A stretch of DNA of 64,000 nt from Histomonas meleagridis 2922-C6/04-290x. Its lineage: Eukaryota; Protista; Parabasalia. The number at the start of each line of letters is the position of its first letter. The first letter of the stretch is position 1. The stretch lies in NCBI GenBank assembly GCA_020184695.1, contig JAANOX010000080.1, forward strand, positions 186,001 to 250,000, given 5' to 3'. The translations under genes and the position numbers were made by a program. A model generated the notes under the pieces. That model worked only from the letters and a program-made list of their open reading frames with translations. It made no database searches and had not been told where the DNA came from. This document shows, in pieces, positions 1 through 64,000 of this stretch.

Positions 1-2
1 AT

Positions 3-338
3 AATGTCGAAATTCGTGCACCACCAAATGTATGTAATGAAGTGTTTGAATTTCTTAGCAACCGTCGGTATAAAGTATTCAATCGGAAAAAGCTATTGTT
101 TTCTGCTTTATATAATGTATATCTTCCTGTAAGGAATGCATTTGGGTTTAAAAAAGAAATCAAAAAATTAACAGCTAATGAAGCAGAAATAAAGATGCAT
201 TTTGATCATTGGGAAAATATTCAAGGAAATGCTCTTGAAGATGGTTCGGAATTGAACGAATTAATTAGATCAATTAGAAAGAAAAAAGGTCTGAAAGAAG
301 ATTTACCATCACTTGATGAATATAATGAAAAATTTTAG
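3..338 (+). CDS. C-terminal part of a divergent EF-2/EFL1/Snu114-family translational GTPase (5' end outside window)
   Basis: Frame open from base 3: NVEIRAPP..LSNRRYKV..YLPVRNAFGF..MHFDHWENIQG..RKKKGLKEDLPSLDEYNEKF, resembling the eEF2 C-terminal motifs YLPV.ESFGF, FDHW and RKRKGL. Ends TAG. Confidence 0.8.
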   Translation, partial: NVEIRAPPNVCNEVFEFLSNRRYKVFNRKKLLFSALYNVYLPVRNAFGFKKEIKKLTANEAEIKMHFDHWENIQGNALEDGSELNELIRSIRKKKGLKEDLPSLDEYNEKF

Positions 339-452
339 ATAAATTGTGCTGATTTCAAAAATATTTTATTTGGATTTTTCCTTTTTTTAGAATTCTAAAA
401 AAACGTGTGTAAATAACTTTTCGATAATTTATGCGAAAATGAATCAAATTAT

Positions 453-745
453 AATGTTAATATTAAAAATATTAAATTTTTGTAATTAATGTTTATTTTA
501 ATAATATATTATTCCTATAAAAGGAATTTATTAAAGTTATTTGAAACACCTCTTATAATTGCATCAAAAAATAGGAATACTGAAGTTGTTAAATTACTTC
601 TTGAACGAAATGATATTGATGTTAATGCGCAAAATAGGAAGGCAAAACAGCAATTTTTGTTGCATCCATATAGAATAATAAAGAAATAGTTGAATTACTT
701 AAAAGGAAAGAAGGAATTAAATATGAAGAAAGTCATTTGAAGTAA
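453..745 (+). pseudogene. Ankyrin-repeat fragment with one spacer-interrupted and one spacer-free junction
   Basis: NVNIKN|69-nt spacer 471-539|FETPLIIASKNRNTEVVKLLLERNDIDVNAQN, then (1-nt frameshift) GKTAIFVASI*NNKEIVELL. Confidence 0.75.
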
Positions 746-1152
746 GCATTTCAGAGGCCGAGTGAAAATAAATCTTCGCTTCGATCCTTATTGATATTAG
801 CTGCACAACTTGATAAAAATAGTGGTAAAGGAATAAATTTATTACGAAATTTCTCCAACAGCAACAAATAGAAAACACAAAGTAAATGTTTAATAGAAAA
901 GCAAACACAAATCTAGATAATAAACATAAAAATAAACAAGAATTTCATATTTATTTAAATTTTTTATTTTAATTTTGTTTGTTTAAAAAAAATTGTAAGG
1001 GTCTTTGGAGAAGGGGAAAATTTGGAAATTTCTAACTTATGATATTCTCCAACAATTATGAATTTGATCTTTATATTTTTTGATTTCTTGTTCTATTGCA
1101 TTTGAAACGAACGTTAATTCTCTTGGAAATTTTTTTAAAAAGAAAAAAAAAA

Positions 1153-1808
1153 ATGAATTCTTCTTATGAAAGAATGCAATATAGAATATATGATTCTCTT
1201 CAATTTATATGTAACCGTGAAATTAATCTTCGTGATGATGAGATAGCAAGACTTAAAGAAGAACTAACAAAATTAAAATCAGAAATTGAAACTTATGATG
1301 AAAATTTACTGATGAAAGAGTTATATACAAAAAGAGCTAAACAATTTAAAAAACAAACTTATAAGTTTAAAAAATAATCATCAAATTCAAGTTTCTCAAC
1401 TTTCAATAGAACATCAAAACCAACTTCAAAAATTGTCACAATTACAACAAGAACATATTAATCAAAGTTCCAAATCAGAAACATTTTACCGAATCATTTT
1501 CAAATTTAATATCCAATTCATCTTCTGAAGAAAATGAACTCCAAAACAAAATTACTGAACTAAAGAGATCCATACAAATTGAGAAATCAAAAATACGTCA
1601 ATTAACATCAATGGTCAAGCAATCAGTAAACCCTATACAATCAATTCATAACACCTGAACTCCTTATGAGTATTTTCCAAAAGATCAAAAATTATATATT
1701 GTTAAATCACTTCAATCTCAAAACAAAGCGTTAAAACGTGAAATATGTCGACTTGACTCAATGATATATGGAAGACATGGAAAATACCAAAAATGGAAAA
1801 ACATTTAA
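1153..1808 (+). pseudogene. Frameshifted coiled-coil protein gene
   Basis: Coiled-coil-like peptide continues across frame changes near 1375 and 1490 and an in-frame TGA near 1656. Confidence 0.45.
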
Positions 1809-2141
1809 TTGAAATGAAATCATTAAATTAAAACAAAGGAAAGAACACAAGGCATAACAAAGCTCAAGAAAGAAATTGTAATTAAATTATTAAAAGAACA
1901 ATATAATACATCCGAAAATCCGAAACTTGAATTAGACGAATCATTGATATGCCAATTTTGTAGATCTTTAAGCGATGTCATTCATCTGAAGTACATAAGA
2001 TTCGAAGATATCTAGAAACTTCTTCATAAGAAATTATATCATTGAACCCTCGTTTGAAAAATGTAATGATTTCTTTTTGTTTACGAAAAGAACATAGGTA
2101 AAAAAAATACTAAAAGAAATCCAAAAGCCAAATTTTTGAAA

Positions 2142-2213
2142 TTCACCGTGGAACAATGGTAGTTCGTGAGATCCATTATCTCAAAGTTGGAAGTTCGATT
2201 CTTCCCGGTGATA
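2142..2213 (+). tRNA. Atypical tRNA or tRNA pseudogene; anticodon CAT by canonical numbering
   Basis: Cloverleaf: acceptor TCACCG/CGGTGA, D-arm GAAC-AATGGTA-GTTC, anticodon arm TGAGA-TCCATTA-TCTCA, T-arm GGAAG-TTCGATT-CTTCC. A T-run terminator follows. C33 and T37 are non-canonical. Confidence 0.7.
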
Positions 2214-2779
2214 CTTTTTTTTCGTAAAAATTAAACGTGCACTTTTTTACAAAAATATTTTAAAAAGAATTTAAAATGATCTTTAAATCAATTTAAATCT
2301 ATGAAATCAGTGATTGCAACCAAGGTTTTTTTTGTTAAAATTTATTAGAAAATTTACATAAATAATTTAAAATTCAAGATATAAATTTCAAATTAATGCT
2401 GACGTATTTATAATTTCATCAACAATTGTCATTCCTTTTTCCTATAAAAATTTTATTTACATTAAGATGGAATTTAATTACAGTTTCATTTCCTGATAAA
2501 TGATTTTGTTCACAAACAACTATTTATGAGATGACCAAAGCATTATTTAGAACACTGTCAGCTCTATTTTAATAAAGCTAAAAAATTAATGACAAAAAAT
2601 TCCATAGCATTTGCATATCATCTCTGTAATCATAAATACAAATGAATAGAAGTAAATAAAATCTACAAAATGATTTACTAAACAACATATATCATAGTTA
2701 TCATGGTTTTAATTCATCACAAATCCATTTAATAAAAAGAAAATATATTGAAATATCAAATTTTTTAACAATTTTCAAC

Positions 2780-3010
2780 TTTTTGTTTCCTTTCTTTCCT
2801 TTTATTTTTCTCTTTGCTGCTAACATACCATTTCACAACAAGGAATTTCCCTTCAACAAACTTGCCGTGCATTAATTGCTGCAACTGCGCTTTTGTGGTC
2901 CGCCATATTGCAAAGTCCGGCTCCAAACTTCAAGAGGAGGGGAAATTTAACAGTACCAAATTGTGAGAACATATTGCCAAGATCTTCATTTGATACTTGA
3001 TGGATTCAGC
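2780..3010 (-). pseudogene. RRM-domain gene remnant
   Basis: VSNEDLGNMFSQFGTVK..GLCNMADHKSAVAAINA / (frameshift) HGKFVEGKFLVVKW reads like an RRM; no intact ORF. Confidence 0.6.
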
Positions 3011-3331
3011 TAAATGGATGAATTTTTAAACGGTCTCTGTGCACTTAGTATAATGTAATGAAAATCATTTAAGAATCCAAATGAACTTTCTGGAAAAAAA
3101 AATTAAATTAATAGATTATGCAGCATTTTTCGCTCAATTCAAAGTTTTAAATATTTATTACTAAATCATACCGATGAAAAAACCTGTACAGGTAAGTCCG
3201 AATCAAATTTAAAACTTTTGGTATTATATAAAGAATACACAAACATTATCAGATCTAAAGTTACAAGAATGAAATAAATTCTATTATTTTATATTAATGC
3301 AAATATGGATTAGATGATAGATAATTTTTAT

Positions 3332-4800
3332 TTATATTTCTTCGCTTGAATCCGATTTTCCTTCGTCTTCCTCCTCATTATTATTATTCTCATTTTCTTC
3401 TTCTTCATTTTCGTTATTATTTCCATGTCTTTTCATTAATTCCTCTTTGATTTCGTCGAACTTTTCTCTATTAATTTTTCCCAAAAATGCGAAAATCATT
3501 GAGCACAAAAAGAAAATTCCTGGTACAACACCAATCACAACTCGTATAGCCATCAATGCCTTATCCGGTTGTTTTATAACACTTCCATCAGTTGATTCCA
3601 CATAACCAAATGCGCCTAAAATCGCCGAAACTATTGCCATTACAATTCCGGATGAAATTTTATATAAGCATTGGAATATGCCATATATTACACCTTCTCT
3701 TCTTACACCATATTTATATTCATCGATTTCGACTACATCTGGAATCGAAGCATAAGGTATAATTTGTATTGCAGAAAGTCCTAAACCTGCAAGAACTACT
3801 AAAATTACAGTGGTTGCTATGTTATTCTTCGGAACAACCATTGCAAAGATTAATATAACAAACATATAAATAGATGCTACTGCATATACACATGTTTTGT
3901 TAAATCGCTCACTAATACATACCCAAAACATAGCAGAAAGAATCGCACAGACTAATGGAATGGCAACAAAGACCATGGCCATTATGCCACCTGCAAACCC
4001 GAGTGAGTCATTGATGAAGAACATGAACGTCCCCATGATCACATCGAATCCAACCATACTTAGTAAATAATTCAATAGGATATTCCGGAACTCGCGAAGA
4101 CTAAAAAGTTCTTTGATCGTTAGACAAAAGCTTTTGAAGTTTTCGGGTGCCGTTTCTGTACGTTCTTTAACAACATAACCACATAAAAAAATTACAATAC
4201 ATGCAACAACTGAAAATAACCCACTCGTTAATAAATAGGCTTTAGACTGTGTGCCAAAAACAGGATAAAATAAACTTTCTTTTCCATCAGCTAATAAGGC
4301 AAATAATGCAGCGCCACAAATAATTCCAATATTTGCAAGGGCAATTCTAATACCATTAATACTTGTTCGTTCGTCATAATCTTTAGTCATGTTTGCTGTT
4401 AATGTGTTGTAAGGAATATAAACAACATTTAATGCTGTATTAAATAACATGTAAAAAATTACGTAATATACAACTCTTGCGCCTTCTGAACCGCCGGGGA
4501 AAATCCAAATTAAAATAAATGCAATTCCTACTGGTAAAGCTCCAAATAATAAATAAACTCTTTTTTTTCCCCATCTTGAATGAGTCTTATCAACAATTAC
4601 ACCCATCAAATAATTTGAAATACCATCCCAAACTTTACCAATAATTGTAACAACTGAGGCTAAATAAGACCTTAATCCACCAACATTGATTAAATAATAT
4701 AAGAAATAAAATGAAATCGCACTTAACAAAATATTAACAGCTAAGTCGCCACATCCATATAAAATTTTTTCTTTTGCTGGTAATTTTTCTCGAACCATGA
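3332..4800 (-). CDS. MFS glycoside-pentoside-hexuronide (MelB/GPH-like) sugar:cation symporter
   Basis: About 12 hydrophobic segments; motifs YGCGD, WD..N..MG.IVDKT.SRWGK, PY..L...MT.DY.ER, PDVVE.DE....RREG; acidic N/E tail. First ATG at 4800. Confidence 0.92.
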
Positions 4801-5149
4801 ATTCGACTGAGCGCACATTGGCTTCAAACCACTTTTTGATAATTTATGCACACAAACTTTGAATGCTCATCTGCAATTTTTTCAATGTAACCGCTTCACC
4901 GTTAGGTAAACCAGAAGCGATTACATTGAAAAAGATGAGCACTCAAATTTTTAGCAACAACTGGCTGATCAATAAAAAATAACTTTATATCTGATTGAAC
5001 AAAAAATAATTGAATTATTTCAAATAAAAAACCTCTATATTTTGTAAATTATAATACAGGAAAAACAAATAATATGGAATATGATATGGATGATTTTGAT
5101 GACAAATATATAAAAATATTTTGGGAATTTCTAGAAATATTAAAAAAAG

Positions 5150-5903
5150 AATGATTGGGAACTTCATAAGAAATTAATTAAAGGAGGAGTTAATCCAAAT
5201 GAAATTGAATGATCTAAAATAATTTAAAATGATGAAATCTAAAAACTTCAAGAAATTCATCACAAACGAATTTTGATTTTAATCAAACAATTAAACCATC
5301 ACTTTATGAAAGATGTGATTTTATTAATAAAAAAAATGTTACATTAATTGATTATGCAGCATTTTTTTCTTCTGTTAAATGTTTTAAATATTTACTTATG
5401 AATGGTTCTAAAATAGAAAATGCAGGTAAATATGCAATTGCAGGTGGAAATGAAAAATCATTTATTTATGTTAACAAAATCATTCATCATTTAAAGATGC
5501 ATATGAAGTTGCAATTGAATATCATCGAAATAATCTTTTCCATTATCTATATGAAAATAAAATTATTGAAATCAATAGTTTAGATGAATTAGAAAAAGTT
5601 TGTGTTCATATCATAACTATGAAACTTTATCATTTTTATTAGAAAATGGAATGAAATAAATGATGCAATTATATATGAATGTGCAAAAATTCGAAATATA
5701 TTTCTACTCAATTATTTACTTATAGGAAAAAAATTCCAAAATTTTTATTACATTATGCAATTGAATCTGGAAACTCTGATCTTGTTAATTTCATTTATTT
5801 AAAAACTAATCTAAATGAGAAAGGTGTTAACTTATTTTGTATTCTGTTTATTTTAATTTTATTTTTATTTGACCGGTCGTCAACATCCCTTGTTAAACAA
5901 TAA
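5150..5903 (+). pseudogene. Decayed DUF3447/ankyrin family copy
   Basis: GVNPNEI, KLQEI, PSLYERC, DYAAFF, YAIAGGNE, YAIESGNSDLV recognisable across many stops and frameshifts. Confidence 0.8.
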
Positions 5904-6011
5904 ACAATTTCAAAATATAACATGATACAAAGCACACTGTTGAACACAAACACGAGGGAACTTATTATTTAAATATGAAACAAAGTAATGTAATTCAATT
6001 GAATTCAATCT

Positions 6012-7199
6012 TTACTGAATTGCCTTTGCAATAGCATCAGCAACGAATTCAATATTTTCACTATTAAGAGCTGGGATTGTGACTCTTCCACTGTTAGGGA
6101 TGAATACTCCCTCATTTGCTAATTTACCAACCTGTTCTGGTGTAAGGAATGTGAATGCGAACATTCCATGTTGCTCACAGATAAACTTCCAGTCCTTGCC
6201 AGTCTTTTCTTCAAGGAGTTGACAAAGTTTTTTCCTGAGTTCAATTACTCTCATTGAAATTTCATGGAGTTCTTCAAGCCATTCCTTATGGAGTTCTGGG
6301 TTAGAGAGAACCTCGTGAGCAATATAAGCTCCGTTCTCTGGTGGAACGCTCCATGACATTCTGCCAATACGAGCAAGTTGACCTGAGACTGCTGCTGCTT
6401 CTTCTTTGGTGGAGCATACAGCATGGCAACAGCCAATACGTTCACCGTAAAGACCCATGCATTTTGAAAATGAAAATGCAACAAAGAATTGTCTTCCCAT
6501 TTTGGCATATTCACGAACTATTTGGCAGTCAGTTTCAGCATCGCCGCTTGCAAATCCCATGTAAGCAAAATCGAAGAGGATTATATGATGTTTCTCATTG
6601 ACAATATCAAAGATTTGATGCCATTCAGATGTTGTAGGATCAGTACCTGTTGGATTGTTGGCAACAACTTGAAGAACAACAAGACAGCCTTCAGGGAACT
6701 CACGAAGTGATTGAACAATACCTTCAATATCAAGACGATTGCCCTTAAGCCATGGGAAGAAACCAAGCTCATGTCCGAATTCACCGAAGATTTGCTTGTA
6801 GTTTGGCCAGGATGGATTTGCAAGAAGAACTTTAGGAATATTAAGATGCATCTTGCAGAATTTGGAAGTAAGGAAAAGAGCGCCAGTACCTGCACAGCTT
6901 TGAACTGATGCAATTTGTGGACCATACTTGGATAAAACTTCTTCTCCCCATAATACCTTTCGAGCTTCTTCAACAAAAGGTGCATAGCCTTTCATTGGAA
7001 GATAGTCTTTGCTGTACTTGTGAAGAATTATGTCTTCTGCCTTTGCTACTGCTGGGAATGTATATGGCTTTCCTTCTTCAGTTCTATAGACACCGACTGT
7101 AAGAGAGTACTTTCTAGTAAGAGGCGAAGCATTAAACTTCTCACTAACACCAAAAATTGGATCTGGTGGTGGAGCTTGAACACTTCCAAAAACACTCAT
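6012..7199 (-). CDS. Aspartate aminotransferase (class I PLP enzyme)
   Basis: PPDPIFG, LTVGVYRTEEGKP, GTGAL, PSWPNY, NPTG.D, FDFAYMGFASG, SFSKCMGLYGER, Q.GMF, SGR motifs. Confidence 0.97.
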   Translation of the reverse strand: MSVFGSVQAPPPDPIFGVSEKFNASPLTRKYSLTVGVYRTEEGKPYTFPAVAKAEDIILHKYSKDYLPMKGYAPFVEEARKVLWGEEVLSKYGPQIASVQSCAGTGALFLTSKFCKMHLNIPKVLLANPSWPNYKQIFGEFGHELGFFPWLKGNRLDIEGIVQSLREFPEGCLVVLQVVANNPTGTDPTTSEWHQIFDIVNEKHHIILFDFAYMGFASGDAETDCQIVREYAKMGRQFFVAFSFSKCMGLYGERIGCCHAVCSTKEEAAAVSGQLARIGRMSWSVPPENGAYIAHEVLSNPELHKEWLEELHEISMRVIELRKKLCQLLEEKTGKDWKFICEQHGMFAFTFLTPEQVGKLANEGVFIPNSGRVTIPALNSENIEFVADAIAKAIQ

Positions 7200-7200
7200 T

Positions 7201-7221
7201 AAAATGACATCGTTTCACTTT
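7201..7221 (-). promoter_or_regulatory. Trichomonad Inr (TCATTTT) with upstream M2-like AAAGTGAA
   Basis: Minus strand reads aaagtgaaacgatgTCATTTTaATG immediately before the AspAT start. Confidence 0.55.
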
Positions 7222-7738
7222 TTAAAATTTGAAAGCAAAATGATTGAAAACCGTCGGAAATGGACAAACGATGAAAGAACAATGATGGAAAATTCAATGA
7301 TTTACTTGGTCGAAGCATAGAATTTCTTTCAAATCCCCCACAACAATAAAAAATTTGTAACCTCGAAAAAGTTTTTTTAAAATCGGCATTTTATCCTCTT
7401 TTTTCTTTTGTAGAAACGATCTTAAATGATTGTTTTACTATAAAAATAATAATTCCTTTATGTTTTAAAAAAATCATGAGATATGAATTTAGATCTATTT
7501 CTTTATTTGAAGTTTGATTTTATCAAACATCTCATGATGTACTTTAAGCACTATAAAAAGCATCAATTTACTCACACAATAAAATTTTTAAAACATTCGA
7601 AAATACTTTAAAAAACCGTAAATAGTTCTGAGGAAAAAATGACAATTTACTTTCATTGAATATTTTATGCCACTTAATAAGGTTCTGTGCAAACAAAGTC
7701 TGTCAAATGCTTTGACTTACTTTGTTCATTACATTTTA

Positions 7739-8098
7739 ATGGCTGATCCTAAAAAAAAAGAAACTGCACTTATGTTCCAAGCACTGAGAACAAAGTTTAA
7801 GGATAACATCAATCCAGAAGAATATCCTGGCACAATGTCTCTCGTGTACGAACTTGATTCTCCAGTATATCTTTTGACAACTGATAACGAACCTTTTGTT
7901 GGTGAATTAAATTCATTCGATGCATTTGGTGGCGTTGTACTATCAAAAGTGAAATCAGTTATTGGAAATATGACATATGGAACATGTTATTTTCGTTCCG
8001 AACAGATTCTATTTATTGGCCATATTAACAAAGATATGGAAGCAGAGCTGATCCAAAAATATGATACAATGGACATTAGTCCTATTTCTCCACAATAA
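7739..8098 (+). CDS. Sm-like protein (LSm1-like)
   Basis: SLVYELDSPVYLLTTDNEPFVGELNSFDAFGGVVLS..GTCYFRSEQILFIG matches the Sm1/Sm2 pattern. Confidence 0.7.
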   Translation: MADPKKKETALMFQALRTKFKDNINPEEYPGTMSLVYELDSPVYLLTTDNEPFVGELNSFDAFGGVVLSKVKSVIGNMTYGTCYFRSEQILFIGHINKDMEAELIQKYDTMDISPISPQ

Positions 8099-8494
8099 AT
8101 TGTCTTTTGTGAATATATATTAATGATCTTTAATATTGCTGGTAATTAAAAATCTCATGAAATTCATTTATATAAATTATACTGTTTTTAATTATTTTAA
8201 CAAAAAGAAATTTGTAAATTGGTGTACACGCTTTTAATTTATAAGAAATTCTCCAGTTTCATTATAAATTGCACCTAATGAACTAATTACGAATATATGA
8301 AATTCGTCATCTATGGAGGAAAAGAGGGGTTTCTTGATTGACTGTCTCATAGATATATCTGATATTCAGAAAATCTTAAAGTTTCTCTACCAAAATTTAT
8401 TGGTGCATTGCCTGTGCTTTGATCTATACTGCGTTCCATTTGCAGCTCTCGAACTCTTCGAGAAAAAAAAATTTGCGTCGATGAGCAAAAAAAT

Positions 8495-8566
8495 TGGAAG
8501 TATGGGGGATTGAACCCCAGGCCTCCACTATGCTAAAGTGGCGCTCTCCCACTGAGCTATACTCCC
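8495..8566 (-). tRNA. tRNA-Ala(AGC)
   Basis: GGGAGTATAGCTCAGTGGGAGAGCGCCACTTTAGCATAGTGGAGGCCTGGGGTTCAATCCCCCATACTTCCA; G3:U70 pair; AGC anticodon. Confidence 0.95.
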
Positions 8567-8701
8567 TTCGATATTTTTTTTATGATAATAAATTTGATAT
8601 TAATTTTTTCAAATGATTTGATTTAAAAATTTACATTGTATTATTTTTACAAAAAATACCTAAAGAAAATGATTTTTAAATTAAATATAAAAGTAAATTT
8701 T

Positions 8702-10259
8702 TTATATTTGATCCATTTCCAACAAACTTGGAACCAGTGCCGGATCATTTATGTAATTATATACAAAATCATCAGCTTTAAATGGGAATATAAAATCAGA
8801 TTTCATGCAGCTGTACAAGTTCCATTTTTTCCATTTATTTCTCATAAACACTGCGATTATTATCACTGAATCTTTTTCAGGTGGCGTACAATTGAACAGT
8901 TCGAATTGATCTATTTCATCCAAAATTTTTAAAGATAAACCACGCACGCATCCAAGCAAATGTATGGAATTATTACTTATATATGTTTTAGCAAATATTG
9001 GGATTACATCAACATTATCTGGTATATTTTCCAAATCGAATGAAATCTTTTGATTACCGAATCCAGAATAACCAGTAAAAACAATTGATTTATTTTGATT
9101 TTTCTTATGATCTTGAGAAACGTAATCATTAAAATAAAATTTTCCATCTTCTTGATGATATAATGTACAACACAAAAAAGCCGTGAATTTTTCGTAAAAC
9201 AACTCCAATTTTTTTCGGTACATCAATATGATGAATTTTACATGCTTTAAATAAAGTAATTGGATTGTTGGCTGAAAGTTCTATTCGTAACGAATGTCGT
9301 GTATTAGATGAATAATATGTACAAACTTGATGAAGAAGTTGTTCAATGTTTTGTGATGGTTGAAAATCGATTTATTCAAATTGCCTTATCTTATTTAAAT
9401 AATGGATACAAAGCGGGAAAATTCGATGTTGATTTGCATCGACATGCATTGTTGAAGTGTTTATGAGTTTATATAGTTCGGGATTTTTAAGTTTCCTACA
9501 TAAATTATCATCGCGTCTTTCATGTGGCGCTCCAAGAAGATTAAGTGTAACTTCCCCAGTATAATTTTGAGTTGTCGCAACAAAAAATATAATAAAATCA
9601 TTTGTGTAATTATGTGTTCCGAATTTCTTTGTATCGAGGTAAAAAACATCTGTTAAACCGGTGGGGCCAATATGCATATGTTGTCTGGATTTAGATGACA
9701 TATAAAATCCTCTGCCTTTTGACAATGAATAACACGTGGTAGAACTTGAAAATTCTAAAGCATATGCATCAAGAAAAATGGAAGGATTGGTTGGATTAGA
9801 TGGTGAATATGTAATATATGCATATATGTTTCTGTAGTTATTATAATTTAGATCAATAGGGAAGTTTGTGGTTGGAGGACAATATTTGATCGTAATTGTA
9901 GGTGGTCCTTTAGTTGCTTTGGAAACTTCTATCGGCAATGTGAAAACCTTATTACAACATTCAGGAGTAATTTTAATCTTGGCATAACCAAGATAATCAT
10001 CAAATAGTGTATCATGATCATAAAGTTTGAATCCTAAATAACTGGCTAAAACAAAAGGTATTCGAAAGGGATTGGAAAAGTTTGCATCCCAAACTGGATC
10101 TAAGGTTTTTTTTATAATTTGAGTTTTGCCCAAATTTGTCATGCGACCTAAGATGAAGGTCCATGTTTCATCAAACCATACCTCTGCATATGGATCAGAG
10201 AATCCATTTCGATCAGCACTTGGAAGATTGCATGCAGAAGAAACATAAACTTCAATCAT
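8702..10259 (-). pseudogene. C2-domain plus TerD-like gene, apparently split by a stop (9372) and a frameshift (about 9190-9230)
   Basis: N-terminal C2 (LPSADRNGFSDPY, KTLDPVW, YDHD). The frame stays open about 80 codons past the TAA at 9372. ORF 8702-9226 is TerD-like (FDLENIPDNVD..MRNKWKKW). Two separate genes cannot be excluded. Confidence 0.6.
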
Positions 10260-10504
10260 TTGACACTACTCAAAATTTACCATTGAATTCAAAATTTGAA
10301 AGATTTTCCCCACTTTTATTTCATTTTTGAATATTCATGTCATAAACTCATTTTTGTGCAAAAATGGAAATTGAGTAAAAAGGGGTAAATTCCGAATAAG
10401 GATAGGTCGAACAGAACATTATTATCTCCAAGTAAAGGCAAAATAAACCTTAATTTATCTATATTAATATTTTTAATGAATTGAATCAATAAATTTAAAA
10501 AAAT

Positions 10505-10576
10505 TGGAAGTATGGGGGATTGAACCCCAGGCCTCCACTATGCTAAAGTGGCGCTCTCCCACTGAGCTATACTCCC
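10505..10576 (-). tRNA. tRNA-Ala(AGC), identical to 8495-8566
   Basis: Same 72-nt sequence as the copy at 8495. Confidence 0.95.
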
Positions 10577-10787
10577 TATCGATAAAAAATTTTCTTTTTT
10601 ATATTTATACATCAAATAAAAAATGTTAAATCTAGATTAAATTAAAAAGACAAAAATGCAATTATAAACTCATAAATATTTTTGGAAAACAACAATTAAA
10701 TAACATCTATCGTTTATATAAACACAAAAATCAAAGTCAATTCTATTTTTTGGTTAAACCAAAATTGTTCTTGCAAGCATAATAACC

Positions 10788-11720
10788 TTATTCCTTAAGA
10801 AGAGATAAGGGCACACTTATTGTTATCATTGCATCCACATTTGATAATATGACAATAAGAGCCTTTTGGTCCTTTGAAGGAAATATGAAAATATTGTTAT
10901 ACTTCATGTTTTGATCTGGCCTTTGTTTGAGAGAAACAACGAGTTGCTTCATGTTATAGGTGTTAACAAAAACGAGTTTAGCACCTTTGCATAATCCGCA
11001 GAAATATCCTTTTTGAAAATCATAGATTGAACACCCTTTAACACCAAAAGAAATTCCTCCGATGACGTGGAATCCAAAATTATTTCTAATTTTTTTAACG
11101 ATTAAAACTTTTTCATCATCAACCAAAAATGAATAAATGTTCTGATTGCTGTCGAAATCGTTTACAGACTCATATTGGTTAAAAAAGAGATTTCCTTTGG
11201 AAAGAAGTAAGAATCCATCGTGGTACTGCTGGATTTTCGATACACTTATTTGTGCTTTTGAGATTATTTCTGGATTTAAACCTAGCCTGCAATGGATAAT
11301 TTGGGATTTTGTTATTACGGAAAATTCTCCAGGTATTGAAGAGCCAATTATATCAACAACGTTAGAAATACCTGATATTTTGAAAATTTGAACAACAAAT
11401 CCTAGAGAAAGGGAGATCAGTGTGAAGGCCCCACTTTCATCAAGAACAAGTAAATGTTCTTCGACAATATCTGAATTCTCAAATGAATTCTCAACGTTAT
11501 CTGAATCATACATTGGCGAAAGAAAAACAAAACAAACGTTTTGTATTGTATAGCTGCATGCAAATTTATGGTAAAAGATTCCAGAAAATGGCCGATTTGA
11601 AGAAAAAGGAGAACTGCAAAAAACCAGATTATCCTTGGCGAATACAATTTCCTTACCAATCCGCTTGACAAGTGAAGCCCTACCTTGGAATTCCACGCAG
11701 TCTGTCAAGCATGGCTTCAT
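10788..11720 (-). CDS. Hypothetical protein
   Basis: 310-codon ORF from first ATG; no family recognised. Confidence 0.6.
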   Translation of the reverse strand: MKPCLTDCVEFQGRASLVKRIGKEIVFAKDNLVFCSSPFSSNRPFSGIFYHKFACSYTIQNVCFVFLSPMYDSDNVENSFENSDIVEEHLLVLDESGAFTLISLSLGFVVQIFKISGISNVVDIIGSSIPGEFSVITKSQIIHCRLGLNPEIISKAQISVSKIQQYHDGFLLLSKGNLFFNQYESVNDFDSNQNIYSFLVDDEKVLIVKKIRNNFGFHVIGGISFGVKGCSIYDFQKGYFCGLCKGAKLVFVNTYNMKQLVVSLKQRPDQNMKYNNIFIFPSKDQKALIVILSNVDAMITISVPLSLLKE

Positions 11721-12573
11721 CTGATTGCAAGAAACTTTCAATTGAAAATTCAATCGAAATTTCAGTTATAAATTTTGCCAATTTTATTGGGATTTGGCAA
11801 AACTTAAAACGAATGTGTTGGAAAATATAAGGAAAACTATTATGATATTTTTTTCGAAATAGACTTTGAAGTATGAGGATATTTTAGGCCAAGAAATTAA
11901 GGAAGTTTTTGTTTTTATGAAATCAGGTCAATGATTAATACAAAAAATTATTATTGGATAAATTGATTTGTTTTTGACATAAATTTGTCCTGCAAAAGAA
12001 AAGTAGTTGTATTTTTGTAACTTTCTTTTTTTGGGTTAAATGCATTGATTTTTTTAGAGAATATATAACATCATTTATGAATGTTTTCAAAAATAAATTG
12101 GAACGAAGGACAATTTTATGTCATAAATGCTCATTGTAACAATGAGCACCTTTCTGGTTCGAAAAATTACGAGAAAATAAATCAGGAAACTTTCAAAAAA
12201 CGATCACATTTGACCGCATATTTGGACAGACGGTTTTCATTTCAAAGCAAATTTTGTCAAACATGTTTTCAGTAGTTTACTTTGAAATGGGAAGCTATGG
12301 CATTTTTCCAAAGAACCATTTTACTGTACTCAATGATCATTACTTATAATAAATTATAATATATGTAACATATACTTGAATTTTTCAAAAAAATTTCGGA
12401 AGAATTTTTCTAATTTATCTTATCCAAATTGATCAAAAACATTTAATTTTAATATAAAAATTAGTATGTTGGCAATATTGTATATAAAATCATAAGGTGT
12501 GTCCAATGAAAAAAGTTAAAATATATAATAGTGATATGAAATGTTGATTTATTCGATGGGGTTCCAAATTCAA

Positions 12574-13053
12574 TTATTCATCTTTTACAACTGACCACTT
12601 CGGGAACCAAAAAACTGGTGTAATTTCATCCTCAAGAAATGAGCAAAAAATAACTGTTTGGGTTTGATCACCAGGTGGACGGAAGAAATGAAAGTCACGG
12701 AATTTAGCTGAAACCCATCTCACGAGATGAGAAAATGATAAGACAAATGGATTTGATTGTTCGATTGTGTTTAATTGGTGCTGTTGTTTAATTAATTGAA
12801 CATAATCTTTTGCCCATAAGATAAGCTTATCTTTTGTCCAATTAATTTCCTCTAAGCCAAAGTCACGAACAAGATTGATTACGACTTCTACTGAATTTGG
12901 ATTTTCAGGTGGCAATTCTTCATTGAATATTGCTTTGAACTTCCCTCTTACAACATATACACCTTTCTCTTGGTCTTCCTGAAAGGGATAGCGTTCATCA
13001 AGGAAAACATGATTTGTAAAGATATCCTTATATTTTACTTTTCCTTCAGACAT
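12574..13053 (-). CDS. TCTP (translationally controlled tumour protein)-like
   Basis: YKDIFT..YP....VY.V.GK, VINLVRDFGLEE, F.DFHFF, EDEITP.FWFPK pattern resembles TCTP. Confidence 0.7.
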   Translation of the reverse strand: MSEGKVKYKDIFTNHVFLDERYPFQEDQEKGVYVVRGKFKAIFNEELPPENPNSVEVVINLVRDFGLEEINWTKDKLILWAKDYVQLIKQQHQLNTIEQSNPFVLSFSHLVRWVSAKFRDFHFFRPPGDQTQTVIFCSFLEDEITPVFWFPKWSVVKDE

Positions 13054-13768
13054 TTTTTAAAATTGACTATGTTTGTTCAAACATCCAAAAAATCGAATTT
13101 CAAGATACTTGGAAACAATCTCATTTTAAATTTTCGGGCATACTGTGTGAAGGCCCAAAAAAATAATAAATTTCCAGTAAATTTTTAATACAAAATGTTG
13201 TATTCCTATTTTGTAAAATTACAATTATTTGCTTAATATAAAAAAAAATCTATAGATTTAACAACTTTCTTTTTAGAAATTATAAGCAAAGAATATATAT
13301 TATAAGCAGGAAGCAGAAAGAATGTTCAACAAAAAAATTGTCAACGGTTATTGTATTCAATTTTCGGCCATTTCCTATCTAATTCGTTGGGTTTAGTTCG
13401 TACAAAAACTTCACAAAAGTTAGGGACACTTGATCAGATCTGTAATCCTTGTGCTAAATTATTCATAAGGGAAAGAGATGACCAAAATTTTAATGTAATT
13501 AATTATGATTAAATGTTGAGAATTTTTAAAAAAAAAAACATATGTTTTTAAGCAAGAAAGTGTGAAGATATTTGTAGTGTCTTCGATTGAGATGGATATT
13601 AGAGTAAAAATGAGAATGAGAATCAATCAAATGTATATTTTTGATTAGTACTAACAAAAATTTCCTAACACCAAGTTCGTGTATCTTGTGGACAATATCA
13701 CCCGAATCATTTGAGGCGAGGAATTTTCTTGAATGGATATATAAAAGACGTTTAAAAGAACGTTATAA

Positions 13769-14365
13769 ATGCGAAGGTCTTCTCGCATCCAAAGCAGCAG
13801 AACCAAAGCGAATTCACCCCAACCATTGACACTTGAAGAAAAAAGAAAACTTTTGAGAGAAACAAGAGTTTCTGACTCTGTTATTGAGCAACAATTATTA
13901 AATATTGATCAAGACATTGGAACAATTTCTGTTGAAACATCTCAAAAACAAAAAAACACAGATATGTTAATTGATGAAATTCAAAATGATTTAGCACAGA
14001 GTGAGGAAGTTGTATCGAAAATAACATCTTATCATTTTTCAACTCAACATGAATACGAACAGAAACTGAACAGCCTAAAAGATAGAATAGCAGGGCTTGA
14101 AAGCCAGCTTCGTGATGCAGAAGCTGAATTAGCAAATCTTAAATCAGAAAAGAAAAGAGTTATGGCAGAAAAAGATTCTATCATTGAGAATCAAAAAAGA
14201 GAAATGAAAGAAATGGCATATCAGTTTAGTGATATGCTTATGAAAACATTAATCACAATTACAGAAGATTTTGAAACACAAATTGATTTAGATCAAGATG
14301 AGATCTCATCTTTGCCACATAAAGAGCGTCTAAAAGAATTCAATCTTGATCGAATTCGTATTTAA
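13769..14365 (+). CDS. Coiled-coil protein, possibly DRC12/CCDC153-like
   Basis: Heptad-rich; C-terminal EKD.II..MKEM..QFSDML..TL and HKERLKEFNL recall DRC12. Confidence 0.5.
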   Translation: MRRSSRIQSSRTKANSPQPLTLEEKRKLLRETRVSDSVIEQQLLNIDQDIGTISVETSQKQKNTDMLIDEIQNDLAQSEEVVSKITSYHFSTQHEYEQKLNSLKDRIAGLESQLRDAEAELANLKSEKKRVMAEKDSIIENQKREMKEMAYQFSDMLMKTLITITEDFETQIDLDQDEISSLPHKERLKEFNLDRIRI

Positions 14366-15036
14366 TTAAATGTTTTCAATCTCTAATTTTTTTTTTATTT
14401 CTAATCATTTACTATTAGCTGTAGGTAAGATGTGAACAAAACATAATTAGTTAATTAAATTTTAAATTGGAGATATTTTTAAATTAATTGTCCATACAAT
14501 TTAGCCATATAATGAGGTGTCTTTGATCGATTAAGTCAAATTTTCATATGATTTTCTTCCATATATCCTCCCATTTGTTTATGATAATAAATAATTTATC
14601 AGAAATTAATCATAAAATTGGACATCAATTTTGTTGTTATGCTCTTTCCGGGAAGATTACATAAAAACACATTCATTTAAAATTAATTTTTTTAATGTAT
14701 ACATTCATTTTAATAATTATTATCATATTCTAGCTGATGGTGCACATCTAATATTTTCTTTAAATAATTATAGATGACTTGAAAATTGCAAAATAATGAT
14801 TTTTATTGGGTTGTATTCACATAAAGATTCGAATTCACAATATGCCCCCTCAAAAAATAAAATAATTACTATCAAATTGATTGTGTTATGTTTATGACAC
14901 TTGACAAAACCGCCTTTTTACGGTCAATTGCGATCAAAAATAATTCAATCAATGCCTCTTTCACAGTTTCGGTTATTTTGAATTCAGGTTTTTCAATGAT
15001 GCGGTATGGTTCCCCAATTTTAACGTACGTGAGAAA

Positions 15037-18000
15037 ATGGAAAAAGAAGGAAAAAAGCATGAAAAAATGAAAACTCCAGGAATTACGAAGCAGCTAAATA
15101 AATACCATAAAAACATACAAAAGAGGGTATCAACAAGAGATATAAATGAAATTTCAGAATATCTTTTCCCAATTGTTCCTGTAATGGCTGAATTAATAGC
15201 AAAGCATATCGAAAGTGGTCAATCTGACTCAAAGTTCCAAAAGGCTATGACTTCAAATTTAACTTTAATCATTCAAATTCTAAAGTCAAAACAATTTTCA
15301 CAAACAATAAATTCTTGTGAATACATTCTATTTATCACAGGACTTGCTAAAATTATGAGTGTTGTTTCAAAACTAAATGATCAAAAATTTGAAAAGAAGA
15401 TGTGGATCAAAACTGTTGAAATAGTTTCTCACTTAACAAACATACCAACTATTGACTTTTGGGAAGAACCCATACATAAAGTCTTTTTAATGAATCGAAG
15501 AAAAGGGCCAATTTCATCAGATTCCATTTCCATTTTCACCAAAAAAGTACGTTATCTACGTGACTATATACTCCAATCACAGACGGAAGAATATATATTC
15601 ATTTGGTGGCCATTAATTTCCAAAGTTATTCTTCCAATTTTTATTCAGATCAATCCATTTGAAAGTTATTGTGTATTTTCACAATGTCCCAGTTCTGTTT
15701 TCCTTGACATTTCAAAGATTACTCAACATCCAAGCTTTCGTGAATATTTTAAGATCAATAGCAAGACATCATTTGAAGTCATATCACTTGTCAAACTTTT
15801 ATTTATCTCATATACGGACTTTCCAGATAATGTTGATATTAATACAGTCCAATGGATATTTGATGAACTTTGTTCCAAGACGTCTGAAATTGATTCTTTT
15901 TTTGAAACAATTGGGAAAAGTTATGTTGAAAACTTTTTATTAATATTTAAATTTTTAGCTATTTCATCAATCCGAAGAGAAGAACCAACAACTCATTTTC
16001 TAACATTATTTAATTTATGTACATATATATTACCGAAATATCCGGAACATATCAAAAAAGTATTAATGATAATTGATAATGAAACATGGAAATTTTCTAA
16101 GATTTTATCGACATATTTTTATTTACATTTTACATTTTACTTTCAAATTACTGATTCTGGTGTTTGGGATTATTTAAAAACAAAAGTAACAAATTCAAAC
16201 AATCTTTATTCAGTTTATTTCGGATTTATATCAATCGTTTCTATTTTGTTTTATCCTATTTTATATAAAATTTCAAATGAATCCATAAGTAATTATTTAA
16301 ATCAATTATTCGATAAAAATCAACGAATTCAAGACGAAGATAATAATAATAATAACGTCGATCAAATTCATTTTGATCAAGTTGATTTATTATTTAATCA
16401 TCCATATGAATTTGAAAACATTTTAACAGAAAAGAGAAAATGGAAAGTTAACATTATAAATAGTAAAAATTATTCATTACCAAATTTAACGTTAAGTCGG
16501 AATGATTGGAAATATAAAAAAGCTTTAGAATATACAAATTGTTTATTAAGACTTTGTCCGAATGAAGAAGAAATTTATAACGTTTATGGTATATTTATCG
16601 AGAATTTTGTTTTAATTAATGAAATTATTCCGCCACGATTTTTATTTAATGCAACAAAAATTGTACAAAATTTGTTTTATGATTTAGTAATTTTTTCTTT
16701 AAACAAAAAACCTAATTTAGAAATTGCTAAATTTTTGAATTTTTTACTTTATAACGTTGCAGCAATTGACTTCGAAAATGATTTTGTCGAAAAATATATC
16801 GAAATGTTAGTGAAATTATTATGTGATATAACAAAAGAAAATATCATCGAAATGTTTCCAATATATTTGGCAGCATTGTTTAAACTCTCCCCAACTTCTC
16901 ATATAATAATTCCATTTTTTTCAACGCAAATTAAAGAATTATCACCAATATCATTCGATGATAAACAATTTTGGATGTTTATATTAACTTCTTTTAGTAT
17001 ATGTACATCGAATCAACAAATTAATTTGAAATCCGATTTTATAAATAAATTATATTTTTGGGATAATAACAAAAGTTTAATTTCATGTACTAAAAGTTTT
17101 ATTGAATCAAAAGATTCATCGAAAGTTATACCTATTTTACAAGAAATCATTAAAAACGATTTCGAAAATGTAACTTTTAATATGTTTATCTCAATTTTAT
17201 TAATTGTTTTATATAATTCAAATAAATCGATTGATTTAATTTGGTTGAAAATCATTTTCCAAAATATTATTAATTCAAAAGATTTAATTAAAAATTATAT
17301 AAGAGCTTTTCAAACATTTCCTGAGATTTTTTCTTTAATTCATGAGAAAATTGATGGTTTTCTCGATTTGCTTTTAGAAAATTTTGAGAATTTCATTGAT
17401 TTCGATGATTTAAATTCGTTTTGGATCATTTTCTTTTCATATTTTGATATGTATAGAAATATTCCCGAATTTCTTCCAGAGTTATTTGAAACCCTGAAAC
17501 GAATTTCGAAGAAAATTCCAACAAATTTCCAAAAACAATATTCCCAAATCATTAATTCATTACCATTTTCATTTTATGAAGAATGTACATTTAATACCAA
17601 AGTTAAAGATTCGACTGTTTTTCTTTTATTAAGACAAAATCATGCGATATTCACATTTAATAATATTAATGATCGAACATTTTCATTAAATTCTCGTGTC
17701 CCGAATTCATTATTTAAATGTAATGTTACATTTCTTAAGACGAATACTAAAAATTATATTTTAAGTGATAAACCAAAACTTCCATATGTAGAATATAAAA
17801 ATAAAAACGAAGAAGAAAAATTTGATTTTTATTTTGAAGAAGAACTTAAAAATGTTTTCCCCGAAGTTATTAATGAAGATGAATTATTCTTTAGTGATCT
17901 TATCGAATTAACAGTTCCGGAACCAATTAATGAAGTAACAATTGATATAAATAATAATGAAAATGAAAACGAAAATGAAAACTATCGAAATTCAAGTGAT

Positions 18001-18756
18001 CAAAATTTATTTAATATTCGAACATTACAAAAAGATCCGAAATTTTTTGATTTTACTTTACTTTTTTATAACATGAATGATATTCTTAAATGTTATGAAT
18101 CAGAAGCACATATAAATCGAAAAATTTCACAAGTATTAACTTATCGACCATTCGAATGTCTCAAAATTGGAATTGTTTATGTTAAAAAAGGACAATTTGA
18201 TCAAAATGAAATCCTTTCAAACACGACAAAAGATACAACGCAATTATACAATGATTTTCTTTTAAGTTTAGGCAAACTAATTGAACTTAATAAACATGAA
18301 AAATATGATGGAATACTTGACACTAAAAATTGTTCGACAGGTAAATATTCATTGTTTTATAAGAACAATCGAATGGAAGTAATGTTCCATGTTTCGACTT
18401 TAATGCCGAATAAAGAAAATGATGAACAAAGAATTGTTAAGAAAAGACATATCGGTAATGATAACGTTACTATAGTATGGTGTGAAAACCCTTATGGTTA
18501 TGACCCTAAAACAATTTCTTCGCATTTTAATGACGCACATATTGTTGTGTATCCTTATGATGATAAAACTTTTGGTGTGTTGACTTATAAGAAAAATAAA
18601 AATTGGAATATTTTCCCATTGCCAAAATGTTCGATTTTGACCGCTGGTCCAATTGGCGCTTTGGTAAGATGGACTGCTATTATAGCTGATAGATTAATAA
18701 GAGAAGAAAATGAAGTTCCGTTAAATGGTTATAATTTACTATATGAACAAATATAA
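15037..18756 (+). CDS. Rap/Ran-GAP domain protein (RalGAP-alpha/tuberin-like)
   Basis: C-terminal KIGIVYVKKGQ, EILSN, EVMFHVSTLMP, KKRHIGNDNVTIVW. Confidence 0.9.
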   Translation: MEKEGKKHEKMKTPGITKQLNKYHKNIQKRVSTRDINEISEYLFPIVPVMAELIAKHIESGQSDSKFQKAMTSNLTLIIQILKSKQFSQTINSCEYILFITGLAKIMSVVSKLNDQKFEKKMWIKTVEIVSHLTNIPTIDFWEEPIHKVFLMNRRKGPISSDSISIFTKKVRYLRDYILQSQTEEYIFIWWPLISKVILPIFIQINPFESYCVFSQCPSSVFLDISKITQHPSFREYFKINSKTSFEVISLVKLLFISYTDFPDNVDINTVQWIFDELCSKTSEIDSFFETIGKSYVENFLLIFKFLAISSIRREEPTTHFLTLFNLCTYILPKYPEHIKKVLMIIDNETWKFSKILSTYFYLHFTFYFQITDSGVWDYLKTKVTNSNNLYSVYFGFISIVSILFYPILYKISNESISNYLNQLFDKNQRIQDEDNNNNNVDQIHFDQVDLLFNHPYEFENILTEKRKWKVNIINSKNYSLPNLTLSRNDWKYKKALEYTNCLLRLCPNEEEIYNVYGIFIENFVLINEIIPPRFLFNATKIVQNLFYDLVIFSLNKKPNLEIAKFLNFLLYNVAAIDFENDFVEKYIEMLVKLLCDITKENIIEMFPIYLAALFKLSPTSHIIIPFFSTQIKELSPISFDDKQFWMFILTSFSICTSNQQINLKSDFINKLYFWDNNKSLISCTKSFIESKDSSKVIPILQEIIKNDFENVTFNMFISILLIVLYNSNKSIDLIWLKIIFQNIINSKDLIKNYIRAFQTFPEIFSLIHEKIDGFLDLLLENFENFIDFDDLNSFWIIFFSYFDMYRNIPEFLPELFETLKRISKKIPTNFQKQYSQIINSLPFSFYEECTFNTKVKDSTVFLLLRQNHAIFTFNNINDRTFSLNSRVPNSLFKCNVTFLKTNTKNYILSDKPKLPYVEYKNKNEEEKFDFYFEEELKNVFPEVINEDELFFSDLIELTVPEPINEVTIDINNNENENENENYRNSSDQNLFNIRTLQKDPKFFDFTLLFYNMNDILKCYESEAHINRKISQVLTYRPFECLKIGIVYVKKGQFDQNEILSNTTKDTTQLYNDFLLSLGKLIELNKHEKYDGILDTKNCSTGKYSLFYKNNRMEVMFHVSTLMPNKENDEQRIVKKRHIGNDNVTIVWCENPYGYDPKTISSHFNDAHIVVYPYDDKTFGVLTYKKNKNWNIFPLPKCSILTAGPIGALVRWTAIIADRLIREENEVPLNGYNLLYEQI

Positions 18757-18979
18757 TAAATGTTTTATTATTTTTATTTTTGGTTTTCATATAAACTAAA
18801 TGATCATCGTGTTTTTTGTATTATTTTTATTGGTATTGAGAACCAATAATTAATTTGTGGTCATTTTATTTGATATGTGTCTAATCTAGTGATCAACAGA
18901 AGATAAAATTTTTTTTCGAAAAAAAAAAACGCATTTTAATAACTTTTACTAAGTTGTTTTAGACATATGTCTAAGAGAA

Positions 18980-20010
18980 ATAAATATCTTTTGCATTAGC
19001 ATCAATTCCTTCTAAGTAACTGAGCTATTTCTGTATGACCTTTTGAAGATGCATAAATAAGTGCTGTATTAAATAATTTAAATAATTTTCAAATATAATT
19101 TTGAAATAATAAATTATTATAATAAATACAAAATAAAACAAATAAATATCTTTAGCATTAATATCAATTCCTTCTTGTTCAAGAAGTAATTTGACAATTT
19201 CTATATGACCATTTGATGATGCCAAAATAAGTGCTGTATTAAATAATTTAAATAATTTCCAAATATTATTTTGAAATATAAAATTATTAAAATAAATTTT
19301 AATTAAAACAAATAAATATCTTTAGCATTAATATCAATTCCTTCTTGTTCAAGAAGTAATTTAACTATTTCTATTCGGCCATTTGAAGATGCTAAAATTA
19401 TTAATGTTTTAAATAATTTCCAAATATTATTATAAAATTATTAAAATAAATTTCAAATAAAACAAATAAATATCTTTTATATTAATAACAATTCCTTTTT
19501 GTCCAAGTAAAAAGTTAAATATATTAACTTTTATAAAATAATCAATTGATTTGTTAAAAACGATTCAACAAACTTCATAATAGTTATCGAAATTATTGTC
19601 ATAAAGATATTTAAAGATATCATTTCGATGGAATTCAATTGCTGTCTCATATGCATCTTCAAATGATGAATGGTTTTGTTCACATAAATGAATAATTTCT
19701 TCATTTCCACCTGCAATTGCATATTTACCTGCATTATATACTTTTGCATTATTCATAAGTAAATATTTAAAACATTTAATTGATCCAAAAAATGTTGCAT
19801 AATCATTTAACGTGACATTTTCTTTATTAATAAATGAGCATCTTTCATTAAGTGATGGTTCAATTTCTTGATTATAATCAAAATTACTTTGTGATGACAT
19901 TTCTTGAAGTTTTTCGATTTCATCATTTCGCATTATTTGTGCAATCTCATTAGGATTAACTCCTTCTTTAATTAATTTTTTATGAAGTTCCCAATCATTT
20001 TGTGAAAGCT
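18980..20010 (-). pseudogene. 5'-truncated, internally deleted DUF3447/ankyrin copy with spacers of 58, 74 and 74 nt
   Basis: NDWELHKKLIKEGVNPN..DYATFFGSIKCF; spacers at 19414-19471, 19244-19317 and 19074-19147; last repeat frameshifted. Confidence 0.8.
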
Positions 20011-20221
20011 ACGAAGATATTTATAAGATTTGTACAGTAGTATTTTTTTAATAAGTCATTTGGAAAATGATGTGCATAATAAAATTGATCCACTTTTTGA
20101 TAAAAAAGTGCGTTGCGAACTTGATGACCTTCTTTTCAACCCGATTCGATCGTCTTTACGGTTTATTAGAAAAATTAACTCAGTAAAACGGCCGTTAAAA
20201 TTGGTAGTTATTTTATTCCAA

Positions 20222-22639
20222 ATGGGGAACGAAAATAGCAAGCATTCAAGCGAAGATTCAACTTCTATGAAAACACCAGCTGAAATACAAGCATGTTTCC
20301 GAAATATACAAACATTTGAAAAAATAATTTTTGATTTAAAAAAGGACAATATATCAACATCAGTAAATACGATCATGAGTTTACATGACTTTAGTTATCC
20401 ACATACTTTTAATATACTCTTAAGTCAATTAATTTATTCTTCATATATTAGCCGAAAGGACGTTTCTTTTGAAGTTTATTTTCAATTCATCTATGAAATC
20501 ACACAAAGAGAAGAAGCGATTCAAAATTATTGCCGCCTTATTGATGTATTCACACAATTCATTATTAATGTTAATACCACAGAGTCATATCCTATTATTA
20601 ACATGTTAATTGAGCAAAATTATTTAACACCAAAAACATTTACAAAAAGATCTCTTTACTTTGCACATTATTTAGGAGATAATTTTTCTATGTTCATTAA
20701 AGAATCAAATTTACCATACTGTGTATATATGAACCAACATCTTAAAGAAATATCAAATAATGATTGGGAACTTCATAAGAAATATATTAAAAAAGGATGT
20801 AATCAAAGTAAAATCACAAAAATAATTCGAAAAGATAAAGTTGAAAAACTTCAAGAAATTGCATCTATCGAAAACTTTGATCCCAAACAAAAAATCATTC
20901 CATCATTATATGAATACCATTCTTTTGTTAATAAAGAGAATGTTACATTAATTGATTATGCTGCATTTTTCGGATCTGTAAAATGTTTTAAGTTTTTACT
21001 TTCTTATGATATTCCTATATATAGTGCATTTGTATTTGCACTTGCTGGTGGTAGTGATGAAATAATACATATGTGTGAACAATATAATGCTTCATTTGAA
21101 GGCACATTAGAAATAATAATACAATTCCATCGAAATGCTTTGTTTCATTATCTATTTGATAATAAACTTGTTCGATTTAATAATTTGGAAAATTTGGGTA
21201 AAAAATGTGTTATGTTTAATAACTATGAAATATTTACATTGTTACTTCAAAATGGTATGAAAATTAATGATGATATTATAAATGAATTTGCGAAAAATGG
21301 AAATTTATATATTATTAAAGATTTAATTCCAAGTTAACTAGGAAATGTTGAACTTGCAAATTATATAAAACAACAAACGAAAATTAATATTAATGAGAAA
21401 ATAATATTTTTGTTTTGTTTAATGTTTCATTTTAAGTTTTGGAGTTAATTCAATTTTTTTAAAACTGCACTTATTTGGGCAGCTAAAAGTGGAAACTTAG
21501 GATTAGTTAAATTCCTTCTTGAACAAAATGGAATTGATGTTAACCTTAGAAACATTTATTTGTTTTATTTTTTATTTATTATAATATTTTAATATTTCAT
21601 AATAACATTTGAAAATTATTTAAATTATTTCCATCTGCACTTATGTGTGCTTCTAAATCAGGTTCTACAGAAATTGTTAAATTACTTCTTTCGCATTATG
21701 AAATCGATGTTAATTGTAATGTTGTTTATATTTTTTATTTAATATTTCAAGATAATATTTGGAAATTTTTAAAATTATTTGAAACAGCTCTTATATTGGC
21801 AGTTAAAAATGGTCACAAAGAAATTGTTAAATTACTTGTTGAACATGATGGAATTAATATTAATTATGGTGATATTTCTTTATTTTATTTTATGTTTAAT
21901 TTAATAATTTGATATTTCATAATAAAATAAAATATTTACATAAAATATTTAAAACTGCACTTATTTGGGCAATTGAAAAAGGTTATGTAGAAATAGTTAA
22001 ATTACTTCTTTCACAATATCAAATCGATGTTAATGTTAGGAATATTTATTTGTTTTATTTAAAATTTATTAGTTTTATTTAAAATTTGTTTTAATAATTC
22101 CAAATTTCATAATAATATTTGGAAATTATTTATATTATTTTATACACCACTTATATTAGCATCTGAAAAAGGTAATAGTGAAATTGTTCAAATGCTTCTT
22201 GAGCATGAAGGAATTGATGTTAATTCTAAAAATATTTAAAATTTTTATTAAATGATAATTTTAATTTCTTGACATTCCAAAACAATTATTGGAAATTAGT
22301 TAAATTGTTTGAAACAGCACTTATGAAAGCAACGGCAGTCGGTATCGATGCATATATAACAAATTTACTTCTTGAGCATAAAGGAATTGATGTTAATGCT
22401 GTTGATGTTTATATTTTTAATTTAAAAATTATTTTATTATTTTAATATTTCAAAATAATTTTTGGAATATATTTATATTATACAAAACTGCACTTACAAA
22501 AGCGCATTTAGTTCACCGTAAAGAAATTATTCAATTTCTTCTCGAGTCTGGTGCAACTGATCCACAAGAAGAGAAAAAATATTTATTCATTTCATTTAGA
22601 ATTTTATTTATATTTTTCGAAAAATATAAATGCATCTAA
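20222..22639 (+). CDS. DUF3447/ankyrin gene with 7 spacer-interrupted repeats (in-frame TAA at 21335, so possibly a pseudogene)
   Basis: Starts MGNENSK; DUF3447-type core; spacers of 54, 74, 54, 74, 94, 74 and 74 nt starting at 21404, 21554, 21724, 21874, 22044, 22234 and 22407. Confidence 0.7.
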
Positions 22640-22683
22640 AAATAAATAAAAAAACGCATTGAACATAATAAAATTTTTTTTAA

Positions 22684-25371
22684 TTATAATAAATTGCAAC
22701 ATGGGATAAAAGCAGAAATTGTTGCAATTGCTACAAAAACTAATACCACCACTACTATGCCAGCTATTTCTCCAGTTGTTAACCCTCCATCATCATTTTC
22801 TATGTTATAATCTTTAAATTCATCAACTAAAGCCTCGGGGGCCGTTAATTCTATATCGTCGATAAACCATTCAACTTTTTCTTTAGCGTTTGAATTGAAG
22901 ACGATGGACTCCACTTTTGACCATTCTTTATTTGTTATATTAAAATTATTAATTGAACCAGATTTTGATCCTTGTGTTGCTTTAATAGCGAACGACATAT
23001 TTAACAAGCTTCCTATCCAAGTAGTCATTTCGATTTTGACCCATTGATTCTTATCCAAATCTGTCAAAATCCTTTTACCATTAGTTGAATATACTTCGCT
23101 CTCAGTAACATAAACAATTGGACCTGCTTTGTTATTCGTCCTCATGTCAGCACTCATTGAAGCTCCAGTTCCCATTTTTAGCCAAAAGCTTAATTTGATT
23201 TCGCCTTCATAATACTTCGGACTGATAATGAAATAAGGTATGTAACTTGCTTGGTTATTATTCGCGTCGACGATTTTTAATGAATATTTTCCCGAATGCG
23301 CAGCTTCATTACTTAATGCAATTGAACCTGATCCAACATTCTTAGAGAACGACTTAAGAAATTCCGTTTCCCCATTTTCCATGTTCTCGTGATAATTTAA
23401 TTGGTTATAAGGTAACACAGTAATAAATTCATGATATTGATAATCTTTCGCTTTGTTCTTCCATGAGTCTGTTCCTTGAACTCCAATTAGACTAAGATCA
23501 AATGGCTTGAAATTGATTTTGGTTAACGATTCATTTGATTTAAAGCGGAAATCGCGTCGTTCAACACTTTCAAATAATGGATCAATTTCAAATGAATTTT
23601 GATCTTGTCCTTTACTTTGACGTGTTGCTAATGAATCGCCATTAAATGATACATTAACGTTATCGATTCTCCAATAGATGTTATTATCGAAATCAAATTT
23701 AGTGGAGTAATCGATTGTGGATGATAATAAATCACCAGAATCATAAACAACAATGTTATTTTTAAATGTCATTATTTTCGGTTTTTCGATTTGTCGTGTT
23801 AATGCAATTTGTCGCTTCGAGGCCATAGCAAAAATATTGTTTTGAATAACAAAGCTATGGCCGTAATGTAAATGAAATGAGCCGTCTAATACATCATGTA
23901 CAATGTTATCTTCGATTAGGGCACCCCATGCGCCTTCGTCTGGATAAATGCCTTGCGCGCCATAAGAAGATGCGCCAATGTCATGCACCCAATTGTTGCG
24001 GATGATTGTTCCGGTGGACATTCCACCCCAATAAATACAACCCATGTCACTCATTATATTATAACCTAAATGATGAACATGATTTTTTTCAACTAAAAAA
24101 TTGATCGGCTCAACTTGACAATCAATGCCATTACAAACTCCAAAGCCTATGCCTGTGTATAAAAAATCAGATATGTCATTATTAAGTATCTTAATGTTAT
24201 CAAAACTTCCTTGGCCCCAACAACTTAAGCCATTACCTTTGTGGTTTACTCGACCACCACCTCTAATGATATTATTTTGAACAGTGACATTAAATCCATT
24301 AAATGAAATTCCAGTTTGGCCTAAATCATAAATATAATTATCGCTTATAACGCTATCATCGGATCTAAAGTTAATAGCGCTCATACCAAAATGTTCAAAT
24401 GAACAACCTGTAATAATTATATTTTTGGAATTGTATATAGTACAGCCGAAATATGAGCTTCCGGGAGCTTCCTCATCATTTACTGGCTTTGCTGCATAGG
24501 CAAATCGGATATTTTCGATCTTAACATTATTGACTTGATTTATTGATAAAAGTGAACTCGTCGTGGAATAGATTACATTGGAGCTCTCGAAAATTTCTGT
24601 GGGAAGAGGATAGTATGAAAGGACTCCTGATCGAGAAAGGAACCATTCACCAGGATTATCAAGTCCTGTTCTTAAGTTTTGTAAATAATACATATCATTT
24701 GTTTGCATTTCGCATGAAGGAGTTGCAACTCCATATGTGATTATTTGGCGTTTTGAGAGATCATATTCTGATATTCGTTCAATATTTTGACACCACTTTC
24801 GTGTGTCAACTATAATTACATCTAACATTTCTTCGTGGCTAAGATCATGAAGATATTTGACGCCTGCTTCTGATATAGTAAATACATGTTTTTTTGTATT
24901 TTCATCGCTAGTATTATATTGTGCGAAGCCAAGAGTACGAGCAAACTTCCATTCATCAGGAGAACGTGCAAGAACTGCACGCTTACCATTTACCCATAAA
25001 GTATCAAATCGCCAATTTTCAACAGAGGTATTGAGTTGAGTACGCCATATTTCACCTTCCTTTGTCCACTGTGTGGTAACTTTTGTTCCTCCTGTAATTG
25101 TAACTTGACCATCTCCAATAACATTAATTATTTTATTACGACATCCATTCCAGTAACTCATTGTAATTTGATCATTGTATTCACCAGCTTTATAAATAAT
25201 TGTTGCTGTGGTATTTTCAGGTTGAGATTTGATAGCTTTAAGTGATGATGACCAGCAATCAAATGGTTTGTCAACAGTTCCGTCTCCTTCAGGTGAGCCG
25301 TTTTTGGCAATATAATATGTGTATTCGGTTGAAAAAGAATTTCGAAGTAAAAGAGTTACGAGAAACACCAC
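22684..25371 (-). CDS. Membrane-anchored right-handed beta-helix protein, GH141/pectin-lyase-fold-like, bacterial-like
   Basis: YYIAKNGSPEGDGTVDKPF, LWVNGKRAVLARSP, LDNPGEWF, NHVHHLG...SDMGCIY, IIRNNWVHDI, GIYPDEG; C-terminal hydrophobic segment. Starts at GTG with no in-frame ATG upstream. Confidence 0.8.
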   Translation of the reverse strand: MVFLVTLLLRNSFSTEYTYYIAKNGSPEGDGTVDKPFDCWSSSLKAIKSQPENTTATIIYKAGEYNDQITMSYWNGCRNKIINVIGDGQVTITGGTKVTTQWTKEGEIWRTQLNTSVENWRFDTLWVNGKRAVLARSPDEWKFARTLGFAQYNTSDENTKKHVFTISEAGVKYLHDLSHEEMLDVIIVDTRKWCQNIERISEYDLSKRQIITYGVATPSCEMQTNDMYYLQNLRTGLDNPGEWFLSRSGVLSYYPLPTEIFESSNVIYSTTSSLLSINQVNNVKIENIRFAYAAKPVNDEEAPGSSYFGCTIYNSKNIIITGCSFEHFGMSAINFRSDDSVISDNYIYDLGQTGISFNGFNVTVQNNIIRGGGRVNHKGNGLSCWGQGSFDNIKILNNDISDFLYTGIGFGVCNGIDCQVEPINFLVEKNHVHHLGYNIMSDMGCIYWGGMSTGTIIRNNWVHDIGASSYGAQGIYPDEGAWGALIEDNIVHDVLDGSFHLHYGHSFVIQNNIFAMASKRQIALTRQIEKPKIMTFKNNIVVYDSGDLLSSTIDYSTKFDFDNNIYWRIDNVNVSFNGDSLATRQSKGQDQNSFEIDPLFESVERRDFRFKSNESLTKINFKPFDLSLIGVQGTDSWKNKAKDYQYHEFITVLPYNQLNYHENMENGETEFLKSFSKNVGSGSIALSNEAAHSGKYSLKIVDANNNQASYIPYFIISPKYYEGEIKLSFWLKMGTGASMSADMRTNNKAGPIVYVTESEVYSTNGKRILTDLDKNQWVKIEMTTWIGSLLNMSFAIKATQGSKSGSINNFNITNKEWSKVESIVFNSNAKEKVEWFIDDIELTAPEALVDEFKDYNIENDDGGLTTGEIAGIVVVVLVFVAIATISAFIPCCNLL

Positions 25372-25764
25372 TTGACAATTGACAAGCAGTTTTCAAAACT
25401 TATAAAAGTTTACAGTGAAAACTGGCGTTTCAAAAAGTTGTTTATTTTTTTGTTGGTTCATTTAAAGTCAATTCTGAAAATATTATGCAAAATAATTTTA
25501 CAGAGGTTAATTTAAATTAAAAAAATGTTTTATTTAAATAGTGAATTTATATTTAAATAATTTTTATTTGAACTCAGTAAAGCTAAATACAAAAAATTAC
25601 TTGTCAGTAGATATCCATTTTAAAATACATTTTATTTCACAAAATCACAAATCGTAACAATTTCATTGTGCAGCAAACATTAGTCATAAGCTTATTTATC
25701 ACTAGTGAAATTGAACTTGATTACCAACGATAAAAAAAATTTGATGGAATTTAATTGATACTTC

Positions 25765-25799
25765 AAAAAGCTAAAAAAGCTAAAAAAGCTAAAAAAGCT
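25765..25799. repeat. Short tandem repeat (AAAAAAGCT)x4
   Basis: aaaaagct aaaaaagct aaaaaagct aaaaaagct. Confidence 0.8.
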
Positions 25800-26010
25800 C
25801 AAGAATAATTTAATAATTTATTACTAATAACTCAAGATGTAATTTTAAAGACTTGATAAAAATTTGCATTTTTAATGCAAAATGTAGCAAATACTGGATT
25901 TTATCTCCAAATCACATATAAAAAACATGTACAAAATTATAAATTTTATAATCGCAAACATATTATATTATTCAGATCGATGCAAAAAAGGATGATGTTT
26001 GCTTATTTGA

Positions 26011-26059
26011 AAAGTGACATAGAAGTAAAATTGACACTTTTTAAACGGTTATGGCCTTT
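26011..26059 (+). promoter_or_regulatory. Trichomonad core promoter motifs M2 (AAAGTGAC), M3 (AACGGTTA) and M5 (CCTTT)
   Basis: AAAGTGAC 26011-18, AACGGTTA 26044-51, CCTTT 26055-59, just upstream of a ribosomal protein ATG, where the M3/M5 pair is described in T. vaginalis. Confidence 0.65.
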
Positions 26060-26067
26060 CTTTTGGA

Positions 26068-26502
26068 ATGTCTGCACCAAACAAGACACTTCTTCAACCA
26101 GGTCGTTTTGTCATCCTTCTCAATGGCCGCCATGCAGGAAAGAAGGCAATAGTTTTACAAGCATATCCAGAACCAACTGAAGCACGTAAATATCCACACG
26201 CAGTTGTTTTAGGAATCCAAAAATCACCAAAGAAGCTTACAAAGGATATGCCACAAAAGACCCTTGTCAAGCGTACTCAAATCAAAGTTTTTGTCAAGAC
26301 TGTTAACTTCAACCATCTTCTTCTTACACGTCATATGATGAAAGATGAAGACTTCTGGAACAAGGTCAAACCAGACCAAGTCATCAAGTCTATGGAAGAC
26401 ACTGAACAAAAGAAGGCTGAACTTCAAGCAATCACAAAAGTTCTTCGCCAGAAGTATCTCAATGGCAAGATGCCATGGTTGTTCAAGCCACTCAAATTTT
26501 AA
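26068..26502 (+). CDS. RPL27: 60S ribosomal protein L27 (eL27)
   Basis: PGRFVILLNGRHAGKKA, YPHAVVLG, IKVFVKTVNFNHL..TR, WLFKPLKF. Confidence 0.95.
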   Translation: MSAPNKTLLQPGRFVILLNGRHAGKKAIVLQAYPEPTEARKYPHAVVLGIQKSPKKLTKDMPQKTLVKRTQIKVFVKTVNFNHLLLTRHMMKDEDFWNKVKPDQVIKSMEDTEQKKAELQAITKVLRQKYLNGKMPWLFKPLKF

Positions 26503-26681
26503 ATAAACAATTTAATTTATAATAAGAAATCATGTTGGTATATTAAACTAATTACAATTTAATGAATTCGATAGAAAAATGTGTTTTCATCACATTTGAA
26601 TCTTCTCTCATATGAAATTTGTTTTGTGATTTAACTTCAAGATGAAATTAATTTTTCAATCCTTAATGTTGTTGTAAATTA

Positions 26682-28484
26682 CCCTGGTGTCGCTCCAATT
26701 CGCCGTATTCAAATTTTTGCCACTGGAATTTGAGAATAAAACCGTTTTCAGTCAGACACAAGGGATTCCATATCCATGATGCTCATGATATACAAGAGCT
26801 TTGGTCAATGCAAATGAAATACTTCCAACTCTAGTTCTCTCTACATGAATCTTATATCTTTATCTTATAATTTTAATAATCAATTTGAAATTTCTCTACA
26901 TATAATCAAATTAAACTAAAAAAGTAGCATCATTTAGAATACTCATTACAAGTAAAGTACAAAAAGATATCGAAACAAACTAATTTAATTATTCATATAA
27001 ATAAATATTGTGATTATTCCGGAATTTTTTTACCGAATAAACTCAAAAACATTAAATTAATAGGTTATTAGGATTACTGATTTAAGCGTTAGCAATACAT
27101 TGCAATTCTCAATATAAAAAATTGAATATTTGAACAAAAATTTTTAAATATGTTAATTGTTATTAGGTCATATATTTAGCTCTATTCACGTCTAAACATT
27201 TGAAATTTCATGCAATTAAAAAAATCAATGAAATAATTATTTATTCATAAATTTCCCATGATTCAGTAATTGTGTTCTCACTTAGATGTTCCCAAGCAAC
27301 TAGTAAATATTGAATTGCTGTTTCTTCGTTGGATTTAGTATTGGGATCATTTTGATATGATTTTTTGAACAATCTTCTTGCTGTGGCCTTTAGGCTCCCA
27401 AACACCAATCGATCCAATGGCTGTAACTCATCTGTTAAGCCTGCAGGGATGAATAATAATTCAATATTCAAATTATCAGCACACTCATGGATCTTTTGAG
27501 TTTGATGAGCCTTAAATTGATCAACAATCAAATATATCTTTTTGTCGTCATTAAAATTGTTTCGGAGAAACTTTAAATATTGCTCAAATGTTGATTCTGT
27601 TGTCCAACCATTGCTTGATTAAGTGGAATTGTAATATGAAATATCTCCTTAATTTTTTTCACTTCGCTCAGTTGTACCCTTAGCAATAATGATAAGAGGT
27701 AGCTTTTTTCCATCAGCTTTTATACTTGCCATTACACTGATACTTTGTTTGGAATTAGCATTGACATAGGCTTTAACATTGTTAGATCCTGTTTCAGACC
27801 AAGTCAAAATTCCTACAGGAATACTATTCCAACATGTTTCATCAGAATTAATAACTCTAGATCTATCAATTGTTGATAAAAGTTTCTGAATTTTTTGGAT
27901 GAATTCATTTTTTTCTTCATCAGATATTGTTGGTCTTCTTTTCGCGTGAGGTTTCCTCGATGAAATTATATTTCGTTTCTTGAAGTCATTGATAAATCCT
28001 CTGCTAATTGGAAAATCTTTTTTGATCATTTCTTCATTAGTATATTTTTCGAGATAGGCTTGGTATGCAATGTCAATAAAATCTTCGTCATTTAAATATA
28101 TACCTTGAGATAAGAAATTAGCAACGATATAATCTTTAATTGCAGTTTCTTCTTCATTGGTGAATATCCGATGACTGATACCATGGTTGTTGTCCCATGG
28201 TCTCCATTTGTTGTTTAACTCCATTTTCTTTCTCCAATATTTTAACGTTGATTCTGGAATTTCTGATTTTTGAGATAATTTGTAAATTGATTCTGAACTA
28301 CTTAGAATTTTGTCAATAACTATTTGTATTTTCTTTCTGACGTCTCGACGTGTGTAATCATTGTGTGGTTTTCCACTGAATACAGGTCTTACTTGCATCT
28401 TTCAGATGTCTGTTCAATGCCGTTTATTAATTATTTTGACTAGCATTTAAAATTTGAATACGGCGAATTGAAGCGACACCAGGG
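26682..28484 (-). mobile_element. pogo-like Tc1/mariner DNA transposon, 1803 bp
   Basis: 36-bp TIRs CCCTGGTGTCGCT[C/T]CAATTCGCCGTATTCAAATTTT (26682-26717 and 28449-28484, one mismatch); TA on both flanks; internal DDD transposase. Confidence 0.95.
27241..28398 (-). pseudogene. pogo-type transposase (HTH plus DDE_1-like, DD35D) with two in-frame TAA
   Basis: NSDET, SNGWTT, IVDQFKAH, LQPLD; stops at 27649-51 and 27619-21 with no frameshift. Confidence 0.88.
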
Positions 28485-28777
28485 TATTTTAATTATAAAA
28501 ATTTGAAATAAATTAATTCTTAAAGATTGATAGTGAATGATTTTGTGTTCTTGGATATGAGAAACACATCTTTTGATAACAGCAATTATTATTATTTGTT
28601 GATTCATCAAAGACAATTATTTTGGATTTTTTAACAAATATTAGATTTTTGTGAGCTCACGAAAGACAAATTGATTTAACACATATAACAAATAAATTTC
28701 CCATACCGGTGATCTTTCACTTTGATTTTTGTTTTGAAACAATACATTAATACGAATGGGGTGGCCCAATAAGCCTT

Positions 28778-29908
28778 ATGCAGTTTCCTGTTCTCCCTGT
28801 TATGAACCCAGATTTCTGGGTTTACAAAGCAGAAGGATTTGACTCAGTGATTCTTTCTTTTGTCGGGCCAGAAGACTCTGAATTTCATGGTAAAGTTCTT
28901 AGATTATATAAAAATCAAGAACCTCAATTTCGAAGGGGTAATGAACCAGAAATCGAAGACTTCACATCTAGGGTTATCCTACATCAGAACTATATCAAAA
29001 ATTTCATAAAACCATTTTTAGATTACATTGATGCTGGAACACCATACGCTATTGCACCTGAATTTGTTCAAGCCTTATCTAACAAAATTCAATCTAATCG
29101 TCCACCACGTCGAATCAACGAATCACATATTTGTACCACGTCTAAAGTCTGCTTAATCCATGAAGATCATATTCCAACTCAAGGCATTTCCATCGAAATT
29201 AAACCTAAGTGGGGATTTCTTCCTGATTGTCCATTAATTCCATCTGATTCTATCAAACGACGTGTATCAAGATTTCAACTCATGCAACGATACAAGTTCA
29301 AACTTGGACAAATCAAGTCCATTACATCCTATGACCCTTTAGACCTATTTAGTGGCGAACGTTCATCCATAAGCAAAGCGATAACAGATATTACTACCAA
29401 TCCACAAAGTAATCTCAAAGTTATTCGCGATGGAAAAACATCAGAACTTACACCAAATGAAAGGGAAACACTTGTTGAATCACTTTATACGCATGACGTT
29501 CTATCTAAAATTCTTAAACTTCAGCGTCTTGATAAATTCGACGTCGAATGTATTGTTCCGATTTTGGAAAAGGCGAACTCTCCGACGTGGGAAGAAATGG
29601 TTAATGATGAAAATATCATTAATGGTATATGTAAGATGATGAATAACGAATTTGTTTTACCTAACGATGTGGAAAAAGTTAAGGAATTGATTGAGAATAT
29701 GAGTGAGAGCGAGGCAAGAATAAACATCGCCGCGTTTTTAATTGCTCAAGCAGCAAAAGATTGCAGCGTGATGATAAGCGGTCAGGGAAATGATGTTCGA
29801 TTCGACGTGATCGATTTTGATCTGAAAATGCCTCAGCATATAATTTCGCAATACCTGAAATTGGATAAGAAAATTATTGATGCATATAAAGAAATGGAAA
29901 ATAAATAA
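28778..29908 (+). CDS. IPK1: Inositol-pentakisphosphate 2-kinase
   Basis: IEIKPKWGF, RF..MQ..K, YDPLDLFS, AKDCSVMI, IDFDLK. Confidence 0.88.
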   Translation: MQFPVLPVMNPDFWVYKAEGFDSVILSFVGPEDSEFHGKVLRLYKNQEPQFRRGNEPEIEDFTSRVILHQNYIKNFIKPFLDYIDAGTPYAIAPEFVQALSNKIQSNRPPRRINESHICTTSKVCLIHEDHIPTQGISIEIKPKWGFLPDCPLIPSDSIKRRVSRFQLMQRYKFKLGQIKSITSYDPLDLFSGERSSISKAITDITTNPQSNLKVIRDGKTSELTPNERETLVESLYTHDVLSKILKLQRLDKFDVECIVPILEKANSPTWEEMVNDENIINGICKMMNNEFVLPNDVEKVKELIENMSESEARINIAAFLIAQAAKDCSVMISGQGNDVRFDVIDFDLKMPQHIISQYLKLDKKIIDAYKEMENK

Positions 29909-30247
29909 AGAAAAAAATGTACTTAGTTTTGCAATGTTGGAAATATTTTTGTCTTATTGTTTTTGATTCATCAATTGTTATGTTATTTTTAAAATATTTT
30001 TTTGTGAATTCAAACCTTAAAAACGTTATTCTTTCATGAAGTGTTGATATATTTCTTAACATTAGTAGTAACATTTTTGAATTGTCAATTAATCTCATTC
30101 TGATCAAAAACTCATAAACATATTAATTTAAATCAATCAAAAAGATATAGAATGTTTGATATTAAAAATCTCTTTTATGCGTGCTTTCAAGCGATAAAAT
30201 GTTGGGTTGTGGCAATTGGCAGAAATTCGTTAAAGTGCCAAATAAAA

Positions 30248-31408
30248 ATGCTCTCAAAAGACCAACTTGACTTCTACTTTGAACATTTAGTTGACGATTT
30301 CTGGATTACCATTAAAGGTAAGAAATATGGGGTGAACAGGTCGTTAGCTTCATCATTATCAAAATATATTTCAGAAATTGATCCATCAAGTAGCGAAATT
30401 ACCTTGGATATTGATGATCCACATGACTGCTTCCCATTAGTCATTGACTTTTTGCATGGAAAGAAAATCGAAATTACGACATTAAATGATTACTCAATTC
30501 AACAAATTGCCGAATTTTTACAAATAGAATCACTTTTAAACCTAACAAGGCAGTCACTTGAAGAGCCACTTACTCCTAAAAACGTCCGTGATCGCCTTTA
30601 TCAAAATCCGAATAATGAAACTTATTTAAATTATCTCTATGAGAATATCGAATCAATTCGTAACGAAAACTCACTTACTCAGTTTGAACCAGACATTTTA
30701 CTTAAGGTCAAGAACTTTACCAAGAGTAATTTTACTTCTGTTAAATCTCGATACACATTTTATTTTGATTGTTGTATCTCATTTCCAACACTTGTAACAC
30801 AGTTCCTCACCAACGACGACATTCGACAGATCCCAGAAGAAGTTCTTTCTCTTCTTGTTTCCGACGAAAAATATTCGACATTAGACGACATAATTCCATT
30901 TTATCCGATTGCGCAAAATTTGTATCATCAAGTTGAAGATAACAAACACCAATACCAAAACTTATTAGTTCAATGTGAAGAGAGTATGAAAGAGAAAGAA
31001 GACATCATTTCGAAGAGAGACAAATACAAAGAACTTGCCGAAATGAAAGAAAAGAACGAAAAACTTTATAATGACATCAAAGAGTTTTCGAATGACTTCC
31101 AAGAGAACTCTCGAATTAATGTTTTAAATGACTACAAAGTATCGCAAAACACTTTGGACGAAATCCAAAACAACATAAAAGAAATCGAAGAACAAATTAG
31201 TATGAAAAAAAGTAATTGCAAACAAGAGAACTTGAGGAACTCTTGCGCAGAAGCGGAAGATACTTTGGAAGATTTGGCAATGTGCTTAAACAAGTTGCTG
31301 CCAAATGACACAGACATCGAAATGATTTTGGAGGAAACCGAAAAAATCGCAAAAAATTTGGGAAATTTGGCACAAGAAGCGTTCAATGTTTTGGAGCCGA
31401 ATTCTTAA
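30248..31408 (+). CDS. BTB/POZ-like N-terminus plus coiled-coil protein
   Basis: DFWITIKGKKYGVNRSLASSLSKYI..F.LVIDFLHG..I..IAEFLQIESL; heptad-rich C-terminus. Start placed at the MLSK ATG. Confidence 0.7.
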   Translation: MLSKDQLDFYFEHLVDDFWITIKGKKYGVNRSLASSLSKYISEIDPSSSEITLDIDDPHDCFPLVIDFLHGKKIEITTLNDYSIQQIAEFLQIESLLNLTRQSLEEPLTPKNVRDRLYQNPNNETYLNYLYENIESIRNENSLTQFEPDILLKVKNFTKSNFTSVKSRYTFYFDCCISFPTLVTQFLTNDDIRQIPEEVLSLLVSDEKYSTLDDIIPFYPIAQNLYHQVEDNKHQYQNLLVQCEESMKEKEDIISKRDKYKELAEMKEKNEKLYNDIKEFSNDFQENSRINVLNDYKVSQNTLDEIQNNIKEIEEQISMKKSNCKQENLRNSCAEAEDTLEDLAMCLNKLLPNDTDIEMILEETEKIAKNLGNLAQEAFNVLEPNS

Positions 31409-31500
31409 TGAAATTATTAATAAAACATTTTCTGCATATTTTATTTATTAAGTAATTTGTTTAAAATTTTTATGCAAATCTCAAAACATTAAATTAGAAA

Positions 31501-32190
31501 TTATTCTGTGACACCGTGATCATGAAGTAATGTAATTATTTCATTATATTCATTTTTTATTGCAAACATATGCGCTGACATAAATAATTCAAATATTTTC
31601 CAAATTTTATTTTGAAATATAATATTATTAAAATGATTGATATTTGAAACAAAAAAAATATTTTTCGCATTAAGATCAATTCCTTCTTGTTCGAGAAGCA
31701 ATTTAACTATTTCTATATGACCATTTTCAGATGCTTTAATAAGTGGTGTTTCAAATGTTTTAAACAATTTCCAAATATTATTTTGAAATATTATAAAATT
31801 ATTGAAACAAAATTTAAATAAAATAAATAAATATTTTTAGTATTAATATCATTTCCTTTTTGTTCAAGAAGTAGTTTCACTATTTCTGTATGACCATTTG
31901 AAGATGCTTCCATAAGTGCTGTATTAAATATTTAAAATAATTTTTAAATATTATCTTGAAATATAAAATTATTAAAATAGATTATAAATAAAACAAATAA
32001 ATATCTTTAGCATTAATATCAATTACTTCTTGAACAAGAAGTAATTAAACTATTTCTATTCGATTTTTAAAAGATGCTTTAATAAGTGCTGTATATAATA
32101 ATTAAAATAATTTCCAAATATTATTTTGAAATAAAAAATTATTAAAATATAGTCTATTAAATAAAACAAATAAATATCTTCAGCACAACT
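31501..32190 (-). pseudogene. Ankyrin array 3' fragment with spacers of 77, 74, 77 and 75 nt
   Basis: Spacers at 32099-32175, 31929-32002, 31756-31832 and 31585-31659; first repeat contains TAA; ends LHDHGVTE*; no DUF3447 part upstream. Confidence 0.8.
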
Positions 32191-32419
32191 CCCGGTACGA
32201 TCAGATTCCACTTTTTGAATTAAACATAAAAATGAAAAAAATTTTTTATTCATATTTTAATATTTAAATATAATATTCAAGAAATACTTATATAATTTTT
32301 ATTACAACAATGTGTTCTTTTCTTGTCGTATAGGTTTATTATAAATGATTGATTATTCATCGATGTATAAATTATTCAATTTTATTTTTTTCCAAAGATT
32401 TTGTTTTATTACTCAGTAG

Positions 32420-33050
32420 GTGATGGAGGATGAGATTGTGGTTGAGGTTGCGCAAAACCTTGAGGCTTGTTCAGTCTGCTTATAAGAAGTTTTTAATATG
32501 ACACGATCAGTTGATATAAACTTCGTTCCCATGTGTCCTTTTAAATCTAATTTATGACTTCGCTTCATTGTACCAAAATTTTTAAGATTTCATCAAGTTA
32601 ACCATGAACATTATAATCTGTGTAACTTTCGCTTTCACTAAGGTCACTGCATTGATTTTTTTCTTGGTAGAAAAAAGTGAACTTTGGGAATCATCAATTT
32701 GTTGAAAGGTTTCATTTTCAATTGGAATGTTAAAATATAAACGCGTAGACAAAATAAGGCGGATAAGGGTTCATTGATTTCAAATGATTCTATCTGATCT
32801 AACTCATTTTCTTCAAGATAATTTAAAAAAGAATAATTTAATTTTTTCTTCTTCCCTAAAACTGAAACAATTACGAATGAGAATGCAAGAAGTGGATAAT
32901 GCAATCAAAGCTTTTCTTCATAGAAAAAATATGCTTGAATAAATTGAAGATCTGGGCAAATTCTTTTAAAGTTTGTTTGTTGATCACAAAAAATGCAATT
33001 GTATAGTTTATCAAACCAAAATCTTCGGTTATTGTATTCAAAAATCATGT
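32420..33050 (-). pseudogene. Possible decayed gene antisense and head-to-head with the IBD gene
   Basis: ORFs 32905-33135 and 32644-32904 are in one frame separated by a single TGA; a P/Q-rich tail lies near 32420-32460. Confidence 0.3.
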
Positions 33051-33086
33051 GATAATTGGCCGAGCACTTAAGGCTACTTTGGAAAG

Positions 33087-33785
33087 ATGGAAGGAAATAA
33101 TATTTCTGAAGTAATGCCAAAATACTTTGAAACACTTTCTCCAGAAGACCAGGAAGAATACAAAAAACTTAGAGCAATCCTTTCGTCAAAAGATTGTAGA
33201 AATAATCGTGGTCAAAGATTAACCAAATTCTCTGAAATGTTATCTGCAATCCAGAAATTTTGCATCAGAAACGACCAAAATGATTCTAATAGATGTCTTG
33301 TCTGTGGTATTTGCTGGTTACCTAACGGCATAGCAATTAACACAAGACAATTAAGATTACTAATTGACAAGTGCAAATCTTCAATTAATGGGTCTCTTCA
33401 AAGGATTGGGTTTTCAGCAGTTTCCATGAAAGATGATTCATACAATAAGCTTTATGCTGTTATCCCTCAACTAAAAAATAACTACAAAGAAACCAGAGAA
33501 TGGTCAATCAGACAGACAACCTTTTCCACACCACAAGCAGAAATACCAGTATTTACGCCTGATCAAAAGTACATGTTTCCAACACCAGCTCCAACATTTC
33601 CACAAGTACAAACACCTCAACCGAACATGGCACAACTTGGAATGAGCAATAATTCATTCGATCCAGATTATCAAAATGAGACCATTCCTCCAGAAGTTGA
33701 TGATTGGAATGATCCCTTTTGTCTTACTCCTTCGTTTGTATTCGATGATAGTCAAGGATATAATGATGACGATCAATTTATGTGA
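33087..33785 (+). CDS. Initiator-binding-domain (IBP39-type IBD) protein
   Basis: LSPEDQEEYKKLR..RNNRGQR..F.EML..I.KF..D..RCLVCGICWL..IAINTRQLRLLIDKCKSSINGSLQRIGF, a parabasalid family. Confidence 0.93.
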   Translation: MEGNNISEVMPKYFETLSPEDQEEYKKLRAILSSKDCRNNRGQRLTKFSEMLSAIQKFCIRNDQNDSNRCLVCGICWLPNGIAINTRQLRLLIDKCKSSINGSLQRIGFSAVSMKDDSYNKLYAVIPQLKNNYKETREWSIRQTTFSTPQAEIPVFTPDQKYMFPTPAPTFPQVQTPQPNMAQLGMSNNSFDPDYQNETIPPEVDDWNDPFCLTPSFVFDDSQGYNDDDQFM

Positions 33786-33980
33786 TTAATTTATAATAAA
33801 TATTTGAAAAATAAAATGTATTTTAATAATAAATGTCAACGCTTTGTTAGTAATACTTAACCATCTACAAAACTTTTATTTCTTGTGATCAAATTTGTGC
33901 AAAATCTGCCTCTGTGAAAATAATAACAACAGCTGTTAATATATTGACTCAAAATTCAATTAAAAACGTTTACCTCAAAA

Positions 33981-34730
33981 ATGGTTGAATCTGTCAAGTG
34001 CACCGTCGTTGGTGATAGCCAAATAGGGAAAACAAGCCTTATTGTGACGTTCTGTAGTGGGTGGTTCCCAAAGGATTACATTCCGACTGAGACCAATAAT
34101 TTTTCAAAAACAATCCTTTTCGATGATAACCCAATTGATATAAGGCCATTTGATACTATGTCACAAGAAGAATACGAAGAAATCCGTTCTATTACTTATG
34201 AAGGAACTGATGTTTTCATTATTTGCTTTTCTTTGATTGAACCTAAAACGTTGGAAAGTGTAGAATCAAAATGGATCAAAGAGGCACATGACTTTAGTGA
34301 AGAAGCTCCGATTGTCCTTGTAGGCCTAAAGAAAGACCTTCGTGATTCATTTGTTGAAGATCCAAATAACACTGAATTAAAGCCAATTCCAATAAAAGAT
34401 GGACAAGCAATGAAAGAGAAAATAGGGGCTTATGACTATATCGAATGCTCGTGTCTTACCAAATCTAACATTGACAAAGTTTTCGAAACTGCTCTGAAGG
34501 CTGTTACCCACCAATCACAACAAGACGAAGGCGAAGAATCAGAGCCAAGCGAAAAACCAGCGCCAGTTGAACAACCAACTCCAATTGAAAAACCATCTCA
34601 AGTTGTACAACAACCTGCACCTGTACAGCAACCAACAAAAGAAACTGAGGAAAAAAAGACAACCGAAGAGCGTCCAAGCGCAAAAACAAGCGAAGAACAA
34701 CATCACCAAGAGCCATGCAATCTTTTATAA
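33981..34730 (+). CDS. Atypical Rho/Rac-family GTPase with P/Q/E-rich extension and CaaX
   Basis: KCTVVGDSQIGKT, DTMSQEEY, VFIICFSL, KW, VGLKKDL, YIECS, CNLL*. Confidence 0.9.
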   Translation: MVESVKCTVVGDSQIGKTSLIVTFCSGWFPKDYIPTETNNFSKTILFDDNPIDIRPFDTMSQEEYEEIRSITYEGTDVFIICFSLIEPKTLESVESKWIKEAHDFSEEAPIVLVGLKKDLRDSFVEDPNNTELKPIPIKDGQAMKEKIGAYDYIECSCLTKSNIDKVFETALKAVTHQSQQDEGEESEPSEKPAPVEQPTPIEKPSQVVQQPAPVQQPTKETEEKKTTEERPSAKTSEEQHHQEPCNLL

Positions 34731-35050
34731 ACATTTGTTTCCCTCAAATATTGGTATACCATCCAATAAACTTTTTTTGTTTTTTTGTAATTTTAGATAA
34801 CAAAAAATATGTTAACCAACTTTTTATGATAATAAATTATCAGATAAAAAGTTGGAATTAGTTTGTAAGAATATTTTCTAAAAACAGTTGTTTTGTCGTT
34901 TCAAGTGTTCTAACAAAAATATCTTAAAAAATATTAAAGAAAGGCTTTGGAAGATGAACCCGCCTCATTGTATAACGTTCATATATCGTCAAACAGACCC
35001 CTCAAAATTAACGCGGTACCGCGCAAATTATTGTACGTTAAATCCAAAAA

Positions 35051-38017
35051 ATGATCTCCACATCTAGCATCGAAGCTATGATGAAAAAGATCAATGACTT
35101 AAATTTCAGTTCTATTTCAGATACATCTTTTCTTGAAGAAGAAGATAATTTCAGTATTCCAGAATCTCAAAATAATGAAAAAAATTATTCGAATGACACA
35201 GATACTTCACCTGTATTATCCGATTTTGATAAGCCAAGTTATGATGAATTCGAAAATGAAAAGTCAAAATTTCTTAATAAATTTAGAGCAATTTCAGGAA
35301 AAAATGTTAGTTCTTTTGATGATGTCATTAATGAATACAAAAAACTACAGAAAAGTAACAGTAAACAGGAATTTTATGACAGGTTTAATGAAAGGTATAA
35401 AACTCAAATTTCCTCATTTTCAGGATTAACAAATTTCATAGATTCCTTAAATCAAAGAAAGAGCGGTAATAATTCATCAGCAAATGAATATGAATCTCTT
35501 AAAGAACAAGTCGAATCCTTAAAGAAATCCAAAAAATCATATGAATTTGCTTTAACAAATCTCGAAGAACTTCTTGAATCTCAAATAAACGAAATAAAAA
35601 GTTTATCTGAACAACGAAATGAACTTGTTCAACAACTTCAAAAACTTGATAATTTATGTCATCAAATTGATGATGCTGGACATAATCTCGAATTACAACT
35701 AAAGAACCAACAAATAGCCATTACTGAGTCCAAAGAAGAACCAGTAAAACAAATTCAAAACGAAATAAATGATAATTATGAATTACTTGCAAAAATGATA
35801 AAAACAGTTAATAATATTGAAGATGATTCCATAACTGAGAAAATAAATGAAATAAAAGAAAATACTAATCTAACAGTTGAAGATAGAATTATCAATATAA
35901 TCACATGTATAATTAAAAAGTTTAATAAAATAGTTACAGAAACAAACATTATTTCACAAAATATTAAAAACAAAGAATCAGAGAACAAAAAACTTAAAAA
36001 TAAATGTGTTGATATATTACATTCATTTGAAGAAGAGTTAAGATTTTTACAAAAGTTAGTAAATTCCAAAGAATTACAAAATATTATTTTTTATAGAACT
36101 TCAATTGGATCTCCTTTAGCATTTGAAAAAGATGAAAAAGAAGAATTAATTCGAAGATGCTCATCAATTGGCGCATTTATAGATGAGAAAATAGGAGAAA
36201 TAACACAAGAAAATGTTTTATCAATTGTAGGAGATATAGAAAACATCGATTCAAATCAAATATTTGAACTTTTACAACCAACAAATATTGAAAAAAAGAT
36301 TGAAAAAATTTTTAATGAACTAAGTGAAACCGATTCAGTTTCAACAAGACATTTAGTTGATTTATTTGTTGCTCAAATAATAATGAATGAAATTCTGAAA
36401 TCATATGTATGTGATTTAAGAGATCATTTATCTGATTCACAACAAGATGTATATAACTTTGAAAAACTTACCAAAGAAAATGAAAAACTTTCAAAAGATA
36501 ATCAAAAGGTTAATAAAGAAAATCAACAATTAATAAGAAGTCTTAAGAAATTATTACATAGACAAAAGAAAGCACAAAGACAAATTGCTAAAGTTTATCC
36601 AATTGATCAAAACTTAGATTTTTGTACGAATATTTTAAATTTATTAAAAATTCTTCATAAACAATCAAATGAAATAATTAGCACTAGTTCTTCTTCACAA
36701 TCAGAATATGTAAATGAAGATTTGTTAAAACAAATTGAAGATGCACATCAACAAATAGAAGAACTTCAGAAAATAGTTAATGAACAAACACAAAATGTTG
36801 AAAATCAAATCAAGTCATATGAAGAAAAGATCAAAGAGTTAACAGAAAATATTGATAATAATAAAAAGGAAATTGAAGAATTAAGTAATGATAAAGAAAA
36901 TTTAACATCATCACTTGAAATTTCGATTCAAAAATTAAAAGAAGCCAATGAACATATCAAAGAAATCGAGAATAAAAACAATTCAATTATAAATGAAAAA
37001 CAACAACTTGAAAAAGAGAAACAAAATCTTGAAAACAAAAACATAAAATTCAAATCAATAAAAGTTCAATATGAAGAAGCTATTAAAGAACTTCAAAAAA
37101 TAAGGAAACAAAAGGAAGAAATTGTTGAAGAAAATCAAACTTTAAAGAAACAAAATGATAATATTTTAAGTGAAAATGCTAATTTAAAGAATGAAAACAA
37201 ATCTCTTTCACTTAAAAATAAATCAATTGAAGAGAAATTCACAGTCGAAAAGAACACATTATTATCACAAATTAAAGCAAGCACAACAATGGCTAAATCA
37301 GATATTGATCGAATTCAGAAACAATATGAACAGAAACTTACAGACATTTTTAACAAAACTAAAGCAATTTTAATGAACATCAAAATCAATGAAATTCCTA
37401 ATGATGTAAATGATGCATTTGATCTTTTAATCATTCAAATCAAAAACATGAAATCATATATTTCACATAATTTATCAAAGAATGAAGAAATTCAAAAGAT
37501 TCAAAAGCTCTTAAAAGTCCAAGCAGGTTCACCATTATTACCAAAGATTCAAAAATTAATCGAAACAAATCAAAGCATTCAATCTGAATATGAAAAAATC
37601 AAAGAAGATAATGAATCAATAATAAAAGCACATGAAAAGATACAAAGAGATTTTTCAAAGGTTCAATCACAGATTATAGCTCTTGCTCAATGGGAAGCTT
37701 GGGCCAAAAGAATGATACGTATTATACGTGAAACTCCATGTAAGAATTTTAATCATGAACAACTCCGTTTAACTATTGAAGAAACCCTTTTATCATCAGT
37801 ATCAAACAGAACAATGTTTTTCAGAATTGAAATGTTAAGAGAAGAAAAGAAATTATTGCAAATGCATCAAAGACAAATAATGGAAAAGAACAATCACAAA
37901 AAGCCTCATTTTAATTCTGTTTTAATTGTATTGTTAGCTGTAAGAAAAATCCAAAAAACTTCTGGATATGTTCCAATAAAATTAAGTACTCCTTCAATAC
38001 ATAATCGGAAAAAATAA
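35051..38017 (+). CDS. Large coiled-coil protein
   Basis: 988 aa, K/E/N/Q-rich heptads; C-terminal WEAWAKRM motif. Confidence 0.8.
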   Translation: MISTSSIEAMMKKINDLNFSSISDTSFLEEEDNFSIPESQNNEKNYSNDTDTSPVLSDFDKPSYDEFENEKSKFLNKFRAISGKNVSSFDDVINEYKKLQKSNSKQEFYDRFNERYKTQISSFSGLTNFIDSLNQRKSGNNSSANEYESLKEQVESLKKSKKSYEFALTNLEELLESQINEIKSLSEQRNELVQQLQKLDNLCHQIDDAGHNLELQLKNQQIAITESKEEPVKQIQNEINDNYELLAKMIKTVNNIEDDSITEKINEIKENTNLTVEDRIINIITCIIKKFNKIVTETNIISQNIKNKESENKKLKNKCVDILHSFEEELRFLQKLVNSKELQNIIFYRTSIGSPLAFEKDEKEELIRRCSSIGAFIDEKIGEITQENVLSIVGDIENIDSNQIFELLQPTNIEKKIEKIFNELSETDSVSTRHLVDLFVAQIIMNEILKSYVCDLRDHLSDSQQDVYNFEKLTKENEKLSKDNQKVNKENQQLIRSLKKLLHRQKKAQRQIAKVYPIDQNLDFCTNILNLLKILHKQSNEIISTSSSSQSEYVNEDLLKQIEDAHQQIEELQKIVNEQTQNVENQIKSYEEKIKELTENIDNNKKEIEELSNDKENLTSSLEISIQKLKEANEHIKEIENKNNSIINEKQQLEKEKQNLENKNIKFKSIKVQYEEAIKELQKIRKQKEEIVEENQTLKKQNDNILSENANLKNENKSLSLKNKSIEEKFTVEKNTLLSQIKASTTMAKSDIDRIQKQYEQKLTDIFNKTKAILMNIKINEIPNDVNDAFDLLIIQIKNMKSYISHNLSKNEEIQKIQKLLKVQAGSPLLPKIQKLIETNQSIQSEYEKIKEDNESIIKAHEKIQRDFSKVQSQIIALAQWEAWAKRMIRIIRETPCKNFNHEQLRLTIEETLLSSVSNRTMFFRIEMLREEKKLLQMHQRQIMEKNNHKKPHFNSVLIVLLAVRKIQKTSGYVPIKLSTPSIHNRKK

Positions 38018-38130
38018 TGTGTGTGTGTGTATGTTTTGTTTTTAATAAATTATGTTTTAAAATTCTTGTTTTTTTGGATTTTATTAAAAAAGTGAACACA
38101 AAAAGTGTAAAAATAAACGTTTCCGCAAGA

Positions 38131-41100
38131 ATGCAAAGCAGCAAAACAAAGTCACCTAACAGAAATAAGTTATCTAATCAGAAGCGTTTCGTCGCAAGTG
38201 GAAATCTTGGTTCACCTTTAAGACAGAAAAAAACAGATAATTCATTTTCTGATAATATGTCTGAAACATCAGAAAATTCATTTACTTTACAAGCTGAACA
38301 ATCCGGGGAGCAAAGAGCTAAAAAAGCTCTCTCTTCTGTTGTCAATGAAGTACCAAGAGCTCAACGTGAATTATCATATTCAAATCTTACCTATCTTGAT
38401 TTATCATATTCACCGCTTAAAACGCCCAATTTTTCTACTCTTTCACAAAATCTTTCAGTATTAAAATTATCAGGTGTACCAATAAATCAAAAAATTCCAA
38501 CTTTACAATCACTTAGAACACTTTTTGCTGACAATTGCAAACTAAATAATTTTGATTATATTCAAAGTCTTCCAAATCTTCGATACTTATCTCTTTCCAA
38601 CAATAATCTTACAACATTTAAAGGATTACCAAGTTTTCCTCTCTTAAAATCCATTGATCTTAGTTCCAACAAAACCAGTTTCCCCACCGTTGACATTATT
38701 TCAGCCATTGGCTCCTTATATCTAGAAACGGTTAATCGCAATTCGATCACATCAAATGATTTCCAAACAGCGTTTTCACGCTCGCCACTTGTTGGTTATT
38801 CATTACGCCAAGGGAAACCATTAAATTCATCGGAAGATTCCATTACATATCTTACTCAAGATCTCAAGAAATCACTTGGCAAGCAATTCAAAACTGGTGA
38901 ATTATTAATCGAGAACAATAAAATAATAACAATTCCCTATACCAATGCCACAAACATCCGATGGTATATGTCGAAATATCCTACTTCCCAAGAGAACGAA
39001 GAGTGGATCATCATCAAAGAATTCAAGACGCGAAAACTTGTTATTAATCAAAGTATGCAACAACGTCTTATTAAAGCTGAATTCCAACTCAAGAATATAC
39101 CTAAGACCAAATTTTCGATGTACACTTCGAATATCATTTGCATCGAAGAAGAAGACAAACTTACGATGCCATTTCCAATCGCCATCAATGTAAAAGGTGA
39201 ATTTACGGAAGGCAATTTAATAACATTTTATCCATTACAAATCCCATATACATATAAATGGTATTTATATCATCAGATATATAAACAAGGAAAACAAGTT
39301 TCGGAAGAAAACACTTTTGTTATTGATAAGTCATTAATTGGGGAGAAATTAGTATTAACAATTGAACCATTTATTAACAAATTCCCCGAATTAAAATTCC
39401 AAAAGATTCATTACGTTACTGACACAATAAAACGACAAATACCAATTGTTAAAGGAATCAAATTTCCTGATGAATTATTCGAAGGAAAAGAGATCAAATT
39501 TAATCATCAAATCATACCACAACGCGAAGGATTTTCCGAAATATATATTGAGAAATCAACATCATTAACAAGTAATTGGAAAGTTATTTGTCAATTAGAT
39601 AAAGATAACTTGAAATATATACCGACAAAAGATGACGTTGATTATTATTTACGTGTTTCTTATTTACCTATACTTGATGATGAATCAACAACTATTAATG
39701 AAATCCCTTATTACTTTTATAGTAATAATTCAGTAAAACCAACTTTGCCAACATTTAAAAACGTTGAAATTATAGGTAAATTAGAAACTGGTCAATCAAT
39801 AGTTGTTAATGGTACTTATGAAGGAGGTCGAAAAGGAAAATGTTTATACAAGTGGTACTTTTCGAATAAATCATTCATCAGGAATAAGCCAATTGAAGCA
39901 CAATCAATTAATTTTATAGTGAATAATGAAAATGGGATATTACGACTTAAAAAAAAATATCTGAATTTATATATAGCAGTAGAAATAATTCCTGTTAGAG
40001 ATGATAATTGTAATGGTAAATCGATTTTTGTTTTTGGAGATAAACAAATTACTGAAGGTAAGAAAACAAATGAATTAATTAAAGGTAACAAAACATTTGA
40101 AATATATCAACAAATTTCATTTCTATATGAATTTAAATGGTATCGAATTCATTCCAAATCGAATTTAGAATTAATTAATAAAGGAAAAAAATATACACCG
40201 AACATAAATGACTCAGGAAAATATATAAAATTAGAATCAAATGATGGTAAACATGATGAAATTATATACATTAATGAAAACATATCATTAGAAATCAAAG
40301 ACTTTAAGATTTCATATGACTCATGTAAAATTGGCTCCGAAATATATTTACCCGAAACATTTTATTATGAAAACTCGATCGAAATCCAATCGAATTCGAA
40401 CACTGAAATCGATTGGGTACGAATAAACCCGAAAAATAATCAACAACAAGTCATTGCTATTAATATTAATCCATATGTATTACATGAGAATGATATTGGC
40501 CATAAAATCAAAGCGATATATTATATATTAGATTCGGATGATTCTATTATTAAATATAAAGAATCATCAAATATTACTGATGTAATATATCGTACAGAAG
40601 CGGATAATTTCATATGTAATATAAAAGGAGAATTAAAAGTCGGCGAAGAATTATCTGTTGAACATGAAAACCCAATTTATTCAATCAAATGGTTGAAAAA
40701 GAATTATTATGATAAGTTCGATTTAATAATAGAATATGTTTTCGATCATATCGATGATGAAAATAATATTATATATTATAAAAATAATAAAAATGATTCG
40801 ATCGCAGATAATTTAAGATTAAAATTATCTGACGCTGAATGCGATTGTTTCATTAAAGCTGAAGTTATATTCGCTGAACTTGATGATAATATTTTGATTC
40901 CGTTAAACGAGAAAAATCCTTTGGTGGTTAACGCTGTTAAAGAAAGAGTGAAACCAATAGATTTCGCAATCGTTTTACCAAATAATTATCAAAACTTTTT
41001 ATCAGAAGGAACAACACTTAAACTCGAAACGATAGGAAAATTGACTACTTACAAAAAACCAAAAATTGTGTGGGAAATGTTAAGTGAAAAACGATGGATA

Positions 41101-42585
41101 GAAAGAGGTAACGGTTTCTCATACACTTTTGTTAAGTCTGATATAGGAAATGAATTTAGGATAAAATGTAATGAACCTAAAACATTAATTAAATTACCTA
41201 AGATAACACCAATGGTTCCAACAGTTACTAATGTCGAAATCTCACAAAATGAAAAAGGTAAAATTATTGTTAGCGGAAAATATAATGGAGGAAAAGAAGG
41301 AAAATCGAAAATTATTGTTTCATATATCTCTGATAATGATGAAGTTACATTAGAGAACACAGTCGTTCAGAATCTGGTATACAAAAAATCATATCAATTT
41401 TCTCCATCGAAAAAACTTTTTGGAAAAATGATTGATGTAGGTTATATACCTATACGTTCTGATGGGATTGAAGGTAAATGCACATGGTCCAAAAACGGAA
41501 TCGTTGTTAAGCCAATTCCATCGATTTTATTAGCAAAGTTCGAATTAAGCGAAGATTTTCCAATGGTTAAATCTTCCATGAAATGTATTATAACAAGAGC
41601 TATTTTAGCGGATTCGTTTTCTTATAAATGGTCGAGAATACCACTTAACGAAGACCATAAGTTCTTCAAAGAATCGCAAAACAACAAATCACAGGTTTAC
41701 ATCCTCACCTCACACGACGATAACTGCATTTTGAGGTGTCAAATCCGCGCCATCGGCAAAAACGGTTATATATCTGAGTCATTCTCAATTGAAAAAGAGA
41801 TTCACATTCAATACAATTCAATGAAGTTCCCAACTTCACTCAGCATTGAAATTAAACGTCCTCCGAATCCGAATAAGAAGAAAGAGATAACAGCGCAAAG
41901 CTCAATGATATCAATATCATCTATCACATCTATGCAATCCATAGTATCCAAAGCGAGTGAAATCTTATCATTACCAAATAGTAGTAGTAATAATCCAAAT
42001 AACAAAATTCGTAAAGTTGAAACAGGTTACATCTTAAATGCAATTGCTGAACCACTTGGGGAGTTTAATATGAATTTAATCATCTGGCAATATAAATTTG
42101 AAGATTCTTGGATCGACATTAGTGAAGGAGAAAGTTATCTTTTAACGATTGATGACTTCGACAAAATCATTCGTTGCATCTTCACAATGAATGGGAAGTC
42201 CATATTTTCGGAAGAAGTCTTTTGTATCATTGATCAAAAAACTAATGCATTAGCGGCAAGTGCTGCACGCGCTGGGACATTTATATTTAAAGCGGATTAC
42301 GTTGTCGGAAGTGATTCGTTTTGTACCATTTCATTTGCGAACGGAGGAATTCGCGTGAAAAACGAAAATGGTAAAGAAGCGAGTTGCAAATGGAAAGACG
42401 CAGAGGCAAATGCGATCAAAGGAACAAAGGACAAAATGGAAATTGTACTGGGAAATGAAACAAAATTCGAAATAATACCAACAAAAATCGAGTCGTATAC
42501 GTCGGGAATGGTTTCGGTGACGTCGCTGAGGGATTTGTGCGTGTCGGCATTGAGACAGTTTAGGAAAAGATTCGAAAAAAACTGA
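38131..42585 (+). CDS. AIR9-like protein (basic N-terminus, LRRs, repeated A9/Ig-like domains)
   Basis: LRR (LRYLSLSNNNLTTFKGLPSFPLLKSIDLSSN); repeats with YEGGRKGK..YKW, PVRDDNCNG, PTVTNVEI..YNGGKEGKS, YIPIRSDGIEG. ATG 38131 preferred over 38017. Confidence 0.8.
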   Translation: MQSSKTKSPNRNKLSNQKRFVASGNLGSPLRQKKTDNSFSDNMSETSENSFTLQAEQSGEQRAKKALSSVVNEVPRAQRELSYSNLTYLDLSYSPLKTPNFSTLSQNLSVLKLSGVPINQKIPTLQSLRTLFADNCKLNNFDYIQSLPNLRYLSLSNNNLTTFKGLPSFPLLKSIDLSSNKTSFPTVDIISAIGSLYLETVNRNSITSNDFQTAFSRSPLVGYSLRQGKPLNSSEDSITYLTQDLKKSLGKQFKTGELLIENNKIITIPYTNATNIRWYMSKYPTSQENEEWIIIKEFKTRKLVINQSMQQRLIKAEFQLKNIPKTKFSMYTSNIICIEEEDKLTMPFPIAINVKGEFTEGNLITFYPLQIPYTYKWYLYHQIYKQGKQVSEENTFVIDKSLIGEKLVLTIEPFINKFPELKFQKIHYVTDTIKRQIPIVKGIKFPDELFEGKEIKFNHQIIPQREGFSEIYIEKSTSLTSNWKVICQLDKDNLKYIPTKDDVDYYLRVSYLPILDDESTTINEIPYYFYSNNSVKPTLPTFKNVEIIGKLETGQSIVVNGTYEGGRKGKCLYKWYFSNKSFIRNKPIEAQSINFIVNNENGILRLKKKYLNLYIAVEIIPVRDDNCNGKSIFVFGDKQITEGKKTNELIKGNKTFEIYQQISFLYEFKWYRIHSKSNLELINKGKKYTPNINDSGKYIKLESNDGKHDEIIYINENISLEIKDFKISYDSCKIGSEIYLPETFYYENSIEIQSNSNTEIDWVRINPKNNQQQVIAININPYVLHENDIGHKIKAIYYILDSDDSIIKYKESSNITDVIYRTEADNFICNIKGELKVGEELSVEHENPIYSIKWLKKNYYDKFDLIIEYVFDHIDDENNIIYYKNNKNDSIADNLRLKLSDAECDCFIKAEVIFAELDDNILIPLNEKNPLVVNAVKERVKPIDFAIVLPNNYQNFLSEGTTLKLETIGKLTTYKKPKIVWEMLSEKRWIERGNGFSYTFVKSDIGNEFRIKCNEPKTLIKLPKITPMVPTVTNVEISQNEKGKIIVSGKYNGGKEGKSKIIVSYISDNDEVTLENTVVQNLVYKKSYQFSPSKKLFGKMIDVGYIPIRSDGIEGKCTWSKNGIVVKPIPSILLAKFELSEDFPMVKSSMKCIITRAILADSFSYKWSRIPLNEDHKFFKESQNNKSQVYILTSHDDNCILRCQIRAIGKNGYISESFSIEKEIHIQYNSMKFPTSLSIEIKRPPNPNKKKEITAQSSMISISSITSMQSIVSKASEILSLPNSSSNNPNNKIRKVETGYILNAIAEPLGEFNMNLIIWQYKFEDSWIDISEGESYLLTIDDFDKIIRCIFTMNGKSIFSEEVFCIIDQKTNALAASAARAGTFIFKADYVVGSDSFCTISFANGGIRVKNENGKEASCKWKDAEANAIKGTKDKMEIVLGNETKFEIIPTKIESYTSGMVSVTSLRDLCVSALRQFRKRFEKN

Positions 42586-42839
42586 AATAAAAATGTTATA
42601 TTATAAAATTTTAAATAGAATTAAACGGAAAATCCAATTTTTTTTTTATATTTTAATGTTATAGTAAATATTCTTTAAAACACTTATTTTTATGGTTTTT
42701 GGAAATTAATTTGTTAGTGAGTAAAATGCAAAAAATTTACCTAAATAAAGAAACAAAGGTTCAGTCTTATCATTGTAATGAGGATTGCTAAAAATCTTAA
42801 ATATTATGTCCAAATAGTTCAAAAATATTGAAATAAATA

Positions 42840-43100
42840 TCATGCATAAGGCAAACAAATTTATAGAAACGATTACATTTTTAATCTTTGATAAGTAATT
42901 TAACTATTTTTATACGTCCATATTCAAATGCAATCATAAATACTCCGATAAATGATTCCAATAATTTTCAAATATTATTTTGAAAAATAAATATCAAACA
43001 AAACATAAAAATATCTTGCTCAAGAAGAATCCTAACAACATCTAATATATGAATATCTTTCATGAGATGATGGTTTAATTGTTTGATAAAATAAATGGTA
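42840..43100 (-). pseudogene. Small DUF3447/ankyrin remnant with a 60-nt spacer
   Basis: QTIKPSSHERYS..QD|spacer 42953-43012|FIGVFMIAFEYGRIKIVKLLIKD. Confidence 0.55.
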
Positions 43101-43686
43101 TTAATGTAATACCGACGTTCTTGATGTTATAACATTCAATCTTGATTCGGCTTTATCGTTAAATAAATTGATTACTGTATTATTCTGTGTCTCTTATTGA
43201 GAGATTATATCAGCAGAAAAATATTATTAGAGTTCAAACTTTCTAATTTGTATCAATGCACATAAATAATAAAAAATCAATAAATAATATGTAACGATCA
43301 AAAAAATTATAATTCTTATAATCGTTAAATTTAAAATTGTGTTTAAGAAATAAAATAATAATGGTTTACTGATGTGAAACTTTTATTTGCTTCCGAAAAA
43401 AGTGACATCATCACCACGTCGTAAAGAGTAAAAAGTAAAATAAACAAAAGTAATATAAAGCAATCAAAAAAATTAATTCAATTTTTCGATGTAACCCCTA
43501 TGCAATGACTTAATTTGTGTTGAAACTGCGCGGACAAAGCGGAATTGTAAACACGCTCGAAAAGAATGAAAAAAGAAAAATATCTCCAAACCCAATTAAA
43601 TATTCCTTTATAATCTTCAGAAGATTAAAATAAAAACTCATATAAACTCTTCTTTTAGAGATTGAAAAAAATGAACATTGAATGTT

Positions 43687-44019
43687 TTAAGAATATGAAT
43701 CATAATCAGTTGTTGTATATTCTGCATATGTTGTGTAGTCATCAGTGTAACCACTATATTCATCATCACTTCCACTTTTAGGTGGTTGAGAATCTTGAAC
43801 TTGTGCTGGTGGAGGATTTTGAGCTGGGGGTGGAGAAGCTGAAGGTTTAGCTTCTGATGATTTCTTTGAGCTTGAAGAAGAGGATGTAGATTCGTCTTTG
43901 GTTGGTGGTGGAGGTGGCTTTGATTCAACAGGCTTTGGTTCTGGTGGTTTTTCGGCTGGCTTCTCTGGCTTTTTCTCCTTTGTTTCCTTTGGCTTTTCGT
44001 CATCAACTTCTTTACACAT
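43687..44019 (-). CDS. Small low-complexity P/K/S-rich protein with acidic Tyr-rich tail
   Basis: 110-aa ORF, GC-richer than its flanks; may be a fragment. Confidence 0.45.
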   Translation of the reverse strand: MCKEVDDEKPKETKEKKPEKPAEKPPEPKPVESKPPPPPTKDESTSSSSSSKKSSEAKPSASPPPAQNPPPAQVQDSQPPKSGSDDEYSGYTDDYTTYAEYTTTDYDSYS

Positions 44020-44227
44020 TTGGAAGTGATGTTATTAATTACCAACTCTCAGAAAAATTCACAATCAATTGAAAAAGCTTTTGTTTCTTAAATTGTACGT
44101 TAAAGAGCTGATTTGTAAACTAAGGAAAACGGTGAGGTTTTTAAATGGACGATTGGTGTTTTTTGCTTTTGCTTATGGGGACCGAAAGGGTACCAAAATA
44201 AAATTTTGTCTCTATTCAAATCCAAGA

Positions 44228-44812
44228 ATGCATTCTTTGAAAGTTGTGTTTTTGGGAAATTCACAAGTAGGTAAAACATGTATAATTAACAGATATATCA
44301 CGGGTGAATTCCCAGATTCAACAAAGCCAACAATTGGAATGGCTTTTTCAACAAAAATAACATCTTTTAATGTAGGAAAAGAAACAGTCGAACTCCAAAT
44401 TTGGGATACAGCAGGACAAGAAATATATCGTGGGTTGTCACCAATGTATTATCGAAATTCTTCAATAATTATTGTTGTTTATGATGTGACAAAACCAGAA
44501 AGTTTTGACTCAGTTCCACAATGGATTAAAGATTTTGAACAAAATGCTGTGGATCGAAATACCGTTGTTATTGGAGTTTGCGGAAATAAAATTGATTTGG
44601 ATTCTCAAATATCAAGTTTTAAGGCAAAAACAACATTTCCCGATCTTGAAAATGTTGACTATTTCCAAGTAAGTGCTCTTACTGGTGTCGGAATCGAAAA
44701 CATGTTTCAGAATCTTATTCAAAAATACCTTGATACAAAACCTCATTCAAACACTTTTACCCAAAAGAGCGTTGAGCGCGTTCAGGAAAAAACGGAGCCA
44801 TCATGTTGCTAA
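44228..44812 (+). CDS. Rab GTPase
   Basis: GNSQVGKT, PTIGMAF, WDTAGQE, PMYYRN, GNKIDL, VSAL, terminal CC. ATG 44228. Confidence 0.95.
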   Translation: MHSLKVVFLGNSQVGKTCIINRYITGEFPDSTKPTIGMAFSTKITSFNVGKETVELQIWDTAGQEIYRGLSPMYYRNSSIIIVVYDVTKPESFDSVPQWIKDFEQNAVDRNTVVIGVCGNKIDLDSQISSFKAKTTFPDLENVDYFQVSALTGVGIENMFQNLIQKYLDTKPHSNTFTQKSVERVQEKTEPSCC

Positions 44813-45342
44813 CGGATTACAACTTGTTGTGTAAATTTTAGCTGAAAAAAAATTATATGACTTTTTGTGTGGTTTATTTAGGTAAAAAGCTTTTTTGTAA
44901 ATTTCACAATTAATTTACAATTCCAACAAAACGTTTTGTAAAATTTGTTTCGATAAATACAACAAGTATTATGAAGGAAAAAAGTTACGATAACGGATTA
45001 TCAAACAAGATGAGCCACTTGTTTCACTTTAACGAATAATATTTAATTTAAATAACTGAAAAAAATATTGATATCAATATCGAAAGAACAATGGAATTTT
45101 TTGATATAAATTATGAAATAGCCAAGTCACTTGGTGCACAAATAGATAAATAATGTTTCAGTCATAATTAATATTATTTTTGTACAATTACAATTTGGGT
45201 TTTAATATTTTGTGAAAATATTAGCCGCAATGATTTTTATAATGAAAATGTTCATGAGCTTCCTTTAATCTGTTCAATCATATATTTAGTACTAAATATT
45301 CATATTAAGTTTACTAACAATTCGAAAATTTACCCTATAAAC

Positions 45343-46150
45343 ATGTCAAGGAGAAAAGATCTTCAATTGATTTCTGATGCATTTGATAATGATAAGGATG
45401 CACAGTACAAGTGCATGTACTTTTATGCAACATTTCCACAAAAAGTAATTTGCGAACAATACATCCTTCCTAATTAATTGACTTCCAATAAATGATTATT
45501 GTGTCTTGTTGCTAATCCGATTATTGAAATTGATCCTTTACCAGAACTCATTGAAGCTTTTTTAGCAAGCGAAGACACTGAAGTTGTTAACACTACAATT
45601 GAATCCTTTGGAACTATTGACAACATAATTCTCAATATATCAAAATCCGAATATGATAAAGTCCGTGCTTATTGCCTTAAATTCCCTCAATTGTCAGCAA
45701 GCTAAGAAAAAGCCCATCTTCTCACAGACCCTGATTGGGGCGTCCGTTCTTCACTTGCTACATATCTTATTCAAGCCAATGATCCTGTTAAATCCTGTGA
45801 ATTGCCATCAAATTAATTTCATATTCAATTTGGCAAGTTAAGTGCACTCCGTTCACTTACAGCTTTTATCAACACCTTTCCCAAGAGGACATTTGTTGTT
45901 TTGTAAATTCTTTCAAAACTAAATTCATCACCCAACTCCCTAGCAATCTGTTCTTCCTCTTGATGACTGACACAGTGATCTTGACCCCATCCGCAATCAC
46001 AAAGAACAATTTGAAACGTATTGCAATAAGAAGTTTCCAATTTTCTGAAGTTTATTAAGCACTTAATAAAAGTAACTTTATAAAACACTCTGATTTCGCC
46101 AAAGTACATTCTTAATGATGTTAGTACTACAATATACACAGGAGATAAAA
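45343..46150 (+). pseudogene. HEAT-repeat-like gene remnant
   Basis: One frame from ATG 45343 with several in-frame stops; LLTDPDWGVRSSLATYL is HEAT-like. Confidence 0.5.
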
Positions 46151-46152
46151 AT

Positions 46153-48932
46153 TTGAATAATCCATCAGCCGACTTGAAATTCCTAATTGAGCTTGAGAAA
46201 ACTATATTCAGTTTAACTGAAGAAAACTTCCAGCCGTCCATCAAAAAAATATTGGAATTATTCGATTCAAATTATCCATACACATTTAATACTATTATAA
46301 GTAACATCGTTTATAATGCATTTTCATCACCAAAGTGTGTATTTGATGTTTACTTAAATTTTTTAGAGACACTTCAATCTAAAGAAGAAGAAATTAATCA
46401 AAATATTGTTAGACTAACATCAATTTTTATCAAACTTATATCTAAAATGAACACACAAGAATCTTATTATTTAATTGAGAAAATGATTATACAGAATTTG
46501 ATTGATAAAAATATTACTAGAAATATTAATTCAAAATATTTTGCACACTACAAAACAGAAATAGAAAACAAAAAGAGAAATTATTATCCATTTGAAAAAT
46601 ACTTTTTTGATAATTATGAAGAACTATCAAAGAATGATTTTGAACTTCATAAGAAATTAATTAAAGAAGGACATAATCCAAATGAAATTGCAAAGATAAT
46701 TCGAAATGATGAAATAGAAAAACTTCAAGAAATATCATCACAAACAAATTTTAATTTTGATCAAATAATTGAACCATCACTTTATGAAAGATGTTCATTC
46801 ATTAATCAAAAAAATGTTACACTAACTGATTATGCAGCATTTTTTTCTTCTATTAAATGTTTTAAATATTTACTTATGAATGGTGCAAAAGTAGAAAATA
46901 CAGGTAAATATGCAGTTGCAAGTGGAAATGAAGAAATCATTCATTTGTGTGAGCAAAATCATTCATCATTTGAAGGTGCATATGAAACAGCAATTATGTT
47001 CCATCGAAATGATATTTTCAAATATCTTTATGAAAGCAAATTAGAAAAAACACAGCCATATTATTTGGTAAGTTTTTGTATTAAAAAAGATAATTATAAT
47101 ATTCTAAAATATTTTGAAGAAGAAGGAATGAATGTTGATGATGATAATATAAATGAATCATCAAGAAATGGAAATTTATATCTTGTTAAATATTTCATTC
47201 AAAATAATCAAATTCCTAAAAATATTTTGCCATTTGCTTCAGAATCAGGAAATGTTGAACTTGTGAAATATATTTTAGATAAAGAAGGAATTGATGTTAA
47301 TGCAAAAAATATTCATTTTAATAATTTGTAATATGTTATAATAATTTGAAATATGTTTTAATAATTTATAATATGTTTTAATAATTTTATATATGTTTTA
47401 ATAATTTGAAATATGTTTTAATAATTTGAAACAGCACTTCATATAGCAGTTAGAAATAATAATATAGAAATAGTAAAATTACTTCTAGATAAAGAAGGAA
47501 TTGATGTTAATGCAAAAAATATTCATTTGAATAATTTGTAATATGTTTTAATAATTTGGAATATGTTTTAATAATTTGGAATATGTTTTAATAATTTAAA
47601 ATATGTTTTAATAATTTAGAATATATTTTAATAATTTTATATATGTTTTAATAATTTGGAATATGTTTTAATAATTTGGAATATGTTTTAAAAATTCGGA
47701 ATATGTTTTAATAATTTGAAATATGGTTTAATAATTTTATATATGTTTTAATAATTTGAAACAGCACTTCATATAGCAGTTAGAAATAATAATATTGAAA
47801 TCGTAAAATTACTTTTAGATAAAGAAGGAATTGATGTTAATGTAAAAGATATTTTGAATAATTTTATATATGTTTTAATAATTTTATATATGTTTTAATA
47901 ATTTGAAACAGCACTTCATATAGCAGTTAGAAATAATAATATAGAAATAGTAAAATTACTTTTAGATAAAGGAATTGATGTTCATGTAAAAACTATTCAT
48001 TTAAATAATTTAGAATGTGTTTTAATAATTTTATATATGTTTTAATAATTTTATATATGTTTTAATAAGTTAGAATATGTTTTAATAATTTTATATATGT
48101 TTTAATAATTTAGAATATGTTTTAATAATTTAAAATATATTTTAATAATTTTATATATGTTTTAATAATTTATAATATGTTTTAATAATTTAAAATATGT
48201 TTTAATAATTTTATATATGTTTTAATAATTTGAAACAGCACTTCATATAGCTGTTAGAAATATTAATATAGAAATAGTAAAATTACTTTTAGATAAAGGA
48301 ATTAATATTAATGCTAAAACTATTCATTTGAATAATTTTATATATGTTTTAATAATTTGAAATATGTTTTAATAATTTGGAATATGTTTTAATAATTTGA
48401 AATATGTTTTAATAATTTGAAACAGCACTTCATATAGCAGTTAGAAATAATAATATAGAAATAGTAAAATTACTTTTAGATAAAGGAATTAATATTAATG
48501 CAAAAACTATTCATTTGAATAATTTGTAATATGTTTTAATAATATAGAATATGTTTTAATAATTTATAATATGTTTTAATAATTTGGAATATGTTTTAAT
48601 AATTTAGAATATGTTTTAATAATTTAGAATATGTTTTAATAATTTGGAATATGTTTTAATAATTTAAAATATATTTTAATAATTTTATATATGTTTTAAT
48701 AATTTGGAATATGTTTTAATAATTTAAAATATATTTTAATAATTTTATATATGTTTTAATAATTTGGAATATGTTTTAATAATTTAGAATATGTTTTAAT
48801 AATTTAGAATATGTTTTAATAATTTGGAATATGTTTTAATAAATTGAAACAGCAAAACAAATTGCACAACAAAAAGGCTACACAGAAATAGTAAATTTAT
48901 TTGGTGAAAAAAGTACGAACCAATCGATATAA
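46153..48932 (+). CDS. DUF3447/ankyrin gene with 6 minisatellite-type spacers
   Basis: Intact DUF3447-type core; spacers 47311-47424 (114), 47521-47754 (234), 47851-47901 (51), 47995-48228 (234), 48322-48415 (94), 48509-48842 (334); all ankyrin segments open; ends NQSI*. No ATG at the 5' end of the ORF. Confidence 0.7.
47311..48842 (+). repeat. 20-nt minisatellite (consensus TTTGGAATATGTTTTAATAA) confined to inter-ankyrin spacers
   Basis: The 20-nt period is directly visible, interrupted only by 93-96-nt ankyrin segments. Confidence 0.95.
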
Positions 48933-49131
48933 TATGAACAAGTAACAATGAATAAAAAGAGATATTTCTATAAATTTATACTTCGAAAGATTAATTAAGC
49001 AAAGAAAATCAAAATCTGGAAATAATTTATTAATTACCATCTTTTATAATAATGTATTTTCTTCTTATAAAACATTTTTTTCATTGAATCAAAAAAACCT
49101 TTATGTTTTTATTATTATTATTAGACATATT

Positions 49132-49566
49132 CTACTTAACGACAAGTTCCTTGAATCCTGTGTTTGGATCTTGTTCTCGAGTGAAAAAAATTCCAGAACA
49201 TTGATATATATCAATTAAAACAATTTCTGCTGTTGTGTCAACTAGAGAACCTGGCATAAGGTGTCCACCCTTAGTATTTCCTTCTGAGTCAGCAACAGAA
49301 ATATGAACATGAATTCCAACATCTGTAACAGTACCAACTAATGAAACAATTTCAAGCGGCCCGGGTATTGTAACAATTTTTTCATTTGTAGGCGTTGCAC
49401 CAGCCAAACGAATAACGCAATTTTTAAGTGATCCAACACATGTTGAGATTGAGAGGGAACACTTACCATAAAGATTTTTCACCGATAAAGCAATCTCATT
49501 TTTTATTGTTTCGTATAAATCATTTCCTGGGAGAATTCTTTTTACTATAATTTTTGGTGGGTCCAT
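49132..49566 (-). CDS. PPC/DUF296-domain protein
   Basis: RILPGNDL, TCVGSL....IRLAG, GPLEIVSLVGT, HVHISVADSEG...GGHL. Confidence 0.9.
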   Translation of the reverse strand: MDPPKIIVKRILPGNDLYETIKNEIALSVKNLYGKCSLSISTCVGSLKNCVIRLAGATPTNEKIVTIPGPLEIVSLVGTVTDVGIHVHISVADSEGNTKGGHLMPGSLVDTTAEIVLIDIYQCSGIFFTREQDPNTGFKELVVK

Positions 49567-49597
49567 CTGGAAAATACGTTTAGGTTATTTCTTAGAA

Positions 49598-52500
49598 ATG
49601 CAAGGAAAACCCACTTTGAGTTCTCGAAGAACATCAACATCAAGACAAGAAAATTTAATCAGGAGAACCCAAAATCCTTCACTTACCAATACAAAAAACA
49701 CGAATATGAATACAAAAAAAAATTCAGCTCCATTGCAATCATTAGAAAAAATTATATTTGAGTTAAAAAATGATCACATTGAAACATCTTCCAAATCTGC
49801 AATGAAGTATTTTGATAATAAATTTCCATATTCTTTTAATCTTTTCATTAGTAGTTTAATATATACAGCTTTTTTATCTCAAAGAAATGATGCAATTTTA
49901 TATTTGAATTTTATGAAATCTATTGAAACATTAGAAAAAGGCGTTCAATGTAACTCAATAATAAATGTTTTTAAGAATTATTTATTAAGATTAAAATCAC
50001 AAGAATCAAATCATTTACTTACAAAAATGATCGAATATGAACTAATTCAACCTGATTTTGTTCAGAATAAGAGATCATTATGTTATGCAAATTATTATTC
50101 AGATGAAGAAATTCATAGTTATAATTATAAATTTCAAGAACAGTTTCTTATAGATCTTGAAGAACTATCAAAGAATGATTGGGAACTTCATAAGCAATTA
50201 ATAAAAGAAGGAGTTAATCCAAATGAAATATTAAAAATAATTCGAAATGATGAAATTGAAAAACTTCAAGAAATTTCATCACAAACAAACTTCGATTTTA
50301 ATCAACATGTTAAACCATCACTTTATGAAAGATATTCATTTATTAATGAAAAGAATGTTTCAATAATTGATTTTGCAGCCTTTTTCGGAGCAATTAAATG
50401 TTTTCGATTTTTACTTATGAATGGTTCTACAATCGAAAACACATTAAAATATGCAATTGCTGGTGGAAATTTAGAGATTACATATTTATGTGAACAAAAC
50501 ATTTTATCAATTGAAGAAGTATATAAAACAGCAATTGAATTTCATCGGAATGAAATTTTTCAATATTTTTACGAAAAGAAAAAAATACCAAATAAAGATT
50601 TAACAAAATATGGAATGCATTGCTTAAGATATTGTAATTTCAAAATGTTTATGTTTTTAAAATCAGTTGGTATGAAAATAAACAAAGAAATTTTAGAAGA
50701 AGCAATATTAAATGGTAATACATTCTTTATCAAACGATATATAACAGATAAAAAATATTTTCCAATCATTTCAAATTGTCCAAATGCGTCAAGAAATTAT
50801 GAGTTAATTAAAATGATTCTTGAACAAGGCGACTTTAATAAAATTACACTAAATATTGGTTTAACTTGTTTAAAATTTGTTTTAATTGATTTATGTTTTC
50901 TATTTCAATTTAAATTTTCTTTAATTTGTTTAATGCACAACTTTTAATAGCTGCAGAAAATGGTTATTATGAAACAATACAATGGCTTTCTCAACAAACT
51001 GGGTTTGATGTTAATTATAGTGGTATATTTTTGTTTTATTTGAAATTAATTTTAATAATTTGATATATAAAAATAATAATCGGAACTTACTTCTATTATT
51101 TGAAACTTTATTAATGTTAGCAATTAAAAATTATCAGATGGAAGTAATTAGATTTCTTCTTAAACATAAAAAAATTGATATTAACGCGAAAGACATTTAT
51201 TTATTTTATATAGAATTTATTTTATTAATTTTATATTTCAATGTTATATTTGAAAATTGTTCTAAATATTTAAAACAGCGCTAATGAAAGCATGTCAAAA
51301 TGGTTATACAGAAATAGTTAAGTTACTTCTTAAACAAAAAGGAATTGATGTTGCTGCTAAAAATACTTGTTTGTTTTGTTTAGGGTTTATTTTTATATTT
51401 TTGGATTTGCAAATGGTTTTTGGAAATTATTCGAATCATTTGAAACAGCACTTACTTATGCATCGCAAAAAGGTTGTATTGAAATAGTTAAAATACTTCT
51501 TAAACAAGAAGGAATTAATAGCAATACTAAGAATAATTGTTTTAAATGTTTCATATTTATTCTAATAATTTGATAATTAAAAATATTATTTAAAATTTAT
51601 CAAGACCTTTTGAAAAGGCACTTTTTTTTGCTGTTGAAAAAAATTATATTGAAATAGTTAAATTACTTCTTGAACAAAAAGGGATTGCTCTTAATACTAG
51701 TAATATTTACTTATATTGTTTTGGATTTATTTTATTAATTTAATGTTTCAAAGTAATAATAGGAAATCGTTTAAGCTATTTGATACAGTCCTTATTTATG
51801 CATCTCATCGTGGTTATTTATATACCGTTAAAATACTTCTTGAACAAGAAGGAATTGATATTAATGCTAAAAATATTTATTTGCTTTATTTGGTATTTAT
51901 TGTAATAATTTTTAATTTTAAAATAATATTTGGAAATTATTTAAATTATTTTATACAGCACTTATGTCTGCATCTTATAATTGTCATACAGAAATAGTTA
52001 AATTACTTCTTGAACAAGAAGGAATTGATATTAATGATAAAAATAATATTTATTTTAATAATCTGATATTTCAAAATAATATTTGGAAATTATTTAAATT
52101 ATTTTATACAGCACTTATGTTAGCATCTTCAAATGGCCGAATAGAAATAGTTAAATTACTTCTTGAACAAGAAGGAATTGATATTAATGCTAAAGATATT
52201 TATTTGTTTTATTTAATGTTTGTTTTAATAATTTTGTATTTAAAAATAAAATTTGGAAATTATTTTAAACATTTAAAACAGCACTTATGCATGCATCTGA
52301 AAAAGGTCATACAGAAATCGTTAAATTACTTCTTGAACAAGAAGGTATTAATATTAATGCTAAAGACATTTATTTGTTTTATTTAAAATTTATTTGATTG
52401 ATTTGATATTTAAAAGTAATATTTGGAAATTATTTATATTATTTAAAACAGCACTTATATTAGCATCTGAAAAAGGTCATACAGAAATCGTTAAATTACT

Positions 52501-53562
52501 TCTTGAACAAGAAGGTATTAATATTAATGCTAAAGATATTTATTTATTTTATTTAAAATTTATTTAAATAATTTGATATTTCAAAATAATATTTGGAAAT
52601 TATTTTAAAAATTTGAAACAGCACTTATGCATGCATCTGAAAAAGGTCATACAGAAATCGTTAAATTACTTCTTGAACAAGAAGGTATTGACATTAATGA
52701 TAAAGACATTTATTTGTTTTACTTAAAATTTATTATATTAATTTGATATTTCAAAATAATATTTGGAAATTTATTAAATTATTTTGGACAGCACTTTTTA
52801 TATCATATTATTGTACACGTCAAAAAGATGTTTTTAAATTACTTATTAAGGATGAAAGAACAAATCTTAACTTTCAATATATTTGCACAAACAATTTCAA
52901 ATTTGTATAAATTATTTGATATTTACTTAAATAATTTAAAATTTTAACTAAAAATATGGAATTTATTTTGGTTGTTTGAAACTATTTTTACGCTTGCAAT
53001 AAAAGATCTTCCTATTGAAATGATTAAATTTCTTCTTGAACAAAAACAAATTGATATCAATAAGAAAAATTTTCATTTCTTCATTTTGCAATTTATTTCG
53101 AATATTTCATGTTTATAATGAATGTATGGAATTTATTTAAATCATTTGACACACCGCTTATGGTTGCAATTCAAAATGGTAAACTTGAAGTTGTTAAATT
53201 ATTATGTAAACAAGAAGGAATTAATATCAATGCAAAAAATATTTATATTTTTTATTTGCAATTTTATTTTGGAATTTGATTTTTCAAAAAAATATATGGA
53301 GTTTGCTCTATATTTTTGATACAGCACTTATGATTGCAGCTTCAAAGGATAATGCTGATATTGTTAAATTACTCTTGAAACAAAAAGAAATCAATGTTGA
53401 TGCAAAAAATATTTCTTTGTTAATTCTAAAATGGTATATATTCATCGTATTTATCATTTCTTTTTTTGGAATTTATTAAAATTATATCATACTGCACTTG
53501 TAATAGCAAATAATAGGGGCCACACGCAAGTTGTTGAAATTCTTCATAATAAATCTCATTGA
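49598..53562 (+). CDS. DUF3447/ankyrin gene with 16 spacer-interrupted repeats (about 957 aa if spacers are removed leaving 6 nt each)
   Basis: Spacers start at 50855, 51025, 51195, 51365, 51535, 51705, 51875, 52045, 52198, 52368, 52538, 52708, 52881, 53071, 53241 and 53411. Fourteen are 74 nt, one 57, one 94. All downstream ankyrin segments are open; ends NKSH*. Confidence 0.75.
50855..53484 (+). repeat. 170-nt tandem lattice (96-nt ankyrin segment plus 74-nt spacer)
   Basis: Spacer starts recur every 170 nt except around the 57- and 94-nt variants. Confidence 0.92.
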
Positions 53563-53811
53563 TAAGAATAAACGAATCTTTAACTATTCTTTTCGCTTCA
53601 AAATATCATCTAAACAAAGTTTTCTAATGTAAATTCCACTTTCTATCAATGGTTGATTAATATTAAAATGCATCATTTTGTAAATCTAAATTTTTATATT
53701 TTAGATGTATTTGATTTATGGAATAATTTCTTTTTATAATTTATATCGATGCACATAACATTTGTAATCTATTTCTCGTTAAACACATTACATTTTATGG
53801 AAAGCGTTTAT

Positions 53812-55224
53812 TCAAATTGATTTCGCAGCATTTTTTATAACCGAAATTGCGGTTCTTATTTGGTCCTCAGAGTGTGCCTGTGAGATGAAGATTTTAATTG
53901 TTGGGCGCCCAGCCTTCAAGTCCCTCATTCTCACGAATTTTGCTTTAGCGATTGCGACCGGGTTTTCATCCTCAGCGCATTTATCGCAAATTCTTTGTAG
54001 GATCTCATCCTCCTCTTTAATCGTTGCCTTAGCTTCCTTTAAACGCAAGTGTATAAGAGGAGAAATTTCGTCGCCTAAAATGTCAAAACCGTCGATGCCG
54101 TTAAGCTCATTTCGAGCGAGCTGAATGTTGGAACGGAGCTTCCTGATCCTTTCTTCGCCATCTTGCTCGACTATCTCAATTGCCTTGGTTGCTGCAACGA
54201 CATTAAAGCAGGGAGGAGATGCAGAAAAGATATACGCATGTGATGCAAGTCTTTGATGTGCACAAATTTCTTTGGTACCAACAGAAAAACCACCAAGAGA
54301 TGCAAAGGCAGGGCCATATGAACCAATTGAAACTTCGATTAAATCTCGTGGAATATCATAATGTTCACAAAGTCCTTTTCCAGTCTTACCAACACAGCCA
54401 AAAGAGTATGTCTCATCAATGATTAACCGGAGACAAAACTCTTTGCGTAATTGAATTAATGTAGGAAGATCTAAAAGTGAGCCATCATTTGTAAATAAGC
54501 CTTCAGTAACAACCCAACGATTGCATTTATCCCACCTAGCAAATGTCTTTTTGTTAGACGCAACTTTTTCGCGCAAATCGTCCATGTCATTATGCTTATA
54601 TGGAATAACTTTGCAACGTGTGAGTTCGCTTCCAAGTTGGCATGCAAACCATGCGCCATCATCAACAAATAAAATATCTGAGTTTTTGATGAGTGATTGT
54701 ATAATTGATGTTGTAGTTGCAAATGGATAACAATAATTAACTGTCTCTTCAGAACCAAGGAATTTAGCCATTTCTTCTTCTACTTTAAGATGTACATCCA
54801 TTGTACCATAAAATTGACGTGGTCCACAAGCACCAACAGCATATTTGTCGATGGCAGCAAGTGAGGCATCTATGATTTCTTGGTTCATGTTAAGTCCGTA
54901 AAAGTTTGGTACACCAAGATTTATCATTTTCTTTCCATCAATTTCGATTGTATCACTAGGTCCTGACGTTATTGTCTTATCTCTAAATATTGATTTATCA
55001 ATTACAGCATCATCTAAATCTGGAATTAGAGGCTTTGGTTTCCAATCAGCAATGATTTCATCTTCTTCGGCTTCAGTAATATCGTCAGTTGGATCATGAA
55101 TTGGTTCTGGACTTCTCAACAAAAGCAAAACAATGAAAACAATCAGACCGATCTCAACAAAAAGATGGATAGGTGATTGATTCCATAAGAAGGACACTAG
55201 TTTCTCGAGAAGTGGTACAATCAT
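53812..55224 (-). CDS. SPTLC1: Serine palmitoyltransferase subunit 1 (LCB1)
   Basis: N-terminal hydrophobic segment, EIIADWKP.PL, KYAVGACGPRQFYGTMDVHL, LIIDET.SFG, GGF, Y.FSAS.P; no obvious PLP lysine, as expected for LCB1. Confidence 0.93.
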   Translation of the reverse strand: MIVPLLEKLVSFLWNQSPIHLFVEIGLIVFIVLLLLRSPEPIHDPTDDITEAEEDEIIADWKPKPLIPDLDDAVIDKSIFRDKTITSGPSDTIEIDGKKMINLGVPNFYGLNMNQEIIDASLAAIDKYAVGACGPRQFYGTMDVHLKVEEEMAKFLGSEETVNYCYPFATTTSIIQSLIKNSDILFVDDGAWFACQLGSELTRCKVIPYKHNDMDDLREKVASNKKTFARWDKCNRWVVTEGLFTNDGSLLDLPTLIQLRKEFCLRLIIDETYSFGCVGKTGKGLCEHYDIPRDLIEVSIGSYGPAFASLGGFSVGTKEICAHQRLASHAYIFSASPPCFNVVAATKAIEIVEQDGEERIRKLRSNIQLARNELNGIDGFDILGDEISPLIHLRLKEAKATIKEEDEILQRICDKCAEDENPVAIAKAKFVRMRDLKAGRPTIKIFISQAHSEDQIRTAISVIKNAAKSI

Positions 55225-55434
55225 TTGTGGCCAAAAGAGAACATTTTTCTGAACTTTATATCCTTTTTCAAAACCGCCTCCGTTTGTTTTTTGAATAGTT
55301 TATATCATGATATCATTTTGAAAATACGTTTAAAAAAAAACTTTTTCAACAAGTTTCAATTTGCAAGATGATGAACATTTTTATATACTATCAAAAATGA
55401 TAGGTCTATTTAATAATTTTCATGAGATTTTTAT

Positions 55435-55910
55435 TTAATGATATGTAAATTTTGTTAGAAAATAGGAATATAATGAACCAAGCATAGAAAGAGTAATAGT
55501 ATTAGTAAAAATAGATTTGGATATAATTGTTCTTGTAACAGATCGTGTATGAATATATGTAACAACAAATTGCTTTGACTTTGTAAATGTATTAGATTTT
55601 GTAAATGCTTTTGAAGCTGTAAGCGTGTGCGTTGGCCATTGATATTGATTGCACTTATCAATTGGTATTCCTTTAGACACATTAAGTGATCCAAACGTTG
55701 TACCATCACTTATAAATTCTAGAATTTTTGTGATTTTACTGGTTGTCCTTCCCCAGTTTTTGTTGATTTACTTGTTTGTTTATTTTGATTTCTCGGGGTT
55801 AATATTTGGCTTATTGTCATTTATTTTTTCTACTTTGTTTACATTTGTTTTTGGTTGCGTTTTCTGAGGATTTTCTTTTTGTTCTTATGTTTTTGTAGTG
55901 GTTTGCTCCA
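55435..55910 (-). pseudogene. Remnant resembling the S/T-rich membrane-proximal stalk of trichomonad surface proteins
   Basis: PTHTLTASKAFTKSNTFTKS..TYIHTRSVT..; upstream stops. Confidence 0.4.
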
Positions 55911-56000
55911 TAAAATGAAATAACAAAATTCATTAAATTTAAAACTTATCAATTTTCGATGGCAGCTTTAATATTTGAAAAGTTTTAAAAAAAGAAAAAA

Positions 56001-57329
56001 ATGGAAAATGACCAACAGATCACAGTAAAGATAAATGACGATGAAACCATTCGAATTTTAGCAAGTTTTGGACGTGAAAATCTTTGTGGCGTGTATCTAT
56101 TAGGAATTTCATGTCTTGCAAGGATTTATGGTCTTTCAAAGCCTAAGGAAGAATATGCCTTTTTCAATAGCAAGGAAGAACTCAAAAAATTTATCCAAAC
56201 ATATCTCAACAATGAATATAGTGAAATTTTGGTTGATCCCAAAGATGGTGCTTATTTATGTTCTATTGGCGAAAGCCCAGCATATCTTTTTGTTAGTGCT
56301 GAGCGAGCCAATTACACTTCAACTCCAATAGAAGGCATTTATTTAGATGTCCGAGATCTTTCTATACAAAATATCCAAAGTTTTTCACGTTATTTAAATT
56401 CAAAAACCATTACAATGTCAGATTTATTTCGTAATCCAGTTTGTTTTTGGTCGTCACTTAAAGTACTTAGTTATCTCCCAACAGATTTTCATTTACAAGA
56501 ATATCCAGATGAAGCAATCCCACTAATTACTGGATCTGCACCAGGGACTCTTCTTGACCGTACAGCAAAAAGTCAAAAGATTTCCTATGGAGCTCGAGTC
56601 ATCACTGATACGCTTGTGGATATACTTCAAAATTATAATTTCCCTTACTACGAGATAGAACGTATCTACGAAGATCTTCTCCTTACATCCATTTTCCCAA
56701 ACTTCACGTACAGCCACCTTGGAAACTTCCCGAGTCTTTTGTCGAACGTTACGATCAACTCTCAAACGGTCTCCATCCCAAACATAGGGATTCCAAGATT
56801 TGCTGGTTTCATTATGCCACTCTATATGTATGCACATGAGACAAAAATAAGTGAAGATGATTTCTTTATCCAATCTAGATCTTCTAATTTCAACGATTTT
56901 TGCAAACTTCAGGAAACAATGGTTACAATCGATAAATCGCCATTTGTAGCTTGGTTTTGCTTTGACAAACATTGCTTCCCATCTTGGCTAGTTCTACCTG
57001 CGATCGATATATGCGCAGCTCTCGTTGATTTGGAAAATGCAGAAGATTTAGGCGAATGGGTATTTAACAATTCCTTAACAATGTGGAAAGAAGCAATTTG
57101 TTTACTGGAACCAGATTTGTGTCTGGACTGTCTCGAGAAAATTAAGGATAGTGGAGTCTTGGAAATGCTTGAAAGCCCATTATTTTCTTTGAATAATAAG
57201 GAAACACAGAAAATTTTCGGATACAAAGCAATGTATACGAAAAATCCAAGAGCAGATATATATGCTTTCTTAAAGACAAATCCAAAAGGAACTGTTCAAG
57301 AGTTTAGAAAATATTTCCAGAATAAGTAG
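56001..57329 (+). CDS. Hypothetical protein
   Basis: 442-aa ORF; no family recognised. Confidence 0.75.
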   Translation: MENDQQITVKINDDETIRILASFGRENLCGVYLLGISCLARIYGLSKPKEEYAFFNSKEELKKFIQTYLNNEYSEILVDPKDGAYLCSIGESPAYLFVSAERANYTSTPIEGIYLDVRDLSIQNIQSFSRYLNSKTITMSDLFRNPVCFWSSLKVLSYLPTDFHLQEYPDEAIPLITGSAPGTLLDRTAKSQKISYGARVITDTLVDILQNYNFPYYEIERIYEDLLLTSIFPNFTYSHLGNFPSLLSNVTINSQTVSIPNIGIPRFAGFIMPLYMYAHETKISEDDFFIQSRSSNFNDFCKLQETMVTIDKSPFVAWFCFDKHCFPSWLVLPAIDICAALVDLENAEDLGEWVFNNSLTMWKEAICLLEPDLCLDCLEKIKDSGVLEMLESPLFSLNNKETQKIFGYKAMYTKNPRADIYAFLKTNPKGTVQEFRKYFQNK

Positions 57330-57502
57330 ATATAAATAAAGAAAATAGAGATATTATAATATTGGATCTTTAGGATCATTCATTAAAACATTATTTGGAT
57401 GTACAAATGTTTCATTATATGATTCATAATCGAAAATTAAGTTTTCAACTAATAAATTATTTGATATATTGTTTACATTTATAATATTTAAGTTTTAAAA
57501 TT

Positions 57503-58240
57503 TCATGTTTGTATTATTTCATCACCAAATTGAAGATCTGAATCATTAATAATTAAATCATAACCATTTGGATTAGTTGAAAATGGATCTTTTAACTTAA
57601 TATTATGTTTTGTACCTTCTTTATTATGTAATTCTAAAATAAATTTAAGCTGATTGATTAATATAAAATATTTTATCATTAACATAATTATGAATTCCAT
57701 CTAATGAATTCATTGATGAATAAATATTAACGGGAATTCTCATTGGATTTCTTGCTAATGCAGGAATATAATGATCATTTGAATCCATTTCCCAAAAAAG
57801 TGAATAAATATTATCCGGTTGATAACCATATAAAGTTATAATTAAATTTTCTCTCCAGAATTACGGTTTGGTTTTCCTTTTACACATTTTCCATATTCAG
57901 ATGTTATACATTCCTTTGTATTTGTCATTTCAATGAATTTTGGATTTGAATTAATATCATTTTGTGTAAATGGTCCAACTGCTGTTATTACATAAGTCAC
58001 ATCTAAATTTTCTTTTATAGCTATATTTATAACTACATGAATTTGATATTCTCCGATTTCTAATTGTGATTGAGGGATTATAACTTTTATTTATAGTTAA
58101 ATGTTCTGTGTTTTGTGTTCGCTTATTTCCAACATAAATTTTATTTGAAGGTGATATTACTATTAAATCTAAATCATAATATATTGGAAGTAATGTGTCT
58201 GAACTAAGAGGAATATCATGTGAACATAACACAATTCAAT
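57503..58240 (-). pseudogene. Fragmented gene remnant, possibly an extracellular beta-rich protein
   Basis: Several short adjacent frames with protein-like composition broken by stops. Confidence 0.3.
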
Positions 58241-58425
58241 GATTGCATTTTAAAATTTCAACCAAAAATTTGTTGATAAACAAATCTAATCACATTTCAT
58301 GTTTAAATAATAGTTCCAACAAAGTTTATATTTTACTTAATATTTAATTTTTTTAATGATAACTTAAAGAAAGAAGTTATATTTTTACACTAAACTAAGA
58401 TTTATTTCGTATTACATCATATTTA

Positions 58426-61188
58426 TTAGAAATAATTAGGATCAATTTCATTACAAAACTTCATGTAATTAACTTCGTCTAATGAAGTACATCTGAATTT
58501 CTTTGATAAAAGATCAAGTTCATTTTGATCATATGATAATCCAAGTCTTGCAATACATTGTTTAAATTGTTGTTTTGATATATAACTTTTCCTTGGCCTT
58601 GTATCAAAGTCATAAAACTGATCACGGATATTCATTCTTCTTGTTAGAACGAGATTCTTCATTCTTAATAAAATTGATCTGACTTTCATTTCTTCATTTT
58701 GTGATAGAGTTTGAACAACCTTTGAAGGTTCAGGGTTTATTGTATATTTTGTTTTTCCGCTTTTAAGTGGTTTCTTTTCCATTTCAGTTTTTCCGAATAT
58801 TTTATTTATTTTCTTGCAGAACTTTTTGTAATCAAACATGTCATTTGTTGATTGAGCTCGATATTTCTCAATGATAAGAGTTATTTGTTGTGGATTTAAT
58901 GGTAAATTAACTTGCCCACAAACAGTTCGAAACTTTTGTATTGGTACAATTCCATGTCGAAGGTTATCAAAACTTTCAAAAAACTCTTCTAATCGAATTC
59001 GTCTTCGCCATACAAATGATTGAATGTTTTTAATGATTTCTTTAACTTTAAAATCATTTTCATTTGATCTGTGTTCTGTTAAATACATATTTTCTGTGTT
59101 CCCATATTCAGGGAATGGATTAGCAACATATGTCGTATTTTTTGTGTTATCAAATATTTGTCCAACTTCATTATTAACATCATCAACAAAATTTACATAA
59201 TCGACAAAATTTGTTTTTATATTTGTATAATAATTACATAATTTTTCGATTTGATCTTTTGTTAAATGCATTCCAATTAGTTGTATAACTTGTGCAAATG
59301 CATTTCTACTTATGGCTTTATGATGATATCTATCTTTATCTTTAAATTGTTCAATTAAAGGTAATCTATGCATTTTTACATATCTAGAAATTAAATTTAT
59401 AATGTTTTGAATATCTTTACTTTCATTAGGTATATCACGTGATTTACTCATTGTTAATTCTTTCGGTGATAATGGTTGAGTTAAAGGTTTAGTTTCTAAA
59501 TCTTTAGGAGCAATAAATTGAAGAATATCATCTGCAAAATCTCTCCATCTAATATACCCTACTCTTGTTTTAGATTTATAATTATTTTTTATAAGTTTAT
59601 ATTGCTTATCTGATAATTTATATGATGACATTTCAATTCCTCTCCGAAATTGTGTATCTGTAATTTCTCCTATATTTAAAGGATCAAAATCTTTAAGAAA
59701 TTCATGAAAATGTACCGAATTAATATAACACCATTTTTGTAATGATTCTATTAATGATGTGATATCAGTTGGTTCATCAAGTTTTGGTATTAATCCTTTA
59801 TGTGATTTATAAATTAATTTGTCCGCTTGCTCACTTGTAATAAATTTGTCACCAGTAGGAGTTTTCCCATAAATTTCTTCAATTGATTCTTTCGTTGTTC
59901 CTAATGGATTATATACTCTTCGTTGTTGATTATGTGATGGATCAACATCTTCAATAAAACTAAAATAATCCACACCAACATCATTTGAATAATGTTGAAT
60001 AAGTTCTTTTACCTCAAATTCATTCAGATTAACTTTATTAAGTGTATAAAGTGAACGTTGGAATTGTTGTGGTGTAATATAACCACGATTAAATCGATCA
60101 AAATCTTGAAATGTTGGTAAAATATTCATTCGATATTGACTTATTGCTTGTCTGATTTTATCGATAGCTTGTTTGTAACCTCGTGAAATATATGCCATGT
60201 CTCGTGTTTTAGTTGTAAAAAGATTATTCTTCATATCTTCAATATCATTACAAAAATCTTTATATTTAATATAGTTTGTAAAATTAACATTTGTCTTATA
60301 TTCTTCAGATAAATTTTGGATTTCTTCATTAGTAAGATTAAGTCCAATCATTTTTAATGCACTACCAAAATTATCAACTAGAATTAATCCGTTATTATGT
60401 CGATCAAATTGTTGAAAAAACTCTTGGATACGAATTTGTTTTTGTCGAACAAATTTTGCAATTTCTTGCATAACAGAATGATAGTCATGATTTGTAGGTT
60501 TTAATCGAATTGAGTCTCTTTGATGAGGTAATAATTCTAATGGAGTAAATGTTGCTGTAGTATTAGTTCTAGAATTAGATTGAATTACACTATTGACTTC
60601 ATTAATAAATTTTTTATAATTAACATCATGAAGAACTGGATCTGAATATCTTTGAACAAGAATATCAATTTCAGAATTATTTAGATTGGTAAAAGGAAAT
60701 GCTCTTAAAAATTGTGTTTTGGTAACATTACCATTATTGTGGCGATCGAAATCTTCGTAGCATTCGCGAATATATATTCCTCTTGTTTTAACTTGATAAG
60801 CACATTTTTGGAGAATTGAGTTTAATTTCGGATCTGCATTAGCATCAAACTTATTTAAAGTTCTATCTATAATTTTTTGTGAATTTTTCAGCTTTCCTAA
60901 AGGTGTTTTTTCTAGAGTTTTGTTAGAATAAATGTTCATTATGTCATCGCAAAATTTCCTATAGTTAATTGAACCATTTGAATTAACATAATTTCTTACA
61001 ATTGTTTCATATTCATGATCTCTAAAAGGGTATTTAATAAATTCGAAGCTCCTTCTAAATTGATCTTGTGTGATAGTTCCAAGATTGAGTTTATCAAAAT
61101 CTTCAAACCATTCATAAGGGTACACGTCGTGTACATAAATGTATGTTCTAAATCTATCTAGAACATTTTTTAAGTTCATTGGAAACAA
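58426..61188 (-). CDS. Multi-EF-hand protein (EFCAB6-like)
   Basis: Repeated F.DFD..N.G.IT..QF.R units with INY..F partner loops. Confidence 0.88.
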   Translation of the reverse strand: MFPMNLKNVLDRFRTYIYVHDVYPYEWFEDFDKLNLGTITQDQFRRSFEFIKYPFRDHEYETIVRNYVNSNGSINYRKFCDDIMNIYSNKTLEKTPLGKLKNSQKIIDRTLNKFDANADPKLNSILQKCAYQVKTRGIYIRECYEDFDRHNNGNVTKTQFLRAFPFTNLNNSEIDILVQRYSDPVLHDVNYKKFINEVNSVIQSNSRTNTTATFTPLELLPHQRDSIRLKPTNHDYHSVMQEIAKFVRQKQIRIQEFFQQFDRHNNGLILVDNFGSALKMIGLNLTNEEIQNLSEEYKTNVNFTNYIKYKDFCNDIEDMKNNLFTTKTRDMAYISRGYKQAIDKIRQAISQYRMNILPTFQDFDRFNRGYITPQQFQRSLYTLNKVNLNEFEVKELIQHYSNDVGVDYFSFIEDVDPSHNQQRRVYNPLGTTKESIEEIYGKTPTGDKFITSEQADKLIYKSHKGLIPKLDEPTDITSLIESLQKWCYINSVHFHEFLKDFDPLNIGEITDTQFRRGIEMSSYKLSDKQYKLIKNNYKSKTRVGYIRWRDFADDILQFIAPKDLETKPLTQPLSPKELTMSKSRDIPNESKDIQNIINLISRYVKMHRLPLIEQFKDKDRYHHKAISRNAFAQVIQLIGMHLTKDQIEKLCNYYTNIKTNFVDYVNFVDDVNNEVGQIFDNTKNTTYVANPFPEYGNTENMYLTEHRSNENDFKVKEIIKNIQSFVWRRRIRLEEFFESFDNLRHGIVPIQKFRTVCGQVNLPLNPQQITLIIEKYRAQSTNDMFDYKKFCKKINKIFGKTEMEKKPLKSGKTKYTINPEPSKVVQTLSQNEEMKVRSILLRMKNLVLTRRMNIRDQFYDFDTRPRKSYISKQQFKQCIARLGLSYDQNELDLLSKKFRCTSLDEVNYMKFCNEIDPNYF

Positions 61189-61486
61189 TTTTTAAGGATT
61201 TGCTTGATCTTAACGTACATTTACCATAAAAACGTTTTTTTCGGTGACATGTTATATGAAAACTTTCTTCATTATGGATTTAAATATACAAGTTTCCTGA
61301 GTAAAATGAATTCGATCAACCATAGATTGTCTTATATTGATATACGACGTGTTAAAGTTCAAATTGCAAACAAAAGAAGATATAATTCCATTAATGTTCA
61401 AATCAAATTAAATTTAATTGATTTTATGCATAATCTCATTTCCACTGAATTTAACAATCTAAAATGACGAGAATTAATTTTTTACT

Positions 61487-63997
61487 TCATCCATACCTAA
61501 TGAAGTTCATGAATCTTTCTTGCTCTTCTCTTCTTTCCCTTTTAAGTCTTTCTTGTTCTTCTCTTCTTTCCTCTTCGAATTGTAATCTCAATGATTCTTC
61601 ATTAATTTGATTTCTATATGATTCATGAGCAGAAATCAAAGCTCTAATCAAATTGTGCATATTACCTTTCACTATTTTCACGTTATTATAATTTACGTCT
61701 TCCACGGGTAATTTGACAGTTACCATTATAGCTTTTAGTTTGAGTAAATCTTTTCCATATATTTCATCTCCATAACGAATCGTTGGTCTTTCCTTTATCA
61801 TTTTTGCGTATAAACCAAATGGATATAAATGCGATTGATAATTATTTTGATCTTTGTTACTTCCGCAATCGAATCCAATGTTCATGAAGTCATCTGTGGA
61901 TCGATCGTAATAAGTAATCTTATAAATTCCAGATCCACTTTCAGATCGTAATATTATAGAATATTCATCAGGATTAACTTCGAAAGAATATTCTTCATTC
62001 GATATTGTTACAGTTCCACCTTCGATCATTGGTTGAATTATTTGTTCTTTAATAACTTTAAGTCTTTCTTGATAATCTCTTTCTAACTTTTGATAATATT
62101 CGTCAATTAATTTTTGGATTTTAACATTATTCTCTGCTGCGATTTCTTTAATTTTCTTTTCTAATTCAAAGAGTTTTTCATGGTATTCCTTCGGGAACTT
62201 TTGTATATGTTTCGTAAATGCTAAGAAACTATTTAATGATTGTTTCTCAGGCTTAATTATCGAATAATTTTGGAAGTTATCAAACCATATCTTAAAGATC
62301 CTTAATCCAGCAGCAGAAATCTTTTCAATATAACCTTCAAATAATGGTTTTAATCGAGTGAATGATGAAAATCTATTTTCATCAGAACGAATATATTGAA
62401 TAACTTTGTTTAACGTGAAATATAATTCATAACCTGTATGTAATGAAAATGTATCTGATGTACTAAATCCATCAATGAAAAATTCGAAATCTTTGCCTTT
62501 GCCAAATATCCGACATGCACAACTTTGTTGGCCTTGAAGAATTTCATTTAATCGAGGCCATGGTGGGACATCAAATATGTCATATTTCTCAATTTCTTCT
62601 TGTAATTTATCTTGTAAAGCACTGAACACTCCAAACCCTCTTGATAAATTATTAACTATTTTGACATAATTCCCTCTTTTGCCAAGGCGTTCGTATTCTT
62701 CTAATTGTTCATAATCTTTAATAAGTCGAATAAGTTGACTACCAAATTTACAACGAACGTCACTACAAAGTTCTTCATAAGGAACCTCATTCGCAAGTAT
62801 TTCTTTGCATTCATTACAGTCAATTAATGGAACAAAATCACGACACGCGCGATCGATTTTATATGGTGCATCACGTTTCCATTCAAATGAGACTTGTTTG
62901 GAAAGACTACTTTTGACTTTCTTGTCGATTAAACTTTGTACATATTTGTCAATTTCAAATGCAATCTTGTTGAAATATTCGGCATCTTTAAGCCACGTCT
63001 TCAGCGCATATTGTGACTTCGGTGGAAGCTTGTTCATAAGTGGTATCGGAACAGTAAATACTGTGCATGGCTGCCAGACATCTGGTGGCGCTGTCCTTAT
63101 TATCTTTGCCTTTGGTGCTGCTGGCTTTGCATCTTGTGCAGGCGCTTGTGCTTGCGCAGGAGCATCTTGTTTAGGTTCTGGCGCTGATGTTGGTGCAGGT
63201 GCAGGCTCTGGTTTTGGCGATGGTTGCGATGGCGCTGGTGTGGGCGCAGGTGCGGGTTCGGGTTCGCTGAGAGATCCATTGCGCTTTTGACGCTGTATAT
63301 TTTCGATGTCGTTAATGCGATTTTCGAGCTGCTCAATGTCTTGTAAGATTGACGGCAGTTGCTCTTTAGCCGCATCGCAGTTTAGTGACTTAAGGTCTTC
63401 TGCCATATACCTTGCATTCTCTAGTTCGCTTCTTGCGTCCTCAACGTTATCATTATGTAAATGCCTTTCAACTTTGACAATTGTTTCCATTAAATTATCC
63501 TTTTCTTCATTCCATTTAATTTGATCGTAAACCATTGGAATTACTTCGTCTTCACATTTCTGTATTAAATCATTTAATAAATCGCATTCTTCCAAACTCA
63601 TTGCCTTTTCTTTCGCTCTATTTAATGGGTTCTCTATGTCAGCGAACATTATTTTACTTGTGATATTCTTTGATAATTGCATAGCTCTTTCTAAATCATT
63701 TACTGCTTCTTTTTCTTCCAAACTTATGTTAGCTTTTCGTTTAGCTGTATCAATTTCAAATTTATAATTGTCATGATTTGCGACAATTTCATTCCATTCA
63801 TCAATTAATTCCTTACAGCCATATTCGGTATCATTTTGGAAGTCAAGAAATACGCCGCTGTCGCCTTCCCAATAAAGAATTTCACGTCCTCCATTCTCAT
63901 TCATAAAGTTTTCGCCTTGTTCAATACATCGATCAATTAAATAACTTGTTTCTTCTTTACGTTGGAAGTCACGATATTCATTAATTAAGTCTTGCAT
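61487..63997 (-). CDS. Hypothetical protein with coiled coils and a P/A-rich linker (may extend past the window end)
   Basis: 836-aa ORF; EPEPAPAPTPAPSQPSPKPEPAP linker; C-terminal ERREEQER duplication. Confidence 0.75.
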   Translation of the reverse strand: MQDLINEYRDFQRKEETSYLIDRCIEQGENFMNENGGREILYWEGDSGVFLDFQNDTEYGCKELIDEWNEIVANHDNYKFEIDTAKRKANISLEEKEAVNDLERAMQLSKNITSKIMFADIENPLNRAKEKAMSLEECDLLNDLIQKCEDEVIPMVYDQIKWNEEKDNLMETIVKVERHLHNDNVEDARSELENARYMAEDLKSLNCDAAKEQLPSILQDIEQLENRINDIENIQRQKRNGSLSEPEPAPAPTPAPSQPSPKPEPAPAPTSAPEPKQDAPAQAQAPAQDAKPAAPKAKIIRTAPPDVWQPCTVFTVPIPLMNKLPPKSQYALKTWLKDAEYFNKIAFEIDKYVQSLIDKKVKSSLSKQVSFEWKRDAPYKIDRACRDFVPLIDCNECKEILANEVPYEELCSDVRCKFGSQLIRLIKDYEQLEEYERLGKRGNYVKIVNNLSRGFGVFSALQDKLQEEIEKYDIFDVPPWPRLNEILQGQQSCACRIFGKGKDFEFFIDGFSTSDTFSLHTGYELYFTLNKVIQYIRSDENRFSSFTRLKPLFEGYIEKISAAGLRIFKIWFDNFQNYSIIKPEKQSLNSFLAFTKHIQKFPKEYHEKLFELEKKIKEIAAENNVKIQKLIDEYYQKLERDYQERLKVIKEQIIQPMIEGGTVTISNEEYSFEVNPDEYSIILRSESGSGIYKITYYDRSTDDFMNIGFDCGSNKDQNNYQSHLYPFGLYAKMIKERPTIRYGDEIYGKDLLKLKAIMVTVKLPVEDVNYNNVKIVKGNMHNLIRALISAHESYRNQINEESLRLQFEEERREEQERLKRERREEQERFMNFIRYG

Positions 63998-64000
63998 TCC

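Follow-up and report, generated by a model that had tools for sequence, protein, structure and literature searches.

The window, meaning the whole 64-kb stretch of DNA that was analysed, contains at positions 49598–53562 of the forward (+) strand one unannotated Histomonas meleagridis gene whose conceptual product is a DUF3447/ankyrin protein of 958 aa; all features below lie on this strand unless marked otherwise. The first coding block (49598–50854; 419 codons) is an ORF that runs unbroken as far as the N codon preceding the first loop and encodes the N-terminal region, in which Pfam identifies DUF3447 (PF11929; 37.9 bits, cut-off 26.9), placing the product in the ankyrin/DUF3447 class. Fifteen ankyrin repeat bodies (50935–53410; T-A-L ... 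I-D-I-N-A-K-D/N) follow between loops, each 90 nt long with a single exception of 93 nt, and a last, partial body of 23 codons carries the TGA stop (53491–53562). Conceptual removal of 64 inserts (1088 nt) joins these blocks into one ORF with no internal stops and its natural stop kept, giving 16 C-terminal repeats of 34 aa with a loop every 34 aa. This length agrees with the product of about 957 aa in the original prediction, and standard annotation, as had been anticipated, cuts the gene short at about 449 aa. DUF3447 and Ank are both present in homologues. A profile search of 1.8 billion representatives matched the repeat to 263,445 ankyrin proteins, dominated by generic giant ankyrin proteins, and the protein database, which does not include products from the H. 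meleagridis RNA runs, contained no RNA-derived product of this gene.

Interruptions between the repeat bodies

The original prediction described 16 junctions interrupted by regular spacers lacking GT-AG ends, and this observation is confirmed (50855–53484). Fourteen of the 16 spacers have a length of exactly 74 nt. A 57-nt spacer lies at 52045–52101, and the remaining one measures 94 nt with the end of the upstream segment placed at 52880, or 97 nt with an alternative boundary. Every spacer has stops in at least one frame, and each 74-nt spacer moves the downstream frame by 2. A consistent GT...AG pair is impossible across copies; in one relative (L001) the spacer is free of G apart from the GG in TTTGGA. 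The interpretation attached to the observation is partly supported. What had been taken for a single fixed-length spacer at one site turns out, once the following ‘F-x’ codons are included, to comprise four 17-nt inserts with a single loop codon after each. The ‘F’ read in F-x-T-A-L is not a codon, its TTT being the close of the last insert, and the proposed retention of 6 nt per spacer sets the wrong register.

At each junction, tandem 20-nt units fill the stretch between the D/N codon and the T codon of T-A-L, each a 17-nt T-rich insert (profile RTTT-N9-ATTT) followed by one codon, with the insert always in phase 0, between codons. The codons so delimited translate to canonical ankyrin loops. 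Loops 1 to 7 have four units each: 50855–50934 (N-KYKN-AQL), 51025–51104 (G-EDGE-TLL), 51195–51274 (D-RYEK-TAL), 51365–51444 (N-RWGE-TAL), 51535–51614 (N-HDKE-KAL), 51705–51784 (N-WNGD-TVL) and 51875–51954 (N-GLGY-TAL). Loop 8, which contains the 57-nt spacer, lacks the first insert and comprises one codon and then three units (52045–52107; N-NDGY-TAL). Loops 9 to 12 again have four units: 52198–52277 (D-NCGK-TAL), 52368–52447 (D-KDGK-TAL), 52538–52617 (D-KDGE-TAL) and 52708–52787 (D-KDGW-TAL). Loop 13, the 94-nt case, comes after a degenerate repeat body (52788–52880) and has five units (52881–52980; Y-QDKGE-TIF), and loops 14 to 16 return to four units at 53071–53150 (N-AHGD-TPL), 53241–53320 (N-ADGD-TAL) and 53411–53490 (N-KYGH-TAL). 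The gene thus carries 64 inserts, four in each of 14 loops, three in one and five in one, the first at 50855–50871 and the last at 53471–53487.

This register was assessed on 156 units drawn from the gene, four other loci in the window and two metagenome relatives. In none of the 156 was the triplet at unit positions 18–20 a stop, whereas the neighbouring register had stops in about half of them, and G+C peaked at this triplet (0.22–0.34 versus 0.01–0.15 within inserts). Ankyrin proteins of this subfamily without split loops read D-x-x-G-x-T, and 13 of the gene's 16 loops have glycine at the canonical place, encoded by synonymous codons at different loci (GGA in this gene, GGT in L002 and GGC in L004). 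The length variants parse as three inserts (57 nt), five inserts (94 nt) and four inserts with one extra codon (77 nt), and the variants in relatives as two inserts (43 nt) or three (63 nt). The four-insert anatomy explains the 54/74/94/114 quantisation of spacer length, the 57-nt variant as the loss of one insert, and the conserved GGA as the loop glycine. Some inserts score poorly against the 17-nt profile; a de novo parser with a crude profile completed 11 of 16 loops and went astray where inserts were weaker, and one 70-nt junction of the paralogue L004 is unparsable with 17-nt inserts alone.

The same interrupted structure recurs at four more loci in the window, 18986–19522 (−), 21458–22546 (+), 31660–32095 (−) and 47233–48899 (+), as well as in metagenome relatives and one paralogue from a second H. 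meleagridis assembly. At 47311–48842 the 20-nt unit is expanded to 6–17 units, and in an H. meleagridis paralogue one loop has only two inserts (D-NRGW-TAL). The architecture is common to taxa whose N-terminal domains are just 34–51% identical. A scan of the other genes of the window for isolated 17-nt inserts found none above chance. A further copy in the window, at 540–720, looks decayed, with a frameshift and an in-frame TAG.

Comparison with known interruptions

The inserts match no described intron type. Only 6 of the 64 start with GT (52 begin with AT, AA or AC, and four with TT) and none ends in AG (54 end in TT), unlike U2-type introns; across 115 inserts, the first nucleotide is A in 82% and G in 13%. 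The U12-type pattern ATATCC...AC is likewise absent, the ends here being ATTT (5′) and TTT (3′). GT-AG pairs in other registers were rejected: the sole recurrent AG lies within ACAG at the T-A codons, does not share the frame of the single GT and is missing from several copies. As originally noted, the trichomonad 3′ end (ACTAAC...AG) is missing from the interruptions; neither the ACTAA branch site nor the 3′ motif occurs within or near the spacers, and a scan of the 64-kb window for trichomonad-type introns found nothing convincing. No consensus RNA structure of the spacers emerged from RNAalifold, single-sequence z-scores were about 0 in 21 of 22 spacers, and structure pairing the insert ends, as in euglenid introns, was not found.

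Tiny spliceosomal introns are known from Stentor coeruleus (15–16 nt), Bigelowiella natans (18 nt) and Trichomonas vaginalis (type B, 23–25 nt) (PMC12316389, PMC9505925). Trichomonad introns of types A and B fuse the ACTAA branch site to a 12-nt 3′ motif, span 23–196 nt and occur once per gene, with about 63 per genome (PMC12316389). The inserts resemble the tiny introns in being very short and of narrowly fixed length, with a U-rich interior and, as we infer here, removal from RNA. They differ in that all tiny introns are GT/AG, whereas the inserts begin AT, AA or GT, end TT and lack ACTAA, and in that trichomonad introns are single, whereas the inserts form strings of two to five (up to 17) with one codon between them, 64 in one gene. 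Euglenid nonconventional introns are nuclear and non-GT-AG; their length and borders vary, and a stable RNA stem brings their ends together (PMC4770533). The inserts share with them a nuclear location, non-GT-AG ends and a removal mechanism that is not established, but are fixed at 17 nt and have no detectable structure.

Single-codon exons also have a counterpart in the rare 3-nt microexons of animals and plants, which need enhancers and are flanked by long canonical GT-AG introns; here they stand in runs between 17-nt inserts. In the Rogers model, tandem duplication of AGGT creates GT-AG introns, and the 20-nt insert-plus-codon unit similarly acts as a tandem repeat, as in this mode of intron gain or in minisatellites, but the AGGT signal is absent.

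Transcript evidence and the fate of the inserts

Public sequencing runs were compared by the share of sampled 31-mers found in contigs of DNA or RNA runs, a measure that does not give the positions of the words. For the distal array (52612–53562), DNA-run contigs contained 0.95 of the 31-mers, and five RNA runs from two studies contained 0.42, 0.34, 0.33, 0.30 and 0.09. The share expected in RNA is 0.36 (0.375 × 0.95) if only the 90-nt repeat bodies are contiguous; transcripts that keep the inserts would give about 0.95, and an untranscribed array 0. Over the whole locus, RNA runs gave 0.36–0.39 against an expected 0.44. Taken as a ratio, the two queries lean towards exon-only coverage by only about one standard error, and uniform partial coverage of unspliced RNA is also compatible, since word shares are silent on which words are present. 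Among the three routes originally proposed for removing the spacers, removal from RNA fits these shares; translational bypassing agrees with neither the shares nor the take-off/landing rule, and DNA excision is unsupported. We therefore regard excision from RNA as the most likely fate of the inserts. Sequence and word shares together suggest that the locus is probably one 958-aa gene from whose transcript 64 non-GT-AG micro-inserts of 17 nt are excised.

An unlikely alternative holds that the array is dead: the product would be the 449-aa read-through ORF, with a hydrophobic tail from the first inserts, and the downstream part an array of 170-bp units, decaying or satellite-like, that owe their similarity to recent amplification or gene conversion. 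Such a view draws on a pairwise dN/dS among repeats of about 0.86, a value that, like codon-position entropy, is uninformative at best in an AT-biased repeat family, on indels being as rare in spacers as in coding parts, on the decayed look of some family members in the window (540–720) and on the acceptance of truncated models by annotators. Against it, all 15 full repeat bodies are open in their own frame, as first described, with stops in 10 of 15 and 15 of 15 in the other two frames; the joint probability of all 15 staying open is about 4e-6 in a star-tree simulation of neutral decay. The in-register loop triplets are equally stop-free, canonical residues persist in several taxa and between copies with identities of only about 50%, and RNA-run words indicate that the distal array is transcribed. 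These findings support the coding constraint on the ankyrin segments that had been postulated.

Slightly less probable still is one non-canonical intron of about 68–74 nt per junction, removed whole and leaving D-x-x-F-x-T or D-F-x-T. The conserved 74-nt length speaks for it and the RNA word shares fit it equally well, but it leaves unexplained both the G+C-rich, stop-free triplets that spell K-D-G-K at 20-nt spacing and the length steps of 17, 20 or 3 nt. Across several taxa, stop codons in the copies rule out any shared register in which six nucleotides could be kept: in L001 the second codon past D is TAA, and in L004 TAA immediately precedes T-A-L. F at the glycine position would be atypical of ankyrin, and the spacers have no consensus RNA structure.

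A translated loop insertion of 18–19 aa was also considered, on account of open, in-frame 57-nt spacers in a relative (P0172 and others), and was rejected. Three inserts amount to 51 nt, so the frame is kept there by arithmetic; these copies also parse into canonical loops, and in about 40% of the H. meleagridis copies the frame that a translated insertion needs contains stops.

Programmed bypassing is exemplified by T4 gene 60 and by the ‘byps’ of Magnusiomyces capitatus mitochondria, which likewise place many short, non-coding, stop-containing inserts within coding sequence. For the present gene, inserts kept in the mRNA and hopped by ribosomes, 17 nt at a time and 64 times over, or crossed by frameshifting, would be highly improbable: the inserts are short, like bypass gaps, but RNA runs contain only about one third of the DNA-run words, which speaks against retention. 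Bypassing also requires matching take-off and landing codons, and there is no such pair because the codon before an insert (GAT, AAT, AAA, GGA and others) never equals the insert's last triplet (TTT or ATT). A few copies have a U_UUA_AAA heptamer in their 0 frame and most lack it, so −1 frameshifting was rejected; no stimulatory structure was found, and 64 events in series would leave almost no product. Ciliate-IES-like excision from an expressed somatic DNA copy is likewise highly improbable: the elements are short, AT-rich and sharply bounded, but culture DNA runs contain 0.95 of the words, inserts included, no TA...TA boundary rule applies, and we know of no germline/soma split in parabasalids.

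A candidate excision process and its implications

If the inserts are cut out of RNA, each would leave the transcript as a fixed-length micro-intron, with 3-nt exons remaining between them. The machinery, a strongly modified spliceosome or something else, would measure 17 nt from an RUUU start to an AUUU end. The family would gain and lose whole inserts or 20-nt insert-plus-codon units, which would account for the 14+20n quantisation of spacer length. To our knowledge there is no mechanistic precedent for serial 17-nt introns with AU/GU...UU ends and 3-nt exons, and we found no paper describing excision of such inserts. A broader reading, tentative and short of probable, is that Histomonas and its relatives possess an undescribed, ruler-type RNA excision of exactly 17-nt, U-rich, phase-0 inserts (RUUU-N9-AUUU) that acts without GU-AG, branch motif or structure and tolerates one-codon exons; multiplication of the inserts as 20-nt units in ankyrin hairpin loops would then have made hundreds of genes invisible to standard annotation.

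Excision of the inserts from RNA would add a new way in which eukaryotic coding sequence is broken up and rejoined, with pieces shorter than any parabasalid intron, devoid of known splice signals, arranged in strings and separated by one-codon exons, and would call into question the minimal requirements of exon and intron recognition. The system is tractable because Histomonas is culturable and public DNA and RNA data exist. Excision would also mean that a whole ankyrin/DUF3447 family, in this important pathogen of poultry and in its relatives from the gut, is wrongly annotated: the recorded proteins break off at about 400 aa and end in hydrophobic tails that are artefacts. Gene callers would also be producing ‘proteins’ containing translated inserts, so that proteomic and comparative studies of Histomonas would be using wrong models.

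Anatomy of the ankyrin spacers

The DUF3447/ankyrin gene at 49598–53562 (+) is interrupted at 16 junctions, and the spacer lengths of the original prediction were reproduced: 14 of them measure exactly 74 nt, and the other two 57 and 94 nt. Regular spacing between ankyrin segments is real and far beyond chance, given the periodicity, the exact lengths and the recurrence at other loci and taxa. The 170-nt period of this gene is found at four further loci in the window, in contigs from metagenomes that represent three or more further taxa (L001, 23% G+C; L002/L003; L006/L007, 25% G+C) and in L004, a paralogue contig of the second H. meleagridis assembly; the ankyrin genes in these contigs are likewise annotated as truncated. 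Spacers are composed of T (53%), A (34%), G (8%) and C (5%), with G in the L001 spacer restricted to TTTGGA. As had been noted, no GT-AG pair fits: the only recurrent AG is that of the T-A codons, which is missing from several copies and out of frame with the sole GT.

Tandem Repeats Finder disclosed a 20-nt sub-period within the spacers, and spacer lengths in the window obey 14+20n (54, 74, 94, 114, 234, 334). Between the D/N codon and the T codon of T-A-L, the spacer plus the following "F-x" measures 80 nt, or four 20-nt units, each consisting of a 17-nt T-rich insert (RTTT-N9-ATTT) and one codon at unit positions 18–20. In the main gene these triplets read K-D-G-K, K-D-G-E, K-D-G-W, A-D-G-D, A-H-G-D, K-Y-G-H, E-D-G-E, N-C-G-K and others, and in relatives N-S-G-R, H-E-G-R and Y-D-G-K; as judged from translation, they form the canonical ankyrin hairpin D-x-x-G-x-T, also present in subfamily members that are not split. 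Among 156 units, this register contains no stops and has the highest G+C, and the register one base upstream is stopped in about half. The loop glycine codon is GGA in the main gene, GGT in L002 and GGC in L004, a change that reads as synonymous variation at a codon, not as a conserved "signal". The "F" taken as an invariant residue is instead the TTT that closes the fourth insert. The earlier inference of non-canonical joining of coding segments holds in spirit, but in place of a single spacer there are serial 17-nt non-GT-AG micro-inserts separated by one-codon exons.

The profile of 115 inserts has A (82%) or G (13%) at position 1, T at positions 2–4 (81–90%), A at position 14 (82%) and T at positions 15–17 (90–94%). 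End pairs in the main gene are AT..TT (34), AA..TT (11) and GT..TT (4), the remainder being scattered, and none of its inserts has an AG 3′ end. Inserts always lie between codons; a search of them for the ACTAA branch motif found none, and no RNA secondary structure was detectable in them. A scan of the 64 kb for isolated inserts joining long ORFs elsewhere gave none beyond chance, confining inserts to ankyrin loops within this stretch.

Length variants follow the same quanta. In the 57-nt spacer the first insert is missing and its codon retained (N-NDGY-TAL); five units make up the 94-nt spacer (Y-QDKGE-TIF), and a 77-nt spacer comprises four inserts and one additional codon. One relative has "in-frame" 57-nt spacers with three inserts per loop (N-ENGW-TAL, D-INGR-TAL), in frame because three inserts make 51 nt, and its 43-nt junction contains two; one L004 loop also has just two (D-NRGW-TAL). 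Parsed this way, all of these variants are whole quanta. A one-piece intron of 68–74 nt per junction leaves both the in-register codons and the 17/20/3-nt variants unexplained, and stops bracketing the junction in different copies contradict it. Removal of the 64 inserts (1088 nt) from the main gene yields a single ORF of 2877 nt (958 aa), with no internal stop, a natural TGA at its end and loops exactly every 34 residues.

A 70-nt junction at L004:5340–5409 (GCA_020184695.1) is not expressible as codons plus exact 17-nt inserts; either inserts can vary from 15 to 20 nt or the repeat there is defective. In the L006/L007 relative (with proteins P0172–P0180; ENA ERZ25039387, ERZ25039391), loops mostly have three inserts (51 nt, in frame, stop-free), so gene callers output "proteins" with a 17-aa filler (…VYFNNLIFQNNIWNFFKLF…) per repeat.

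Coding constraint and genomic context

G+C of the window (28%) matches that of the published H. meleagridis genome, in which introns are scarce (at most one per gene) and ankyrin genes are unmentioned (PMC8529796). An aminotransferase gene (470 aa; 53812–55224, minus strand), with an identical product in GCA_020186115.1 (contig WSYJ01000036.1), adjoins the main gene. The latter has no protein database entry, its nearest matches being paralogues and metagenome relatives (34–51% identity). An ORF at 49598–50947 (+) enters the first spacer and then stops; downstream lie 15 full and one partial ankyrin segments, shifting frame by 2 from segment to segment. Read-through of the first insert string (50855–50947) would give a hydrophobic, I/L/F/Y-rich C-terminal tail of ~30 aa. 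Such a tail, mistakable for a tail anchor, is present in every truncated gene model (also proteins P0001–P0013) and reflects either faulty annotation or translation of unprocessed RNA.

The 15 repeat bodies deviate from consensus at 6–50 of 90 nt, and none contains a stop (joint probability ~4 × 10^−6 in a star-tree neutral simulation); the other two frames are stopped in 10/15 and 15/15. Pairwise dN/dS among repeats (~0.86) and positional entropies are uninformative in this AT-biased, internally diversifying family. The stop-free bodies and triplets, together with conservation between taxa, contradict a decayed array whose product is the 449-aa read-through.

In the neighbouring ankyrin gene (47233–48899, +), loops have grown to 5–17 units (spacers 47311–47424, 47521–47754, 47995–48228, 48322–48415 and 48509–48842), forming an almost pure 20-nt minisatellite in which the insert has the consensus ATATGTTTTAATAATTT. 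Its three longest loops (41 units) show no stops in in-register triplets and are predicted to be Gly/Lys/Arg/Tyr/Glu-rich, with up to 17 residues. Arrays of the same insert architecture lie at 18986–19522 (−), 21458–22546 (+) and 31660–32095 (−); repeat bodies in two of the three share 75–91% protein identity with those of the main gene, suggesting recent exchange between loci. At 540–720 (+), the final repeat of a gene starting upstream of the window illustrates the insert-free form of the loop, N-x-E-G-K-T-A-I; this loop is frameshifted by 1 nt, the repeat body is broken by an in-frame TAG, and the repeat as a whole has probably decayed. In L002, the split ankyrin gene is followed 2.5 kb downstream by a DDE_Tnp_IS1595 transposase gene (4380–5279).

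RNA evidence and a putative excision mechanism

Word shares (the fraction of a query's 31-mers present in contigs of a run) were taken from a run index for the distal array (52612–53562) and the whole locus. For the distal array, shares were 0.95 in DNA runs X1/X2, 0.42, 0.34, 0.33 and 0.30 in RNA runs of a 2023 study, and 0.09 in a 2013 RNA run. Bodies alone predict 0.36 (345/921 words, or 0.375, × 0.95), retained inserts ~0.95 and an untranscribed array 0. The whole locus gave 0.80 in X1/X2 and 0.36–0.39 in RNA runs (0.44 expected for bodies only). The distal array is transcribed, and RNA contigs lack most words of the DNA contigs, in the proportion expected for insert-free RNA; the shares give how many words are missing, not which. 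The RNA shares argue against ribosomal bypassing of inserts, as does the lack of matching take-off/landing codons, and DNA elimination is contradicted by the DNA runs.

All 63 validated Trichomonas vaginalis introns are GT/AG, have a 3′ motif to which ACTAA is fused and span 23–196 nt; the shortest known introns (15 nt in Stentor, 18 nt in Bigelowiella) are both canonical (PMC12316389). Euglenid nonconventional introns lack GT-AG, vary in length and are structured (PMC4770533). Full-text literature on Histomonas, Dientamoeba, parabasalids, introns, splicing and ankyrin yielded no description of the insert arrangement, which appears undescribed in the searchable literature.

The sequence anatomy, stranded triplets that behave as codons, variation by whole quanta across paralogues and taxa, and transcription of the array are direct observations; excision and its agent are what we infer. 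The best-supported reading, which we consider reasonably probable, is RNA-level excision. Each 17-nt insert would be cut from the RNA, and the fixed length with two conserved ends suggests that both ends are recognized simultaneously, as by a ruler. The excising agent may be a modified spliceosome, for which, speculatively, the A at insert position 14 could serve as branch point.
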